64,000 nucleotides of DNA, from NCBI GenBank assembly GCA_963664305.2, contig CAXXLV010000002.1:1248001-1312000 (forward strand). Reading direction: 5' to 3'. The stretch is from an uncultured Aliarcobacter sp. (GTDB lineage Bacteria > Campylobacterota > Campylobacteria > Campylobacterales > Arcobacteraceae). Below, piece by piece: positions 1 to 64,000 of the stretch. A program made the position numbers and the translations under genes. Within the stretch, counting starts at the first letter, position 1; every line of letters begins with the position of its first letter. The notes beneath the pieces were generated by a model. It was given only the letters and a program-made list of their open reading frames with translations, was not told where the DNA came from and searched no databases.

Positions 1-728
1 TTACAATTATATTCTTTATTGCTCAAGCATTTGTAATTCCAAGTGGAAGTATGAAAAATACTCTATTAATTGGAGATATGTTATTTGTAAAAAAATTTGC
101 ATATGGAATTCCAACTCCAAGAATCCCATGGCTTGAAATAAAAGTTTTACCTGATTTTAATGGAAATGGCCATCTTATTGAAGGTGATAGACCAAAACGT
201 GGTGATATTGTAGTTTTTAGATATCCTAAAAATGAAACTATTCACTATGTAAAAAGAGCTGTTGCAACGGGTGGAGATATGATTGCAATAAAAGATAAAC
301 ATCTTTTATTACATCCAAAAGAAGGAAATGAGTTTGTAAAAGCAAACTATCCAAAAGAAAATATTATTGAAGTTGAAGATAAACTTTGGGTAGTTGATCC
401 ATATAGAAAAGATCATCCAGGAATTCACAATGACCCAACTGTTGTTGATAATGGATTAAATCCAAGTGAATTATTTAATATGATGCCAATTATAGTTCCA
501 GAAGATGAAACATTTATGATGGGTGATAATAGAGATCATTCAAATGATTCAAGATTTTGGGGAACAGTACCATATAAAGATATCGTAGGAACACCTTGGT
601 TTGTATATTTTTCATGGGATGAAAATAAAGAAATCAGATGGGATAGAGTTTTGAAAAGCGTAAAATCTATTGAAGAAAATATGGATAAAGAAAATATTGA
701 AATTAACCATGAAAAAGGAATCTATTAA
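1..728 (+). CDS. lepB: Signal peptidase I, 5'-truncated by window edge
   Basis: Frame is open from base 3 (TIIFFIAQAFVIPSGSM, catalytic Ser box). Also has YVKR (catalytic Lys) and GDNRDHSNDSRFWG motifs. Confidence 0.95.
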   Translation, partial: TIIFFIAQAFVIPSGSMKNTLLIGDMLFVKKFAYGIPTPRIPWLEIKVLPDFNGNGHLIEGDRPKRGDIVVFRYPKNETIHYVKRAVATGGDMIAIKDKHLLLHPKEGNEFVKANYPKENIIEVEDKLWVVDPYRKDHPGIHNDPTVVDNGLNPSELFNMMPIIVPEDETFMMGDNRDHSNDSRFWGTVPYKDIVGTPWFVYFSWDENKEIRWDRVLKSVKSIEENMDKENIEINHEKGIY

Positions 729-729
729 G

Positions 730-1185
730 ATGAAATATTATATTGCAGCAGACCATGCAGGAATTGACATAAAATCTTATGTAAAAGAACTTTTTGAAGA
801 AAGAGGTCATCAAGTTGAAGATTTAGGACCTTTTAGCAAAGATAGAGTTGATTACCCTGATTATGCTTCTAAAGTTTGTAAAAAAGTTCTTGAGAATGAA
901 GGAACAATGGGAATATTAATTTGTGGTTCAGGACTTGGAATGAGTATGGCAGCAAATAAATTTGATGGAATTAGAGCAGCTCTTTGTCACAATGAATATA
1001 GTGCAAGAATGGCAAGAAAACATAATGATGCTAATGTTATTTGTTTAGGAGAGAGAGTTTCTGGTCATGGAATGATTGAAGCTATTGTTAAAGCATGGGA
1101 TAAAGCTGAATTTGAAGGTGGAAGACATGCAGGACGTGTTGAGAAAATCAATGCTTTAGGAAAAATGGGAAGTTGTAGAGTATAA
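730..1185 (+). CDS. rpiB: Ribose-5-phosphate isomerase B
   Basis: ADHAG, DYPD, CGSGLG, HNDAN and FEGGRH motifs; start reassigned to ATG at 730. Confidence 0.95.
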   Translation: MKYYIAADHAGIDIKSYVKELFEERGHQVEDLGPFSKDRVDYPDYASKVCKKVLENEGTMGILICGSGLGMSMAANKFDGIRAALCHNEYSARMARKHNDANVICLGERVSGHGMIEAIVKAWDKAEFEGGRHAGRVEKINALGKMGSCRV

Positions 1186-1200
1186 ATATACTCTGCAATT
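1171..1200 (+). terminator. Hairpin at end of rpiB, probable intrinsic terminator
   Basis: Inverted repeat AGTTGTAGAGTAT-aaat-ATACTCTGCAATT overlapping the rpiB stop. Confidence 0.55.
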
Positions 1201-1343
1201 CTATTAAAATAATTTAAATTAACTTTTAAAAAATTATATCTTCAAATCTCTACTTTTAATCTAAAATCTTATCAATTTATTTTCCTAAGTACCTATTTAT
1301 CAATATTATGAGATAATCAAATCAAAATGAAAAGGCATATTTT

Positions 1344-1448
1344 ATGAGTGATTGGCAAGTATATCTAATGATGTTTATTGTTGTTAGCCTTATGTTACTT
1401 GGTAAAAAAATGATGTTTTTTGATAATGAAAAAAAGGATAAAAATTGA
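1344..1448 (+). CDS. Small 34-aa single-TM Met-rich peptide (not in ORF track)
   Basis: MSDWQVYLMMFIVVSLMLLGKKMMFFDNEKKDKN; its TGA overlaps the TTG start of the next gene. Confidence 0.5.
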   Translation: MSDWQVYLMMFIVVSLMLLGKKMMFFDNEKKDKN

Positions 1449-2674
1449 TAAATCCAAAAATTATAGATTATATTTTTTCAAGTGCATCTATTCAAAGATG
1501 GAATGATTATCCAAGAATGGTTGAACTAGTAGAACTTGATAAACAAGCTCATAAATTTATAATTGCTTATTTTATTGCGAAACTTGAAAAAGATATAAAT
1601 TTTACACATCTAATTGAAGCTGGTATTTTTGAATTTTTAAGACGTGTAGTTGTAACTGATATAAGACCTGATGTTTTTAGAAAAGCTTTACAAAAAAAAT
1701 CAAAAGAGATTAATAGTTGGGTTATTTCAAAATTATCTTCTTCTATAAAAGATATTGATAATGGAACTTTTTTACAAAAATTTGAAGAGTTTTTGAATAA
1801 TCCGGAAATGTATAAAAAAGAGAGATTTATTTTAAAAGCGGCTTCATATCTTGCAACAAAATGGGAATTTTCAATCGTTTATCAAACAAGCCAATTTTTA
1901 AATGATATTGAAGATGTAAAAAAAAGTGTTGATGAAGAACTTGAAGACTATTATGAATTAATCGGTGTAAGAAAAATTGCATTAAATAAAAAATTAGGAA
2001 AAATTGTAGATTTAAGTGGTAGATTAAGATTCCAAAAAAGATGGGCACAAACTCCAAGAATTCCAGAAACTTCTGTTTTAGGACATATGTTAACTGTTGC
2101 AATTTTTGGATACTTTTTCTCACTTGAAGTAAAAGCTTGTGATAAAAGATTACAAAACAACTTTTTTACAGCTTTATTTCATGATTTACCTGAAGCTTTA
2201 ACACGAGATATTATAACTCCTGTAAAATATTGTGTTGATGAATTATCTGACATTATTGCAGAGTATGAAATAGAAAAAATTGAAGATGATATTTTGCCAA
2301 ATATTCCAGAAACTTTACACGAAGAGTTTTCTTATATTTTAGGGCTTTATGATGGAATAAAAGAAGAGTTTACAAATAAGATTAAAAACAATGGAAAAAT
2401 TGAAGTTGTAGAAGATATTTCAAAATACAATATTGATAAATATGAAGCAATAGATGGACTTGCTCTTAAACAATGTGATAAGTTATCAGCTTTTGTGGAA
2501 GCTAGTTTATCAATCTCCCATGGAATAAAATCTAAAGAATTAATTGGTGGGAAAAAAGAGATTCTAAAAAGTCTAAAAGAGATTCAAGGAATTGATTTTA
2601 AAGCAATTGCTATGCAAATTGACCATGAATTTGGAACAACAGGACAAACACAAGCCAGAATGGATTTTGATTAA
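1445..2674 (+). CDS. HD-domain phosphohydrolase (YfbR-like, tandem domain)
   Basis: QRW...ETSVLGH...FHDLPEALTRDIITPVK...CDKL motifs. Confidence 0.8.
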   Translation: MINPKIIDYIFSSASIQRWNDYPRMVELVELDKQAHKFIIAYFIAKLEKDINFTHLIEAGIFEFLRRVVVTDIRPDVFRKALQKKSKEINSWVISKLSSSIKDIDNGTFLQKFEEFLNNPEMYKKERFILKAASYLATKWEFSIVYQTSQFLNDIEDVKKSVDEELEDYYELIGVRKIALNKKLGKIVDLSGRLRFQKRWAQTPRIPETSVLGHMLTVAIFGYFFSLEVKACDKRLQNNFFTALFHDLPEALTRDIITPVKYCVDELSDIIAEYEIEKIEDDILPNIPETLHEEFSYILGLYDGIKEEFTNKIKNNGKIEVVEDISKYNIDKYEAIDGLALKQCDKLSAFVEASLSISHGIKSKELIGGKKEILKSLKEIQGIDFKAIAMQIDHEFGTTGQTQARMDFD

Positions 2675-2695
2675 AATACAGTAAAATATAGCTTT

Positions 2696-4660
2696 TTAAA
2701 AGCTATATTTTAGATTTACATATCCATATCTTCCTGGGTCATTAAATAATACTCTTTCTGAACCAACTTGCACATATGTAATATCTTGATATGTATTTGT
2801 TGAAGCATATGTTTTATCAAAAATATTGTCAACACCAAGTGTTAAACCAAAATTTTTATGTAATTGATTTGTATATTTTAAATTAACAACTGCATAACCA
2901 CCTAATTCTTGTTCTCTTGCACTACTATCAAAACTGTCCCATCTATCAACTGCTATTACTTCTGCTGTATATTTTGATTTATCCATTTCATAATTTAATG
3001 CTAAATTTGCTTTCAATGGTGGAATTTCTGCTAAATCTCTATCAGCAACATCTTCATCTTTTTTACCTCTTTGGTAAGCTACACCATAATCAAATGAAAA
3101 ATTATCTGTAATTGCATAAAGTCCACTTACATCAAATCCATAAATTTTTGCATCAATATTTTCAAATTTACTTCCAGTATTATAAATATAATCTTTTAAC
3201 ACTGAATAAAATAATTTTGGTTTTATATTGAAGTTTCCAATAGTTTTATCAAATCCTAAATCAGCTTCATAATTTTTTACATCATCTAAATCTGAATTTC
3301 CTTGAGTTCCCATAGCACTAGTTGTATAAAGTTCTCTTGCATCTGGAACTCTTGCTGATTTTCCAATTCCTGCAAAATATTTTGTATTTTCATCTGCATT
3401 ATAAATTCCAAAAATATTAGCATTTAATGAAGCATATTTTTTATCAGTTTTTAAAATACTTGACGAATCAATATCTGTATAATCATATCTAGCACCCATT
3501 TCTAAATCTAACTTCCCAAATGATTTTTCAACTTTTGAAAAAATAGCTTTATTCGTTGTATCAGTTGATGCTAAACTAGAACCTGTATAAGTCGTAATTC
3601 CTGTTGTTGTATTTGTTGAAAAGTTTTCCCCTCTCCAGTTTCTTACACTTGTATCTAATCCAACAGTAACTAATGAATCTGCAACTTCAACACTATTTTT
3701 TATTTTACTTCCCCAAATAGAAGTTTTATAATGAGCAGTATTATAAGTTGTTAATCCATTATTTCTCAATCTTGTACTCATTGGATGGTCAACATTTGAA
3801 TAGTAATAGTCTAAATCTAATTGTTTAGAAAAATCTCCTAAATTTCTAGCAGTATATCCTACTGTATAAATATTTGAATCATCATAATCAGCATCCATTG
3901 AACCTGTTGGATATAAAACATTATCACTTCTATTTGCAGTGTAAGAAAGTTTTATTTCTTGGTCATCATTTATATTAAACTGACCTTTTGTTAAAACAGT
4001 TTGTTTTTCATATGCTCTTTGTTCTGGATTACTATATTGGTTTGCAGTTGGAACATTTTTTTCTACTTGTTGTTCATAAAAAGTATTTCCATTTCCATCT
4101 TCATATTGGTCACTTCTTTCAGTTGATGCAGAAACTAATAATTTTAATTTATCAGTTCCTCCACTTACAGTTGCACTTGCTTTTCTATATCCATAACTTC
4201 CAGCATTTAAGTTAACTTCACCATGAACATCTTTTGTTGGTTCTTTAGTTTCAACTTTTACTAAACCACTTAAAGTTCCAAAGTTCTCTACATCATAAGG
4301 ACCTTCAATAACTTTTACACTTTGAATGTTGTTTGATAAAACGTGAGAAGTTGCAGGGTCCATTCTATTTGGACAAGCTCCATATATTTTTGCATCGTCA
4401 AGTAAAATATTTATATTGTCTTTTTTTTGCCCTCTTAAAATAATATCATTTGCAATTCCACTTCTTCTTACAATTGAAATTGATGGAACATTTTTCATTA
4501 GAGCTTCAGCTAAATCTGCACTTTTAATCTCTTCTGAACTTACATCTTTTACAATTGTTGAATTTGCAGTTTCAACTACACTGATAGTTTCTAATGTATT
4601 AGTTTCACTTGCAAATAAAACAGCAGTTGTTACAAGTGATAGAGAAATAATTCTATTCAT
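2696..4660 (-). CDS. TonB-dependent receptor, OprC/NosA-like copper receptor
   Basis: Signal peptide, plug with GACPNRMDP (CxxxM), barrel DHPM (HxM), C-terminal Phe. Confidence 0.85.
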   Translation of the reverse strand: MNRIISLSLVTTAVLFASETNTLETISVVETANSTIVKDVSSEEIKSADLAEALMKNVPSISIVRRSGIANDIILRGQKKDNINILLDDAKIYGACPNRMDPATSHVLSNNIQSVKVIEGPYDVENFGTLSGLVKVETKEPTKDVHGEVNLNAGSYGYRKASATVSGGTDKLKLLVSASTERSDQYEDGNGNTFYEQQVEKNVPTANQYSNPEQRAYEKQTVLTKGQFNINDDQEIKLSYTANRSDNVLYPTGSMDADYDDSNIYTVGYTARNLGDFSKQLDLDYYYSNVDHPMSTRLRNNGLTTYNTAHYKTSIWGSKIKNSVEVADSLVTVGLDTSVRNWRGENFSTNTTTGITTYTGSSLASTDTTNKAIFSKVEKSFGKLDLEMGARYDYTDIDSSSILKTDKKYASLNANIFGIYNADENTKYFAGIGKSARVPDARELYTTSAMGTQGNSDLDDVKNYEADLGFDKTIGNFNIKPKLFYSVLKDYIYNTGSKFENIDAKIYGFDVSGLYAITDNFSFDYGVAYQRGKKDEDVADRDLAEIPPLKANLALNYEMDKSKYTAEVIAVDRWDSFDSSAREQELGGYAVVNLKYTNQLHKNFGLTLGVDNIFDKTYASTNTYQDITYVQVGSERVLFNDPGRYGYVNLKYSF

Positions 4661-4708
4661 AAATTTTACCTTGTATTAAAAAATTTACGAAAGTATTACA
4701 AAGAGCTG

Positions 4709-4726
4709 TTAATTTACTGTTAATTA
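4709..4726 (+). repeat. attL-like core TTAATTTACTGTTAATTA
   Basis: Identical to 9931-9948. Confidence 0.8.
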
Positions 4727-4939
4727 GAAAGAACTTAAAAACTTTATTTCTTTATATATTGATTATTTTTTGTGTTGAATAAGTATGTTAATTTATCAAA
4801 TTAACAAAAATTATACAAATTTAATTACTAATAACAAATTAATATTTTTTCCAATATCTAAAAAAAATTATTTTTCTAATAATTAAAATTCCATTAAAGT
4901 TATTAAGTTATAATAAAAATTATTTTTTAAAGGAATTAA

Positions 4940-5245
4940 ATGAAAAAACTTTTATTAATTAGTTTATTAACATCTCTTGCATTTTCAGAGGTTTATTATA
5001 AAAATAAAGATACAAAATATAATGATCGAGAATTAGCAGATGACCAAATCAGAATAAATGGTTATATTACAAATGTAAATAAATGGCGTGATTATACTAT
5101 CATAGAAATAAAACAAAAAGATGGAAAATATGTAAAAGCTAAAGTTGGTAATAATGATGGATTTAGTGAAAATGACATAGTTTTAGGAAGTTGTGTTAAT
5201 TACAAATACGGTCAATATGAAAGATGTTCATTATACAGAAGATAG
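4940..5245 (+). CDS. Small secreted hypothetical protein (element cargo)
   Basis: AAGGA SD; N-terminal signal peptide MKKLLLISLLTSLAFS; two Cys near the C-terminus. Confidence 0.7.
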   Translation: MKKLLLISLLTSLAFSEVYYKNKDTKYNDRELADDQIRINGYITNVNKWRDYTIIEIKQKDGKYVKAKVGNNDGFSENDIVLGSCVNYKYGQYERCSLYRR

Positions 5246-5257
5246 TTATAAAACTAT
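5220..5257 (+). repeat. Cassette direct repeat, copy 1
   Basis: AAAGATGTTCATTATACAGAAGATAGTTATAAAACTAT, near-identical to 5726-5764. Confidence 0.85.
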
Positions 5258-5288
5258 AAGTAAATATAAATTCTAAAAAGGAAGAATT

Positions 5289-5684
5289 ATGAAAATAGAT
5301 ACAGATTATCTAAAAGAAATATTAGATGTTTTTATTGAAAGTGATACTAATTACATTAAAACTGATATATACAAAACTATGATTCATGAAAATGAGGAAA
5401 AATTTTTATTTCATTGGGATCTATTATTAGATAAGTATTTAATTGTAAATACAAAAGGCGAAAAACCAAAATTAGCTACATATGCAATGAATGGTGAATG
5501 TTCAATTATTCTTGGATCAAGTGTTAGATTGCATGATAATGGGCATGAATTTTATAATATGCTAGAAGATGATACAACAATAAATAAAATCCAATCAAAT
5601 GTTAAAAATTTAAGTATGGATTTTCTTTTAGAAGCATCAAAACAGTATATAAATTATAAACTTGGAAATATTTTTAATTCATAA
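5289..5684 (+). CDS. DUF2513/YjcQ-like winged-helix protein
   Basis: Pattern MKID.DYLKEIL...FHWDLLLDKYLI...RLHDNGHEF...NKI resembles DUF2513. Confidence 0.65.
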   Translation: MKIDTDYLKEILDVFIESDTNYIKTDIYKTMIHENEEKFLFHWDLLLDKYLIVNTKGEKPKLATYAMNGECSIILGSSVRLHDNGHEFYNMLEDDTTINKIQSNVKNLSMDFLLEASKQYINYKLGNIFNS

Positions 5685-5725
5685 ATAATACAAAATAAGA
5701 AATATAAATAATACATTTATTTCTA

Positions 5726-5764
5726 AAAGATGTTCATTATTATAGAAGATAGTTATAAAACTAT
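5726..5764 (+). repeat. Cassette direct repeat, copy 2
   Basis: AAAGATGTTCATTATTATAGAAGATAGTTATAAAACTAT. Confidence 0.85.
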
Positions 5765-5767
5765 TTT

Positions 5768-6139
5768 CTATTTAAAAATCATAGTGTTATAAATTTTATT
5801 CTCTTCTTTTTGTTCTTTAATCGCTGAATATACAAAATATGTCATAAATATTGAAGCCATAATTAATGCTCCTAATACTAATAATCCTATTGCATTTTTG
5901 TGTTCAATTTTTGTATTTTTAATATCTAAAATTGGTTCGTTTGCATAAACTCTTTCATCAGTAGGAATATCTCTTTTATTATTTAGATTTAATTCTATTT
6001 TATTTTTTCTATTTGAATTAGCACTAATAAAATCTAATGCTTCTTTTCTTTTTTCTTCTTTTAATAATTGTTTTTCTGCCCTTATAACTCTTTCTTTATC
6101 ATTCCAGTAATTTTTCAACTCATCATTATCTATCTTCAT
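5768..6139 (-). CDS. Hypothetical protein with C-terminal TM helix (element cargo)
   Basis: AAGGA SD before ATG at 6139; hydrophobic AIGLLVLGALIMASIFMTYFVYS. Confidence 0.6.
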   Translation of the reverse strand: MKIDNDELKNYWNDKERVIRAEKQLLKEEKRKEALDFISANSNRKNKIELNLNNKRDIPTDERVYANEPILDIKNTKIEHKNAIGLLVLGALIMASIFMTYFVYSAIKEQKEENKIYNTMIFK

Positions 6140-6256
6140 TTTTTTCCTTAAACAAACAATAATATAGATATTCCTATTGTTATAAATAATAAAAAAAGCC
6201 AATCAATATTATCAAAACTTAATCTAAACATTTTAAGCCTTTGTTGTGGTATTAAG

Positions 6257-6290
6257 AAATTCTAACAATTAAATGACTCAGAAATGACTC
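6257..6290 (-). promoter_or_regulatory. GAGTCATTT tandem repeat (11-bp period) plus TGnTAGAAT -10
   Basis: 28/34 identical to 47804-47837. Confidence 0.5.
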
Positions 6291-6308
6291 TTTTTATAAC
6301 TTTTTTTA

Positions 6309-7328
6309 TTATTCATCTAAAAATGTAGTTTTTCTTATTGTCGTTTCTTTTTTTATATATTTAGAATATTTTTGTAAAGTTACATCTAAAGACCTATGTC
6401 CTAACATTTGACTAACCCATAATGGGTTTTCTGCATTTGAAAGCATATTACTTGCAAAGGTGTGTCTTGTTTGATATATTGAACGATAATCTAAATCTAA
6501 ATGATTTAAAATATCTTTCCAAATATTTTGTAAAGCTGAACTAGACTTAAAAGGTTTAAATTTACTATTCAAAAACACATATTCAAAAGAACCAGTAATT
6601 TTATATTGTTCTAAAAGATAACTTTCACAAATTGGCAGCATATCAATAGTTCTAACACTTGATTTAGTTTTAGGTGTATCTTCAAAACCGTTTGTAAATT
6701 GATTATCTATTTTTATGGTAAAGTTTTCAAAATCAATATTACACCATTTTAAACCAAATATTTCTCCAGTTCTTGCACCAGTATAAAAAAGAGTTGCAAT
6801 TAAATTTTTTATTAAGTCAGGAGCCGTATCAATAATTTTTTTAGCTTCATCAAAAGTAAAAGGATTCATAACATAATTTGTTTTTAGTTTTGGTTTTGTA
6901 ATTTGTAATGGAGTAAAATTGATATAACCTTTGATTATTGCTTTTTCAAATGCAAACTTCAATATAACATGACATATTCTTAAAGTAGATTTATCAGAAA
7001 AAGAATTATAAAAATCATAAATTATTGATGGAGTAATTACACTAACTACTTTATCACTAAAGAAAGGTTTTATTTGAGTATTAAATAAGTTATTATATGC
7101 ACGATAAGAATTTCTTTTTAAAGTTGATTCTTTCTCATCTAAAACCATTTGACAAAGTTCTACAACAGTAGGAACACTCTTTTTAATATTGAATTTATTA
7201 AAAAATTCTTCATCTTCATAATAAGACTTGAATTTCTTTATATTCTCTTTTGAATATTTTAATTTTGTTGTTTTTCTTATTCCATTAATTGATACATATA
7301 GAATGCCATTTCTATCGTAAAAAGTCAT
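6309..7328 (-). CDS. Tyrosine recombinase/integrase
   Basis: TGARTGE (R), PKT (K), YQTRHT, LGH and terminal Tyr; GGAGG SD before ATG at 7328. Confidence 0.92.
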   Translation of the reverse strand: MTFYDRNGILYVSINGIRKTTKLKYSKENIKKFKSYYEDEEFFNKFNIKKSVPTVVELCQMVLDEKESTLKRNSYRAYNNLFNTQIKPFFSDKVVSVITPSIIYDFYNSFSDKSTLRICHVILKFAFEKAIIKGYINFTPLQITKPKLKTNYVMNPFTFDEAKKIIDTAPDLIKNLIATLFYTGARTGEIFGLKWCNIDFENFTIKIDNQFTNGFEDTPKTKSSVRTIDMLPICESYLLEQYKITGSFEYVFLNSKFKPFKSSSALQNIWKDILNHLDLDYRSIYQTRHTFASNMLSNAENPLWVSQMLGHRSLDVTLQKYSKYIKKETTIRKTTFLDE

Positions 7329-7426
7329 TTTTCCTCCAAATTTACGCATTAAGTTCTTATCTAGTAGCAAAAGAAAACAAAAAATATTTTAAATTTGTTT
7401 GTATCCTCACGCCCTATCGGTTGTGT

Positions 7427-7498
7427 ACTCATTTTTAAAATATCGGTCTAATATCAATAACGATAAAAAAAGCTATCCGAATATTTTAAAAATCGAGT
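7427..7498. other. Long imperfect stem-loop (candidate single-strand origin or structured RNA)
   Basis: ACTCATTTTTAAAATATCGG (7427-7446) pairs with CCGAATATTTTAAAAATCGAGT (7477-7498). Confidence 0.55.
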
Positions 7499-7539
7499 CT
7501 TAATAATTAATATACATTTGTTATAAAATACTACAACTA

Positions 7540-7824
7540 TTATGAAGCTAGTTTTTTTATTGCTTCACTTATAAAAATTATTTTTATTTTTCCTTTTTCT
7601 ATCGTTTTATGATAATGAACACCTATTTTTAATCTTCCATCTTTAAACATATTATTTAATGTTGATTCAGATATATCTAGATATTCTCTAACATTTTTTC
7701 TTTTTGTCAAATCTGGAACTTTTATAAGATTACTTTCCAATAATTTTATTTTATTTTCTAAGAAAGTAATTTTTTCTAAAACTTCAGGAATTAAATCTAG
7801 ATTTTTAAAAGCTTCATAACTCAT
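7540..7824 (-). CDS. Excisionase-like HTH DNA-binding protein
   Basis: Coiled coil followed by LTKRKNVREYLDISESTLNNMFKDGRL HTH; lies directly upstream of the integrase. Confidence 0.7.
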   Translation of the reverse strand: MSYEAFKNLDLIPEVLEKITFLENKIKLLESNLIKVPDLTKRKNVREYLDISESTLNNMFKDGRLKIGVHYHKTIEKGKIKIIFISEAIKKLAS

Positions 7825-7850
7825 TTTTTATCCTTTTTATAATTAATATA

Positions 7851-8897
7851 TCAATAATCCAAAAGCCCATTTCTCAAAGAGTAGTTTTCACCTCTTTGGT
7901 ATATCAGCTCATCACCAAAAAATATTTCCATTATCTTGTTTCTATTAGTTTGTAATACAAATATAGATAATGATTTCTTTTTAACTAAAGTAGTTAATTC
8001 TTTTAAACTGAATTTTTCATGTAATAATCTATAAAGACTTAAAGGTGCTAAAGTTTTACTACAATTAAATCTAACGATTCTATGTTTACAATACCAAGCA
8101 TTTAAATATTTCTCTTTAGTTGATAAATTCTCTTTTTTAGATAAAGGTAATGTTTTATTTATATACTTCATTACATATGATGCAGCATTTTTAATATTTA
8201 TCTGTATGTCATTTGCTTTATTATCAAATAATCTTTTAAATGCGTTAACCACTCTATCTACACTTGATTTTGGGATAAATAGTAATATATGAGTATGTGG
8301 CGTTCCATTTTTATGTGGCTCATTTACTCTAAAATATATTCTTTCATCTTTAGTTAATTCTTTCAAACTTCTATCGTGTCTAAGTTTGGAAAACATTTTT
8401 GTTAAATGCTTTACTGCTTCTTTAGGTTGAATAAAATTATATTTAGAATTAGGCACTAAAATATTCATCTTTTTATCCATTTTCATTTTATGAAACTCAC
8501 TTGGAAGTGTTAAAGTCATAAATATTGGAAATAGATTTTTTTCTTTTGCTTCATTTGTTAATGTATTAATTCTGTTTTGAATTAATGCATGATATCTAGT
8601 TGGATTATGATTAGCTGATATAACTAAATCTTTTAAAGGAATTTGAGTTCCTGAAATTTTGTCATAGAGGTAATTATATTTTAAAAAAGAATTTTGTCTT
8701 TTTAACTTTTCTAAAACTTCTTTATAATCATTTTGACTTAAGCCATAAATTTTAGTTTTATTGCTTATGTCCACAACTTTTTTATAAATAGTCAAGGAAG
8801 ATAAAGAAGAAAAACTTTGTTCGCACGGCTCACAAATTATTTTCTTCTTATCTTCAATCATTACGCTATTGTTAATAATTTCTTTTGTATAATGCAT
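7851..8897 (-). CDS. HUH rolling-circle replication endonuclease (P2 gpA-like, two Tyr)
   Basis: Motif 1 FMTLTLP, motif 2 EPHKNGTPHTHILL, motif 3 YVMKY. Confidence 0.88.
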   Translation of the reverse strand: MHYTKEIINNSVMIEDKKKIICEPCEQSFSSLSSLTIYKKVVDISNKTKIYGLSQNDYKEVLEKLKRQNSFLKYNYLYDKISGTQIPLKDLVISANHNPTRYHALIQNRINTLTNEAKEKNLFPIFMTLTLPSEFHKMKMDKKMNILVPNSKYNFIQPKEAVKHLTKMFSKLRHDRSLKELTKDERIYFRVNEPHKNGTPHTHILLFIPKSSVDRVVNAFKRLFDNKANDIQINIKNAASYVMKYINKTLPLSKKENLSTKEKYLNAWYCKHRIVRFNCSKTLAPLSLYRLLHEKFSLKELTTLVKKKSLSIFVLQTNRNKIMEIFFGDELIYQRGENYSLRNGLLDY

Positions 8898-8973
8898 TTA
8901 TATATCCTTATCCGAGGTTATTTAGTTCAAAGGAAGAAAAACCGCCAAGTATTCTTTCCTTTGGACAACTTAA

Positions 8974-9240
8974 TTAAACTGCTGTAAATGAAATTGAAGA
9001 CTTAGAATAAAGTTTGCAATTTATTTCCATATCTTTACCAATATTAGATTGATATTTTTGTACCTCTTTTTCATCAATAGTTATATCAACTAATTCTTTT
9101 TTAGAAGTACCATTATTTAGTTTTTGATTTGCAAGTAATTGAACTGCAAATTTTTTACTCGTACTTTCTCCTGTTTCTTTATTTATATAGACTGGCTTTT
9201 CGTAACAATCTATTATTTTGCCTTGTATTGTTATGTTCAT
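8974..9240 (-). CDS. Putative ssDNA-binding protein (small beta-rich OB-like fold)
   Basis: 88 aa, beta-strand pattern, NKETGE hairpin; next to Rep as in inoviruses and RCR elements (inference). Confidence 0.55.
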   Translation of the reverse strand: MNITIQGKIIDCYEKPVYINKETGESTSKKFAVQLLANQKLNNGTSKKELVDITIDEKEVQKYQSNIGKDMEINCKLYSKSSISFTAV

Positions 9241-9698
9241 TTTTCTTCCTTATTTCTATTTTTTTTAAATTCAAATTCTTTATTTGTAATAGGTGAAACT
9301 ATGAATGATTCTTCTGATAATCCAAATTCAACTGATAATCTTTCATTTTCAACAACATATTTGTCATATTCTTCAACAGTCCGAAAATCTGTTCTACTAC
9401 AACCTGAAACAAAAATGCTTGGTGCAATTAAAGATATAATATCTGGCAAATATCTGATTTCTTCTTCTCCAAATTCATTATTAACTTTTACCCCATAGCC
9501 TTCACCAACAACAACTAACTCTTTTTGTAATTGAACTAAAGAGTTATCAATCATTTCTCTAATTAATGTAGAAACAGTTATTCCATAATGTTCAGCAAGA
9601 ATTTCAAGAACATCAACTTTTCCTTTTGGCATACGAAGATTTATCTTTTTTTCTTCACCTCTGCTATCTAATTTATTTAACTTTTTGTCTAAAGACAT
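9237..9698 (-). CDS. Ribbon-helix-helix (CopG-like) repressor with C-terminal extension
   Basis: KKINLRMPKGKVDVLEILAEHYGITVSTLIREMI RHH pattern; AAGGAG SD before ATG at 9698. Confidence 0.75.
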   Translation of the reverse strand: MSLDKKLNKLDSRGEEKKINLRMPKGKVDVLEILAEHYGITVSTLIREMIDNSLVQLQKELVVVGEGYGVKVNNEFGEEEIRYLPDIISLIAPSIFVSGCSRTDFRTVEEYDKYVVENERLSVEFGLSEESFIVSPITNKEFEFKKNRNKEEK

Positions 9699-9727
9699 AT
9701 TTACTCCTTTTTGCAAATTATTTGTAT

Positions 9728-9760
9728 TACAATTGTATCACCAAAATTTACAATTGTCAA
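9728..9760 (-). promoter_or_regulatory. Sigma70 promoter of replication operon with two overlapping TACAATTGT operators
   Basis: Minus strand TTGACA-N17-TACAAT with TGn extension; TACAATTGT at 9728 and 9749. Confidence 0.75.
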
Positions 9761-9930
9761 TAATTTTATTAATGAATAAATATTTTTGAAATAAATAAGT
9801 GTGCTTGATTTGTGTATTTTTTTAAATATAAAATAAATATATTTTCAAATTAAAATATATTCTAGAATTCAAAAGTTACATATTTATGATGATTTGATAT
9901 ATATTTGATTTATAAATAAAATATGTAATA

Positions 9931-9948
9931 TTAATTTACTGTTAATTA
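9931..9948 (+). repeat. attR-like core TTAATTTACTGTTAATTA
   Basis: Identical to 4709-4726; abuts the glpD stop codon. Confidence 0.8.
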
Positions 9949-11538
9949 TCAAAAATAGTTTTTAATAAACTCTTTTGCTTCATTTTTCTCTATTTCTTTT
10001 TTTTCAATATCCCATTTTAAAATTTTTGCCATTTCTTCACAAACAATATCAACAAGTTCTAAAGAAGATTTTTTATCTATAAAACAAAGCCCTATTCTTC
10101 TTGCTAAATAGTCTATTGGCTTTTGAATGAACTCTTCTTTTATACAATACTCTATCTCTTTTTTTAAATAAGGAAATCTTTCATCTAGTAAATCAAAATC
10201 TTTATTTTCATCTGCAAGTGATAAAACCTTTATTGCATTGTCACCATAAAGTGAAATCAAAGATTTTTTTGTTTTTTTTGAAATAGGATAAAATGAAGTT
10301 AATTTTTCTAAGTTTTTTTTCTTTTGCCTATTTCCTACAAGTTTATATTTTTTTGTTTTACACAGTTCTTTCTTTTCAATTTTATTTTGTTTTATCAAAT
10401 AATCCATGATGTCATTTGCCATTTTTCTATAGGTAGTCCATTTGCCACCACAAATTGAAACTAAACCACTTTTTGAACTAAAAATTGAATGTTCTCTGTT
10501 TATTTGTTCTGTTTTTAATTTATTACTTTTTACAAGAGGTCTAATTCCACTCCAAGAAGATAAAATATCCTGTTTTGTTAAAGTTTTATCAAAATAATTA
10601 TTTACCTCTTTTAATAAATACTCTATTTCTTCATCTTTTACTTTTGAATTTTCCTCATAAAAAGTTTTATTATCTGTTGTTCCTATTAAACAATGTTCTA
10701 AAAATGGTAATACAAAAACTACTCTATTATCACTTGTATTTGGTATCAAAATTGCTTCATCAGAAAATAAAAAATCCTTTGAAACAACAATGTGAATTCC
10801 ACTACTTAAAGTCAAGACTTCTTTTGTTTCATTATCTAAAAATCTCATATTATCAACATTTGCACCTGTTGCATTTATTACAACTTTTGATTTGATTTCA
10901 AACTCTTTATTTTTTACTTTATCAAAATACTTCACGCCTGAAATCTTATTATTTTCATCATATGAAAAATTTTTAACTTCACAATAGTTTTTAACAATTG
11001 CACCATTTTCAAAAGCTGATTGCAAAAGTGAAATTATCATTCTAAAATCTAAAAAAGTTCCATCATAAAACGAAATACATGCTTTTAAATTTTTTTTTCT
11101 CAAATTTGGGAAATAGTAACTACTAATAACTTTATTCAAAAAAGTATTATTACCTAAACTATTTTTATATGAAATCAATTTATAAATAAACAAACCAATA
11201 TAGTTTTTAATTAGATTAAAATAAGAGTAACTTGGGATATTTATTTTTAATTTTTTTGATATATTTGAACTATTTTTTAGAAAAATTGCTCTTTCTTTTA
11301 AAGCTTCTTTTACTAAATTGTATTGAGATTTATCAAACTCTTTGATTGCTTTTTCAAGATACCTAACTCCACCATGAACTAATTTTGAACTTTTAGAACT
11401 AGCTCCACTTCCAAAATCATTTTTTTCTAAAAGTAAAACTTTATAACCTCTAAGTGTTGCATCAAGACATATTCCACTACCAACAGCTCCGCCACCAATC
11501 ACAACAATATCATAGTTTTCATCTCTTGAATTTATCAT
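9949..11538 (-). CDS. glpD: FAD-dependent glycerol-3-phosphate dehydrogenase/oxidase
   Basis: GGGAVG FAD motif, SSKLVHGGVRYL, GGKWTTYRKMA. Confidence 0.9.
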   Translation of the reverse strand: MINSRDENYDIVVIGGGAVGSGICLDATLRGYKVLLLEKNDFGSGASSKSSKLVHGGVRYLEKAIKEFDKSQYNLVKEALKERAIFLKNSSNISKKLKINIPSYSYFNLIKNYIGLFIYKLISYKNSLGNNTFLNKVISSYYFPNLRKKNLKACISFYDGTFLDFRMIISLLQSAFENGAIVKNYCEVKNFSYDENNKISGVKYFDKVKNKEFEIKSKVVINATGANVDNMRFLDNETKEVLTLSSGIHIVVSKDFLFSDEAILIPNTSDNRVVFVLPFLEHCLIGTTDNKTFYEENSKVKDEEIEYLLKEVNNYFDKTLTKQDILSSWSGIRPLVKSNKLKTEQINREHSIFSSKSGLVSICGGKWTTYRKMANDIMDYLIKQNKIEKKELCKTKKYKLVGNRQKKKNLEKLTSFYPISKKTKKSLISLYGDNAIKVLSLADENKDFDLLDERFPYLKKEIEYCIKEEFIQKPIDYLARRIGLCFIDKKSSLELVDIVCEEMAKILKWDIEKKEIEKNEAKEFIKNYF

Positions 11539-11616
11539 ATTTTTCTCAATTAAAGGTATTTAAAAAAAGCTTTTTGCTAAGCTAGGATATAATAAAAATA
11601 AATAAAAAGGAATAAA

Positions 11617-12027
11617 ATGCAAATAATTATTGCCATAGCTGTTTTTATAATCATCTTAACACTAATACTTTATAAAGTAAATGATAGATTCGAAAAAAGA
11701 GAGCTAATAATACTTTTATTAATAATAATTATTTCAACAATAGCTTATATTTGGTATGAAAAATCACAAGAAAACTTTTTCCCAAAAATGTTTAAAGAAA
11801 AATATGAAAAAGAGAAAAATGTTTTAATTGAAGGATTAGAATCTGAACTTTTAAATAATAAAGTTGTTAGTTCAAAAGATAAATTTATTTATAAATTTAC
11901 ATATCTTGTTAAAAAAGATAATAAAGAGTTTTTATGTACAACAAATGAAGTTGAAATCAATAAAATACAAAATAACTTTGTATTTAAAAATTTCTTGGAT
12001 TTAAAAGAAGAGTGTATAGAAAAATAA
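11617..12027 (+). CDS. Hypothetical membrane protein
   Basis: AAGGA SD; two N-terminal TM helices. Confidence 0.7.
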   Translation: MQIIIAIAVFIIILTLILYKVNDRFEKRELIILLLIIIISTIAYIWYEKSQENFFPKMFKEKYEKEKNVLIEGLESELLNNKVVSSKDKFIYKFTYLVKKDNKEFLCTTNEVEINKIQNNFVFKNFLDLKEECIEK

Positions 12028-12033
12028 CTCTTC

Positions 12034-12681
12034 TTATGCTGGTTTAAAACCACTTTTACTTTTACAAACCTGAGGAAACAGACAATTTTCACACTCAGGT
12101 TTTACAGCTTTACAAATATATCTTCCAAATAAAACCATTGCTTGATGAAAAATATGTAAATCGTGCCCTTTTAATTTTTTTACTAAATCTGCCTCAGTTA
12201 TATCAACTGTTTTTCCATCACTAAGTCCCAGTCTATGAGAAACTCTAAAAACATGAGTATCAACTGCCATAAGATTTGCACCCTCAAACTCAATCATAAA
12301 TACATTTGCTGTTTTATTCCCAACACCTGCAAGTTTCATAAGCTTTTTTTGATCATGTGGAATTTCGCCATCATAATTCATCAAAACACTTTGAGCCATT
12401 TTTATAATATTTTTTGCTTTATTATTAAAAAATGAACAAGATTTTAATAACTCTTTTACATCTTCAAGCTCAGCAACTGCTAATTCTCTTACACTTGGAT
12501 ATTTTTCAAAAAGAGCTGGTGTTATAATATTTACTCTTTTATCAGTACATTGAGCACTTAAAATAATAGCTATTAATAATTCATAATCATTTCTATAATT
12601 TAGCTCTGTAACTGCATCACTATACTTTTCAATAAATGCTTGTTTTATTATTTCAATATCTGCTTTTGTTGCTTTTTTCAT
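12034..12681 (-). CDS. nth: Endonuclease III
   Basis: LSAQCTD, HhH GVGNKTA, VDTHV, Cx6Cx2Cx5C. Confidence 0.95.
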   Translation of the reverse strand: MKKATKADIEIIKQAFIEKYSDAVTELNYRNDYELLIAIILSAQCTDKRVNIITPALFEKYPSVRELAVAELEDVKELLKSCSFFNNKAKNIIKMAQSVLMNYDGEIPHDQKKLMKLAGVGNKTANVFMIEFEGANLMAVDTHVFRVSHRLGLSDGKTVDITEADLVKKLKGHDLHIFHQAMVLFGRYICKAVKPECENCLFPQVCKSKSGFKPA

Positions 12682-12682
12682 T

Positions 12683-14656
12683 TTATATCTCTTTTATTTT
12701 TGCTATCTCATCTCTTAATCTAATAGCCTCTTCAAAGTTTAAATCTTGTGCCGCTTTTTTCATTTGTTTATTTAACTCTATCAAGATTTTTTTACGTTCA
12801 CTTGCTGGCATTTTTTCTAGTTTTTGTTTTTTCCAAGCTACATCATCATACTCTTCAAGTTTTAGATTTTCATCAAGTTTTCTTTTTGTTGATTTTGGAG
12901 TTATATTATGTTCTTTATTGAAATCTTCTTGAAGTTTTCTTCTTCTATTTGTTTCATCAATTGCAAATTGCATCGAAGCTGTAATTTTTTTTGCAAATAA
13001 AATTACTCTTCCATTTTCATTTCTAGCAGCTCTTCCAATTGTTTGAATAAGAGAAGTACGACTTCTTAAAAATCCTTCTTTATCAGCATCAAGTATAGCA
13101 ACTAAAGAAGTTTCAGGAATATCAAGACCTTCTCTTAAAAGGTTAATTCCAATTAACACATCAAAAGTTCCAAGTCTTAATTCTCTGATTATTTGATTTC
13201 TTTCAATTGCATCAATTTCGCTATGCATATATTTTACTTTTATTCCTAAATCTGCATAATAACTAGCTAACTCTTCAGCCATTTTTTTAGTAAGAACTGT
13301 AACTAAAACTCTTTCATTTTTTGCAATTACTTTTTTTATCTCATCATGTAATCTTTCAACTTGATATTCACTATCTATTATGTCAATAATTGGGTCAAGT
13401 AATCCAGTTGGTCTTATAATTTGCTCAGCTACAACTGAACTCATATCAACTTCAAGTTCATTTGGAGTTGCACTTACAAATACATAATGTGGTGCTTTTT
13501 TTATAAACTCATCAAATTTTAGAGGTCTATTATCAAGTGCTGAAGGAAGTCTAAATCCATACTCAACTAAAACCTCTTTTCTACTCCTATCAGCTGCGTG
13601 CATTCCTCTAAATTGAGAAAGTGAAACATGAGATTCATCAACCACAAGTAAAAAATCTTTTCCCATTTGTTCAAAATAATCAAGTAACGAATAAGGAGTT
13701 TCACCAGGTTTTAATCCAGTTAAGTGTCGTGCATAGTTTTCAATTCCTTTGCACATTCCAGTTCCTTCAATCATCTCTAAATCAAACTCAACTCTTTGTT
13801 TTAGTCTTTGATATTCAACAAGTTTTTGTTCTTTTTGGAAATAATCAAGTCTTTCATCTAATTCTTCTTCTATTTGTTTAACGGCTGTTGCTAATTTATC
13901 ATTTGAAACAACGAAAGGATTAACAGAATAAATAATTACTTCTTGTAAATCTTTTACTCTGTTATTTGTTATATATTCATGTTTTGAGATAGATTCAACC
14001 TCATCACCAAAAAACTCAACTCGAATAAACTCATCTTCAAAATAAGCTGGAAAAATATCTATCACATCACCATTTACTCTAAAATCAGCCCTATCAAAAA
14101 ACTTATCGTTTCTTTTATAACCCATTTCCACAAGTTTTAATAAAAACTCTTTTTGTGAATACTCAAAACCTACTTCAACTCTTTGAACCATTGCTTTATA
14201 TTCACTTGGATTTCCTAAACCATAGTTAGCTGAAACAGATGCAATTACAATAACATCATCAAAAGATAATAAAGAAGCTGTTGCACTAAGTCTTAATCTT
14301 TCTAATTCTTCATTTATAGAACTATCTTTTTCAATAAATAAATCGCTTCTTGGAATATATGCTTCAGGTTGATAATAATCATAATAAGAGATAAAATATT
14401 CAACATGATTGTTTGGAAAAAATTGTTTAAATTCACTGTAAAGCTGAGCAGCTAAAGTTTTATTATGAGTCATTATAAGTGTAGGTTTTTGAACTTTTTC
14501 AATAACTTTTGCTATTGTATAAGTTTTACCACTTCCAGTAACTCCTAAAAGTGTGTTATATTGATTTCCAGCTTCTATACTATCACTTAAAGCTTTTATT
14601 GCTTTTGGTTGGTCTCCACTTGGTTCATAATCACTTACTACTTTAAACTTTGTGAT
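12683..14656 (-). CDS. uvrB: Excinuclease ABC subunit B (apparent ATC start)
   Basis: [17 protein letters not shown] domain. The frame extends 61 codons upstream of the first ATG and includes Walker [17 protein letters not shown] at 14663-14668. Confidence 0.93.
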
Positions 14657-14666
14657 GATAAGCTCC

Positions 14667-15203
14667 TTATTTTTCTTTCAAAATTTCATATAAAATAATA
14701 GATACATCTCTTGCTGTCCAAATAACATCTCTACTTAAAGTATCTCTATCTTTTTCTATATTTGCATTATTCCAATATTTATTTAAAATTCTTTGTATAT
14801 CATTTTTTCTGTGTTCTTCACTTAATTCTAAAATAGTCAAATGAAAAAATTTGTGACTATTATAGATTGATAATTTATTTTTTGTTTTTAAAAAATATAA
14901 AAGTAAAGATACTTGCCAAGTATGCCACTCTATTCTATCCATAGCACTTGGAAGTTTATGTGCATAATCCAAAGCCCTATAAGAATCTAATATAACTCTA
15001 CAAGCTTGAGATAAAGCATTGATATTCATATTTTCTATATTTTTGGGAAATCTCATTTCTTCTAATTTTATAACTTTTAATGATGGAGTATTTCTTGTAA
15101 CATTCAATTCTTTTGTATTATTTTTGTTATCCATTAATAAATATATTAAAATTATCAGTAATAAAACTGCAATAATTATTATACCAACTATGGCAAGATG
15201 CAT
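14667..15203 (-). CDS. Hypothetical protein with N-terminal TM anchor
   Basis: 178-aa ORF in operon between lpxH-like gene and uvrB. Confidence 0.7.
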
Positions 15204-15898
15204 AAATCTACCTCTTCAAAATTGAAATTTTCAAATCTTGTGTATTTTTTTTGACAACATAATGATGGAATATTTATATATTTTTTATTTTCAAATACAT
15301 AAGTTCCACCTTGATGGTAGTGTCCTTCAATTACAATATTTGTATCATAATTTTTTAATCTCTTAAAAACAATTTCTTCAAAATTTTTCATTTTATGACA
15401 AATGTTTTTTTCTAAAAGAGCATTCTCTATTTTTTTTGAAATGTAAAAATTTATATCGATAAAATTCATAAATTTCAAAAAGAATCTATTTCTAACAACA
15501 TTACAAAAAAGGTCATATTTCCAATTTATAAAATTATCTCCATGAGATAAACTTATTGTTATATCATTGAATTTTCCCAAAATTGGTTGATTTTCTCTTT
15601 TTATAATTTTTATATTTGAAAAAAGTTCTTGAAGATTATAATCATGATTTCCCTCTAAATAAATTATCTCTATTTTTTTTGATAAATTATTTAAAATATC
15701 TATTATTTCATGATTTTGTTTTATAAAATATTTACATTCACTTGAAATAAAATCTATGATATCACCCATTAAAAAAAGTTGTGAAGTTTTAATCTCTTCT
15801 TTTTCTAATTTGTTTAAAAATTGTAAGAATTCTATGTTTTTTTGATTAAAATGAGAGTCAGCTACAAAAATAGCTCCCTCTTTAATATTAAGATTCAT
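15188..15898 (-). CDS. lpxH: UDP-2,3-diacylglucosamine diphosphatase (metallophosphoesterase)
   Basis: ADSH, GDIID, GNHD, HGD and GHYH motifs. Confidence 0.8.
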   Translation of the reverse strand: MNLNIKEGAIFVADSHFNQKNIEFLQFLNKLEKEEIKTSQLFLMGDIIDFISSECKYFIKQNHEIIDILNNLSKKIEIIYLEGNHDYNLQELFSNIKIIKRENQPILGKFNDITISLSHGDNFINWKYDLFCNVVRNRFFLKFMNFIDINFYISKKIENALLEKNICHKMKNFEEIVFKRLKNYDTNIVIEGHYHQGGTYVFENKKYINIPSLCCQKKYTRFENFNFEEVDLCILP

Positions 15899-15948
15899 AA
15901 GCTATTTTTGATTTTCTTATTTAATTTCTTCTTTTCAGCTACATTCAT
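15895..15948 (-). CDS. 17-aa bridging mini-ORF MNVAEKKKLNKKIKNSL
   Basis: ATGA overlaps with both the greA stop and the lpxH start. Confidence 0.4.
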   Translation of the reverse strand: MNVAEKKKLNKKIKNSL

Positions 15949-16433
15949 AGTAACTCTATGTCCTTGTAACATACATTTAGAACTTCAAAAGTTTTAACAC
16001 CACCTGGAAGTGTTGCAGTTACTTCATCACCCTCTTCTTTTCCCATTAATTGTTTTGCAAGTGGAGAATTAAAAGAAATTAATCCTTTATCTGCATTTGA
16101 TTCAACTCCACCAACAATAGTATATGTAAATTCTTCATCTGTATTTGTGTCAACTAAACTTACCGTTGAACCAAAACTCACTTTATTATGTGGAAGAGTT
16201 GAAGGATCGATAATAACTGCTTTTGAGATAACTGCATTTAATTCTGCAATTTGTGAGTCAATTAATGCTAATTTATCTTTTGCAGAATGGTATTCAGCAT
16301 TTTCTTTTAAATCTCCTAATTGTCTAGCTTCATCTAATGCAATTACAGTTTCAGGTCTTTCTTTTTTCTTTAAAAACTCTAGTTCTCCTGTAATTTTATT
16401 ATATCCAGCTATTGTCATTGGTTCTTTATCCAT
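15945..16433 (-). CDS. greA: Transcription elongation factor GreA
   Basis: ARQLGDLKENAEYHSAK and ISFNSPLA motifs. Confidence 0.95.
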   Translation of the reverse strand: MDKEPMTIAGYNKITGELEFLKKKERPETVIALDEARQLGDLKENAEYHSAKDKLALIDSQIAELNAVISKAVIIDPSTLPHNKVSFGSTVSLVDTNTDEEFTYTIVGGVESNADKGLISFNSPLAKQLMGKEEGDEVTATLPGGVKTFEVLNVCYKDIELL

Positions 16434-16494
16434 CAACATCTCCAATAAATTTATTTATGATATAATACCTAAAAATAGTAAAAGAGAAGTTTAG

Positions 16495-17145
16495 ATGAAA
16501 TATGACAGAACAAAAAAGTTATTTGGGAACGATGTCTTTGAAAAATTCAAAGATGTAAAACTAATACTTTTAGGTGTTGGTGGTGTTGGAAGTTTTGCAC
16601 TTGATGCTCTTTATAACACTGGAATTACAAATATTACTATAGTTGATTTTGATACTTATGAAGAATCAAATATGAATAGACAAATGGGAAGTCATGGGAA
16701 TATTGGAAGAATTAAAGTTGAAGCTTTAAAAGAAAAGTATCCAGATGTTACTCCAATTCATGTTAAAATTACTCCTGAATGGATTGACAATTTTGATTTT
16801 TCATCTTATGATTATATATTAGATGCAATTGATGATATTAGACCTAAAGTACATCTAATAAAAAAGCATTTTACAAAAATTATTAGTACTAGTGGTGGAG
16901 CAAAAAGAATTGACCCAAGTAAAATAGAATATATATCTATTTGGGATACATATAATGACCCATTTATTAAAAAAGTTAGAGAAGAATTAAAAAAACAAGG
17001 ATTTAAGAAAAAATTTAAAGTAATTTTTTCATCAGAAAATCCAAGATGTATCGAAAAAGGAAGTTTTGAGGGAGTTACTGGCTCTTTTGGTTTAATGATG
17101 GCATCAGTTACTATTCAAAAATTGTTAAAGAAAATTGAAAAATAA
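16495..17145 (+). CDS. tcdA: ThiF-family tRNA threonylcarbamoyladenosine dehydratase
   Basis: GVGGVG, DFD...SNMNRQ, DP..KKVREEL motifs. Confidence 0.8.
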   Translation: MKYDRTKKLFGNDVFEKFKDVKLILLGVGGVGSFALDALYNTGITNITIVDFDTYEESNMNRQMGSHGNIGRIKVEALKEKYPDVTPIHVKITPEWIDNFDFSSYDYILDAIDDIRPKVHLIKKHFTKIISTSGGAKRIDPSKIEYISIWDTYNDPFIKKVREELKKQGFKKKFKVIFSSENPRCIEKGSFEGVTGSFGLMMASVTIQKLLKKIEK

Positions 17146-17206
17146 CTTAAAGATACTCAAAGTTTAAAAGATATATAATAATTAACTTACATGAAAAAGG
17201 ATTCAC

Positions 17207-18115
17207 ATGAGCGGTATTAGCGGTAGTGTAGAGCAAATGACGCAAGGACATTTAAGAAATGTTCAACAATTAGCAGTATTTTACACTGGACATAATAATA
17301 TATACGCAATTAATATAGCAAAAGTTAAAGCTTTTATAATTACAGAAGAAGTTGCAATTAACGATACACCAAAAGACACAGATATTATTGCAGGGATTGC
17401 TACAATTAGAGGTGAGCCTGTAACATTAATCAATCTTGATGCTTGGCTTGGACTTCCTGCACTTGCAGTAAAAGATTATAAACTTATTATATTTTGTGAA
17501 TTTAATCACAAAAAAATTGGTTTCCTAGTAAAAGACATGCTTGATATCGTTGAAAAAACAACTCAAGAATTAAGACACACAGAAGAGACTAACTCAAAAA
17601 TTACATATACAACTTACGTAAAAGTAAATAACAAAGATGAGTTATGTACTGTGTTTAATGCTGAGCAATTATTAAGAGACATCAAATGGACTGATGATGG
17701 TTCAGATGAAATTAGAAAATATGTTGACGAGAAACTTCACTCTGATAAATTAATTTTAGCTGCTGAAGATTCTGGTGTTGCAAGAGAAGTTCTAAGTTCA
17801 TTTTTTGAAGAAACAGGTCTTGATTATGAAATCTATGCAAATGGAACTTTATTAGTAAAAAGATTAGAAGAATTAAATCCTGATAAAATTGGTTTAGTAA
17901 TTACAGATATTGAAATGCCTGGAACTGATGGATATCAAGTTGCTGCATTTATAAAAAACAATAAAAATTTAGCACATGTTCCAATTATTGTAAACTCTTC
18001 AATGACAACAGATGCAGTAAGAGGAAAAATGAGCCAAGTTGGTGTTGATGGATTTGTTGGTAAAACTGATATTTCAAATCTATTTAAACTAACAAAAAAA
18101 CTTTTATTAAGATAA
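17207..18115 (+). CDS. cheV: Chemotaxis protein CheV (CheW-REC)
   Basis: N-terminal CheW domain; receiver with AEDS and TDIEMP. Confidence 0.92.
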   Translation: MSGISGSVEQMTQGHLRNVQQLAVFYTGHNNIYAINIAKVKAFIITEEVAINDTPKDTDIIAGIATIRGEPVTLINLDAWLGLPALAVKDYKLIIFCEFNHKKIGFLVKDMLDIVEKTTQELRHTEETNSKITYTTYVKVNNKDELCTVFNAEQLLRDIKWTDDGSDEIRKYVDEKLHSDKLILAAEDSGVAREVLSSFFEETGLDYEIYANGTLLVKRLEELNPDKIGLVITDIEMPGTDGYQVAAFIKNNKNLAHVPIIVNSSMTTDAVRGKMSQVGVDGFVGKTDISNLFKLTKKLLLR

Positions 18116-18128
18116 TCTCTTTTTCAAT

Positions 18129-18149
18129 AAGATGAGTTAAACTCATCTT
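18129..18149. terminator. Bidirectional terminator hairpin between cheV and argH
   Basis: AAGATGAGT-taa-ACTCATCTT between convergent genes. Confidence 0.65.
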
Positions 18150-18150
18150 A

Positions 18151-19542
18151 TTATTTATTTTCTAACCACTCTTCGAAATATTTTATTTGATTTTCTGTTT
18201 GGATTGATGAAGTCCCACCAAATGAATTTCTTGCGTTCATTGAATTTCTTAAATCTAAGTACATAATTATCTCTTCACTTACATTTTTTAATTCATCATT
18301 TGCACTTCTAATTTCATTTATATTTAATTCACTAATATCTTTATTTAAGCTATTTGCTAATGCTACTACATCTTTTGTTATGTAGTATGCTGTTCTAAAT
18401 GGCATATTTTGTTTTTGAACTAAATAATCAGCTAAATCTGTTGCTGTTAAGTGTCCAATTTTACAAGCTTTTTCCATTTTATCAACATTTACAATCATAG
18501 TTTTAATAACTTCATTTAAAATTGAAATAGAAATTTCAACTGTTTTAACAGAATCAAAAACACCCTCTTTATCTTCTTGAGTATCTTTATTATAAGCTAG
18601 CGGTAAACCTTTCATAACAGTTAAAAGAGAGATTAAATTTCCATATACTCTACCTGTTTTTCCTCTTAATAATTCTGGAACATCAGGATTTTTCTTTTGA
18701 GGCATAATTGAACTTGTTGTTGCATACTCATCACTCATTCTTACAAATTGGAATTCATAAGATGACCAAAGAATAAGTTCTTCCGAAATTCTACTAATAT
18801 GCATCATAGTTGTACTTATATTAAATAAAATCTCTAAAGCAAAATCTCTATCAGAAACCGTATCCATAGCATGATTTGTAGGAGCTATAAATCCTAATTT
18901 TTGTGAACTTGATTCTCTATTAATATTGTGTGGAGTTCCTGCAAGGGCAGCACTTCCTAAAGGACAATAATTGTTTCTCTCATACGAACTTTCAAATCTT
19001 TCATAATCTCTTTTAAACATATTTGCATAGGCTAATAAATGGTAACCAAAGTTAAGAGGCTGAGCATGTTGTAAGTGAGTCATACCAGGAATTAAAGTAG
19101 TTGTATATTTCCCTGCTACATTTACAAAAGTTTCAACTAATTCTTTTAATTGAGTTTTTATACTTACTGATTTATCTTGAACATATAGTCTAAAATCTGT
19201 TGCAACTTGGTCATTTCTACTACGTGCAGTGTGAAGTCTTTTTCCTGGTTCTCCAATTATTTCTGTGAGTCTTGTTTCAACTGCCATATGAATATCTTCA
19301 TATGCTAAAGAAAATTTAAACTCGCCACTTTCAATCTCTTTTTTAACTTGTAAAAGTCCTGTTTCAATAGCTTTTTGCTCTTCTACTGTTAAGATACCTT
19401 GTTCCGCCAACATTGCTGAATGTGCAATTGAACCTTTAATATCTTGAGCATAAAGTTCTTTATCAAACATTATTGAAGCATTAAATTCATCTAAAATTTG
19501 AGCATTTGTATTTTTTAAAATCTGATTATTTTGATTTGACAT
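18151..19542 (-). CDS. argH: Argininosuccinate lyase
   Basis: HTARSRNDQ and [11 protein letters not shown] signature. Confidence 0.96.
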
Positions 19543-19604
19543 TTGGTTTCCTAAAATTATAATGTGCCTTTTAAATTAAGCCGGAATTATAACACAACTG
19601 TTAT

Positions 19605-19790
19605 TTACTCTTCCTCTTCAATCTCTTGAATTGCATCTTTTATAATATACAAAATTTTACTTTTTGCATTTTCTTCATTATTTTCCGGTACATCCCATCC
19701 AACAATAGACATATATTTGTCAACAAGTGATTTTACATCATCCACGATATTATCGTGTAATTGTGCTAATTCTTTGTCTTGTGCATTCAT
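19605..19790 (-). CDS. Small acidic hypothetical protein
   Basis: AAGGA SD; 61-aa ORF with WDVPE motif. Confidence 0.7.
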   Translation of the reverse strand: MNAQDKELAQLHDNIVDDVKSLVDKYMSIVGWDVPENNEENAKSKILYIIKDAIQEIEEEE

Positions 19791-19873
19791 TATTTTTTCC
19801 TTTTTATATTAGTTATTATTAAATACTTGATATAATACCGAACATTAACAATAAAAAAAATAAGGTATCATTT

Positions 19874-21121
19874 TTGATAAATATTAAAGAGTTAACAAAA
19901 AATACACTTTTTCAACTTAAAAATGAAAATATATCAACAACTCCTGAACACTATTTTATAGAATTCAAAAAACAAGCAGAAAAAGAGAATGTAGAATTAG
20001 AAGAATTTGAATTATTTAAAAAAATAAAAAACTCTTTAACAAAAGAAGAACAAGATTCTTTAAAAACAGAATCATTTAATGAATTAGCAACTATTTTATC
20101 GCAAAGAATTACAACTGATGAATTAAAAAATTTAGTAGCAACACTAAATGATATTTTAGTACCATCAATTGATTTTAGTTTTATAGAAGATATTGAAGAA
20201 TTTATTTTAAACAACATAAAAAATCCAAAAACTATAATATCAAATGCTTCGTTAGAAAAATTAAAAGAATTATCTAAAAAAAGAGTAGATGCGGATAGAA
20301 AAGTTTTAAAAGATAAAACAGATGATGTAGTAAAATTAACATCATTAATGAGTAGATATTTTGATAAAACGCTTAATGATGGAAAAAATTCTACAGAAGA
20401 AATAATGAAAATAAAAGATGAATTATTATCTTTAAATATCTCTAATTCTTCTTTTAGAGAATTAAAAATTGTTGAGAAAAAACTTATTGATACAGTTTAT
20501 AACATCGAACACTCTATGAAAGAAAATCATAAAATGATTGAAGATAATAGAGAAAAATTTCAACAATTAAATAAACAAATTGAAGAACTTCAAAAAGAAC
20601 TTGTATTAGTAAAAGAAGAGTATCAAGTTGATTATTTAACAAATATTTTAAATAGAAGAGCTTATCACAAAGAAGTAGAAAAAATGGAGAAAAAATTCTC
20701 TATTTTTAATGCTAATTATGCAATTGTTTTTTATGATATTGACCACTTTAAAGAAATCAATGATCAATTTGGACATTCTTGTGGAGATAGCGTACTAAAG
20801 AATTTTGCTGCAATATTAAAAGATTTAACTAGAAAAGAAGATATTATTGCAAGATATGGTGGAGAAGAATTTATTGCACTTGTTAATTATCAAGATGAAA
20901 TAGAAGTTCAAAGATATATTAAAAGAGTTAAAAAAACTCTTGAAAATGCAAATTTTTTATATAAAGATTCACAAATAAAAATAAAATTTTCTGCTGGAAT
21001 TACTTATAGAAATAAATATGAAACATTTTCAGATGCTAAAAAAAGAGCTGATGAATTACTTTATGAAGCAAAACATAAAGGAAGAAATAAAATCATTATA
21101 GATGATGGGATTGAATTATAA
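19874..21121 (+). CDS. Diguanylate cyclase
   Basis: DIDHFK.IND..GH, RKED I-site and RYGGEEF active site. Confidence 0.9.
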   Translation: MINIKELTKNTLFQLKNENISTTPEHYFIEFKKQAEKENVELEEFELFKKIKNSLTKEEQDSLKTESFNELATILSQRITTDELKNLVATLNDILVPSIDFSFIEDIEEFILNNIKNPKTIISNASLEKLKELSKKRVDADRKVLKDKTDDVVKLTSLMSRYFDKTLNDGKNSTEEIMKIKDELLSLNISNSSFRELKIVEKKLIDTVYNIEHSMKENHKMIEDNREKFQQLNKQIEELQKELVLVKEEYQVDYLTNILNRRAYHKEVEKMEKKFSIFNANYAIVFYDIDHFKEINDQFGHSCGDSVLKNFAAILKDLTRKEDIIARYGGEEFIALVNYQDEIEVQRYIKRVKKTLENANFLYKDSQIKIKFSAGITYRNKYETFSDAKKRADELLYEAKHKGRNKIIIDDGIEL

Positions 21122-21132
21122 AAATTACTCTA

Positions 21133-21900
21133 TTATGATAAAGTAATTTTTATAATATTTGCTACTAACATAAAAATCAATACAAAAATTAAAACTTTTT
21201 TTATAAAACTCTCTCCACCTTTTATTGCATAATGACTTCCTATGTAAGATCCTAACATATTAGAAATAGCCATTGGAATTGCAATCATCCATAGTACTTT
21301 TCCTGCCATTACAAAGGCAATTGCTGAACCAATATTTGTAGCAAGATTTAAAGGTTTTGTTGAAGCAGTTGAAATAATATAATCCAAATGTAAAAACTTT
21401 TTCATAGAAATTGTCATATAAGTTCCAGTACCTGGTCCTAAAATACCATCATAAAAACCAATTGGTGCTGTTGCTAATATAATATTTTTATTTGTTAATT
21501 TCGTATTTTCTTCACTAATATTTTTACTTTTTTTAAGTAAAAAAAACAAAGCGATTGGTATTGCAATTAAAATTGCCCATTTTATAACATAATCAGGAAT
21601 ATACATTACAAGTTTACTTCCAACATAAGATGCTAATAAACAAGGAATAATTGCAATACTCACAACTTTAAAAGATATCTTTTTACTTAAAAAATATTTG
21701 ATAGTTGCCATTAAAGTACCAAATAAAGAAGCCATTTTATTAGTTGCTAAAACAAAAACAGGGGGAATTCCACTATATAAAAGAACAGGTACTTGTATCA
21801 TTCCACCGCCACCAGCAATAGAATCAATATAACCTGCAACAAATCCAGTAATAACAAAAACTACTATCCACAAAGTAGTTATTTCTTGTAAAAAATCCAT
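21133..21900 (-). CDS. TSUP (TauE/SafE, YfcA-like) transporter
   Basis: DSIAGGGG, ATNK and GFYDG.LGPGTG motifs. Confidence 0.9.
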   Translation of the reverse strand: MDFLQEITTLWIVVFVITGFVAGYIDSIAGGGGMIQVPVLLYSGIPPVFVLATNKMASLFGTLMATIKYFLSKKISFKVVSIAIIPCLLASYVGSKLVMYIPDYVIKWAILIAIPIALFFLLKKSKNISEENTKLTNKNIILATAPIGFYDGILGPGTGTYMTISMKKFLHLDYIISTASTKPLNLATNIGSAIAFVMAGKVLWMIAIPMAISNMLGSYIGSHYAIKGGESFIKKVLIFVLIFMLVANIIKITLS

Positions 21901-21981
21901 ATAAACTCTTAATTTTTTGTGGAAGTATATCTAAAAATTATATATAAGTTATATTAAAATTTCAAAAAAATTTCTTTTTCA

Positions 21982-22605
21982 TTATGACCATAATTGTAAT
22001 TTTGGAAGATGAGAAACTGCCCTTAAAATATCAGTTTTTGAAACAATTCCTAATAAAGTTGCATTTTCATCTACAATTGGTATTGCATCTAGTTTAAAAT
22101 CAAGCATTACTTTTACAACACTTCGTACATCAGCCATAGGCTCAGCTGTAATAACCTCGGGCAAATAAATATCTTCAATTTTTCTATTTAATATAGATTT
22201 TACATTTTCAATATCTTCCATAATAAGATTTAAAATGATTTTCTTATTTATTATTCCAATAATCTTTTTACCAAATGCAGTTATTGGTATTTGTGTAATT
22301 TGATTATCTTTTAAATAAGAATAAGCTTCTTCAATAGATACTTTATTATCCATTGAAAAGACATCCTTTGTCATGATATCTTTTATATAATAAACAGGTT
22401 CAGATGTATCTAAATTTGCAATTTTTTTATAAGAGTTCAAATACTCTTGTTTTTGATGTTCTTTTTCTTCATTTGAAAAATTTTGAATAAATCCTTCATC
22501 AGGAGTAAGTCTAGTTTCTTGTATTTCTTCTACATTTTTTAAGTTATATAAGTTATCAGCAGTACTTCTAAAACCTACACTTCCGTTATTATATATAGCA
22601 AACAT
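21982..22605 (-). CDS. CBS-domain protein
   Basis: CBS pair (IKDIMT... and AIPIVD..LLGIVSKTDIL). Confidence 0.85.
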   Translation of the reverse strand: MFAIYNNGSVGFRSTADNLYNLKNVEEIQETRLTPDEGFIQNFSNEEKEHQKQEYLNSYKKIANLDTSEPVYYIKDIMTKDVFSMDNKVSIEEAYSYLKDNQITQIPITAFGKKIIGIINKKIILNLIMEDIENVKSILNRKIEDIYLPEVITAEPMADVRSVVKVMLDFKLDAIPIVDENATLLGIVSKTDILRAVSHLPKLQLWS

Positions 22606-22669
22606 CTTTTACTCCTTATTTATAATCATCATAATACAGATTATTTAATAAATTATTAATGATTTCTAA

Positions 22670-25048
22670 CTAAACAGTAACTTTTTTTGAAATAGAAATC
22701 AAATTTCCTATTAGTTGAGTATCTTTTTGTTTTATCCAAAAGTCTTCATTTGCAACAATGATTAATCTTTTTTTCGTTCTACTTACAACTGTGTTTATTA
22801 GATTTAAACCTTTAAAATTTTCATTTATAGTATTTGTAAAAAACATTCTTCTTTTTCCACTATTTGAATCATCAACAACAGAAAAAATCACATTGTCCCA
22901 TTCACTTCCTTGTGATTTGTGAATTGTCATTATATTTTCAAAATATTTTCTACCCAAGTGTTCCTTTAAAAGTTTCACTTGTTTTTTATATGGAGTTAAT
23001 ATCACAAAAGATTTTCCTTCGAACTTTTTTACTAATTCTTTAATTATCATTACTTCTTCTAATGATGAGCGTTCATCAGCTTCATTTACATTTGAAGCAC
23101 TATCTATAAAAAAGAGATTTGTATCACTATCTAAGGCTGATTGAAACCCAAATTTATAAACAAATTTATTTAAAACTTGTGCTAAATTTTTTCCAAATCT
23201 ATGAGTTGATACTAAATTTACTTGTGATGTTTTTTCAAATTTTGGAGTTGTATTACTTGTAAACTCAAAATATATCTCATCAATACTATTTTTTAAAAAA
23301 AGTGTTTCAAAAAAGAGAGCAGATTGACTCCATAAAAAGCTCTTTTTATATGCATTTATATCATCAGCTTTTATTTCACTAACAGGTGGAAGTTGCATAT
23401 GATCACCCAAAAATGTTATTGGAGAATTACATTTAAATAAACTTAAAGCCTTGATTGTAGACATATATCCAGCTTCATCACAAAAGATATGGTTTACTTC
23501 AATATTTTCATTTATAGTGTATTGAATATACGCGTCAATTGTCATTGCAAGTACTAAACTATTTTTTACTCTTTGTTTTGTACTTTGTTCAATTAATAAA
23601 TCTTTCTCATCAATCAAAAACTCTAATTTATCTTTTAATTTTTTATCATCAAAATTTTTATGATGTATATCTAAAGCTTGATTTATCAACTCATCATTTG
23701 AGTTTTCTACTAAACTTTTGATTGATTCTAAACTATTTTTACACCAAAGATTTAGTTGAGATATTTTTTCATTTATTTGTAACTGTTTTTCATCTAAATT
23801 TGTTTGTGTCAAATCTTTAAATATTTCATTATAAATCTTTTCACTTTTTATTAAATCTTTACAAAGAGTTAATATTTCAAAATTTTCTTGAGTTATTTGA
23901 TTTATTTCTTTCTCGATTTTTTCCAACTCTTTTCGAATACAATCAAGATTTACAACCTCTTTTAATTTATTCTCTTCAACTAGTTTTTCATCAAAGTTTA
24001 TGCAAGGATTTCCTTCATGTCTTCTTATTGCATCTTTTATCATTTTTGAATTATTTGAGAAATGATAAGCTTTTAAAGGTAAAGTTAGAAGATTTATCAA
24101 AGGTTGTAAGTGTTCTTCTTCATTTTCAAGTTTGATAATTTTTATTTTATTTTCTTGAAGTTTAAAAAAATATTCTAAGATTATTTCTAAATCTTCACTA
24201 ATCTTTTTACCTTCTCTATATTTTAAAACTCTACTTAATATATTTATTTCATTTTCAAGAGATTCTAAAACTCTTTCTATTCCTTTTGTTTCACAAATTT
24301 CAGAATATTTATCAAAAAAATCTTTTGATGGAATTCCTATTCGTAAAACCTTTTCATTTGAGATTTGAAGTTTTTCTGTGTTTTCTAAAACTCCAAAAAG
24401 TATCTGCTCTAAAGCTACATTTGTAGGAGCAACTATCAAACCTTTTTTATTTGAAGTTATATAATTTATCAAAGCAGTTGATAAAATGGCTTTTGTTTTT
24501 CCAGTTCCAGGAGGTCCCCAAATATATGAATATCTATTTTCAAATATAGAATTTACAGCATCTTTTTGATTTTGGTTTAGTTTTGTATCTTTTAATATTT
24601 CTAAATTTGGTTTCAACTTTAAATCAAATTTTTCATTAAATATAAGCTTATTGGAATTTTTTTCATACCATTCAATCAAATTCTTAATCAAAAAAAGTAA
24701 ATCAGATACTACAAAAAAATCATCACTTTTTATCTTCTCAAATTCAATATCAGGATTTAAAACTTGAACATACAAAAGTCTATTTTTTTCATCATACTCT
24801 TTGATTAATATATCTTTTTTATTAAAGTAATATTCATTTGTTTGATTGTTTTTATAATAAGTTTTTTCAAAGTCATAAATAGGTTTTTCTAATTTTATTT
24901 CATATAGTTTTGGAGAGCTATCTTTTTGGTATTTTATAGATACAACTTTATCTATACTTTTTCCATTGTTTTCACTATATTTTTTAACATATTCATAATA
25001 AAAATTTGCCTGGTCTAGGCATAATTCTTTTAACTTTGCTATTTCCAT
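22670..25048 (-). CDS. Superfamily 1 (Upf1/Dna2-like) helicase with long coiled-coil insert
   Basis: LNQNQ Q-motif, GPPGTGKT, APTNVA, DEAG, GDHMQLPPV, TIHKSQGSE, NTVVSRTK. Confidence 0.88.
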   Translation of the reverse strand: MEIAKLKELCLDQANFYYEYVKKYSENNGKSIDKVVSIKYQKDSSPKLYEIKLEKPIYDFEKTYYKNNQTNEYYFNKKDILIKEYDEKNRLLYVQVLNPDIEFEKIKSDDFFVVSDLLFLIKNLIEWYEKNSNKLIFNEKFDLKLKPNLEILKDTKLNQNQKDAVNSIFENRYSYIWGPPGTGKTKAILSTALINYITSNKKGLIVAPTNVALEQILFGVLENTEKLQISNEKVLRIGIPSKDFFDKYSEICETKGIERVLESLENEINILSRVLKYREGKKISEDLEIILEYFFKLQENKIKIIKLENEEEHLQPLINLLTLPLKAYHFSNNSKMIKDAIRRHEGNPCINFDEKLVEENKLKEVVNLDCIRKELEKIEKEINQITQENFEILTLCKDLIKSEKIYNEIFKDLTQTNLDEKQLQINEKISQLNLWCKNSLESIKSLVENSNDELINQALDIHHKNFDDKKLKDKLEFLIDEKDLLIEQSTKQRVKNSLVLAMTIDAYIQYTINENIEVNHIFCDEAGYMSTIKALSLFKCNSPITFLGDHMQLPPVSEIKADDINAYKKSFLWSQSALFFETLFLKNSIDEIYFEFTSNTTPKFEKTSQVNLVSTHRFGKNLAQVLNKFVYKFGFQSALDSDTNLFFIDSASNVNEADERSSLEEVMIIKELVKKFEGKSFVILTPYKKQVKLLKEHLGRKYFENIMTIHKSQGSEWDNVIFSVVDDSNSGKRRMFFTNTINENFKGLNLINTVVSRTKKRLIIVANEDFWIKQKDTQLIGNLISISKKVTV

Positions 25049-25121
25049 TTGGGATTTTAACTTAGAAAAATTTACGTTTTTGTTAAAGTATTTGTAACTA
25101 AATTTTAATTACTATTTGCTA

Positions 25122-25934
25122 ATGAATAATACACTATATTTTACGCACGAAAAATTAGATTTTTTAGAACTAAGATACTCAAAATCAAATCAATGTTACA
25201 AAGAACACATTCATAATACTCTATCTATTGGTGCTATTCTTGCAGGTCAAAGAACATATAAAAATAAAAGTAAAACTATAATTTTAGAAAAAAACCAATT
25301 GGCTATTGTAAATCCAAATACTATTCATAGTTGTAATTCTAATTCAAAAGTAGCAAATAAAATCTTTATGCTTTATTTAGATAAAGATTGGTGTTTTAAA
25401 CTTCAAAAAACAATATTTCCATATATAAAAGAATTTGTACCTTTTTCAACAGAAATTCTAAAAAATAAAATCTTATATAAAAAATTCATAACTCTTTGTG
25501 AACTTTTATTTTCAAATGCATTGATTATAGAAAAAGAGAGTTCTATTATAGATTTTTTCTACTCTTTGTATAATAAATACCATAAAGAAATAGAAATAGA
25601 TATAGAAATAAAAACAAATGAAAAAATAGAAAATATCATCTCATATATGAATAAAAATATTAAAGATGATATTAGTCTAGATGATTTATCAAAAGAGTTT
25701 AATCTATCAACTTTTTATATAATAAAACTTTTCAAAAAAGAACTTAATATTTCAGCTCATTCATATTTTATAAATTTAAAAATTGAACTTGCAAAGAAAT
25801 TACTAAAAAATGGATTTTCTATAGTTGAAGTAGCATTAGAATGTGGCTTTTATGACCAAAGCCATTTTCATAGAAATTTTAAAAAAATAGTTGCAATTAC
25901 TCCCAAAAAGTATCAGGACAATTTTGTACAATAA
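25122..25934 (+). CDS. AraC-family transcriptional regulator
   Basis: N-terminal cupin HIH; C-terminal GFYDQSHFHRNFK. Confidence 0.92.
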   Translation: MNNTLYFTHEKLDFLELRYSKSNQCYKEHIHNTLSIGAILAGQRTYKNKSKTIILEKNQLAIVNPNTIHSCNSNSKVANKIFMLYLDKDWCFKLQKTIFPYIKEFVPFSTEILKNKILYKKFITLCELLFSNALIIEKESSIIDFFYSLYNKYHKEIEIDIEIKTNEKIENIISYMNKNIKDDISLDDLSKEFNLSTFYIIKLFKKELNISAHSYFINLKIELAKKLLKNGFSIVEVALECGFYDQSHFHRNFKKIVAITPKKYQDNFVQ

Positions 25935-25978
25935 TTAATTTTCTCTTTTTAATACAATCTTCAAAATAAAGGAGATTT

Positions 25979-26602
25979 ATGGAAATTTATTTACAAAGTT
26001 TTTTTATACTTGCATTTACTCATTTTTTAGCATTGATTAGTCCTGGTATTGATTTCTTTATAATTATTAATTCTACTATTAAAAATGGGAAAAAAGCTGG
26101 AATAATTGTTGCTTTTGGAATTACCATTGCAAATTTGGTTTATATACTTTTAGCTCTATTTGGAATTATTATTTTAAAAGAAAATTTATATATCTTTAAC
26201 TCTTTAAAAATTTTAGGAAGTAGTTATTTACTCTATATTTCATATCACTTATTTAAATCAAAAAAGAAAAACTTATTTGAGGACTTATCTAAAAATAAAA
26301 AAAGTATTACTCTAATATCTAGTTTTTTAAAAGGTTTTCTAAGTGCAATACTAAATCCTAAAAATTTTATTTTTTACTTTACAATGTTTAGTATAACTAC
26401 ACAAAATAATACGCCATTTTTTATTCAAACTATTTATGGAATTTGGATGTTTTTTGCAGTTTTATTTTGGGATATTTTTATAGTTTATATTTTAAGTTTA
26501 GAAAAAATCAAAGAATTATTTAACAAATATATTTACCTAATCGAGAAAATATCAGCTATATTTCTTACATTTGTAGCTTTGATGATAATCTACAAAATAT
26601 AA
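25979..26602 (+). CDS. LysE/RhtB-family exporter
   Basis: ISPG.DF and LNPK motifs; multiple TM helices. Confidence 0.9.
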   Translation: MEIYLQSFFILAFTHFLALISPGIDFFIIINSTIKNGKKAGIIVAFGITIANLVYILLALFGIIILKENLYIFNSLKILGSSYLLYISYHLFKSKKKNLFEDLSKNKKSITLISSFLKGFLSAILNPKNFIFYFTMFSITTQNNTPFFIQTIYGIWMFFAVLFWDIFIVYILSLEKIKELFNKYIYLIEKISAIFLTFVALMIIYKI

Positions 26603-26603
26603 A

Positions 26604-26634
26604 AAAAGAGACTTATCAAAAGACAAGTCCCTTT
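26604..26634. terminator. Hairpin between convergent lysE-like gene and nifU
   Basis: AAAAGAGGACTT...AAGTCCCTTTT imperfect inverted repeat. Confidence 0.55.
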
Positions 26635-26656
26635 TAAAAATCTAAAATTTAAAAAA

Positions 26657-27637
26657 TTAGATTGGTAAAACTCTAATGTTTTCATCAACTTTTTGTTGTA
26701 ATACTGACTCAATTGCAAATAAAGTTCCTGTACTTCCAGACGAACATCCTGAACAAGAACCTAAATATCTGATATAAATATCATAATGAGGAAGATTTTC
26801 TTTGATATCAATAATCTCCATATCTCCACCATCCATTACAAGCATTGGTCTTACATCAGTATCAATTACAGCATCAACTGCTTTAATTCTTTGAACTAAC
26901 GTCATTTTGTCAAATGAAGCATGTCCTGATGCACTTGCATCAGCAGCTGTTTTTAATCTAGATTGTTCCATTTCAGCTCTAACATCTTTTAAGATATCAA
27001 CTAAATAGATATCTTTAGCTTCATGACCACCTGGTTTAATACATGATTTACAGAAAGCTCCAGCTTTTGTATAATCTGTGATTTCTTCAACAGTTTTTAA
27101 ATCATTGATTTTGATAACTTCTTTTAAAGTTGCTAATGAAACCCTTGCACATTCACAAACGATTTGCTCTTCTTCAAAAGATTCCATATCAACACCTTTA
27201 TAATCAGCTGCTGCTTTTTTGATAACATCATAAGCCATAACTGAACAGTGCATTTTTTGAGGTGGAACTGCTGGAGTTTCTGGATTATCTCTTAATGCAA
27301 ATTCAACATCAATATTTGTAATTTTTACAGCTTCATCAACTGTTTTTCCAATACATAACTCAGCCATAACATCTGAAGATGCGATTGCTGTACCACATCC
27401 AAAAGATTTAAATTTTGACTCTAAAATTTTATCTGTAGACTCATCAACTGCCCAGTAAAGTCTTACAGCATCACCACATGATTCAGCACCAAAATCTGCA
27501 ACAATTAATTTTGCTCCAAGTTCGGCTGCTCTTTCTTCTGTAATTTCCCCTTGGTGTTTAGGGTTATTCATTCTATTTACAACTTGATTTGAATATTCAT
27601 CCCAAATTGATCCGCTTATTAAACTATTTTTTGCCAT
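26657..27637 (-). CDS. nifU: NifU Fe-S scaffold (IscU-BFD-Nfu domains)
   Basis: SCGD, FGC, KMHC; CEC..C..C; CSGC. Confidence 0.93.
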   Translation of the reverse strand: MAKNSLISGSIWDEYSNQVVNRMNNPKHQGEITEERAAELGAKLIVADFGAESCGDAVRLYWAVDESTDKILESKFKSFGCGTAIASSDVMAELCIGKTVDEAVKITNIDVEFALRDNPETPAVPPQKMHCSVMAYDVIKKAAADYKGVDMESFEEEQIVCECARVSLATLKEVIKINDLKTVEEITDYTKAGAFCKSCIKPGGHEAKDIYLVDILKDVRAEMEQSRLKTAADASASGHASFDKMTLVQRIKAVDAVIDTDVRPMLVMDGGDMEIIDIKENLPHYDIYIRYLGSCSGCSSGSTGTLFAIESVLQQKVDENIRVLPI

Positions 27638-27667
27638 CTTATTTTCCTTTAAATATTATTCTATTTT

Positions 27668-28903
<1,236 letters not shown>

Positions 28904-28953
28904 CTATTCCAAAATTAATAGTTGCAAATAAAAACTTTTTCGTATTCTAATGA

Positions 28954-28994
28954 AAATAGGATAAAATTTGTCTTAATTGTTTTTTATCCTATTT
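28954..28994. promoter_or_regulatory. Rrf2/IscR-like operator upstream of nifS
   Basis: AAATAGGAT-N7-GTCTTAATT, within a perfect 13-bp inverted repeat (28954-28966 and 28982-28994). Confidence 0.6.
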
Positions 28995-29034
28995 ATTTTT
29001 TTCATACAGTAAATTTATTATACTAATCAATGAT

Positions 29035-30501
29035 TTAAAAACTGCTATTAAATGTGGCTAAATAATTTACAATCGCCCCATTTTCATCTTTTAATGTAGA
29101 AATTTTCAAATATTCTTCGTAAATTGTTCCATCTTTTCTTCTATTTTTTAATTTTCCATCCCATTTACCATCTTGTTTTAATCTATCCCACATTGTATTG
29201 TAGAATTTATTATCTTGTAAACCAGAATTTAATATAGATGGATCTTTTCCATAAACATCATTTAATTCATAACCTGTAATTTCTGTAAATGCTTTGTTTA
29301 TTAGAATAATATTATTGTTTTTATCAGTAATTATTATTCCTTCCAATGCTTGTTCAAATATCTTAAGTGATAATTCAACTTTTGTTTGTGCACTTTTTCT
29401 ATCAATAGATTCTTTAATCAAGTTTTTATACAATTTTTCTAATGCATTGTGTAATTTTCCAATTTCATCATTTGATGGATTATTAAGGAATTTAACTTTT
29501 TTGTCATTTGATATATCTTCAACAATTTGACTTAATTGATTAAGTGGTCTTGAGATTCTTGTTGCAATAACAACACCTATAAATGCACCAATAATTCCTA
29601 AAATTACACTTATAAATAAGATTGAAGTTGCATTTTCATGTGCTATTTTAAAAGCTTCATTTACAGGTTCTCTAACTATTACTTTCCAAGAGAAACCTTC
29701 ATATTCTTCAAACCCTTTACTTACACTACTTGCTGTTAAATATTTAACATTATCATTCCAATTTAAAATTTTAAAAGATTCTTCATCTGTATTAAATGAT
29801 TGTGCAACATTTGAAGATATATCAGAGATATTAGCTCTTTCAGTATTTCCAGGTCCAACTAAAATCATTCCATCTTTTGATAATAAAAATATCTCTACAC
29901 CATGTTCTTTTTGAATACTTCTAATAACATCTCTTGTCCATTGCCAAGTCAAATGAGTACATAAAACCCCAAGAGTTTTACCATCTTTATTTATAACAGG
30001 AAATGCAACATCTGAAAAATAAATAGCTTCACCACTATTATTTGGTAATAATTTAGCTAATAATAAAGCATCATGTACATCACCAATATAAGGTCCATTT
30101 AAACCATTTGGAAGCCAAGGTCTAGCTTTTACATTTTTACCTTCTAAATATCCATTTGTTCCAACTTCTACTGTTCCATCAGGAAGAGCATATCCAATCC
30201 ATTCATGATGATTATAATTATCTTTAATTTTTTGAATCAATTCTCTTTTTTCGTTTATAGAACTATTTTCATTTGTTAGTATAGGTAATGATGCTGCAAA
30301 TCTAATCTCTCTAAATCTTTCTAACATCTCTCTATCAAGAATATCATTTACTCTTTTTGATAACTTAACCAATGACTCACCAGAATTTACTTCAAGTTGT
30401 TTTGTTGATATGTTATTTGAATAAAAACCAACTGTTAATGCAACGATAAAAGTTAAAATTCCAACTAAAAATGAAAACTTTAAACTAAAACTATTTTTCA
30501 T
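29035..30501 (-). CDS. TM-Cache-TM-HAMP-PAS sensor without output domain
   Basis: Two TMs, Cache-like periplasmic region, HAMP (ISRPL..DEIGKL), PAS (INKAFTEITGY..NRRKDG), then stop. Confidence 0.8.
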   Translation of the reverse strand: MKNSFSLKFSFLVGILTFIVALTVGFYSNNISTKQLEVNSGESLVKLSKRVNDILDREMLERFREIRFAASLPILTNENSSINEKRELIQKIKDNYNHHEWIGYALPDGTVEVGTNGYLEGKNVKARPWLPNGLNGPYIGDVHDALLLAKLLPNNSGEAIYFSDVAFPVINKDGKTLGVLCTHLTWQWTRDVIRSIQKEHGVEIFLLSKDGMILVGPGNTERANISDISSNVAQSFNTDEESFKILNWNDNVKYLTASSVSKGFEEYEGFSWKVIVREPVNEAFKIAHENATSILFISVILGIIGAFIGVVIATRISRPLNQLSQIVEDISNDKKVKFLNNPSNDEIGKLHNALEKLYKNLIKESIDRKSAQTKVELSLKIFEQALEGIIITDKNNNIILINKAFTEITGYELNDVYGKDPSILNSGLQDNKFYNTMWDRLKQDGKWDGKLKNRRKDGTIYEEYLKISTLKDENGAIVNYLATFNSSF

Positions 30502-30512
30502 GATTCACCTTT

Positions 30513-32297
30513 TTATAAATTCTTTTTGTCCAAAATTATTGAAAAACAAGCACCTTTGTAACTCTCAAAATTATAATCAAAAACTCTATTTTCAACCAAA
30601 ATATTCCCTTTAAATTTTTTAGTAATTATTTCATAAGCACTATACAATCCTAAACCTATCCCTGAAGAATTATGTTTTGTAGAAAAATATGGTTCAAAAA
30701 TCTTTTCAATTATCTCTTTTGGAATTCCACCTGCACTATCTTGTATATCAATAATAATTTCTTCTTTATCTTCTTTCATTTCAACAATAATCAAACCTTC
30801 TTTTGTAAACTCTTTTGCATTTTTTAATAAGTTGATTAATACATGTTTTAATTCATTTTCATAAGTAAATAGTTCAATATCAATTAAATTTTCAATTAAA
30901 ATTATATTTTTAGCATTTAAATCATCTTTAAACATTAATGTACACTGATGAACAGTATCTTTTAAATTAAAAGATTTTTTTTCGATACTTTCATTAAAAT
31001 AGCTTCTAAAATCTTCTATTGTATTTGATAAATAGTTCGTGTTACTTAATATCCCTTCTAAATTTTCAAAAAACTCTTTATCTTCTAAAATATTAAACTC
31101 TTTTTTTAGTTTTAAACCACTTGCTAAAACAGAAATAACACTTAAAGGTTGTCTCCATTGATGAGAAATATTTTGAATCATCTCACCAAGAGCTACCATT
31201 TTTGTTTGTTGAGACAAAATATATTCTCTATTTTTTTCTTCTTGTATTTTTCTATATCTATAATTTATATAAAAGATAAAAATCAATGAAAGTAAAAATA
31301 AAATTAAAATCATTTTATGATAGTTATTCATAACTTGTTTGATAAACTCAGAATTTTTATATAAAACCATATATGCAGCATTTTTATCATCTTGAACGTT
31401 TTTTATTGATAAAAATGAAATTGCCATATAATTTCCATCCACTTTTTTATAAAGTGAAAAATTTTCACTACTTCTCATTTTTCTTTTTATAAGATTTTTT
31501 TCGTCACTTGAATAAAAATTTTCACTAGTAAAATGGCTTAACTCTTGTGTTTTATTTTCTTTATATAAGTATTCATCATTTTCATTACTTAGTTGAAAAT
31601 TGTTCAAATACTCTTTAAAAACTTTCTCTTCTATGATAGATTTTTTAACTAAAAAATGTACATCTACATCAAAACTTGATTCAAAATTCTTCTCAAAAAA
31701 ATCTGAACTTACTGATAATTCAACACTACCTATATGAAAAAGTTTTTCATCAAAAAGTGGATAAACAAATCTATAACCATCTACAATTTTTCCTATTTCA
31801 TAACCATGAACTGGTTTTAAATCTTTGTTTGCTTCTTTTACACTAAATCTATCTTTTGTTAGATTATCACCAAATTTATCTTTTTCATGCATTCTTAAAA
31901 AACTTGTATTATCTGGAAAATGAAAATGAATTTGATGAAATTTATACTCTTTTAATCTAAGATAATCAGATATTAACTTTTCATATAATTGTTCTCGATA
32001 TAAACTTTGAACTTTTTTATCTTTTTTATAAGCATATTTAACAAGATTATAAATATCAGGTTTATTTATAATTCCATAGAAACTATTTTGTGAAAGTTTG
32101 TTGAAATTATCATAAATTGTGTCATATTGTGTTGAGTATAATTGCTTTAAATTAGTTAAATAATTATTGATTTCTTTTTCCAATTGGAATTTAAAATAAA
32201 AAAAAGATGTGGATAATAAAAAAAGAAAAATAACAATAGCTAAAATTGATTCTTCAACAAAATTTCTAAACTTCTCTATATACATTAGGTCTTTCAA
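30513..32297 (-). CDS. Membrane sensor histidine kinase (Cache domain)
   Basis: NISHQWRQPL H-box, N-box, DSAGGI, FEPYFSTK, GIGLGL. Confidence 0.92.
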   Translation of the reverse strand: MKDLMYIEKFRNFVEESILAIVIFLFLLSTSFFYFKFQLEKEINNYLTNLKQLYSTQYDTIYDNFNKLSQNSFYGIINKPDIYNLVKYAYKKDKKVQSLYREQLYEKLISDYLRLKEYKFHQIHFHFPDNTSFLRMHEKDKFGDNLTKDRFSVKEANKDLKPVHGYEIGKIVDGYRFVYPLFDEKLFHIGSVELSVSSDFFEKNFESSFDVDVHFLVKKSIIEEKVFKEYLNNFQLSNENDEYLYKENKTQELSHFTSENFYSSDEKNLIKRKMRSSENFSLYKKVDGNYMAISFLSIKNVQDDKNAAYMVLYKNSEFIKQVMNNYHKMILILFLLSLIFIFYINYRYRKIQEEKNREYILSQQTKMVALGEMIQNISHQWRQPLSVISVLASGLKLKKEFNILEDKEFFENLEGILSNTNYLSNTIEDFRSYFNESIEKKSFNLKDTVHQCTLMFKDDLNAKNIILIENLIDIELFTYENELKHVLINLLKNAKEFTKEGLIIVEMKEDKEEIIIDIQDSAGGIPKEIIEKIFEPYFSTKHNSSGIGLGLYSAYEIITKKFKGNILVENRVFDYNFESYKGACFSIILDKKNL

Positions 32298-32441
32298 TTA
32301 TAAGTTTTTCCAATCTTATAACAATAAATATTAAATTTTTATTTGGAATAAAGAGTTTGTTTTAAAAATAATTTTTACAAGAACTATATAATTTTTATAA
32401 AATAATTTATTCTTTACATTGTATACTACATTATGATAGAA

Positions 32442-32474
32442 TTTTAAATAGGATAAATATAGTCCTATTTAAAA
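32442..32474. promoter_or_regulatory. Rrf2/IscR-like operator upstream of sufB
   Basis: TTTTAAATAGGAT-N7-GTCCTATTTAAAA palindrome. Confidence 0.65.
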
Positions 32475-32499
32475 AATTTAATATTATATTGGAGAAGTC

Positions 32500-33936
32500 A
32501 TGAATGAGAATCAACAAATACATGACGTGATAAACAAAGAGTATAAACTTGGATTTGAAACTTTAATTCAAAGTGACACCTTTGAAAAAGGTTTAAATGA
32601 AGATGTAATAAGAGCAATAAGTGCTAAGAAAAATGAACCTGAATGGCTTTTAGATTTTAGGCTTAAAGCTTACAAAAAATGGCTAAAAATGGAAGAACCA
32701 ACTTGGGCACATTTAAAATATCCAAAAATTGATTATCAAGATATTGCTTATTATTCTGCACCTAAAAAAGCTTTAAATTCTTTAGATGAAGTAGACCCAG
32801 AAATTTTAAAAACTTATGAAAAATTGGGAATTCCTTTAGATGAACAAAAACAATTAGCGGGCGTTGCTGTTGATGCTGTTTTTGATTCAGTATCAGTTAA
32901 AACTACATATCAAGATGAGCTTGAAAAATTGGGAATTATTTTTTGTTCAATCAGTGAAGCAGCTCATAAATACCCTGAACTTGTTCAAGAGTATTTAGCA
33001 AGTGTTGTTCCACCAACTGATAACTATTTTGCAGCTTTAAACTGTGCTGTATTTACAGATGGAAGTTTTGTATATATTCCACCTCACACTAGATGTCCTA
33101 TGGAATTATCAACTTATTTTAGAATAAATGCTTTAAACACAGGACAATTTGAAAGAACTTTAATTATTTGTGATGAAGGGAGTTATGTTTCTTATAATGA
33201 AGGGTGTTCTGCTCCAACAAGAGATGAAAGACAACTTCATGCTGCTGTTGTTGAACTTTGTGCTTTAAAAGATGCTCAAATAAAATATTCTACTATTCAA
33301 AACTGGTTTCCAGGTGATGATAATGGAAAAGGTGGAATATTAAACTTTGTAACAAAAAGAGGTTTATGTAAAGGTGATAACTCTAAAATTTCTTGGACAC
33401 AAGTTGAAACAGGAAGTGCCATAACTTGGAAATATCCTTCTTGTGTACTTCAAGGAGATAATAGTGTTGGAGAATTTTATTCAGTTGCAATCGCATCAAA
33501 ATCACAACAAGCTGATACTGGAACTAAAATGGTTCATTTAGGAAAAAATACTAAATCAACAATTATTTCAAAAGGTATTTCTGCAATGCATGGAGTAAAT
33601 GCTTATAGAGGACTTGTAAGAGTTGGGAAAAATGCTTCAAATGCTAGAAATATTTCAGAGTGTGATTCACTTTTAATTGGAAATAAATGTCATGCGCACA
33701 CTTATCCATACCATGAAATAAGAAATAGCAGTGCAAATATAGAACATGAAGCAACAACTTCAAAAATCTCAGAAGAACAACTATTTTATTTAAACCAAAG
33801 AGGAATAAAAGAAGAAGATGCAATCGCTATGATTGTAAATGGTTTTTGTAAAGAAGTTTTAAAAGAATTACCAATGGAATTTGCAGCAGAAGCAAAAGAG
33901 TTATTAAATATATCACTTGAAGGAAGCGTGGGATAA
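32500..33936 (+). CDS. sufB: Fe-S assembly protein SufB
   Basis: [31 protein letters not shown]. Confidence 0.96.
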
Positions 33937-33939
33937 ATT

Positions 33940-34707
33940 ATGAAAAATCAATTATTAAAAATAGAAAACTTACATGTTAAAATAAATGAAAATGAAATAT
34001 TAAAAGGTTTAAATTTAGAAATAAATGAAGGTGAAATTCATGTTCTTATGGGAACAAATGGAGCTGGAAAATCAACTTTAGTAAAAACTTTAAGTGCCCA
34101 CTATGACTGTATTGTGACTGAGGGAAAAATAACTTATAAAAATAAAGATTTACTTGAAATGGATGTAGCTCAAAGAGCAAATGAAGGAATTTTTATGAGT
34201 TTTCAAACTCCAGTTGAAGTTCCAGGAGTAAACAATAGTTACTTTTTAAAAACAGCGATAAATGAAAAAAGAGCTTATGAAGGATTAAATGAACTAGATG
34301 CAATGGAATTTTTAAAGCTTGTAAAAGAAGAGACATCAAAATTTAATATAGATAGAAAACTACTACAGCGAGATTTAAATGATGGATTTAGTGGTGGTGA
34401 GAAAAAAAGAAATGAACTTATTCAACTACTTATGTTAAAACCTGATTTAATTATGCTTGATGAAATTGATAGTGGACTTGATGTAGATGCTATAAAAACT
34501 GTTGCAAATGTTATAAACTCAATGCTTGATGGGAAAAAATCAATCTTAATGATTACCCATTATGATAGACTATTAGAACTTATTAAACCTGATTTTGTTC
34601 ATATTTTAAATGATGGGAAAATTGCTAAAACAGGAGATTATAACTTAGCTTTAGAACTAGATGAAAAAGGTTATGAAGCAATAGGAATAAAAGATGAAAA
34701 TAAATGA
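33940..34707 (+). CDS. sufC: Fe-S assembly ATPase SufC
   Basis: GTNGAGKST, FSGGEKKRNE, LDEIDSGLD. Confidence 0.96.
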   Translation: MKNQLLKIENLHVKINENEILKGLNLEINEGEIHVLMGTNGAGKSTLVKTLSAHYDCIVTEGKITYKNKDLLEMDVAQRANEGIFMSFQTPVEVPGVNNSYFLKTAINEKRAYEGLNELDAMEFLKLVKEETSKFNIDRKLLQRDLNDGFSGGEKKRNELIQLLMLKPDLIMLDEIDSGLDVDAIKTVANVINSMLDGKKSILMITHYDRLLELIKPDFVHILNDGKIAKTGDYNLALELDEKGYEAIGIKDENK

Positions 34708-35725
34708 ATTAAACACTAATCTTCCAAATAAAAAAGATGAAGAGTTTTTAAAAATAAATTTTGATTCTTTGTTTTCTACTGAATTTAAAGAAGCTAAAAC
34801 TTATGAATTTGATATTATGGGTTTAAAAACTATAAAAGATGAAAACTCTTATGAATCTGTTTTATTTAATATTACAAAAAGTTTAGATGAAAATCAAAAA
34901 GTTTTAACTATAGATAAAAATATTGCTGAACCAATTTTTTTAATTCATAAAATAAAAGAAGATGAAACACTTTTTTCTAACTCTTTAAAAATAGAAGTAA
35001 AAGAAAATATCAAAGCTCAAGTAGTGGAAGTTTTTGTAAACAGTTCTAAAAACTCTGCTTTTACAGTAAATAGAAATATTATTTTAGAAGAAAATGCTTC
35101 TTTAGAATATGTAAAAATTCAAGATATAAATGCTTCAAATTCTATGATTTTTGCAAATAGTATAAAACAAGAAAGAAGTTCAAATCTTGAAATAACAAAT
35201 CTTGAGTTTGGTGATGGTTTTATAGTAAATAGTTTTGAAAATATTATAAATAAAGAGTTTGTAAATTATGAATTAAACGGATTAATTAAATTATCAAATG
35301 ATTCAACAACTACAACTTTAGTAAAAACAGTTCATAACGAAAAAAACTCTACAAGTTCGATAAACTATAAAAACTCTTTAAAAGATAGTTCAAAAGCTGT
35401 TGTAAAAATAAAATCAATCGTAAATGAAACTGCACCATTTACAAAAGCATTTCAAAACTGTAATACTATATTATTAAGTGATGATGCAACAATTTTTGCA
35501 CAACCTCATCTTGAAATTTTAATAGATGAACTTGAAGCTTCACATGGAGCAACAACAGGAACTTTAAATCAAGACCAACTTTTATATCTTTGTTCACGTG
35601 GTATAAAAAAAGAAACAGCTTATGAAATGTTATTAAATGCTTTTGAAAGTACAATAAAATCTAATATAAAAAATGAGATAATAAAAGAGTTTGTAGAAAA
35701 TTATAAAAGGGAAAAATATGTTTAA
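34694..35725 (+). CDS. sufD: Fe-S assembly protein SufD
   Basis: PHLEI..DELEASHGAT..LYLCSRG; position in operon. Confidence 0.9.
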   Translation: MKINELNTNLPNKKDEEFLKINFDSLFSTEFKEAKTYEFDIMGLKTIKDENSYESVLFNITKSLDENQKVLTIDKNIAEPIFLIHKIKEDETLFSNSLKIEVKENIKAQVVEVFVNSSKNSAFTVNRNIILEENASLEYVKIQDINASNSMIFANSIKQERSSNLEITNLEFGDGFIVNSFENIINKEFVNYELNGLIKLSNDSTTTTLVKTVHNEKNSTSSINYKNSLKDSSKAVVKIKSIVNETAPFTKAFQNCNTILLSDDATIFAQPHLEILIDELEASHGATTGTLNQDQLLYLCSRGIKKETAYEMLLNAFESTIKSNIKNEIIKEFVENYKREKYV

Positions 35726-36902
35726 AAATGATTTTCCATACTTCCAAAACTCAAAAACTATTTATTTGGATAATGGAGCAACAACTCAAAAACCAAAAAG
35801 TGTTATAGATTCACAAGTTGAATATTATGAACATTATTGCTCAAACACTCATAGAAGTAACTTTGGCGATGCAAATAGAGCGACTTTGGAGTTTGAGAAA
35901 GTAAGAATCCTTTTAAAAGAGTTTATAAATGCTTCAGCAAAAGAAGAGATTATTTTTACAAAAGGTGTAACAGAATCTTTAAACTTTATAGCAACTTCAT
36001 TTGCAAAAGATTTTAAAACTGTAATTATTTCTAGTTTAGAACACCATTCAAATATCGTACCTTGGCACATGCAAGGAAGAACTTTGGGAAATGGTCTTGA
36101 AGTTGTAAATTGTAATGAAAATTTAGATTTTGATATGAACCATTTTGAAGAACTTTTAAAAGCTAATCCAAATGCTTTTGTAAGTATTACTCATATTTCA
36201 AATGCTTTTGGAAAAATCCATGATATGGAAGCTATCACAAAACTAGCTCACTCTTATGGTGCTATTGTTATGTGTGATGGAGCTCAAAGTTTAGCTCATC
36301 TAAAAGTGGATATACAAAAACTAGATGTTGATTTTTTTGCAATTTCTGGTCATAAAACATTTGGACCAACTGGTGTTGGAGCAATTTATATAAAAGAAAA
36401 ATATCTAAAAGATATAAAACCTTATCAAACTGGTGGAGCAACTATACATGAAGTTGATTTTAATGGTTCAACTTTACTTGATTCTCCATATAAATTTGAA
36501 GCAGGAACACAAAATATTGCTGGTGTTATAGGTTTTGGGAAAGCATTAGAATATATAAATCATGTAAGATATGAAAATATTGAAAATTTAGAACATAAAG
36601 TTTTTAAATATTTAGATGAAGAGTTAGCAAAACTTCCTGATATTGTATTTTACAATGACATTACAAATGCAATTGGAAGTAGAAGTTTCAACTTCAAAGG
36701 AATAGTTCACGATGATATTGGAATACTTCTTGATAAAATGGGAGTTGCTCTAAGAGTTGGTCATCACTGTGCACAACCAATTATGAAAAAATTAGGAGTA
36801 AAAGGAACTATTAGAGTTAGTACAGCTTTTTATAATGATTATGTAGATGTTGATAAATTAATTGAGGCACTAAAAAGAGCCTTAACGATGTTAAAGGGAT
36901 AA
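35718..36902 (+). CDS. sufS: SufS cysteine desulfurase
   Basis: YLDNGATTQKP, EHHSN, SGHK, RVGHHCA. Confidence 0.93.
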   Translation: MFKNDFPYFQNSKTIYLDNGATTQKPKSVIDSQVEYYEHYCSNTHRSNFGDANRATLEFEKVRILLKEFINASAKEEIIFTKGVTESLNFIATSFAKDFKTVIISSLEHHSNIVPWHMQGRTLGNGLEVVNCNENLDFDMNHFEELLKANPNAFVSITHISNAFGKIHDMEAITKLAHSYGAIVMCDGAQSLAHLKVDIQKLDVDFFAISGHKTFGPTGVGAIYIKEKYLKDIKPYQTGGATIHEVDFNGSTLLDSPYKFEAGTQNIAGVIGFGKALEYINHVRYENIENLEHKVFKYLDEELAKLPDIVFYNDITNAIGSRSFNFKGIVHDDIGILLDKMGVALRVGHHCAQPIMKKLGVKGTIRVSTAFYNDYVDVDKLIEALKRALTMLKG

Positions 36903-36903
36903 A

Positions 36904-37314
36904 ATGAGTAGCATTGAAGAAAGAGTAAATGAGATAAAAGAAGATTTAGATTTTTTTGATGATGAACTTGCAAAATATGAATATATTATTGATTTAGGAA
37001 AAAAACTAGAAGAGTTTAATGAAACTGACAAAATACCAGCAAATATAGTTCATGGTTGTACTTCTCAAGTTTGGTTAACACATGAGATAAAAGATGGGAA
37101 AATGTATTTTCATGGAACAAGTGATGCCATAATTGTAAAAGGTTTAGTTTATATGATATTAAAAATTTTTTCAGACTCAACTATACAAGAATTAAAAGAT
37201 ATTGATATGGATATTGTTCATGAATTAAAACTAAGTGAAGTAATAACTCCAAATAGACAAAGTGGAGTTATTGGAATGATAAAAAAAATAAAAGAGTATG
37301 CCCAAAACGCATAA
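36904..37314 (+). CDS. sufE: SufE sulfur acceptor
   Basis: GCTSQVW, SDAIIVKG, TPNR. Confidence 0.92.
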   Translation: MSSIEERVNEIKEDLDFFDDELAKYEYIIDLGKKLEEFNETDKIPANIVHGCTSQVWLTHEIKDGKMYFHGTSDAIIVKGLVYMILKIFSDSTIQELKDIDMDIVHELKLSEVITPNRQSGVIGMIKKIKEYAQNA

Positions 37315-37325
37315 AGGATTAAAAA

Positions 37326-37676
37326 ATGAGTAAAATTTTTGATTTGGAAAATATAAAAGAAAAAGTAATAGAAAATTTAAAAAAAGTTTATGACCCAGAA
37401 ATTCCAGCAGATATTTACAATCTTGGATTAATATATGAAATAAGATTTGAAGAAAAAGAAAACTATTTATACTGCGAAATTGATATGACACTTACTAGTC
37501 CAGCTTGTCCTGTTGCAGATTCTTTACTTGAACAAGTAAAATATGTAACTCTTGCTGTTGATGAGATTGATGAAGTAAGAGTAAATTTAGTGTTTAATCC
37601 AACTTGGGATCCCTCAATGATGAGTGAAGATGCCAGAGAAATTATGGGTGCAAGTGGAGCAGCTATGCCTTTTTAA
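37326..37676 (+). CDS. SufT/DUF59 Fe-S maturation protein
   Basis: VYDPEI..DIYNLGL and TLTSPACP motifs. Confidence 0.9.
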   Translation: MSKIFDLENIKEKVIENLKKVYDPEIPADIYNLGLIYEIRFEEKENYLYCEIDMTLTSPACPVADSLLEQVKYVTLAVDEIDEVRVNLVFNPTWDPSMMSEDAREIMGASGAAMPF

Positions 37677-37686
37677 GGTATAGCTC
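37659..37686 (+). terminator. Terminator hairpin after suf operon
   Basis: GAGC/AGCTATGCCTT...AAGGTATAGCTC inverted repeat followed by T-run. Confidence 0.6.
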
Positions 37687-37712
37687 TTTATTATCATAGC
37701 TTTTTATTAATC

Positions 37713-37754
37713 TACAAATAAAACATACAAAAAATACATTATTTCTCATATAAT
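37713..37754 (+). promoter_or_regulatory. TACAAA-N7-TACAAA-N17-TATAAT promoter/operator
   Basis: Same geometry recurs at 39855, 47842 and (degenerate) 51294. Confidence 0.65.
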
Positions 37755-37802
37755 CATTTCAAGTTAGTATTTGCTAGCTTAAATAAACAGAGGTTGTTTA
37801 TC

Positions 37803-38561
37803 ATGGCAAAAAAAGTTTGGATTATTGGTGCTAGTAGTGGAATTGGTTTAGAATTAGTAAAGTTGTGGCTAAAAAACAATTATTTAGTAATAGCAAGTTC
37901 AAGAAATATAGAAAATTCAAATGAGCTATTAAATCTAAAATCAACGTACTTGGATAATCTACAACTTTTAAATATTGATGTTTTAGATAACGAAAATGTT
38001 ATCGAAAGTGTGGATAGAGCATTTAATATTTTTAATGGTTTAGATATCTGTTTTTACAATGCAGGAGTCTATGAATCAATGACTTACGAGCAATGGAATA
38101 TTTCAAATTTTGAATCCATGATAAATATTAATTATTTAGGTGTTTTAAAAGTTTTAAAACCTCTTATTGCTTATTTGGAAAAACAAAAAAGCCAATCAAC
38201 TATTGTTTTAAATGCAAGTTTAGCAAGTTGTTTTGGTTTACCTTATGGTGGAGCTTATAGTGCTTCAAAAGCTGCATTAGTTAATCTTGCCCAATCTTTA
38301 CAGCCAGAATTACAAAGAAAAAATATTTATGTGCAAATTATAAATCATGGTTTTGTAAAAACAAGACTAACAGCTAAAAATGATTTTGAAATGCCACAAT
38401 TAATGGAAGTTGACTATGCAGCTAAAAAAATATTTGAAGGATTAAACAAGCCTTATAGATTTGAGATATCGTTTCCTTTTTTACTCTCAAGTTTTTTAAA
38501 ATTGCTTAGCTTATTACCATATAAGTGGAGTTTTTCAATAACAAAAAGATTTTTAAAATGA
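37803..38561 (+). CDS. Short-chain dehydrogenase/reductase
   Basis: GASSGIG, NAG, YSASK, GFVKTRLTAKNDF.MP. Confidence 0.9.
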   Translation: MAKKVWIIGASSGIGLELVKLWLKNNYLVIASSRNIENSNELLNLKSTYLDNLQLLNIDVLDNENVIESVDRAFNIFNGLDICFYNAGVYESMTYEQWNISNFESMININYLGVLKVLKPLIAYLEKQKSQSTIVLNASLASCFGLPYGGAYSASKAALVNLAQSLQPELQRKNIYVQIINHGFVKTRLTAKNDFEMPQLMEVDYAAKKIFEGLNKPYRFEISFPFLLSSFLKLLSLLPYKWSFSITKRFLK

Positions 38562-38605
38562 TTAAAATTAAAATTCTTGTGAAATATATAGATTTGATTT
38601 TATGA
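38558..38605 (+). CDS. 15-aa bridging mini-ORF MIKIKILVKYIDLIL
   Basis: ATGA overlaps with both the SDR stop and the MFS start. Confidence 0.4.
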   Translation: MIKIKILVKYIDLIL

Positions 38606-39864
38606 ATAATAATACCCTAAAAAGCAAAGAAATTCTTTTATATGGAATATTGGGAATTCCTATTGCTTTTTTGGGTTTTCCTTTATATATTTATTTACCT
38701 ACTTTTTATGTTGAACATATTGGTTTAAGTGTTGGAATGGTTGGAACTATTTTATTAATTGCAAGATTACTTGATATGATTGCTGACCCATTTATTGGAA
38801 GATTTTGTGATATCTATAGCACTAAATTTAATATTATTTTTGTCTCTTCAATTTTTTTAGTTTTGGGACTATTTTTTCTAATAAAACCTATTTTTTATAG
38901 TTCTTTTTGGTTATTTTTATTTTCTATTCTTACATATATCTCTTATAGTTTTGTTTTAATTCCTTATCTTAGTTTAAACTCTATTTTGAGTAATAATGAA
39001 AGTGAAAATACAAAACTTGCCTTTTCAAGGGAGATTTTTATAATAGTTGGAGTTCTAATCTCTTTATTAATTCCTTATATATTTTTAGTTTCAGATGATT
39101 CAAAAAAGAGTTTAGAACTTTTACTTTATACAATTTTGATTATTTTTCCTGTTTTTTTACTTCTATTTTTTACAAAACTAAAACACTTGGAAAAAAAAGA
39201 GGAGCTTTTAAAAAATGAAAATTTCTTCAAATCCTTAAAAACATTTTTTATAAATTTCCCACACCATAAAAAACTATTTTTTGCTTTTTTATTAAATAAT
39301 CTAGCAAATGCACTTCCAGCAACTCTGTTTTTATTTTTTGTAAAATATGTGTTAGTTTTAGAAGAAAGAAGTGGACTTTTTTTGATAATCTATTTTTTAA
39401 GTGCAATTATTACTTTTCCAATTTGGATAAAACTCTCAACTAAAATCTCAAAAAAATCAACTTGGATTTTGTCAATTATTATTGCAATTAGTGCTTTTAG
39501 TTTTGTGCCTTTTTTAAATGAAGGGGATTTTTTCTATTTTGCAATTATTTGTGTTATAACTGGAATGTGTTTGGGAGCTGATATGGCATTACCCTCTTCT
39601 ATTCAAGCTGATGTAACACAAGAAACAAAAAAGCAAAATAAAGATTTAACAGGAGTTTTATTTGGTTTTTGGGCGATGATTACAAAACTATCTTTATCCT
39701 TAGCTGTTGCAATTTCTTTTATAAGTTTAGAGTTTACAAATTTTGAAACTTCAAATATAAATCAAACTTCAATTTATGCAATCATTTTTTTATATTCAAT
39801 AATGCCCATAATCTTCAAAATATTTTCTATTATTTTTTTATTAAAATATAAAGCTACAAAATAA
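38602..39864 (+). CDS. MFS transporter (MelB/GPH-like)
   Basis: About 12 TM helices; ARLLDMIADPFIGRFCD. Confidence 0.88.
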   Translation: MNNNTLKSKEILLYGILGIPIAFLGFPLYIYLPTFYVEHIGLSVGMVGTILLIARLLDMIADPFIGRFCDIYSTKFNIIFVSSIFLVLGLFFLIKPIFYSSFWLFLFSILTYISYSFVLIPYLSLNSILSNNESENTKLAFSREIFIIVGVLISLLIPYIFLVSDDSKKSLELLLYTILIIFPVFLLLFFTKLKHLEKKEELLKNENFFKSLKTFFINFPHHKKLFFAFLLNNLANALPATLFLFFVKYVLVLEERSGLFLIIYFLSAIITFPIWIKLSTKISKKSTWILSIIIAISAFSFVPFLNEGDFFYFAIICVITGMCLGADMALPSSIQADVTQETKKQNKDLTGVLFGFWAMITKLSLSLAVAISFISLEFTNFETSNINQTSIYAIIFLYSIMPIIFKIFSIIFLLKYKATK

Positions 39865-39896
39865 GCATACAAAACTCTCTTTTTTTATAATAAATT
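39855..39896 (+). promoter_or_regulatory. TACAAA-N7-TACAAA-N17-TAAATT promoter/operator
   Basis: Shared motif upstream of the lipocalin-oxidoreductase-cfa unit. Confidence 0.6.
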
Positions 39897-39922
39897 ACAT
39901 TGTTTAAACAAAAGGAGTATTT

Positions 39923-40411
39923 GTGAAGTTTTTATTTTTGGCAATATTTTTTTCTTCATCAATCTTTGCAAATACTCTTGTTGATATTAAAAAATTTTCT
40001 GGACTTTGGTATGAAATAGCAAGAATTGAAAATAGCTTTCAAACCTCATGTGTAGCTTCAAGTGTAGAATACAAACTCCAAGTTGATAATACTTATGACG
40101 TTTATAATAGATGTTTTGAAAATGAATTAAATGGAAAACTAATCGAATACAATGGTTTTGCAAAACTTGAAAATAACCAACTTTTTATGAGATATTTTTT
40201 TGTTTTTAGAACTTCATATAAAATCGAATATTTGAATGATTATAAAACAGCTGTTGTTTCAAATGATGATTATTCAAATCTTTGGATTATGAGTAGAACA
40301 CCAAATATAGATAAAAATGAGTTAGAAAAAATTCTAAATGATTTAAAAAACAAAATGGATATTTCAAAATTAGTTTTTACAAAACTTGACCCAAAAGGAA
40401 GATACAAATGA
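39923..40411 (+). CDS. Lipocalin (Blc-like)
   Basis: FSGLWYEIAR and LWIMSRTP motifs. Confidence 0.88.
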   Translation: MKFLFLAIFFSSSIFANTLVDIKKFSGLWYEIARIENSFQTSCVASSVEYKLQVDNTYDVYNRCFENELNGKLIEYNGFAKLENNQLFMRYFFVFRTSYKIEYLNDYKTAVVSNDDYSNLWIMSRTPNIDKNELEKILNDLKNKMDISKLVFTKLDPKGRYK

Positions 40412-41646
40412 AAATAGCAGTTTTAGGAGCTGGAATTAGTGGACTTGGAAGTGCCTATATTTTAAGCAAAAAACATGAAGTTGATTTATACGAAAAAGAG
40501 GATAGATTAGGAGGTCATGCTAGAACTACTATGGTTCAAGATGAGGATAAAGTCTTTGGCGTTGATACTGGTTTTTTAGTTTTTAATCATCCAACTTATC
40601 CACTTTTGACAAAACTATTTAAAGAGTTAGATGTAAAAATAGAAAACTCAGATATGAGTTTTGCTTTTTGGGATAAAGATATAAACAGAGCTTACAATGG
40701 TTCTTCTTTAAAAGGAATGTTTGCTCAAAAAAGAAATCTTTTTTCACTTGCTCACTATAAAATGATAAAAGATATTTTAGATTTTAATAAAAAAGCAAAT
40801 GAAGATTTAAAAGAGTGTAATTCAAATTTAGACAAAACTTTAGGAGAATACATAAAAGATTATTCAAGTGCTTTCAAACAAAGATATTTACTTCCTATGG
40901 GTGCTGCTATTTGGTCAACTCCAAGTAATGAAATAAATAATTTTCCAGCAAGAACATTTTTAACATTTTTTAAAAACCATGGACTTTTAGGTGTATCTAC
41001 TCATCATCAATGGCTAACTGTTAGTAATGGAAGTATAAATTATGTAAATAAAATAAAAAATAAAATCTCAGGAAAAATATTTGTAAACTCTGATGTTGTA
41101 AAAGTTCAAAGGGAAGAAAATGGAGTTTATTTAATCCATAGAAATGGAAATAAATCTTTTTATGACAAAGTTGTATTAGCTATGCACGCACCTGAAGCTT
41201 TAGAGATTTTAAAAAATCCTACACCAAAAGAAATTGAGATTTTAAGTGCTTTTAAATATAAAGAAAATAGTGCTGTTTTACACAATGATAATAATATTTT
41301 ATATCCAAATAGAAAAATGTATGCAGCTTGGAACTACACAAGTTCAAACAAACAAAATAAACTTGTAACACTTAGTTATTGGATAAATACTCTACAAAAT
41401 CTAAAAACAAAAAAAGATTATTTTGTCTCTTTAAATGAAACGCAAAATATAAATAATGTTATTGAAAAAATCTCTTATGAACACCCTCAGTTTGATTCAA
41501 AGGCAATAAAGATGCAAAGTAGAAAAAATGAAATTTGTGGACATAATAATACCTATTTTGCAGGGGCTTATTGGAGATATGGTTTCCATGAAGATGGACT
41601 TTTAAGTGCTACAAAAGTGGCTTCAAAACTTGGATGCGAGTTCTAA
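40408..41646 (+). CDS. FAD-dependent oxidoreductase/desaturase (UfaD-like)
   Basis: GAGISGL, RLGGH, VDTGFLVFN..YP, GAYWRYGFHEDG. Confidence 0.85.
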   Translation: MKIAVLGAGISGLGSAYILSKKHEVDLYEKEDRLGGHARTTMVQDEDKVFGVDTGFLVFNHPTYPLLTKLFKELDVKIENSDMSFAFWDKDINRAYNGSSLKGMFAQKRNLFSLAHYKMIKDILDFNKKANEDLKECNSNLDKTLGEYIKDYSSAFKQRYLLPMGAAIWSTPSNEINNFPARTFLTFFKNHGLLGVSTHHQWLTVSNGSINYVNKIKNKISGKIFVNSDVVKVQREENGVYLIHRNGNKSFYDKVVLAMHAPEALEILKNPTPKEIEILSAFKYKENSAVLHNDNNILYPNRKMYAAWNYTSSNKQNKLVTLSYWINTLQNLKTKKDYFVSLNETQNINNVIEKISYEHPQFDSKAIKMQSRKNEICGHNNTYFAGAYWRYGFHEDGLLSATKVASKLGCEF

Positions 41647-41647
41647 A

Positions 41648-42400
41648 ATGCAAAATTTATCAAATCACAATATTTTTGAAGGAACTATCTATCATAAAAG
41701 ATTTCTTCCTAAAAAGCATGATTTTAAATATAACTTTTATCTGCTTGATATTGATGTATTTGATTTAAAAAGTTTAGAAAATAAAATCTTTTCTATAAAC
41801 AAACTAAATTTTATGAGTTTACAAAGTTTTGACCACTTTGGAAAAACTACGGATTTTATAAAAAACATAGAGGAACTTTTAAAAAGATTTGATTTAAAAA
41901 CAACATCAAAAATGAGATTTTTAACACTTCCAAGGGTTTTAAACTTTGTTTTTAATCCTATTAGTGTTTTGGTTTTATTTGATGAAGAAAACCTTCCAAC
42001 TCATATTTTAGCTGAAGTTCATAACTACAACAACGGTCGTGTTGTTTACCCAGTAAAACTTGAAAAAAGAGACAATTCATATTTTGGAGTTGTAAAAAAA
42101 GATATGTATGTTTCGCCTTTTTTTCAATGTGAGGGAGTTTATGAGTTTGAGCTAAAGTATGAAAAAAACAAATTATTTATAAAAATAGATTTATACGAAG
42201 ATAAACAACACAAATTGACGGCGATTTTTAACTCAAAAGCAAAGCTCTACTCTTTTAAAAATATACTAAAAATATTTTTTAGATATATGTTCAGCACTTT
42301 TTTAGTGGTAAGTAGGACATATTTTCAAGCAATTAGACTTTATTTAAAAGGGTTAAAAATCTATTTTCCAAGAGAAAATGACAAAATAAGGAGGTATTAA
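41648..42400 (+). CDS. DUF1365 protein (UfaO-like)
   Basis: H.R..P..H.F.Y, FNPIS, AEVHN, YVSPF; start reassigned to ATG at 41648. Confidence 0.85.
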   Translation: MQNLSNHNIFEGTIYHKRFLPKKHDFKYNFYLLDIDVFDLKSLENKIFSINKLNFMSLQSFDHFGKTTDFIKNIEELLKRFDLKTTSKMRFLTLPRVLNFVFNPISVLVLFDEENLPTHILAEVHNYNNGRVVYPVKLEKRDNSYFGVVKKDMYVSPFFQCEGVYEFELKYEKNKLFIKIDLYEDKQHKLTAIFNSKAKLYSFKNILKIFFRYMFSTFLVVSRTYFQAIRLYLKGLKIYFPRENDKIRRY

Positions 42401-42402
42401 AA

Positions 42403-43629
42403 ATGCAAAAATTATGGAATAAATTTGGAGATAACTTCTTTTCAAAAATAAAAATAGGAACACTTGAAGTAATCTATAAAGATGGAAATATCAAACTTTA
42501 TGGAGAAAAAAATGTTGCAGAAAAAATCACTTTAGAAATATATAACAATAGATTTTTTACAAGAGTTATGCTTTATGGAGATATTGGTTTTTGTGAGAGT
42601 TTTATAGATAAAGATTTTGAAACTTCAAATCTTACAAAACTATTAGAATTAGCACTTTTAAATGCACAATATCTTGGAACTACAAGTGAAAATGAAAAAA
42701 ATAAACTAATAAATCTAATGCCAATTTTTAATAAAATAAAACATAGTTTACGAAAAAACTCAAAAACAAATTCAAGAAAAAATATCTCAGCGCACTATGA
42801 TTTATCAAACGAGTTTTATAAACTGATGCTTGATGAAACTATGATGTATTCAAGTGCTGTTTTTTCACACAAAAATCAAGATTTATATGAAGCACAAAAA
42901 AATAAGTTAGAAAGACTCTCATCAAAACTAAATCTAAAAGAGGGTTCAAAAGTCTTAGAAATTGGTTCAGGTTGGGGAGCTATGGCACTTCATTTGGCAA
43001 ATGATAAAGGTTGTGATGTTACAACTATAACTTTAAGTGTTGAGCAAAAAAAGCTTTGCGAGAATAGATTTAAAGAGCATAATGTAGAAGATAAAATCGA
43101 TATTTTACTAAAAGATTATAGAGATTTAAACGGAAAATTTGATGCAATTATTGCTGTTGAGATGTTTGAAGCAGTTGGTCGTGAATATTTTCATATCTTC
43201 TTTAAAAAGTGCCAAGAGTTACTAAAGCCAAACGGTGTTTTAGTCCTTCAAGTAATCACAATGCCAGACCAAAGGTATGAAGCATACTCTAAAGGCACTG
43301 ATTTTATACAAAAATATATCTTTCCAGGAGGTCATCTTCCAAGTATCTCTAAAATCCTTGAAGTAACCTCAAAACATACAAGGTTAAATCTAAATCATCT
43401 TGAAGAGTTCACAGAAGATTATGCAAAAACTCTGAATATTTGGCATGAGAATTTTGAAAAAAAATTGGAAGATGTTAAAAAATTAGGTTTTGATGAATAT
43501 TTTATACGAATGTGGAAAATGTACCTAAACTATTGTGAAGCTGCATTTTTAACAAGAAATATAAATCTTCATCAATTAGTTTTTACAAGAGACCAAAATA
43601 TAGATTTAAATAAAGGATTAATCGCATGA
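42403..43629 (+). CDS. cfa: Cyclopropane-fatty-acyl-phospholipid synthase family methyltransferase (UfaM-like)
   Basis: NISAHYDLSN, LEIGSGWG, FIQKYIFPGG. Confidence 0.88.
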   Translation: MQKLWNKFGDNFFSKIKIGTLEVIYKDGNIKLYGEKNVAEKITLEIYNNRFFTRVMLYGDIGFCESFIDKDFETSNLTKLLELALLNAQYLGTTSENEKNKLINLMPIFNKIKHSLRKNSKTNSRKNISAHYDLSNEFYKLMLDETMMYSSAVFSHKNQDLYEAQKNKLERLSSKLNLKEGSKVLEIGSGWGAMALHLANDKGCDVTTITLSVEQKKLCENRFKEHNVEDKIDILLKDYRDLNGKFDAIIAVEMFEAVGREYFHIFFKKCQELLKPNGVLVLQVITMPDQRYEAYSKGTDFIQKYIFPGGHLPSISKILEVTSKHTRLNLNHLEEFTEDYAKTLNIWHENFEKKLEDVKKLGFDEYFIRMWKMYLNYCEAAFLTRNINLHQLVFTRDQNIDLNKGLIA

Positions 43630-44153
43630 AAAATTTAATATTTATTTTTTTAGCAACAATTTTATTTACAGGATGTACGGGCATGAAAATAGAAGATTTT
43701 AACAACACAAAACCAGAGTTTATTCCACAAAATTATTTTAATGGAAAACTAAGAGCCTATGGAATCGTAAAAGATAGAAGTGGAAAAATAACAAGAACAT
43801 TCAAAGGAACAATGGTTGGTTCTTGGGATAAAAACGGTATTGGAACACTTGATGAATATTTTGTTTATAATGACGGTGAAGAGATGAAAAGAGTTTGGAC
43901 TCTGAAACCAACTGAAAATAAAAAATTTATAGCAACTGCAAATGATATAATAGGTGATAGTCCAATGATAGCAAATGGAAATACAGTAATGCTAGATTAT
44001 GTTATGAGAGTTCCTTATAAAGGTTCAACTATTGATTTGAGTGTTCAAGATTGGCTTCATTTACAAGATGATGGAGTTATTATAAATCACTCAAAAATGA
44101 AAAAATTTGGTTTTGTTGTTGGAGAACTTGTAATTACTATAATTAAGGATTAA
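43626..44153 (+). CDS. DUF3833 lipoprotein
   Basis: Lipobox FTGC; YFNG...DRSG...DW...MKKFG. Confidence 0.85.
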   Translation: MKNLIFIFLATILFTGCTGMKIEDFNNTKPEFIPQNYFNGKLRAYGIVKDRSGKITRTFKGTMVGSWDKNGIGTLDEYFVYNDGEEMKRVWTLKPTENKKFIATANDIIGDSPMIANGNTVMLDYVMRVPYKGSTIDLSVQDWLHLQDDGVIINHSKMKKFGFVVGELVITIIKD

Positions 44154-44155
44154 AA

Positions 44156-45217
44156 ATGGCTTGTAAATGCAAAGATATATTTTATATAAGTGAAAAGAAA
44201 AGTAAAATTCACTTCATAACTCAAATAACAGAGTTAGTAATTAAATCTTCAAATCTTTTAAAAACTTTAGGATTTGAAACTTCAAAAATAGATGGAATTA
44301 TAACTATCGAAGGAGAAAATCCAAAACTTTTTTTTGAAGAGAATTTTGACTTTTTTAACATAAATTTTAATGATTTAGAAAAAGATGAAATTAAGATTTT
44401 TATAGAAAATGAAGATAATCAACTCTCACTTGGAACTATATTTTTTGCAAAGCCATTAAATAGATATTTACATTTTATAGAAGATAGAAACTTCTTTGAT
44501 ATTATTGAAAATAGTAGTTTAACAGCCCATTTTCAACCAATAGTTGATATACAAACAAATGAAATTTTTGCTTATGAAGCTCTAACTCGTGGTGTTTTGC
44601 CAAATGGTGAACTTATGTATCCTGATGTTTTATTTTCAAAATCAACACGAAATGATATGAACTTTACTCTTGATAGAATGTGTAGAGAAATAGCTCTTAA
44701 AACAACAGCAGTAAAAAAAATTGATGCAAAGGTTTTTATAAACTTTATTCCAACTTCTATTTATGACCCAGAATTTTGCCTAGCATCTACTGTAAAGTGG
44801 GCAAAACAATTAGACTTTGACCCAAAAAACATAGTTTTTGAAGTAGTTGAAACACAAAATGTAAAAGATAAAGAACACTTAAAAACTATTCTAAATTTTT
44901 ATAGAGATAAAGGTTTTTTAATTGCTTTAGATGATGTGGGAGAAGGTTATTCATCTTTAAACATGATTATTGATATAAAACCAGACATCATAAAAGTTGA
45001 TAGAAATATAATAGAAAATATCGATAGAGATACTATGAAACAATCAATTTATAAGGCTTTGAGAACAATTTGTATTGATAACAATATCAAAATCTTAGCT
45101 GAGGGTGTTGAAACTCCTTATGAACTTGAAAAGGTAAAAGAGATAGGTGTTGATTATGCACAAGGTTATTATTTTGCAAAACCTAGTGCGGAGATTGTTA
45201 GAAAAGTACATTTATAA
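44156..45217 (+). CDS. EAL-domain c-di-GMP phosphodiesterase
   Basis: FQPI, YEAL, FINF, ALDDVGEGYSSL, AEGVET, QGY. Confidence 0.9.
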   Translation: MACKCKDIFYISEKKSKIHFITQITELVIKSSNLLKTLGFETSKIDGIITIEGENPKLFFEENFDFFNINFNDLEKDEIKIFIENEDNQLSLGTIFFAKPLNRYLHFIEDRNFFDIIENSSLTAHFQPIVDIQTNEIFAYEALTRGVLPNGELMYPDVLFSKSTRNDMNFTLDRMCREIALKTTAVKKIDAKVFINFIPTSIYDPEFCLASTVKWAKQLDFDPKNIVFEVVETQNVKDKEHLKTILNFYRDKGFLIALDDVGEGYSSLNMIIDIKPDIIKVDRNIIENIDRDTMKQSIYKALRTICIDNNIKILAEGVETPYELEKVKEIGVDYAQGYYFAKPSAEIVRKVHL

Positions 45218-45237
45218 TGAAAGTATTTATACTTTTC

Positions 45238-45269
45238 TTCGTTCCCAAGCTCCAGCTTGGGAATGCATA
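45238..45269 (+). repeat. REP hairpin, left
   Basis: TTCCCAAGCT-CC-AGCTTGGGAA stem; 27/32 identical to the reverse complement of 45846-45877. Confidence 0.85.
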
Positions 45270-45281
45270 CTAAAATCAAAA

Positions 45282-45815
45282 CTAAAACAATCTCTCAACA
45301 TCAATCAAACCTTTTACATCTTCATAATCCCTTGCACTTGAATATCTCCAATGTTTTGCAACATCAACATATCCTCTTTTTACTGGATTTTGATGAATAT
45401 AGTTTATAGTTTCTATCATCATTTTTTCATCTTTTATAAGTTTTGGTTGAAATCCTTCTTGCCAAAGTTGATAAGTTGTTTGCATTTTATGTACTTTTTT
45501 ATAAAAAGCCAATTGTTCTAGTATAGTTTTTACATTTTTAATTTGAAGATATTTTAGTATCTCTTTTGCAGTAAATGATTTAAATTTTTTAATTGTTTTT
45601 GAAAAATCTTCACTTGACACAATCATATGAAGATGATTTTCAAGGATTACATAGGCATATATTTTTAGGTTATCTTCTTTTTGAAGAAATTTTAAACTAT
45701 CAAATATAATATTGGTTGTTTCAGTTCTTGTAAATATTGGTATCCAGTGTAAAATAGTACAAGTTATAAAATGCGGATATGTTGGTTCATATATTTTATA
45801 TCTACTTCTGCCCAT
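45282..45815 (-). CDS. REP-associated tyrosine transposase (RAYT, IS200/Y1 HUH family)
   Basis: HFIT, AYVILENHLH (HUH), FKSFTA, LWQ, YIHQNPVKRG..WRYSSA. Confidence 0.9.
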   Translation of the reverse strand: MGRSRYKIYEPTYPHFITCTILHWIPIFTRTETTNIIFDSLKFLQKEDNLKIYAYVILENHLHMIVSSEDFSKTIKKFKSFTAKEILKYLQIKNVKTILEQLAFYKKVHKMQTTYQLWQEGFQPKLIKDEKMMIETINYIHQNPVKRGYVDVAKHWRYSSARDYEDVKGLIDVERLF

Positions 45816-45835
45816 TTTTGTTTCTTCTTTTTTAT

Positions 45836-46258
45836 TTAGTTTTTATATGCATTCCCAACGTGGACGTTGGGAACGAGGAAAGCACTATACATTTGGTTTG
45901 TATATCCACCTTGGAACATAAGAACATCAATAGCAATATCACTTATTCCATCTGTTCCTCTAAATGAAATAGTTGTATTTCCATCTTTATCTTTTAAAAG
46001 CATTGCTTGAATATCATTTAATCCAGCAAAAGAAGTTGGAATATTTTTAAAATCAATGATTGTATAATTTCTTAATAAATCAATAATTGCTTCATCACGA
46101 TTATCATCAATACCAGTTGTATCTTTGTTATTATTTGTAAGAAAGTTAGTGATATTCTCTAAGGAATAAGGTTTATTCTCAAAATATTTATTCTCAAGTT
46201 TTAAATATGCCAACTCTGATAATAATGCTGTATCCAGTATTTTATTTGTTAATTCCAT
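45836..46258 (-). pseudogene. Truncated lipase-like (alpha/beta hydrolase) N-terminus, probable T1SS substrate remnant
   Basis: ALLSELAY...ISFRGTD...D motifs; the frame runs into the REP before any GxSxG nucleophile motif. Confidence 0.7.
45846..45877 (-). repeat. REP hairpin, right
   Basis: TTCCCAACGT-GG-ACGTTGGGAA stem with compensatory changes relative to the left REP. Confidence 0.85.
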
Positions 46259-46268
46259 CTTAATTCTC

Positions 46269-47021
46269 CTATAAATAATTAATTTTTAAAATTTTTTCTT
46301 TTATTACACTGCTTTTAATTTGACTTATATTAAAAGGTATACCATTTCCACTAACCCATAATAAATACTTATTTCGGAATTTATTTTCATCTTTATTGTA
46401 AAAACTTGCCAATAAATCTTTGGCTAATACTTTATTTGTCTTATTATCTATCAATAAATATTCATTAATGGAATATAAATCAAAGAAATAATTTTCTTTT
46501 TTTTCTTCAATCTTATATCTAGCACTTCCATTTTCTATATATTCAAATTGTGGCTTTATATCATCAAACCTAACTCTTAATTTTTTATCTACACTTTTTT
46601 CTTTTTTAAATGCACCATCATCAAAATCAGTTTTCTTTATAAAATCATTAATTTTAAATTGCTCTATAAAAAAATCCTTGAAAAAAATAGATTTTCTTAA
46701 ATCTAAATGATTTAAGAAATATGTAATAGTCCAACTATTTTGACTAAGTTCAGTTATATCCAAACTCTCAATCTTCCCCTCTGCATCAACTTCAGGATAA
46801 GCATATATTTCACCTTCCATCTTAAAAGCTTGATAATATGTTTTAACACTTTTTTGAATAATCAAATCCCAAAAAGGTGCTAATAAAACTACTATAAAAA
46901 CTATTTTTCCTATATGTCTATATTTATCTTTAAAAAATTTATATGCTAAATATCCAATAAACCACGCAAATAATAAATAAACTACATTTACTATAATTAC
47001 AAGTAAGCCCCACGTTAACAT
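46269..47021 (-). CDS. Hypothetical protein with two N-terminal TM helices
   Basis: AAGGA SD; lies between hlyD remnant and lipase-like gene. Confidence 0.7.
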   Translation of the reverse strand: MLTWGLLVIIVNVVYLLFAWFIGYLAYKFFKDKYRHIGKIVFIVVLLAPFWDLIIQKSVKTYYQAFKMEGEIYAYPEVDAEGKIESLDITELSQNSWTITYFLNHLDLRKSIFFKDFFIEQFKINDFIKKTDFDDGAFKKEKSVDKKLRVRFDDIKPQFEYIENGSARYKIEEKKENYFFDLYSINEYLLIDNKTNKVLAKDLLASFYNKDENKFRNKYLLWVSGNGIPFNISQIKSSVIKEKILKINYL

Positions 47022-47064
47022 TCAATTTCCTTTTTTAATTTAATTTTTATTTTATCTTTTCTCA

Positions 47065-47795
47065 TCACCTAACACTCAACCCCTCATCCAAATACTGAAT
47101 AATTGGATAGATAAAAAACTCTATTACTCTTCTTTTTCCTACTTTTATTTCTGCTGTTACACTCATACCTGCTTCTAGGTATCTTTCCTTTCCTTCTACA
47201 TTTAAAGTTTTCCCATTTGGTTCTATTTTTACTTCATAAACGGGTCCTAATTTTTCATCATCTATAGAAAAGTTTCCTACATTAATTATTTTTCCTTCAA
47301 AAAATCCATATTTTTGAAAAGAGAAAGTATCTATTTTGATTTTAGAATTCATATCTTTTTTTATAAATCCTATATCTTGATTTAGTACATTTACTTTTAC
47401 TATTAATGGTGAATCTTTTGGAACGATTGAAATTAGTTTTTCAGCTGGAGTTACAGCACCACCAATTGTATTTATCATAAGTTTTGCAACATATCCATCT
47501 GTTGGTGATACAATAGATTGTTTTTGATTTTGGAATTTTATTGCGTTTATTTCTGATTGAAGGTTTCTTGCTTCTTTTTGTATAGTTTGAAGTTCTTGAT
47601 ATTTTGTATCTTTAAACTGGCTAATAAAACTATTTTTTTCTTCTTTTGTTTCTATTATTTTTTTATTTGCTTCTTCTACTTTATATGAAGCCATATTTAT
47701 CTGCTCTTTTAGATTTAGTATCTCTTTTTGTAACTCTTCATAATCTTTTTTAGCGATTATATTTAAACTCATAAATATCATCTGCCTTTATTCAT
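47065..47795 (-). pseudogene. HlyD-family T1SS adaptor, internally deleted
   Basis: C-terminal half intact (IVSPTDG, DIGFI, GMSVTAEIKVGKRRVIEFF). No TM segment. An N-terminal-like DDIYEFK is present out of frame at ~47764-47784. Confidence 0.75.
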
Positions 47796-47803
47796 AATAT
47801 TTT

Positions 47804-47837
47804 AAATTATAACAAACAAATGACTTTCAAATGACTC
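47804..47837 (-). promoter_or_regulatory. GAGTCATTT tandem repeat plus TGnTATAAT -10
   Basis: 28/34 identical to 6257-6290. Confidence 0.55.
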
Positions 47838-47841
47838 AATT

Positions 47842-47883
47842 TACAAAATTATCCTACAAAATAATTTAAAACTATTATAAAGT
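47842..47883 (+). promoter_or_regulatory. TACAAA-N7-TACAAA-N17-TAAAGT promoter/operator
   Basis: Shared motif upstream of the photolyase. Confidence 0.6.
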
Positions 47884-47889
47884 TATAAT

Positions 47890-49284
47890 ATGAAAACATT
47901 TATCCTTTACCCAAACCAACTGTTTAAAAACCTATCAAATTTTCCAAACAAAAAAATACTTCTAATAGAAGAACCACTATTTTTTACCCAATACAATTTT
48001 CATATTCAAAAACTAGTTCTTCATAGAGCTAGTATGAAATTTTATGAGAATTATTTAAAAGAGAATAATGTTTTAGTTGAATATTTTGAAGATGAAAGTT
48101 ATCTTGAACTTTATAAAGATGAAGAGGTTTTTGTGTATGAACTTTTTGATAATTATTTAGAAAAAAAGGTTTATAAAAACTTTTCAAACATCAAAACTAT
48201 AAAAAATCCAAACTTTATAAATCCAAATGATAATAATAAATTTCTTCATAAATTTTATATAAATAGAAGAAAAGAGTTAGACATTTTTATGGAAAATGGC
48301 AAACCTCTTTTTGATAAATATAGCTTTGATGAAGAAAACAGAAAAAAACTTCCAAAAGAGATAAAAATTCCCCCTACTCTATCTTTTGAAAATAGATTTG
48401 TAAAAGAAGCTAAAGAATATTGTAAAAAATTTAAAAGTGTAGGTAGTTGTGAAAACTTTTATTATCCAACTACATTTGATGAAGCTACTATCCAACTAAA
48501 CTATTTTTTAAAAGAAAAATTTGAAAATTTTGGAACATACCAAGATGCAATAACAAAAGATACAAAAGAGCATTTTTTGTTTCACTCAAACATCTCAAGT
48601 AGTTTAAATATTGGTTTGATTGACTTACATGAATTAATAGAAAAAATAGTAAATTTTGATGCGCCTTACAATGCTAAAGAAGGCTTTATACGACAGATTA
48701 TTGGTTGGCGTGAATTTATGCTAAAAATCTATCAAAGTAGTGGTACAAATCTTCGAAATTCAAATTTCTTTGAGTTTACAAATCCTATGCCACAAAAGAT
48801 AATTGAAGCCAAAAGTGGAATAAAAATCCTTGATGATACAATCAAAAAGCTTGAACTCACTTCTTATAATCATCATATTGAAAGGCTTATGATTTTAGGA
48901 AATATCTTTTTATTACTCGAAATCAAACCAAATGAAGTTTACGAATTTTTTATGAAAAATTATATTGATGCTTATGATTGGGTGATGGTTGGGAATGTTT
49001 ATGGAATGAGTCAATTTAGTGATGGAGGAAGTATAACTACAAAACCATATATTGCTAGTTCCAACTATCTTTTAAAAATGAGTGATTATGACAAAAATGA
49101 ATCTTGGTGTAAGATTTTAGATGCACTTTACTGGAGATTTTTATATAAATATTCATATAAATTTTCCACAAATCCTCGAATGAAAATGCAAATAGCACTT
49201 TTAAACAAAATGCCAAAAGAAAAACTAGAAACTCATCTAAAAATAGCTAATGATTTTTTAGAAATACTTTTTATTTCAAATTGA
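47890..49284 (+). CDS. Bacterial (6-4) photolyase/cryptochrome-like protein (PhrB/CryB-related)
   Basis: HIQKLVLHRASM, FGTYQDA, EGFIRQIIGWREF, YNHHIERLM, DAYDWV..NV.GM..FSDGG..TTKPY. Confidence 0.88.
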   Translation: MKTFILYPNQLFKNLSNFPNKKILLIEEPLFFTQYNFHIQKLVLHRASMKFYENYLKENNVLVEYFEDESYLELYKDEEVFVYELFDNYLEKKVYKNFSNIKTIKNPNFINPNDNNKFLHKFYINRRKELDIFMENGKPLFDKYSFDEENRKKLPKEIKIPPTLSFENRFVKEAKEYCKKFKSVGSCENFYYPTTFDEATIQLNYFLKEKFENFGTYQDAITKDTKEHFLFHSNISSSLNIGLIDLHELIEKIVNFDAPYNAKEGFIRQIIGWREFMLKIYQSSGTNLRNSNFFEFTNPMPQKIIEAKSGIKILDDTIKKLELTSYNHHIERLMILGNIFLLLEIKPNEVYEFFMKNYIDAYDWVMVGNVYGMSQFSDGGSITTKPYIASSNYLLKMSDYDKNESWCKILDALYWRFLYKYSYKFSTNPRMKMQIALLNKMPKEKLETHLKIANDFLEILFISN

Positions 49285-49327
49285 CATATTTTCAAAGAGA
49301 ACTTTTAGATTTTTATAAAATACAAAA

Positions 49328-50563
49328 ATGAAAACAGATATTTATGAAAAAATGGAAATCCTAGCAAATAGTGCTAAATATGATGTTTCTTGTAGTTCAA
49401 GTGGAGTTGAAACAAGCTTCAAAAAAGGAGAATTAGGAGCAACTCACACAAGTGGAATTTGCCACACTTTCACACCTGATGGAAGATGTGTATCACTTCT
49501 AAAAGTATTACTTACAAATATTTGCATTTATGATTGTGCATATTGTATAAATCGTATTTCAAATGATATTCCAAGAGCAGTTTTTAGTCCTAGAGAACTT
49601 GCAGACATCACAATAAATTTTTACAAAAGAAACTACATAGAAGGTCTTTTTTTGAGCTCTGGAATTGTAAAAAATGAAGACCACACAATGACTTTGGTTT
49701 TAAAAGCTTTAAAGATTTTACGATATGAATATAGATTTAATGGTTATATTCATGTAAAATTAATCCCTGGAAGTAGTATGGAATTAGTTGAGCAGATTGT
49801 AAAACTAGCAAATAGAGTAAGTTCAAATATCGAACTTCCAAGTGATAAATCATTAAAACTTTTAGCTCCAAATAAAACAAAAGAAAAAGTTTTGCAACCA
49901 CTAAAATTTGCAAGGGATTTAAGTCTTGCAAAAGAGCAAAAACCAATAGGAATGAGTACGCAACTAATAGTTGGGGCAACACCTGAAAGCGATAGAGATA
50001 TTTTAAAACTTAGCTCCGCTTTATACGATAAAGCACTTTTAAAAAGAGTTTATTATAGTGCTTATATTCCTGTAAACAATGACAAAAATCTTCCCTCAGT
50101 TGTGACAAAACCACCACTTTTAAGAGAACATAGACTTTATCAAGCTGATTGGTTGTTAAGATTTTATGATTTTTCTTGGGATGAAATAGTTACAGATGAG
50201 TTTCCAAATTTAGATGAAGAACTTGACCCAAAAACATTTTGGGCATTAAACAACCTAAAATATTTTCCTATGGAAATAAACACTGCTTCAAAAGAGGAAC
50301 TTCTTAGAATTCCAGGAATTGGAGCAAGAGGTGTGATGAAGATATTAAGTGCTAGAAGATTTAAAAGACTCACTTTTGATGATTTAAAAAAATTAAAAAT
50401 ATCAATCAAAAAAGCAAAATATTTTATCACTTGCAATAAAGAATTTCAAAGGCAAGTTCCATTTTATAGAGAAAGTCTAAAACTTGCACTTACTAAACCT
50501 GAACCAAAAAAACTAATACAACCCTCACTTTTTGATATTAGTTCACTTACAGGTGAATTATGA
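49328..50563 (+). CDS. Putative DNA modification/repair radical SAM protein (TIGR03916-like) with HhH
   Basis: AKYDVSCSS, CIYDCAYC, REHRLYQADWL, LLRIPGIG. Confidence 0.9.
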   Translation: MKTDIYEKMEILANSAKYDVSCSSSGVETSFKKGELGATHTSGICHTFTPDGRCVSLLKVLLTNICIYDCAYCINRISNDIPRAVFSPRELADITINFYKRNYIEGLFLSSGIVKNEDHTMTLVLKALKILRYEYRFNGYIHVKLIPGSSMELVEQIVKLANRVSSNIELPSDKSLKLLAPNKTKEKVLQPLKFARDLSLAKEQKPIGMSTQLIVGATPESDRDILKLSSALYDKALLKRVYYSAYIPVNNDKNLPSVVTKPPLLREHRLYQADWLLRFYDFSWDEIVTDEFPNLDEELDPKTFWALNNLKYFPMEINTASKEELLRIPGIGARGVMKILSARRFKRLTFDDLKKLKISIKKAKYFITCNKEFQRQVPFYRESLKLALTKPEPKKLIQPSLFDISSLTGEL

Positions 50564-51291
50564 TTTTAGTTTATGATGGAAGTTTTGAGGGATTTTTGAC
50601 TTTAGTTTATGAAGTTTATTATGAAAAATTAAAACCTACAAAAATTTATAAAACTCTTCCAAATGAGATAATTTTTGATGAAATTTTAGAACTAATTACA
50701 TCAAAAGAAAAATATGAAAAAGTTTTTAATGCACTAAAAGTAAAGTTCCCAAAAGATTGTTTTGAAAAGATATTAAACATTTATATGTGTGATTCAAAGA
50801 AGTTTGAAATGGCTCTTTTAGAGTATATTATCATTGGATTTAAAGATTCTAAACAACTATACAATATAAATAATTCTTGCGTTTTTTATCTAAATTCACT
50901 TGAAAAAGAGTTATTTAGACTAGTTCATAAAATGTATGCTTTTATTAGATTTGAAGAGCTTGAAGATGGAACTTTATATGGAAAAATTGAATCAAAATTT
51001 AATGTAGTATATTTTTTAGGAAAACACTTTTTAAAAAGATTTAATAATCAAAATTTCATAATCCATGACCTAAATAGAAAGTTAGCTTTTGTAAAAATAG
51101 ATGAAGAGTTTTCTATACAAGAAGTTGCTTATTTTGATGAACCAACCTATTCCTCAAATGAAGAAAAATTCCAAAAGCTTTGGAAAAGTTTTTTTAAAGG
51201 AGTTACAATAAAAGAGAGAATAAATCTAAAACTACAACAAAACTTAGTCCCACTTGTCTATAGAACATATATGAGTGAATTTTTCGATTAA
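50560..51291 (+). CDS. TIGR03915/DUF4130 putative DNA repair protein
   Basis: YDGSFEGFL, HKMYAFIRF, HF..RF, LW..FF..ER.N; usual partner of the radical SAM gene. Confidence 0.88.
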   Translation: MILVYDGSFEGFLTLVYEVYYEKLKPTKIYKTLPNEIIFDEILELITSKEKYEKVFNALKVKFPKDCFEKILNIYMCDSKKFEMALLEYIIIGFKDSKQLYNINNSCVFYLNSLEKELFRLVHKMYAFIRFEELEDGTLYGKIESKFNVVYFLGKHFLKRFNNQNFIIHDLNRKLAFVKIDEEFSIQEVAYFDEPTYSSNEEKFQKLWKSFFKGVTIKERINLKLQQNLVPLVYRTYMSEFFD

Positions 51292-51355
51292 AAAACATAA
51301 AAACCATATCAAAAAAACATCTTTTTTTATATACTAAAATAAAAAAGGATTTTTT

Positions 51356-51877
51356 ATGTTAAAAATTTTCAAACTTCTAATCATCACTTCTTTTGTACTT
51401 TTATTTACAGCTTGTTCTTCAAAAAATCCACCTCTACAAACTGTAGAAAAAGTAGAACTAAATAAGTATTTAGGTACTTGGTACGAAATAGCAAGATTTG
51501 AACACTTTTTTGAAAGAGATTGTAAAAATGTAACTGCAAACTACTCTATGATAGATGTTGAGACAATCAAAGTAATTAACAGATGTACAAAAATCCAAAC
51601 AAATGAGAAAAAAGAGGCAATTGGTAGAGCTTATGCAATTGATGAATCAAACAGCAAATTAAAAGTTAGTTTTTTTAGACCATTTTATGGGGATTATTGG
51701 GTTTTAATGCTTGATGAAAACTATAAATATGCCGTTGTTGGAACACCAAGTAGAGAGTATCTTTGGATTTTAGCAAGAGATTCAAAACTAGATGAAAAAA
51801 TCAAAAATGAGATTTTACAAAAACTCCCAAGTTTAGGATTTGACAGTTCAAAATTAATCTGGACTATTCAGGAATAA
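51356..51877 (+). CDS. blc: Outer membrane lipoprotein lipocalin
   Basis: Lipobox FTAC, YLGTWYEIAR, KVSFFRPFYGDYW, YLWILAR. Confidence 0.9.
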   Translation: MLKIFKLLIITSFVLLFTACSSKNPPLQTVEKVELNKYLGTWYEIARFEHFFERDCKNVTANYSMIDVETIKVINRCTKIQTNEKKEAIGRAYAIDESNSKLKVSFFRPFYGDYWVLMLDENYKYAVVGTPSREYLWILARDSKLDEKIKNEILQKLPSLGFDSSKLIWTIQE

Positions 51878-51880
51878 AAA

Positions 51881-52189
51881 ATGTACTTTGAAAAAAAAGA
51901 GAGTTTAAAACTAGATTTTACAAAAAAATCAAAAAAGGAAAAACAAGATTTGAGTACTTTTCAAGAAGAAGACTTAAATCGTTTGATTGAAATGGCATGG
52001 CAAGATAGAACTACTTTTGACACTATCTTTGAACTTTATGGTTTAACAGAAAATCAAGTAAAAAAGAAAATGCGAACTTTAATGAAAAGTAGTAGTTTTA
52101 AAATGTGGAGAAAAAGAGTTCAAGGAAAAGCTACAAAACATAAGAAAAAAGTTTTACATAAGGTTACAAGGTTTCAAGGACCTTGGTAA
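51881..52189 (+). CDS. TIGR03643/DUF2805 family protein
   Basis: RLIEMAWQDRT.F..I...YGL.E......MR...SSFKMWRKRV.G..TKH. Confidence 0.85.
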   Translation: MYFEKKESLKLDFTKKSKKEKQDLSTFQEEDLNRLIEMAWQDRTTFDTIFELYGLTENQVKKKMRTLMKSSSFKMWRKRVQGKATKHKKKVLHKVTRFQGPW

Positions 52190-52348
52190 TTAAATCTAAA
52201 AGTTTAAAAATTAACTATTTTTAAAACAAAAAATAACAATAAAATAAGCAATATACAACAATTAAACTAGCATAAATTAAGAAGAATAATTTAAAAAAAA
52301 ACTCTACAATTCTGAATATTTTTTAAAAATTCATAAAAGGCAAAATAG

Positions 52349-53800
52349 ATGAAAAAAATCTCAAAAGTACTTATTGCAAATAGAGGAGAGATAGCTCTTA
52401 GAATTATCAGAGCTTGTAAAGAGTTAGAAATAGCAAGTGTAGCAATATTTTCAGAAATTGATGTTGAAGGTATTTGGGTTAGAAAAGCTGATGAATGTTA
52501 TCCAATCATGGGAGATGTAGTTCAAGCATATCTTGATTATGAAAAAATCATCTCTATTGCAAAAAAATCTGATTGTGATGCAATTCATCCAGGATATGGA
52601 TTTTTAAGTGAAAATGCTGATTTTGCAAGAGCATGTGAAGAAAATGGTTTAATTTTTATTGGTCCTAAACCTGAACATATTGAACTATTTGGTGATAAAA
52701 TGGCTTCTAAAGTTGCTATGAAAAAAGTTGGAGTTCCAGTTCTTGAAGGTACAGACGAGCCTATTTTAGATGTAAAAGAAGGTGCTAGAATTGCAAAAGA
52801 AATCGGTTTCCCAGTAATCATCAAAGCAGCATTTGGTGGTGGTGGACGAGGTATGAGAATCGTTCGAGCTGAAAAAGAGTTCAAAGATATGTTTGAAAGT
52901 GCAACAAATGAAGCAAAAAAATATTTTGGTCGTGGTGAAGCATTTATTGAAAAATATGTAGAAAATCCAAGACATATTGAAATTCAAATTATTGCTGATA
53001 AATATGGAAACGTTCTTCATTTAGGTGAAAGAGATTGTTCTATCCAAAGAAGACATCAAAAAGTTATTGAAATTGCTCCAAGTCCAAGATTAGATGCAAG
53101 TACTAGAAAAGAATTATATAGAATTGCAACAAAAGCTATGTTCAAATTAGGATACGAAAGTGTTGGAACAATTGAGTTTTTAGTTGATGAAAGCAATAAT
53201 ATCTTCTTTATTGAAATGAATACAAGAGTTCAAGTTGAGCATCCTGTTACTGAAACAATCACAGGTGTTGATATTATTCAAAGAATGATTGAAATAGCTG
53301 AAGGTGATAAACTTCAATTCTTACAAGAAGATGTTCAATTCAGAGGTTATGCAATCGAATTTAGAATAAACGCTGAAAATCCACAAAAAAACTTCATGCC
53401 ATCTGTTGGAACAATTAGTAAATATTTAACTCCAGGAGGTCCAGGAGTAAGAATTGATACAAGTATTTATACTGGATATAAAGTTCCTGCAAATTATGAT
53501 TCAATGATTGGAAAATTAATCGTTTGGGCACTTGACTGGAAAGGTGCAGTTAAAAAAGCAAAAAGAGCTTTAGATGAATTCTATATAGAAGGATTCCCTA
53601 CAAATATTCCACTTCATAGAGAAATTGTAAGAGACCAAGATTTTATTGATGGAAAATTTACTACTAATTATCTTGATAAAAAAATGGAAATTTTTACATT
53701 ACACAGTGAAGATAATATTAAAAAAGAAGAAGAAAAAGTTGCTAATATCATGAAACTTATTGAGACTATCAACAAAAATAATTTAAAAGTTAAACATTAA
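52349..53800 (+). CDS. Biotin carboxylase subunit (AccC/PycA type)
   Basis: ANRGEIA, HPGYGFLSEN, GGGGRGMR, EMNTRVQVEH. Confidence 0.92.
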   Translation: MKKISKVLIANRGEIALRIIRACKELEIASVAIFSEIDVEGIWVRKADECYPIMGDVVQAYLDYEKIISIAKKSDCDAIHPGYGFLSENADFARACEENGLIFIGPKPEHIELFGDKMASKVAMKKVGVPVLEGTDEPILDVKEGARIAKEIGFPVIIKAAFGGGGRGMRIVRAEKEFKDMFESATNEAKKYFGRGEAFIEKYVENPRHIEIQIIADKYGNVLHLGERDCSIQRRHQKVIEIAPSPRLDASTRKELYRIATKAMFKLGYESVGTIEFLVDESNNIFFIEMNTRVQVEHPVTETITGVDIIQRMIEIAEGDKLQFLQEDVQFRGYAIEFRINAENPQKNFMPSVGTISKYLTPGGPGVRIDTSIYTGYKVPANYDSMIGKLIVWALDWKGAVKKAKRALDEFYIEGFPTNIPLHREIVRDQDFIDGKFTTNYLDKKMEIFTLHSEDNIKKEEEKVANIMKLIETINKNNLKVKH

Positions 53801-53823
53801 TAACCTCTTTTAGAGGTTATTAA
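53798..53823 (+). terminator. Terminator hairpin
   Basis: TAATAACCTCT-tt-(T)AGAGGTTATTA inverted repeat at the stop codon. Confidence 0.65.
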
Positions 53824-53866
53824 ACTCCACAGAAAAAATTAATCAAAATAATGTAAAAATCTTTTT

Positions 53867-54082
53867 ATGAAAGATTTAAAAGATACAATTATAAAACTAA
53901 TTATTAGTGCCATCATTTTAGCTATTGCATTTTCATATCTTGAAAAAAAGCCAACTACAACTGCAATACATTTTGATACTTCAAAAAATCAAAAAACAGA
54001 AGCAACTCCATCACAACTTCAATGGTATGATTCTTTTAAAGGTATAGAAAATCTTCCTTCAAAACCAAAACAAGATAATTAA
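53867..54082 (+). CDS. Small membrane-anchored hypothetical protein
   Basis: 71 aa with one TM helix. Confidence 0.6.
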   Translation: MKDLKDTIIKLIISAIILAIAFSYLEKKPTTTAIHFDTSKNQKTEATPSQLQWYDSFKGIENLPSKPKQDN

Positions 54083-54205
54083 TTTATTTTAATAATAATA
54101 TTTGCCTAGTATTTAATAGTAATTAAGCTAAAATTAAGTATTATTTATCTTATTTTCATCTTTTTAGTTGTATTATTTGGCAATTTATAAAGCGAAAGAA
54201 AAAAG

Positions 54206-56356
54206 ATGTCAGAAAATAATTTTTGTGATTTAGATGAACAATATGATGTAGATAAAGTAAATCTTTCATCAATTGAATATAATCAAATTCTAAATTTACA
54301 ACAACAAATTTTAGAGATGTTATCAACTAATACTAATACAGCACAAATATTGTCAAAACTTTGTGCGTTAGCTGAATCACTACTTCCAAATTCTGTAGCT
54401 TCAATCATGTTAAAAAATAAAGAAAATGGGCTTATGAGTATAAAAGCTGCTCCATCTATTCCTCAAAGTGGACAAAATAGACTTGAAAATCTAAAACCAG
54501 GTCCAACGGGTGGTTCTTGTGGTAATGCTGTTTATAAAAATTTACCTCAATTTGTAAAAAATACTTTCACAGATAAAAGATGGGCTGACCTTAAACAAGT
54601 TGCAATTGATTTTAATATATGTTCTTGTTGGTCTATGCCAATTAGAGATAAATTAAGAAACCCTATTGGTTCATTTGCCCTATCTTCATTTGAACATAGA
54701 TCTCCAAATGTTTTTCATATAAAATTATTAAGAACTGCTGCTTCAATAGTAAGTATAGTTTTAGAAAATGAAGAGATTCAAAAAAGAAATAGATTATTTT
54801 CAATAGCATTAAAAGACTCTTCAGATGGAATTATAATTACTGATGAAAAAAATCAAATTATTGAAATAAATGATGCCGTTGAAAAAATCTATGGATATAA
54901 AAAAGAAGAGTTATTAGGTAAAAATCCTAAAATTTTATCTTCAAATTTACATGATGATAATTTCTATGAAAATATGTGGAAAAAAATAAAAAAAGATTCA
55001 AAATGGAGTGGTGAAATTATCAATAGAAAAAAAGATAATTCATTAATTCATGAATGGATGAGTATTAGTGCAATTCAAGATGAAAATAAACAAACTCACA
55101 ACTATTTTGCCATTTTTACAGATTTAACTCAGTTAAAAGAAGCTCAAAATAAAATGGAATATATGGCTTATCATGATCCACTTACACATCTATATAATAA
55201 AAGCCACTTAATTTCAATCATAAATACTCCAAGTTATAAAACATTGATTCTTTTAAATATCAATAATTTTAGTTATATTAATACAGCTTACGGTTTTGAT
55301 GTTGGTGATGAGATTTTAATTTCTGTTTCTGAAATTTTAAACAACAATTTTGAAATTGATACTCTTTGCAAAATTCATTCTGATGAATTTGCATTGGTTT
55401 TTAATAGTGAAATTTCTATTATTGATAAAATTTCAGAAATTCAAAATTATTTTATGAAAAATCTAATCAATGTAAAAAAAATCAAATTAAATATTACCTT
55501 CTCTTATGGTGCAGTTTATGGTAATGAAATGCTTTTACGAAAAGCTTCAACAGCTTTAAAAGAAGCAAAAGAAAATGGAAAAAATAGATTTGAAATTTTT
55601 GAACAAAATTATAGTATTGACTATACAAAAAGAGAAGCTTTTATAAACAATACGAATCTTATAAAATCAGCATTAGATAATGACCAATTTTTCCCTTTTT
55701 TCCAAGGAATTTATGATAATCTAAATCACAATATAACAAAATATGAAGCCCTTGCTAGAATTGTTTTAGATGATAAAATCATTTCTCCTTTTGAATTCTT
55801 AGAACCAGCTAGATTATCTGGACTTTTACCTGAAATCACAAAAGTTATGATTGACAAAACTTTTAAAACTATGGCAAAAAACAATTTCTCATTTTCAATA
55901 AATATAACAGAAGATGATTTAGCAGAAAACTATCTTGTTGATTATTTAGATGAGAAAATCACATCTTATAAAATTAATCCAAATAGAGTTATTCTTGAAA
56001 TTCTTGAAGGTGTTAGTTCAACTGGCAAAAAAAATCATATCAAACAATTAACAGCACTAAAAAGTAAGGGTTTTAAAATAGCTATTGATGATTTTGGTGC
56101 TGAATATTCAAATTTTGAAAGAATTTTAGATTTGGATATTGATTTTTTGAAAATTGACTCAAAATATATAAAAGATATTGATACAAATAAAAGAAGTTTT
56201 GAAATTGTAAAAGCTATCGCTTTTTTTGCTAAAAATGTAAAAATTCCTTGTATCGCTGAATTTGTTCACAATGAAAGTGTACAAAAAATTGTAAATGACT
56301 TAGGTATAAATTTTTCTCAAGGTTACTTCTTTTCTGTTCCAAGTAAAAACATCTAA
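54206..56356 (+). CDS. GAF-PAS-degenerate GGDEF-EAL protein (likely phosphodiesterase)
   Basis: GSCG..SCWSMPI GAF; PAS; HSDEF in place of GGDEF; intact YEAL and DDFG. Confidence 0.88.
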   Translation: MSENNFCDLDEQYDVDKVNLSSIEYNQILNLQQQILEMLSTNTNTAQILSKLCALAESLLPNSVASIMLKNKENGLMSIKAAPSIPQSGQNRLENLKPGPTGGSCGNAVYKNLPQFVKNTFTDKRWADLKQVAIDFNICSCWSMPIRDKLRNPIGSFALSSFEHRSPNVFHIKLLRTAASIVSIVLENEEIQKRNRLFSIALKDSSDGIIITDEKNQIIEINDAVEKIYGYKKEELLGKNPKILSSNLHDDNFYENMWKKIKKDSKWSGEIINRKKDNSLIHEWMSISAIQDENKQTHNYFAIFTDLTQLKEAQNKMEYMAYHDPLTHLYNKSHLISIINTPSYKTLILLNINNFSYINTAYGFDVGDEILISVSEILNNNFEIDTLCKIHSDEFALVFNSEISIIDKISEIQNYFMKNLINVKKIKLNITFSYGAVYGNEMLLRKASTALKEAKENGKNRFEIFEQNYSIDYTKREAFINNTNLIKSALDNDQFFPFFQGIYDNLNHNITKYEALARIVLDDKIISPFEFLEPARLSGLLPEITKVMIDKTFKTMAKNNFSFSINITEDDLAENYLVDYLDEKITSYKINPNRVILEILEGVSSTGKKNHIKQLTALKSKGFKIAIDDFGAEYSNFERILDLDIDFLKIDSKYIKDIDTNKRSFEIVKAIAFFAKNVKIPCIAEFVHNESVQKIVNDLGINFSQGYFFSVPSKNI

Positions 56357-56523
56357 AATTATCATTCCAAAAATTACTTTTTTTAACTACTTATAACTCA
56401 CTTATTTATTTAATAATTTAAAAATAATAAATTTAAGACTCATTTAATCTTATTTCTCTTTATATAAGTTAAAATAATAACTTTATTATAAGAAAATCAA
56501 ATTTAACAAACAAGAGGAAGTAG

Positions 56524-58476
56524 ATGTTAAAAAATTTAAAGATGAGGGCTAAAATATTTCTAATAGTAATATTAGGAATTGTTGCATTAACTGTAGTTGC
56601 AATTCCAACTATAATTCAACTAAATTCAACTATTGACAGATTAGACAAAGCAGAAGAGTTAAATAAAGTTGATAGACGTTTTAATGAAATGAGAAGACAA
56701 GAAAAAAATTTCATTATTAGAAAAGATACAGAAAGTTTAGATGCATTTCAAAAAGCATATGATGATGGAATTAAAGTAATTAATGATTTATCAAAAAGAT
56801 TTAATAATCCAAAAAATCAAAAAATGTTAGAAGATATTAAATCTTCATTAGTTAATTATAAAAATGACTTTTTTGTATTAGTTAAAGAGATTGAATCTGA
56901 ACATGCCCAAGAATATAAAATGACAGATTCAGAAAAAACAATGGTAGAAAAAGCTAGAGAAACAAGTGAATTAATGGTTGTCTTTAGACGAGACCAAAAT
57001 AATCAAGCTGATGAAGAAATCAATGGATTAAAAACTACAATTATAACTGTTGGAATAATTGCTTTACTTTTACTTATTTCGCTAGGAACACTTATCGCTA
57101 ATTCTATTCTAAATGGATTAACTAGATTAAAAACAGGTCTTTTAAGTTTCTTTAGTTATTTAAATAGAGAAGCTCAAGATGTAGAATTAATCCACATTGA
57201 TTCAAAAGATGAATTTGGTGAAATGGCAACAGTTGTAAATGAAAACATAGAAAAAACAAAAAAAGGTATCGAAGAAGATAGAAAATTAATAGATGAGACA
57301 ATTGCCGTTTTAGGAGAATTTGAACAAGGTGATTTATGTCAAAGATTAAATATAACTGTAGATAATCCAGCATTAATGGAACTAAAAAATGTATTAAATA
57401 AAATGGCAAATAATCTTGAAAAAAATATTGATAATGTATTAAATATTTTAGATGAATATAGTAATTATAAATATTTAAATAAAATTGATAAAAGAGGATT
57501 AAAAGAACATCTTTTAAATCTTGCAAATGGCGTAAATACGCTTGGTGATTCAATAACACAAATGCTAAAAGAGAATAAAACAAATGGATTGACTTTAGAT
57601 AAAAGTTCAAATATTCTTTTATCTAATGTTGATAAATTAAATATCAGTTCAAATGAAGCAGCAGCTTCTTTAGAAGAAACAGCAGCAGCTTTAGAGCAAA
57701 TTACTTCAAATATTAGAAATAATACGCAAAATATAGCAAAAATGGCAAGTTATTCAAGTAATGTAACAAAATCTGCAAAAGATGGTGAAAAACTTGCAAA
57801 TCAAACAACTCAATCAATGGATGAGATAAATAATCAAGTTAATTTAATCAATGAAGCAATTACAGTTATTGACCAAATAGCATTCCAAACAAATATTCTT
57901 TCTTTAAATGCGGCTGTTGAAGCTGCAACTGCTGGAGAAGCTGGAAAAGGATTTGCAGTTGTAGCACAAGAAGTAAGAAACTTAGCATCTCGTTCAGCAG
58001 AAGCCGCTAAAGAGATAAAAATCATAGTAGAGAATGCAACTAAAAAAGCAAATGAAGGGAAAGATATAGCTTCAAATATGATTAGTGGATATAAAGAGTT
58101 AAATGAAAATATTTCTAATACAATAAACCTAATTCAAGATATCGAAATGTCAAGTAAAGAGCAACTTTCAGGAATAGAACAAATCAATGATGCTGTAAAT
58201 CAATTAGACCAACAAACTCAACAAAATGCAGCTGTTGCAAATCAAACTCATGATGTAGCAATTATTACAGATGAGATTGCAAAACTAATAGTAAATGATG
58301 CAAATGCAAAAGAATTTGAAGGGAAAAATGAAGTAAAAGCAAAAGATATAAATTTAGATAAAAAAGATAATTTTAATCAAATAAAATCATCTTCAAAACA
58401 AAAAGATACACAATCAAAAAAAGATACAAAAGTTGTATCAAACAAAACAAACAATGATGAATGGGAAAGCTTTTAA
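56524..58476 (+). CDS. Membrane methyl-accepting chemotaxis protein
   Basis: Two TMs; [30 protein letters not shown]; terminal EWESF pentapeptide. Confidence 0.93.
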
Positions 58477-58491
58477 GCTTTCTCATAAAAA

Positions 58492-59355
58492 CTAATTTTT
58501 TCTCTTTTTATACAAAGCTATAAATATTCCAAAAAGTATAATAAAAGTTGAAATAAAAAGTTCAAATGTTATCTTTTCATTTAAAATCAAAACACTTAAA
58601 AATATAGCAATAATTGGCACTAAAAGTTGTAAAATACTTGCAGTTATAATCTCTATTCTTGGTAAAACTTCATACCAAATCAAATAACCTAAAGCTGATG
58701 TTATCATTCCAGAAGTAATAGCAACAAAAAAAGTAAATAAATCAACTTTGAAAATATCTATAAATAAAAAGCCAAAAATTATAGTAAAAATTGATGCTTT
58801 GAAAAAATTATCAGTTGTATTGTATGTTGCATTTGTTGATTTCTTCCCTAAAACACTATAAACACCCCAAGAAATTCCTGCAATAATCATCAAAAATGAA
58901 TGAAAAAAAGAGATAGAAAAATCTTCTTTGGGATAAAGTAAATAAACCAATCCAGCAAAAGCTATCAAAACACCAACTATTTTATTTATAGTTAATTTTT
59001 CTTTATAAAAAAGTGCAATTAAAATCATACTTAGTTGAACTACAGCAAAAAGAATTAAAGTTCCAACTCCTGCATACATATTTATAAAAGAGTAAGAAAA
59101 ACAAATAGCATAAGAAAAAAGCATAAAAGAACTAATCCAGTTTCTTTTAAAATCTAATTTTAAATTTTTATTTTTATAAAAATAGATAAATAATAAAAAT
59201 ATTGCCCCAGAGAATATTCTTAAAAAAGTAAATGAGTATGCATCTATATTTTGTGTTGAAATTGCCATTTTACACAAAATAGAGTTTGCACTTAAAAACA
59301 AAAGTGAAATAAAGATAAGAATTAGAAGTTTAAAATCAATATTTATAGCTTTCAT
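58492..59355 (-). CDS. DMT/EamA-family transporter
   Basis: About 10 TM helices with duplicated EamA pattern. Confidence 0.88.
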   Translation of the reverse strand: MKAINIDFKLLILIFISLLFLSANSILCKMAISTQNIDAYSFTFLRIFSGAIFLLFIYFYKNKNLKLDFKRNWISSFMLFSYAICFSYSFINMYAGVGTLILFAVVQLSMILIALFYKEKLTINKIVGVLIAFAGLVYLLYPKEDFSISFFHSFLMIIAGISWGVYSVLGKKSTNATYNTTDNFFKASIFTIIFGFLFIDIFKVDLFTFFVAITSGMITSALGYLIWYEVLPRIEIITASILQLLVPIIAIFLSVLILNEKITFELFISTFIILFGIFIALYKKRKN

Positions 59356-59363
59356 TTAAACTC

Positions 59364-59783
59364 CTAAATTCCAATAATCGTTGCAACTATTTTTCTACTT
59401 CCACCATGATTTCTATGTTCACCAAGATAAATACCTTGCCAAGTTCCAAGGTTTAATTTTCCATTTGTAATAGGTATTGTAAGACTTACCCCAAACAGTG
59501 AAGATTTGATATGAGCTGGCATATCATCTTCACCTTCATAAGTGTGAATGAAATAATTTTTATTTGAAACTACATCGTTTACAAAGTTCTCCATATCACT
59601 TCTTACACTACTATCACAATTTTCATTTAATGACAAACTTGCACTTGTATGTTTTAAAAGTAAGTTTAAAGTACCTATTTTGAAATTTTTTAGTTCTTCT
59701 AAATTTGATAAAACTTCATCAGTTATTAAATGAAAACCTCTTTGTTTTGCTTTTAATGAAAACTCTTTTTGAAAAACTTGCAA
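59364..59783 (-). CDS. YjbQ/UPF0047 family protein
   Basis: HTSASL..NEN, H..EG.DDMPAHIK, LGTWQGIY. Confidence 0.9.
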   Translation of the reverse strand: MQVFQKEFSLKAKQRGFHLITDEVLSNLEELKNFKIGTLNLLLKHTSASLSLNENCDSSVRSDMENFVNDVVSNKNYFIHTYEGEDDMPAHIKSSLFGVSLTIPITNGKLNLGTWQGIYLGEHRNHGGSRKIVATIIGI

Positions 59784-59816
59784 ACTTATCCTTTTTATTT
59801 TATTATAAAATAATTT

Positions 59817-61274
59817 TTATGAAGAACAAGATAATTTTATATTTGCAAATTTCATAGGTGTTGGTTGGGCAAATCTTTCAAACTCTTCATGTTCATCAAA
59901 TGGATTTTGTGCAATTTTTAGTAACTCATTTACTAAACTATAATCACCCTCGTCTGCTTTTTCAATAGCTTCTTGAAGCATATAGTTTTTTAGTATATAT
60001 TTTGGATTTACTTTTTTCATAATTTCAAATCTACTTTCAAAACTACTATTTTGCTCATCACAAGCTCTTTTATATGAATCAAACCATTTTCTCAAAGGGT
60101 CTTGAAAAACTGCTATATCTAAAATAGAAGATAAATCATCAAAAGATTTTAGATTTGTTAATCTATAAAAGAAAACATTGTAATCCATTTTTGAAGACTC
60201 TAATGCTCCAAGTAATTCAATAATCAAAAATTGGTTTGCATCACCACTTTTTGAAGCATCAAGCCCTACTCTTTTGTTCATCATATCTAAATATATTTTT
60301 TTGTGAATTGATAAATAAAATTTCATATAATTCTCTAACTTCTCTTCATCACATATTTTTTTCAAAGCATTTATTAGAACAAAGAGATTCCAACGTGCCA
60401 CAAATGGTTGATTGTTATATGAATATCTTCCTTCAACATCTGTATGATTACAAATTGCATTTTTTTCAAAATAATCCATAAAAGCATATGGTCCATAATC
60501 AATAGTAAGTCCAGCCATTGAAAAATTATCTGTATTCATAACTCCATGTTGAAAACCATAAACTTGCCACAAAGCCATAAGTTCTGCAGTTCTATCAACA
60601 AGCTTATAAAACATTTTTTCATATTTTTCATCTTCATTTTCAAGTTCAGGATATGACTGTTTTATTACATAATCAGCTAATTGTTTTAGATTTTTTTCAG
60701 AGTTTTCCTTTGTTCTTGCAAAAAATTCAAAAGTTCCTATTCTAATCCACGAAGGTGACATTCTTAAAACTATGGCACATGATTCTTGATTCCATTCTCT
60801 ATGGGCAAAAGTTTCTGAATCAATTATTGCTAAAGCTCTTGTTGTTGGTATTCCAAGAGCAAACATTGCCTCACTTATAAGATATTCTCTTATACTTGAG
60901 CGTAAAACTGCTCTTCCATCTCCTTGCCTAGAATATCGTGTTAATCCAGAACCTTTTGTTTGTAAATGCCAACCATTTATACTTCCTAGATTTATTGCTC
61001 TTCCATCTCCAAGTTGTGGAACAAAATAACCAAATTGATGTCCAGCATAAACCATACTATATGGAATACTTCCATTTAATATTTTTTCACCATTTATAAA
61101 TTTCAAAAACTCTTGTGTCTCACACTCTTCATAATCTAAACCTATTAAATCACATGCTTTTTTATTAAAAGAGACTAATTTTGGATTTTTTAAAGGACTT
61201 GCTTTTAATTTTTGGTATAACTTTTCATCAAATTCAAAAAAATCTACATCTATTTTTAATTCATCTAATTTCAT
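59817..61274 (-). CDS. selO: Protein adenylyltransferase SelO (YdiU)
   Basis: YAGHQFG..QLGDGR, KGSG.T.YSR.GDGRAVLRS, HGVMNTDN, C-terminal CSS. Confidence 0.93.
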   Translation of the reverse strand: MKLDELKIDVDFFEFDEKLYQKLKASPLKNPKLVSFNKKACDLIGLDYEECETQEFLKFINGEKILNGSIPYSMVYAGHQFGYFVPQLGDGRAINLGSINGWHLQTKGSGLTRYSRQGDGRAVLRSSIREYLISEAMFALGIPTTRALAIIDSETFAHREWNQESCAIVLRMSPSWIRIGTFEFFARTKENSEKNLKQLADYVIKQSYPELENEDEKYEKMFYKLVDRTAELMALWQVYGFQHGVMNTDNFSMAGLTIDYGPYAFMDYFEKNAICNHTDVEGRYSYNNQPFVARWNLFVLINALKKICDEEKLENYMKFYLSIHKKIYLDMMNKRVGLDASKSGDANQFLIIELLGALESSKMDYNVFFYRLTNLKSFDDLSSILDIAVFQDPLRKWFDSYKRACDEQNSSFESRFEIMKKVNPKYILKNYMLQEAIEKADEGDYSLVNELLKIAQNPFDEHEEFERFAQPTPMKFANIKLSCSS

Positions 61275-61341
61275 TATTTATTCTCTTTTTTTCTTAAAAA
61301 TTATTATTATATATGCAAGAACTCTACCAAAAGAAAACATA

Positions 61342-61366
61342 AAATAGGATAATATATATCTTATTT
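61342..61366. promoter_or_regulatory. Rrf2/IscR-like operator upstream of selO
   Basis: AAATAGGAT-N7-ATCTTATTT, matching the suf and nif boxes. Confidence 0.6.
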
Positions 61367-61519
61367 TAAAACTTTATTTTTTGAAGTATAAGATTATCAA
61401 ATAATAATAATTAACAAACTTCAAAAACTCTTATGAAAACACCATAATTTCCATACAAATGGTATATAAGATTATGATAACATACACATAAAATTTAAAT
61501 AAATAAAAGGTATTAGTAT

Positions 61520-63067
61520 ATGTTTTTTTCATTCAAAAAAAATAAAGATGATGATGCACAATTAAATGCAATCAATGAACACTATGCAGTTATCTTTTTT
61601 AAACCAGATGGCACAATAATAAAAGCAAATGATAATTTTTTAAATGCATTAGGTTACAGTAAAGAAGAGATTGTTGGTAAAAATCACAAAATGTTTTGTG
61701 ATATAAATTTTGTAAAAAGTAAAGATTATTTAGATTTTTGGAATAATTTAAATAAAGGTATCGTACAAACTTCTGAATTTAAAAGAATCAAAAAAAATGG
61801 TGAATCAGTTTATTTACAAGCATCTTACACTCCAATAAAAGATTCAAATGGAAAAGTTTACCAAGTAATTAAATTTGCACAAGATATAACTCAGAAAAAG
61901 TTACAAGCTTTAGATTATAATGGACAAATTCAAGCTATTAGTAAATCTCAAGCAATAATTGAATTTAATCTTGATGGAACAATAATAACTGCAAATGACA
62001 ACTTTTTAAAAACCCTTGGTTACTCTTTAAATGAAATAGTAGGTAAACATCACAGTATTTTTTGTGAAGAGTCTTACAAAAATTCTAATGATTATAAAGA
62101 TTTCTGGAAAAAATTAAATCAAGGTCAATTTGAAGGTGGAGAATTTTTAAGAATTGGTAAAAATGGCAAAAATGTTTGGATTCAAGCAACATATAATCCT
62201 ATCATGGATATAGATGGGAAACCATTCAAAGTTGTAAAATATGCAGTAGATATAACAAATAAAAAAAATACAATGTTTGAAATAGGTGAAAATATACAAA
62301 AATTAACTAATTCATTAAATAATCTTTCATCAGCATCAAATACAATGTCAAAAGAAGCAAAAGTTACAATGGATGGTTCACAAGAAGTTTCAGTATCTTT
62401 AGAGCAAATGAATCAAGCAGTATCTGATTTATCAGAAAAAATTGAATCTATGCTTGCTTCTATAAATAGTATTGCTCAAGAGGCTGCAAATGGTGAAAAG
62501 ATTTCTAAAGATGCAAAAGAACAATCAAAAACAACATCATCAGCTATGATTAGATTAAACGAAGAGTCTGCAAAAATAAGTCAAACGATTAGTATTATCA
62601 CTCAAATTGCATTTCAAACAAATATTTTAAGTCTAAATGCAGCAGTTGAAGCAGCAACTGCTGGAGAAGCAGGAAAAGGATTTGCTGTTGTTGCTGGTGA
62701 AGTAAGAAATCTTGCAACTAGGTCAAATGATGCAGCAAAAGAGATTACAACTGCTGTTGAATATATTCAATCTTTAATAAAAAATTCTTTAGATTCTATA
62801 CATATTATAGATTCAACTATTGAAGAAATAAGTACTATCTCTTCTAAAATATCAAATTCTATGGCTCAACAACAAACTATTTCAAATGCACTTGCAAGTA
62901 GTGCACTTGAAACAAGTCAAGGAATAAATGAAATTTCAAATACTATGATAAATGTTTCTCAAAGTGCAAAAACAACAGAAGATGAAGCAATAGAAACTGT
63001 AAATGCTTCAAAAGAATTGATTAATATTTCTAAAACATTAATCTCAACTTTAAAATCACTCAATTAA
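61520..63067 (+). CDS. Soluble PAS-PAS chemoreceptor (BdlA/Aer-like)
   Basis: Two PAS repeats (AN.NFL..LGY..EIVG.HH), MCP hairpin, no TM. Confidence 0.9.
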
Positions 63068-63513
63068 TTGAGTGATTTTGAATCTATCAAATTTTTAACA
63101 CAAATATCAATCATTTCAAAAACTTTATCAAAACCTTCAAAACCATCAAAAAAATATGGGTCAGGAACACAAGCTCCATCAAAACCAAAATCTCCAAGTT
63201 TTAAAGGATTTATACATCCTAGATTTTTTAGATTTGAAATATTACTATTATCAAGTCCGACAATTAAATCAAATCGCTTAAAATCATCTTTTTTAACTTG
63301 TCTTGCCCTTTGAGTTGAAATATCAACACCATTTTGTAAAGCAACTTTTATTGAATTTTCACAAGGAGGTTCACCAATATGCCAAGAACCAGTTCCAGCA
63401 CTCTCAATTTCTATATCTAAATTTTTTTCCAAAATATATTTTTTTGCAATTCCCTCAGCAAGAGGTGAACGACAAATATTTCCTAAACATACAAATAAAA
63501 TTGATTTTCCCAT
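63064..63513 (-). CDS. Low-molecular-weight protein tyrosine phosphatase
   Basis: VCLGNICRS and DPY motifs. Confidence 0.93.
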
Positions 63514-63707
63514 TAGAATTCATTTCCTTCTATACTATTATATGAATATGTTTTTATCTCTTTATCCTCAACTATATAAGTGATTTCTATTGGTCTACAA
63601 CAAACTTCACAATCTTCAACTATTGTTGTAGGTTCATAAACTCCTGTGTCTAATAAAATTGAAATTGCTTGTAAACAATATGGACATTGTATATGTATCT
63701 CTTCCAT
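63513..63707 (-). CDS. CPXCG-motif cysteine-rich protein
   Basis: CPYC...EDCEVCCRPI. Confidence 0.85.
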   Translation of the reverse strand: MEEIHIQCPYCLQAISILLDTGVYEPTTIVEDCEVCCRPIEITYIVEDKEIKTYSYNSIEGNEF

Positions 63708-63739
63708 CTTTTTTCCTTTATTTCTTTAAAGTCTAAAAT

Positions 63740-63937
63740 ATGTTAATATTCCTCAAAAATTTCAAAGGATATATCATAGCTACTTGTAAAAATTGTAAAA
63801 ATGAAATCGAACCAAAAAAAAGACAATGCCCATACTGTGGAATTTTAAACCCAACAGTAACCCTAAAAGATGTTTTTGTAGGAATGGCTATAGTACTTTT
63901 TGTTATGAGTATCGTTACATATTTTGTAAATAACTAA
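63740..63937 (+). CDS. Small zinc-ribbon membrane protein (start uncertain)
   Basis: CKNC...CPYCG followed by a TM helix. Confidence 0.7.
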   Translation: MLIFLKNFKGYIIATCKNCKNEIEPKKRQCPYCGILNPTVTLKDVFVGMAIVLFVMSIVTYFVNN

Positions 63938-63939
63938 TT

Positions 63940-64000
63940 TTACCTTCTTATAACTGCGTAAATAAATCCAACAGCCAAACCAATAAAGTGAGCATACCAA
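63940..64000 (-). CDS. 3' end of probable rhomboid-family protease (partial)
   Basis: Minus frame reads WYAHFIGLAVGFIYAVIRR*, resembling the rhomboid AHxxG helix. Confidence 0.55.
   Translation of the reverse strand, partial: WYAHFIGLAVGFIYAVIRR

Follow-up and report, generated by a model that had tools for sequence, protein, structure and literature searches.

A 5.2-kb integrated element of an Aliarcobacter genome belongs to a widespread family of integrase-encoding rolling-circle elements without virion genes

A 5.2-kb integrated element was identified at positions 4,709 to 9,948 of the window, the 64,000-nt stretch of an uncultured Aliarcobacter sp. genome analysed here, and is a member of a family that is widespread among Arcobacter- and Sulfurimonas-like bacteria. 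The original prediction of a rolling-circle element that carries its own Int and Xis and lacks virion and transfer genes was supported and is extended here to this family. On balance, we lean towards regarding it as a mobile element in its integrated state, from a family of its own. It would likely excise, is predicted to replicate as a copy-controlled rolling-circle plasmid and probably acts as a facultative hitchhiker, most probably travelling as ssDNA in filamentous-phage particles.

The exact 18-bp direct repeat proposed to bound the unit was confirmed at 4709-4726 and 9931-9948 with a spacing of 5,222, and these are the only two copies in the genome: no other copy with at most one mismatch was found on either strand of the whole 2.78 Mb. 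The right att core copy (9931..9948) directly follows the glpD stop codon, and the left copy (4709..4726) has inverted arms around a 7-bp overlap; neither has a strand assigned. The two short inverted arms and 7-bp centre of the 18-mer read as the form of a tyrosine-recombinase core. An empty site, in which the glpD stop codon is joined to the receptor promoter with one 18-mer, had been predicted for relatives. A glpD orthologue was detected in 11 of 40 searched relatives, nine of which align unbroken across the predicted junction with a single core each, the core differences among these empty sites lying mostly in the centre. In one genome (G019) the empty site is 92% identical over 3.1 kb and includes one exact 18-mer, and in another (G002) a sister element (Rep 83% identical) occupies the same receptor-upstream core. 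Downstream of int, a tandem 9-bp direct repeat (6271..6290, no strand), with similar pairs in two inoviruses, may represent candidate arm-type integrase sites, which would be unusually far from the left core.

RHH-like, OB-fold, Rep, Xis-like and integrase genes are all co-oriented on the minus strand and are joined by three cargo ORFs, as originally described, with weak matches for the RHH and Xis proteins. Start sites were revised from ribosome-binding sites, likely to 9698 for the RHH protein and to 7328 for the integrase. The RHH (CopG-like) repressor candidate (9237..9698, 153 aa) matched Pfam CopG/RHH_3 weakly (E 0.01-0.05) and reached 87% in hhalign to a family matching RHH_1. For the 88-aa single-stranded-DNA-binding-like protein (SSB; 8974..9240) a predicted OB fold is supported by fold searches (best Foldseek E 0.02; VIA Z 7.0), and no inovirus gene-V protein was among the fold-search matches listed. 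The 348-aa HUH rolling-circle initiator (Rep; 7851..8897) belongs to the P2 gpA family, its best Pfam match being Phage_GPA (E 8.5e-24), with no match to the Rep_trans, Rep_2 and Viral-Rep models or in NCBIfam. Its motifs TLTLP (128), HTH (201) and the two catalytic-motif tyrosines Y241 and Y245 are invariant across 20 homologues. The excisionase-like HTH protein (Xis; 7540..7824, 94 aa) gave weak matches only, to HTH_17 and PHROG excisionases, and the 339-aa tyrosine integrase (6309..7328; Phage_integrase, E 3e-19) has the catalytic residues R186, K220, YQTR 285-288, H311 and Y321. Pfam and PHROG searches revealed no virion gene between the att sites, neither a pI/Zot assembly ATPase nor a small membrane coat protein.

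The first cargo gene (4940..5245, plus strand) encodes a 101-aa protein with a signal-peptide-like N-terminus. Two inovirus prophages encode homologues of it at 29-30% identity (E 5e-12 and 8e-10), and the ESM Atlas yielded no usable family for it. The second (5289..5684, plus strand; 131 aa) is DUF2513-like and phrog_585-like, with a Pfam match below the cut-off, and is flanked by a 39-bp direct repeat (5220-5257, 5726-5764). The third (5768..6139, minus strand), of about 123 aa from a start at 6139 placed by its ribosome-binding site, has a C-terminal hydrophobic helix and no family match in Pfam, PHROG or PADLOC. PADLOC found no defence match in the cargo of this element.

A search for Rep-integrase synteny found an integrase in all 34 long family loci, together with an SSB gene in 32, an RHH gene in 27 and FtsK in only one, and virion genes were present in 0/99 family loci. 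The SSB profile matched 44/401 genomes. Family members range from 3.4 to 9 kb and are inserted mostly at tRNA or tmRNA ends, also at intergenic sites; their cargo is variable and often defensive, including restriction-modification, retron, Avs and Abi genes. In one complete genome (G224), two 99.5%-identical copies reside at two tRNA-Leu sites. The ssb-rep-xis-int chassis also occurs with an unrelated Rep_trans-like initiator. Rep phylogeny was based on quick trees of 67 rows (duplicates L110 and L118 removed) and 25 rows (43 rows left out, including the long branch L109); the family Rep forms a clade that spans several Campylobacterota families (SH-aLRT 100). Searching IMG/VR with the single Rep query returned nothing, and with a Rep alignment 25 matches of at most 37% identity, all inoviruses and no family member. 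PLSDB and INPHARED yielded only P2-like and Vibrio small-phage Reps, at 24-29% among the matches listed, and none of 72,556 plasmids was a close relative of the element. Such an element is not described in the accessible parts of PMC12595487, PMC13230959, PMC13669383, PMC6813254 and 10.64898/2026.01.13.699239.

The predicted double-strand origin maps inside rep (8775..8796, minus strand). This nick-site-like motif, which we take to resemble the phiX174 and pC194 nick sites, is common to the family and to inoviruses, where it is non-coding and located upstream of rep. A second region (7398..7507, minus strand) comprises a long hairpin (7427-7498) and a covarying mini-hairpin (7413-7420), and is 75% identical to a spacer of an inovirus prophage in the same genome. 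The mini-hairpin motif was found on the rep strand in 38/105 family loci and on the opposite strand in none, and its variable pair is Watson-Crick in 32/32 sites. The full 110-bp hairpin was detected in just three inoviruses, including the co-resident prophage, and in no other family member examined; a family-wide packaging signal in the form of this hairpin was dropped, since only its 3' motif is widespread. Judged by its sequence, the region is likely a single-strand origin, a packaging signal being less likely. The nick-site-like motif shared with inoviruses and the strand-specific hairpin signal are new.

The operon promoter (9729..9760, minus strand) matches 11/12 consensus positions with an extended -10. 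It overlaps a pair of 8-bp palindromes with a spacing of 21 bp, which constitute a candidate operator. On the plus strand, a predicted antisense promoter with a -10 box at 8888..8893, overlapping rep codons 2-4, would drive a counter-transcribed RNA of about 75 nt (8900..8975; folding z -3.25; 0 Rfam matches at E up to 5). On the mRNA strand its target would be a hairpin at 8928-8963 exposing the loop UUGGCG (8943-8948), a hexamer found in 41/79 spacers compared with 7% background. The leader stem is 88% paired, 7/10 pairs show double changes and it exceeds all 500 shuffles and all slid controls, with covariation counts inflated by related sequences. An alignment of 33 leaders shows invariant -10 positions, while all four letters occur at the first base of codon 2. 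The covarying hairpin and the antisense -10 at the rep start, which are likewise new, predict a pMV158-like copy control by repressor and antisense RNA.

In the mechanism that we propose, Int and Xis would very probably release a 5,222-bp circle. Rep would then probably nick at 8775-8796, with SSB coating the displaced strand and host enzymes priming the second strand at the 7398-7507 hairpin. We consider it fairly likely that the RHH protein acts as a repressor at the operon promoter and that the ~75-nt antisense RNA masks the ribosome-binding site of rep via a UUGGCG kissing loop, comparable to CopG and RNAII of pMV158. More tentatively, and at slightly less than even chance, an inovirus virion would serve as vehicle when such a phage infects the cell, conjugative mobilisation, transformation and transduction sharing the remainder. 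No attP or attB joints were present in the Logan contigs of runs X1 and X2, which probably represent the source sample, or of X22 and X3; as contigs drop rare molecules, such joints may nonetheless exist. The depth of the element equalled that of its flanks in the two source runs, and terminal repeats were found in 0/80 element metagenome contigs versus 6/25 inovirus contigs. In wastewater sequenced in an independent run, identity averaged 97.7% over four contigs of the element and 94.0% over three contigs of its flanks; the left junction was bridged by one contig.

The genome carries an inovirus prophage whose xis-int DNA is 73-83% identical to that of the element (integrase 64%, Xis about 75% identity); the nearest tree neighbours of the element's integrase are two inovirus integrases. 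Family integrases intermix with those of inoviruses through at least 9 changes, the SSB reached 83% in hhalign to one inovirus SSB family, and the sister clade of the family Rep is inoviral. Monophyly of the inoviruses was not rejected (p-AU 0.129), so descent may have run in either direction. These ties would also fit an obligate satellite like RS1, which needs a resident filamentous prophage, uses the hairpin as packaging signal and may lend its Xis to a helper. The co-resident prophage, with its own xis frameshifted, shares the same xis, int and hairpin and a core of similar form, the full hairpin was otherwise found only in inoviruses, and a two-tyrosine Rep with SSB is phage-like. We nevertheless consider such dependence unlikely: an inovirus was found in 5/20 element hosts, whereas 15/20 had no Zot match, including G224 with its two recent copies, and none was found when ten hosts, including two complete genomes, were searched again at E 0.001. 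Moreover, the mini-hairpin motif is more frequent among family loci than in inoviruses (38/105 versus 6/58) and also adjoins an unrelated Rep-like gene (L268), which suits an origin read by the host, and plasmid-type copy control suggests independent maintenance. With an inovirus in only 5/20 hosts, the inovirus vehicle is a proposal rather than established. Of the originally suggested self-excising episome or helper-dependent satellite, the self-integrating rolling-circle element stands; helper dependence is unproven, inoviruses showing no significant enrichment among hosts, and no circle was seen in contigs. The antisense-RNA control, the origin motifs and the co-resident inovirus were not part of the original description.

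The same lack of significant co-occurrence (Zot in 4/12 family hosts versus 25/172, p 0.10, or 0.38 without this genome; 2/9 order hosts versus 40/292, p 0.36) would suit a purely selfish integrative plasmid that spreads by natural transformation or generalised transduction of rolling-circle concatemers and has no specific helper. A ComEC-family gene in this genome and several members of 3.4-3.8 kb with little beyond the core point the same way. This explanation, which we judge at least as doubtful as an obligate satellite, leaves the conserved SSB and the repeated module exchange with inoviruses unexplained; to our knowledge, classical small rolling-circle plasmids have no SSB.

About equally doubtful is a non-canonical integrative mobilisable element (IME), whose Rep doubles as relaxase and origin as oriT, with the coupling ATPase and mating pore supplied by another element. 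The integrase and att-bounded insertion agree with it, as do an FtsK-like gene adjoining ssb in one family member (L140) and a separate Rep-SSB-FtsK island (L076) in this genome. Precedents are 35 streptococcal IMEs that have an RCR-type initiator but lack a coupling protein (PMC5704250) and plasmids mobilised by RCR Reps through ICEBs1 (PMC5714925). However, FtsK is present in only one of the 34 long loci, one Pfam model found no VirB4-family match in this genome, and the cases known so far depend on TcpA-type helpers from Firmicutes. Decay of an inovirus prophage in the recent past is largely refuted and very improbable: the gene order is that of an inovirus lacking the block between ssb and rep, and Int and Xis have their closest counterparts in inoviruses, but the Rep clade is an old one that extends over several host families and never occurs with virion genes, Rep shares just 34% identity with its counterpart in the co-resident prophage, the repressor type, rep N-terminal extension and leader hairpin are its own, and all core genes are intact.

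The facultative hitchhiker that we favour could be part of something larger, which we regard as conceivable but rather less probable: an undescribed, widespread class of integrase-encoding filamentous-phage hitchhikers of Campylobacterota that combine a phage-type two-tyrosine Rep with plasmid-type antisense control, swap integrases and single-strand signals with inoviruses and shuttle anti-phage systems in inovirus particles. How small islands without transfer genes move is an open question that can be studied compactly in this family: testable coordinates are at hand for replication, copy control and candidate single-strand signals, and a plausible helper resides in the same genome. In Campylobacterota the family also seems to transport restriction-modification, retron, Avs and Abi genes, and none of the phage, plasmid and IMG/VR collections searched contained it.

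PICI, P4-like and PICMI satellites are likewise small and att-bounded, with Int plus AlpA or Xis and with defence cargo; they rely on primase-type replication and tailed helpers, and no primase-type replication module, terminase, helper-hijacking or capsid-control gene was found in the element. RS1, TLC and pDolos are likewise small rolling-circle replicons without virion genes and can be packaged by filamentous phage, a route that is only proposed for the element. RS1/TLC-type elements (IMEX) have no integrase of their own and use host XerCD at dif, whereas the element encodes an integrase. The originally noted likeness to RS1/TLC holds as an analogy only, the initiators being of different families (Rep_trans, PF02486, in CTX-type and Ff-type in TLC, according to the accessible parts of PMC4863604 and PMC12715192). 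The plasmid pDolos is a precedent for hitchhiking, and its preprint (10.1101/2023.11.28.569023) mentions no integrase.

Streptococcal IMEs (PMC5704250, PMC5357655) share Int, Xis, a rolling-circle initiator, variable cargo, tRNA-end targets and the lack of a transfer apparatus; they differ in Firmicutes hosts, proposed TcpA helpers and initiators of the Rep_trans, Rep_2, PHA00330 or Viral-Rep type instead of Phage_GPA. In the pMV158 family (CopG and RNAII), rep shares an operon with an RHH repressor gene and a counter-transcript spans its leader (PMC4485353), the arrangement predicted here, and the UUGGCG loop hexamer is that of the I-complex Inc RNA, as in ColIb-P9 (in the accessible part of PMC10724649). 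In contrast, pMV158 is a free plasmid whose RNA pair has no U-turn loop, whereas the element integrates, has ssb between repressor and rep and uses another Rep family. The closest relatives of this Rep are found in integrase-bearing zot prophages (inoviruses) of Campylobacterota, such as CON_phi2/3 (PMC5025632), which have the same gpA-type Rep, origin motif, SSB, rep-xis-int order and tRNA targets, and exchanged integrases. CON_phi1 of C. concisus 13826 is arranged in tandem with zot prophages, and its att copies are 5,222 bp apart (PMC5025632 Table 2); judging from this position and spacing, such an element may already have been sighted there. Compared with the zot inoviruses, the element is without coat, pIII, Zot/pI and secretin genes and has instead a candidate RHH repressor co-oriented with rep, a predicted antisense leader and a predicted origin inside rep.

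The element is bounded by an 18-bp direct repeat (window positions 4709-4726 and 9931-9948), no third copy of which, with up to 1 mismatch, was found across the 2.78-Mb genome. Its GC content is 22.7% compared to 26.9% for the genome. The original prediction held that relatives lacking the element would show the end of glpD joined to the receptor promoter with a single 18-mer. Of 40 relatives queried with glpD, 11 possessed an orthologue, and in 9 of these 11 the predicted empty site aligned continuously, bearing out this expectation; one of the remaining two was split over contigs and the other gave no alignment across the site. Relative G019 matched the element's flanks at 92% over 3.1 kb and contained the exact core once, while the cores of the other relatives had 1-3 differences, mostly central. 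A 3.6-kb sister element with a different integrase occupies the same core upstream of a TonB-dependent receptor in genome G002. Since glpD does not adjoin it there, the target is part of the receptor's upstream region.

In the complete genome G224, two element copies that are 99.5% identical over 3.87 kb reside at two tRNA-Leu genes. In an independent wastewater sequencing run (X3), mean identity was 97.7% for element contigs versus 94.0% for flanks, the contigs possibly stemming from more than one organism; one contig crossed the left junction, another spanned the hairpin between xis and int (7398..7507, minus strand), and the cargo was thinly covered. Contigs from runs of the probable source sample included single contigs crossing each junction and no excision joint, and none of 80 metagenome contigs of the family had terminal repeats. 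We conclude that the element is real and intact, and probably mobile.

Rep and the integrase are firmly identified, and Xis and RHH are candidates based on position and weak profile matches. Named Rep homologues (Aliarcobacter butzleri, 79-82% identical) indicate a host in the Arcobacteraceae. The 88-aa protein was confidently predicted to adopt an OB fold (pLDDT 86.5, 62 sequences), with SSBs as top Foldseek rows (E about 0.02), VIA Z up to 7.0 and an Atlas neighbour from the Putative_G5P family (0.91). A PADLOC scan of the element's own cargo gave no defence match. The DUF2513-like gene sits between the copies of a 39-bp direct repeat (5220-5257 and 5726-5764) that duplicates the 3' end of the 101-aa gene; in this arrangement it resembles a cassette gained via short-homology recombination. 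Elsewhere in the genome (contig C2, 1743820-1743866), the tandem 9-bp repeat region 3' of int has a 48-bp counterpart flanked by two host genes; integrase homologues are absent from its vicinity, and it may be the scar of a lost element.

Within the host family, 52 of 184 genomes had a Rep match; for the order the figure was 73 of 301. The fetched loci represented three architectures: inovirus prophages encoding Zot and secretin, islands of Rep-SSB-FtsK type, and minimal RHH-SSB-Rep-Xis/AlpA-Int elements. The minimal architecture is that of the element described here, and the Reps of this group fall into a single clade (20 of 68 tree rows, SH-aLRT 100; 8 of 25 rows in a second tree), which is sister of an inovirus clade (95-97); monophyly of the inovirus Reps was not rejected (p-AU 0.129). 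The minimal clade is present in 12/184 family genomes (rep is broken in two of them) and 9/301 order genomes, with Sulfurimonas, Sulfurovum and Helicobacter among its named records. No virion genes were found in 99 family loci after duplicate removal. Because many of these are short, the 34 long loci provide the stronger count: integrase in 34, SSB in 32, RHH in 27 and FtsK in 1, as labelled by profiles built in this analysis. Direct repeats bound about 30 members, ranging from 3.4 to 9.1 kb and mostly located at the ends of tRNA or tmRNA genes. PADLOC (E <=1e-8) matched 20 of the 59 family cargo proteins scanned, out of 76 listed, the defence types being type II restriction-modification, retron-type RTs, Avs5, AbiGi, AbiU and PD-T4-2. 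One minimal-clade element at a tmRNA (L140:6325-7638) carries AIPR cargo and, in place of the repressor, an FtsK-like gene. Another member, the 4.8-kb contig L112 from a MAG labelled Labilibaculum (Bacteroidota), is probably mis-binned.

A 7.8-kb island at a tRNA-Arg on contig C1 of the same genome (L076:4799-12629), encoding a gpA-type Rep, an SSB-like protein, an FtsK-like ATPase and a TIR-domain protein, is a third architecture built on the same Rep family. SSB profile matches were detected in 44/401 genomes. In 13 of 18 fetched SSB loci (L254-L271; e.g. L255:6712-8055 and L268:6802-7950) the SSB gene lies between uncharacterised genes of ~300-390 aa and ~360-455 aa, followed by Xis and/or Int. 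Among the ~360-455 aa proteins, one gave a weak Rep_trans match (E 2e-4) and shares 44% identity with a second; these loci likely represent a sister family carrying a swapped initiator.

The genome also harbours a possible helper, an inovirus prophage with Zot and secretin (L075:2632-12033, contig C2 about 1,566,600-1,576,000), which is not at a tRNA and is bounded by its own 18-bp repeat with a core similar in form to that of the element. At the DNA level int, xis and the hairpin of both are 73%, 83% and 75% identical, and the Reps are only 34% identical; the inovirus xis carries a frameshift within a T run, or is mis-assembled there. These data demonstrate common ancestry and module exchange between the element and inoviruses. 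Of the originally proposed helper-dependent satellite, the inovirus kinship is upheld; helper dependence found no such backing, as element-Zot co-occurrence across genomes had no significance and 10 element hosts contained no Zot at a loose threshold. Four Rep-Xis-Int units belonging to inovirus Rep clades (L061, L067, L074, L081) have no virion genes close by and are probably truncated prophages; some of them adjoin very large ORFs or IS elements.

The codons matching the inovirus Rep start are preceded, at a distance of about 50 bases, by a 22-base motif. Allowing up to 2 mismatches, the motif was found in 16/20 clade members, 19/33 inoviruses and 0/7 FtsK islands; of the metagenome loci, comprising the best 80 of 122 matches, 79 also carried it. 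Since the motif lies outside coding sequence in inoviruses, it acts as a DNA signal, and its likeness to the phiX174 and pC194 nick sites makes it the predicted Rep nick site. The xis-int spacer hairpin reached z -3.7 when folded as RNA. BLAST against 184 genomes detected it in full only in the element and two inoviruses, plus one 33-base partial match, and a profile search added a third inovirus. Pattern matches to its 3' motif were all on the rep strand (26/26); a weight matrix placed the motif on the rep strand in 38 of 105 family loci and in none on the opposite strand, in 6/58 versus 2/58 inoviruses, and in 0/7 FtsK islands. The motif varies in position among loci, and one base pair covaries (32/32 sites). 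It is similar to stable GCGNNAGC mini-hairpins that occur in phage G4 origins. A packaging signal is less favoured as an explanation of the hairpin than a single-strand origin, which fits best.

The ssb-rep spacer contains a conserved stem with strong covariation, for a structure set by eye on the same alignment and with counts inflated by kinship. Its loop contains UUGGCG or the reverse complement in 41/79 spacers versus 7% in random windows. Near-identical stems carry UUGGCG (L051, L052, L143, L231) or its reverse complement (L144, L147, window), implying that sense and antisense loops were swapped through small inversions. A predicted -10 box is located opposite rep codons 2-4 at 48/73 assigned starts, with residue 2 varying between N, D, H and Y; elsewhere in the rep genes examined, 69% of codons of the same class end in T. 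The implied antisense RNA would overlap the rep ribosome-binding site and terminate in the leader hairpin. Its fold gave z -3.25, reached by 0/200 shuffles; the mRNA-strand leader fold of the window copy alone was unremarkable (z -0.24). One inovirus has the hairpin in antisense orientation directly 3' of its coat gene, a position that fits a terminator. No Rfam family matched the predicted leader RNA. Palindromes cover the predicted promoter of the RHH gene, and this gene, its promoter and the antisense leader would, by analogy, match the copG-repB/RNAII logic of copy control (PMC4485353). The loop hexamer equals that of ColIb-P9, going by the title of a work cited in PMC10724649.

No description of the element family was found in the literature searched, which covered few subscription journals. 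Campylobacter zot prophages have been described, and Table 2 of PMC5025632 includes the 5,222-bp CON_phi1 of C. concisus 13826 in tandem with 9.4-9.6-kb units at a tRNA-Ser. This array resembles RS1-CTX arrays, and CON_phi1 could belong to the element family. The element itself does not fall within inoviruses, IMEXs or PICIs. Its family is kin to filamentous phages, but the Rep clade, the control region and the cargo speak for a stable lineage of elements. Its predicted mode of action is like that of streptococcal IMEs that have an RCR initiator but lack a coupling protein (PMC5704250) and of pDolos-type inovirus hitchhikers (bioRxiv 10.1101/2023.11.28.569023), and we class it as a variant among integrative rolling-circle hitchhikers, a kind already known.
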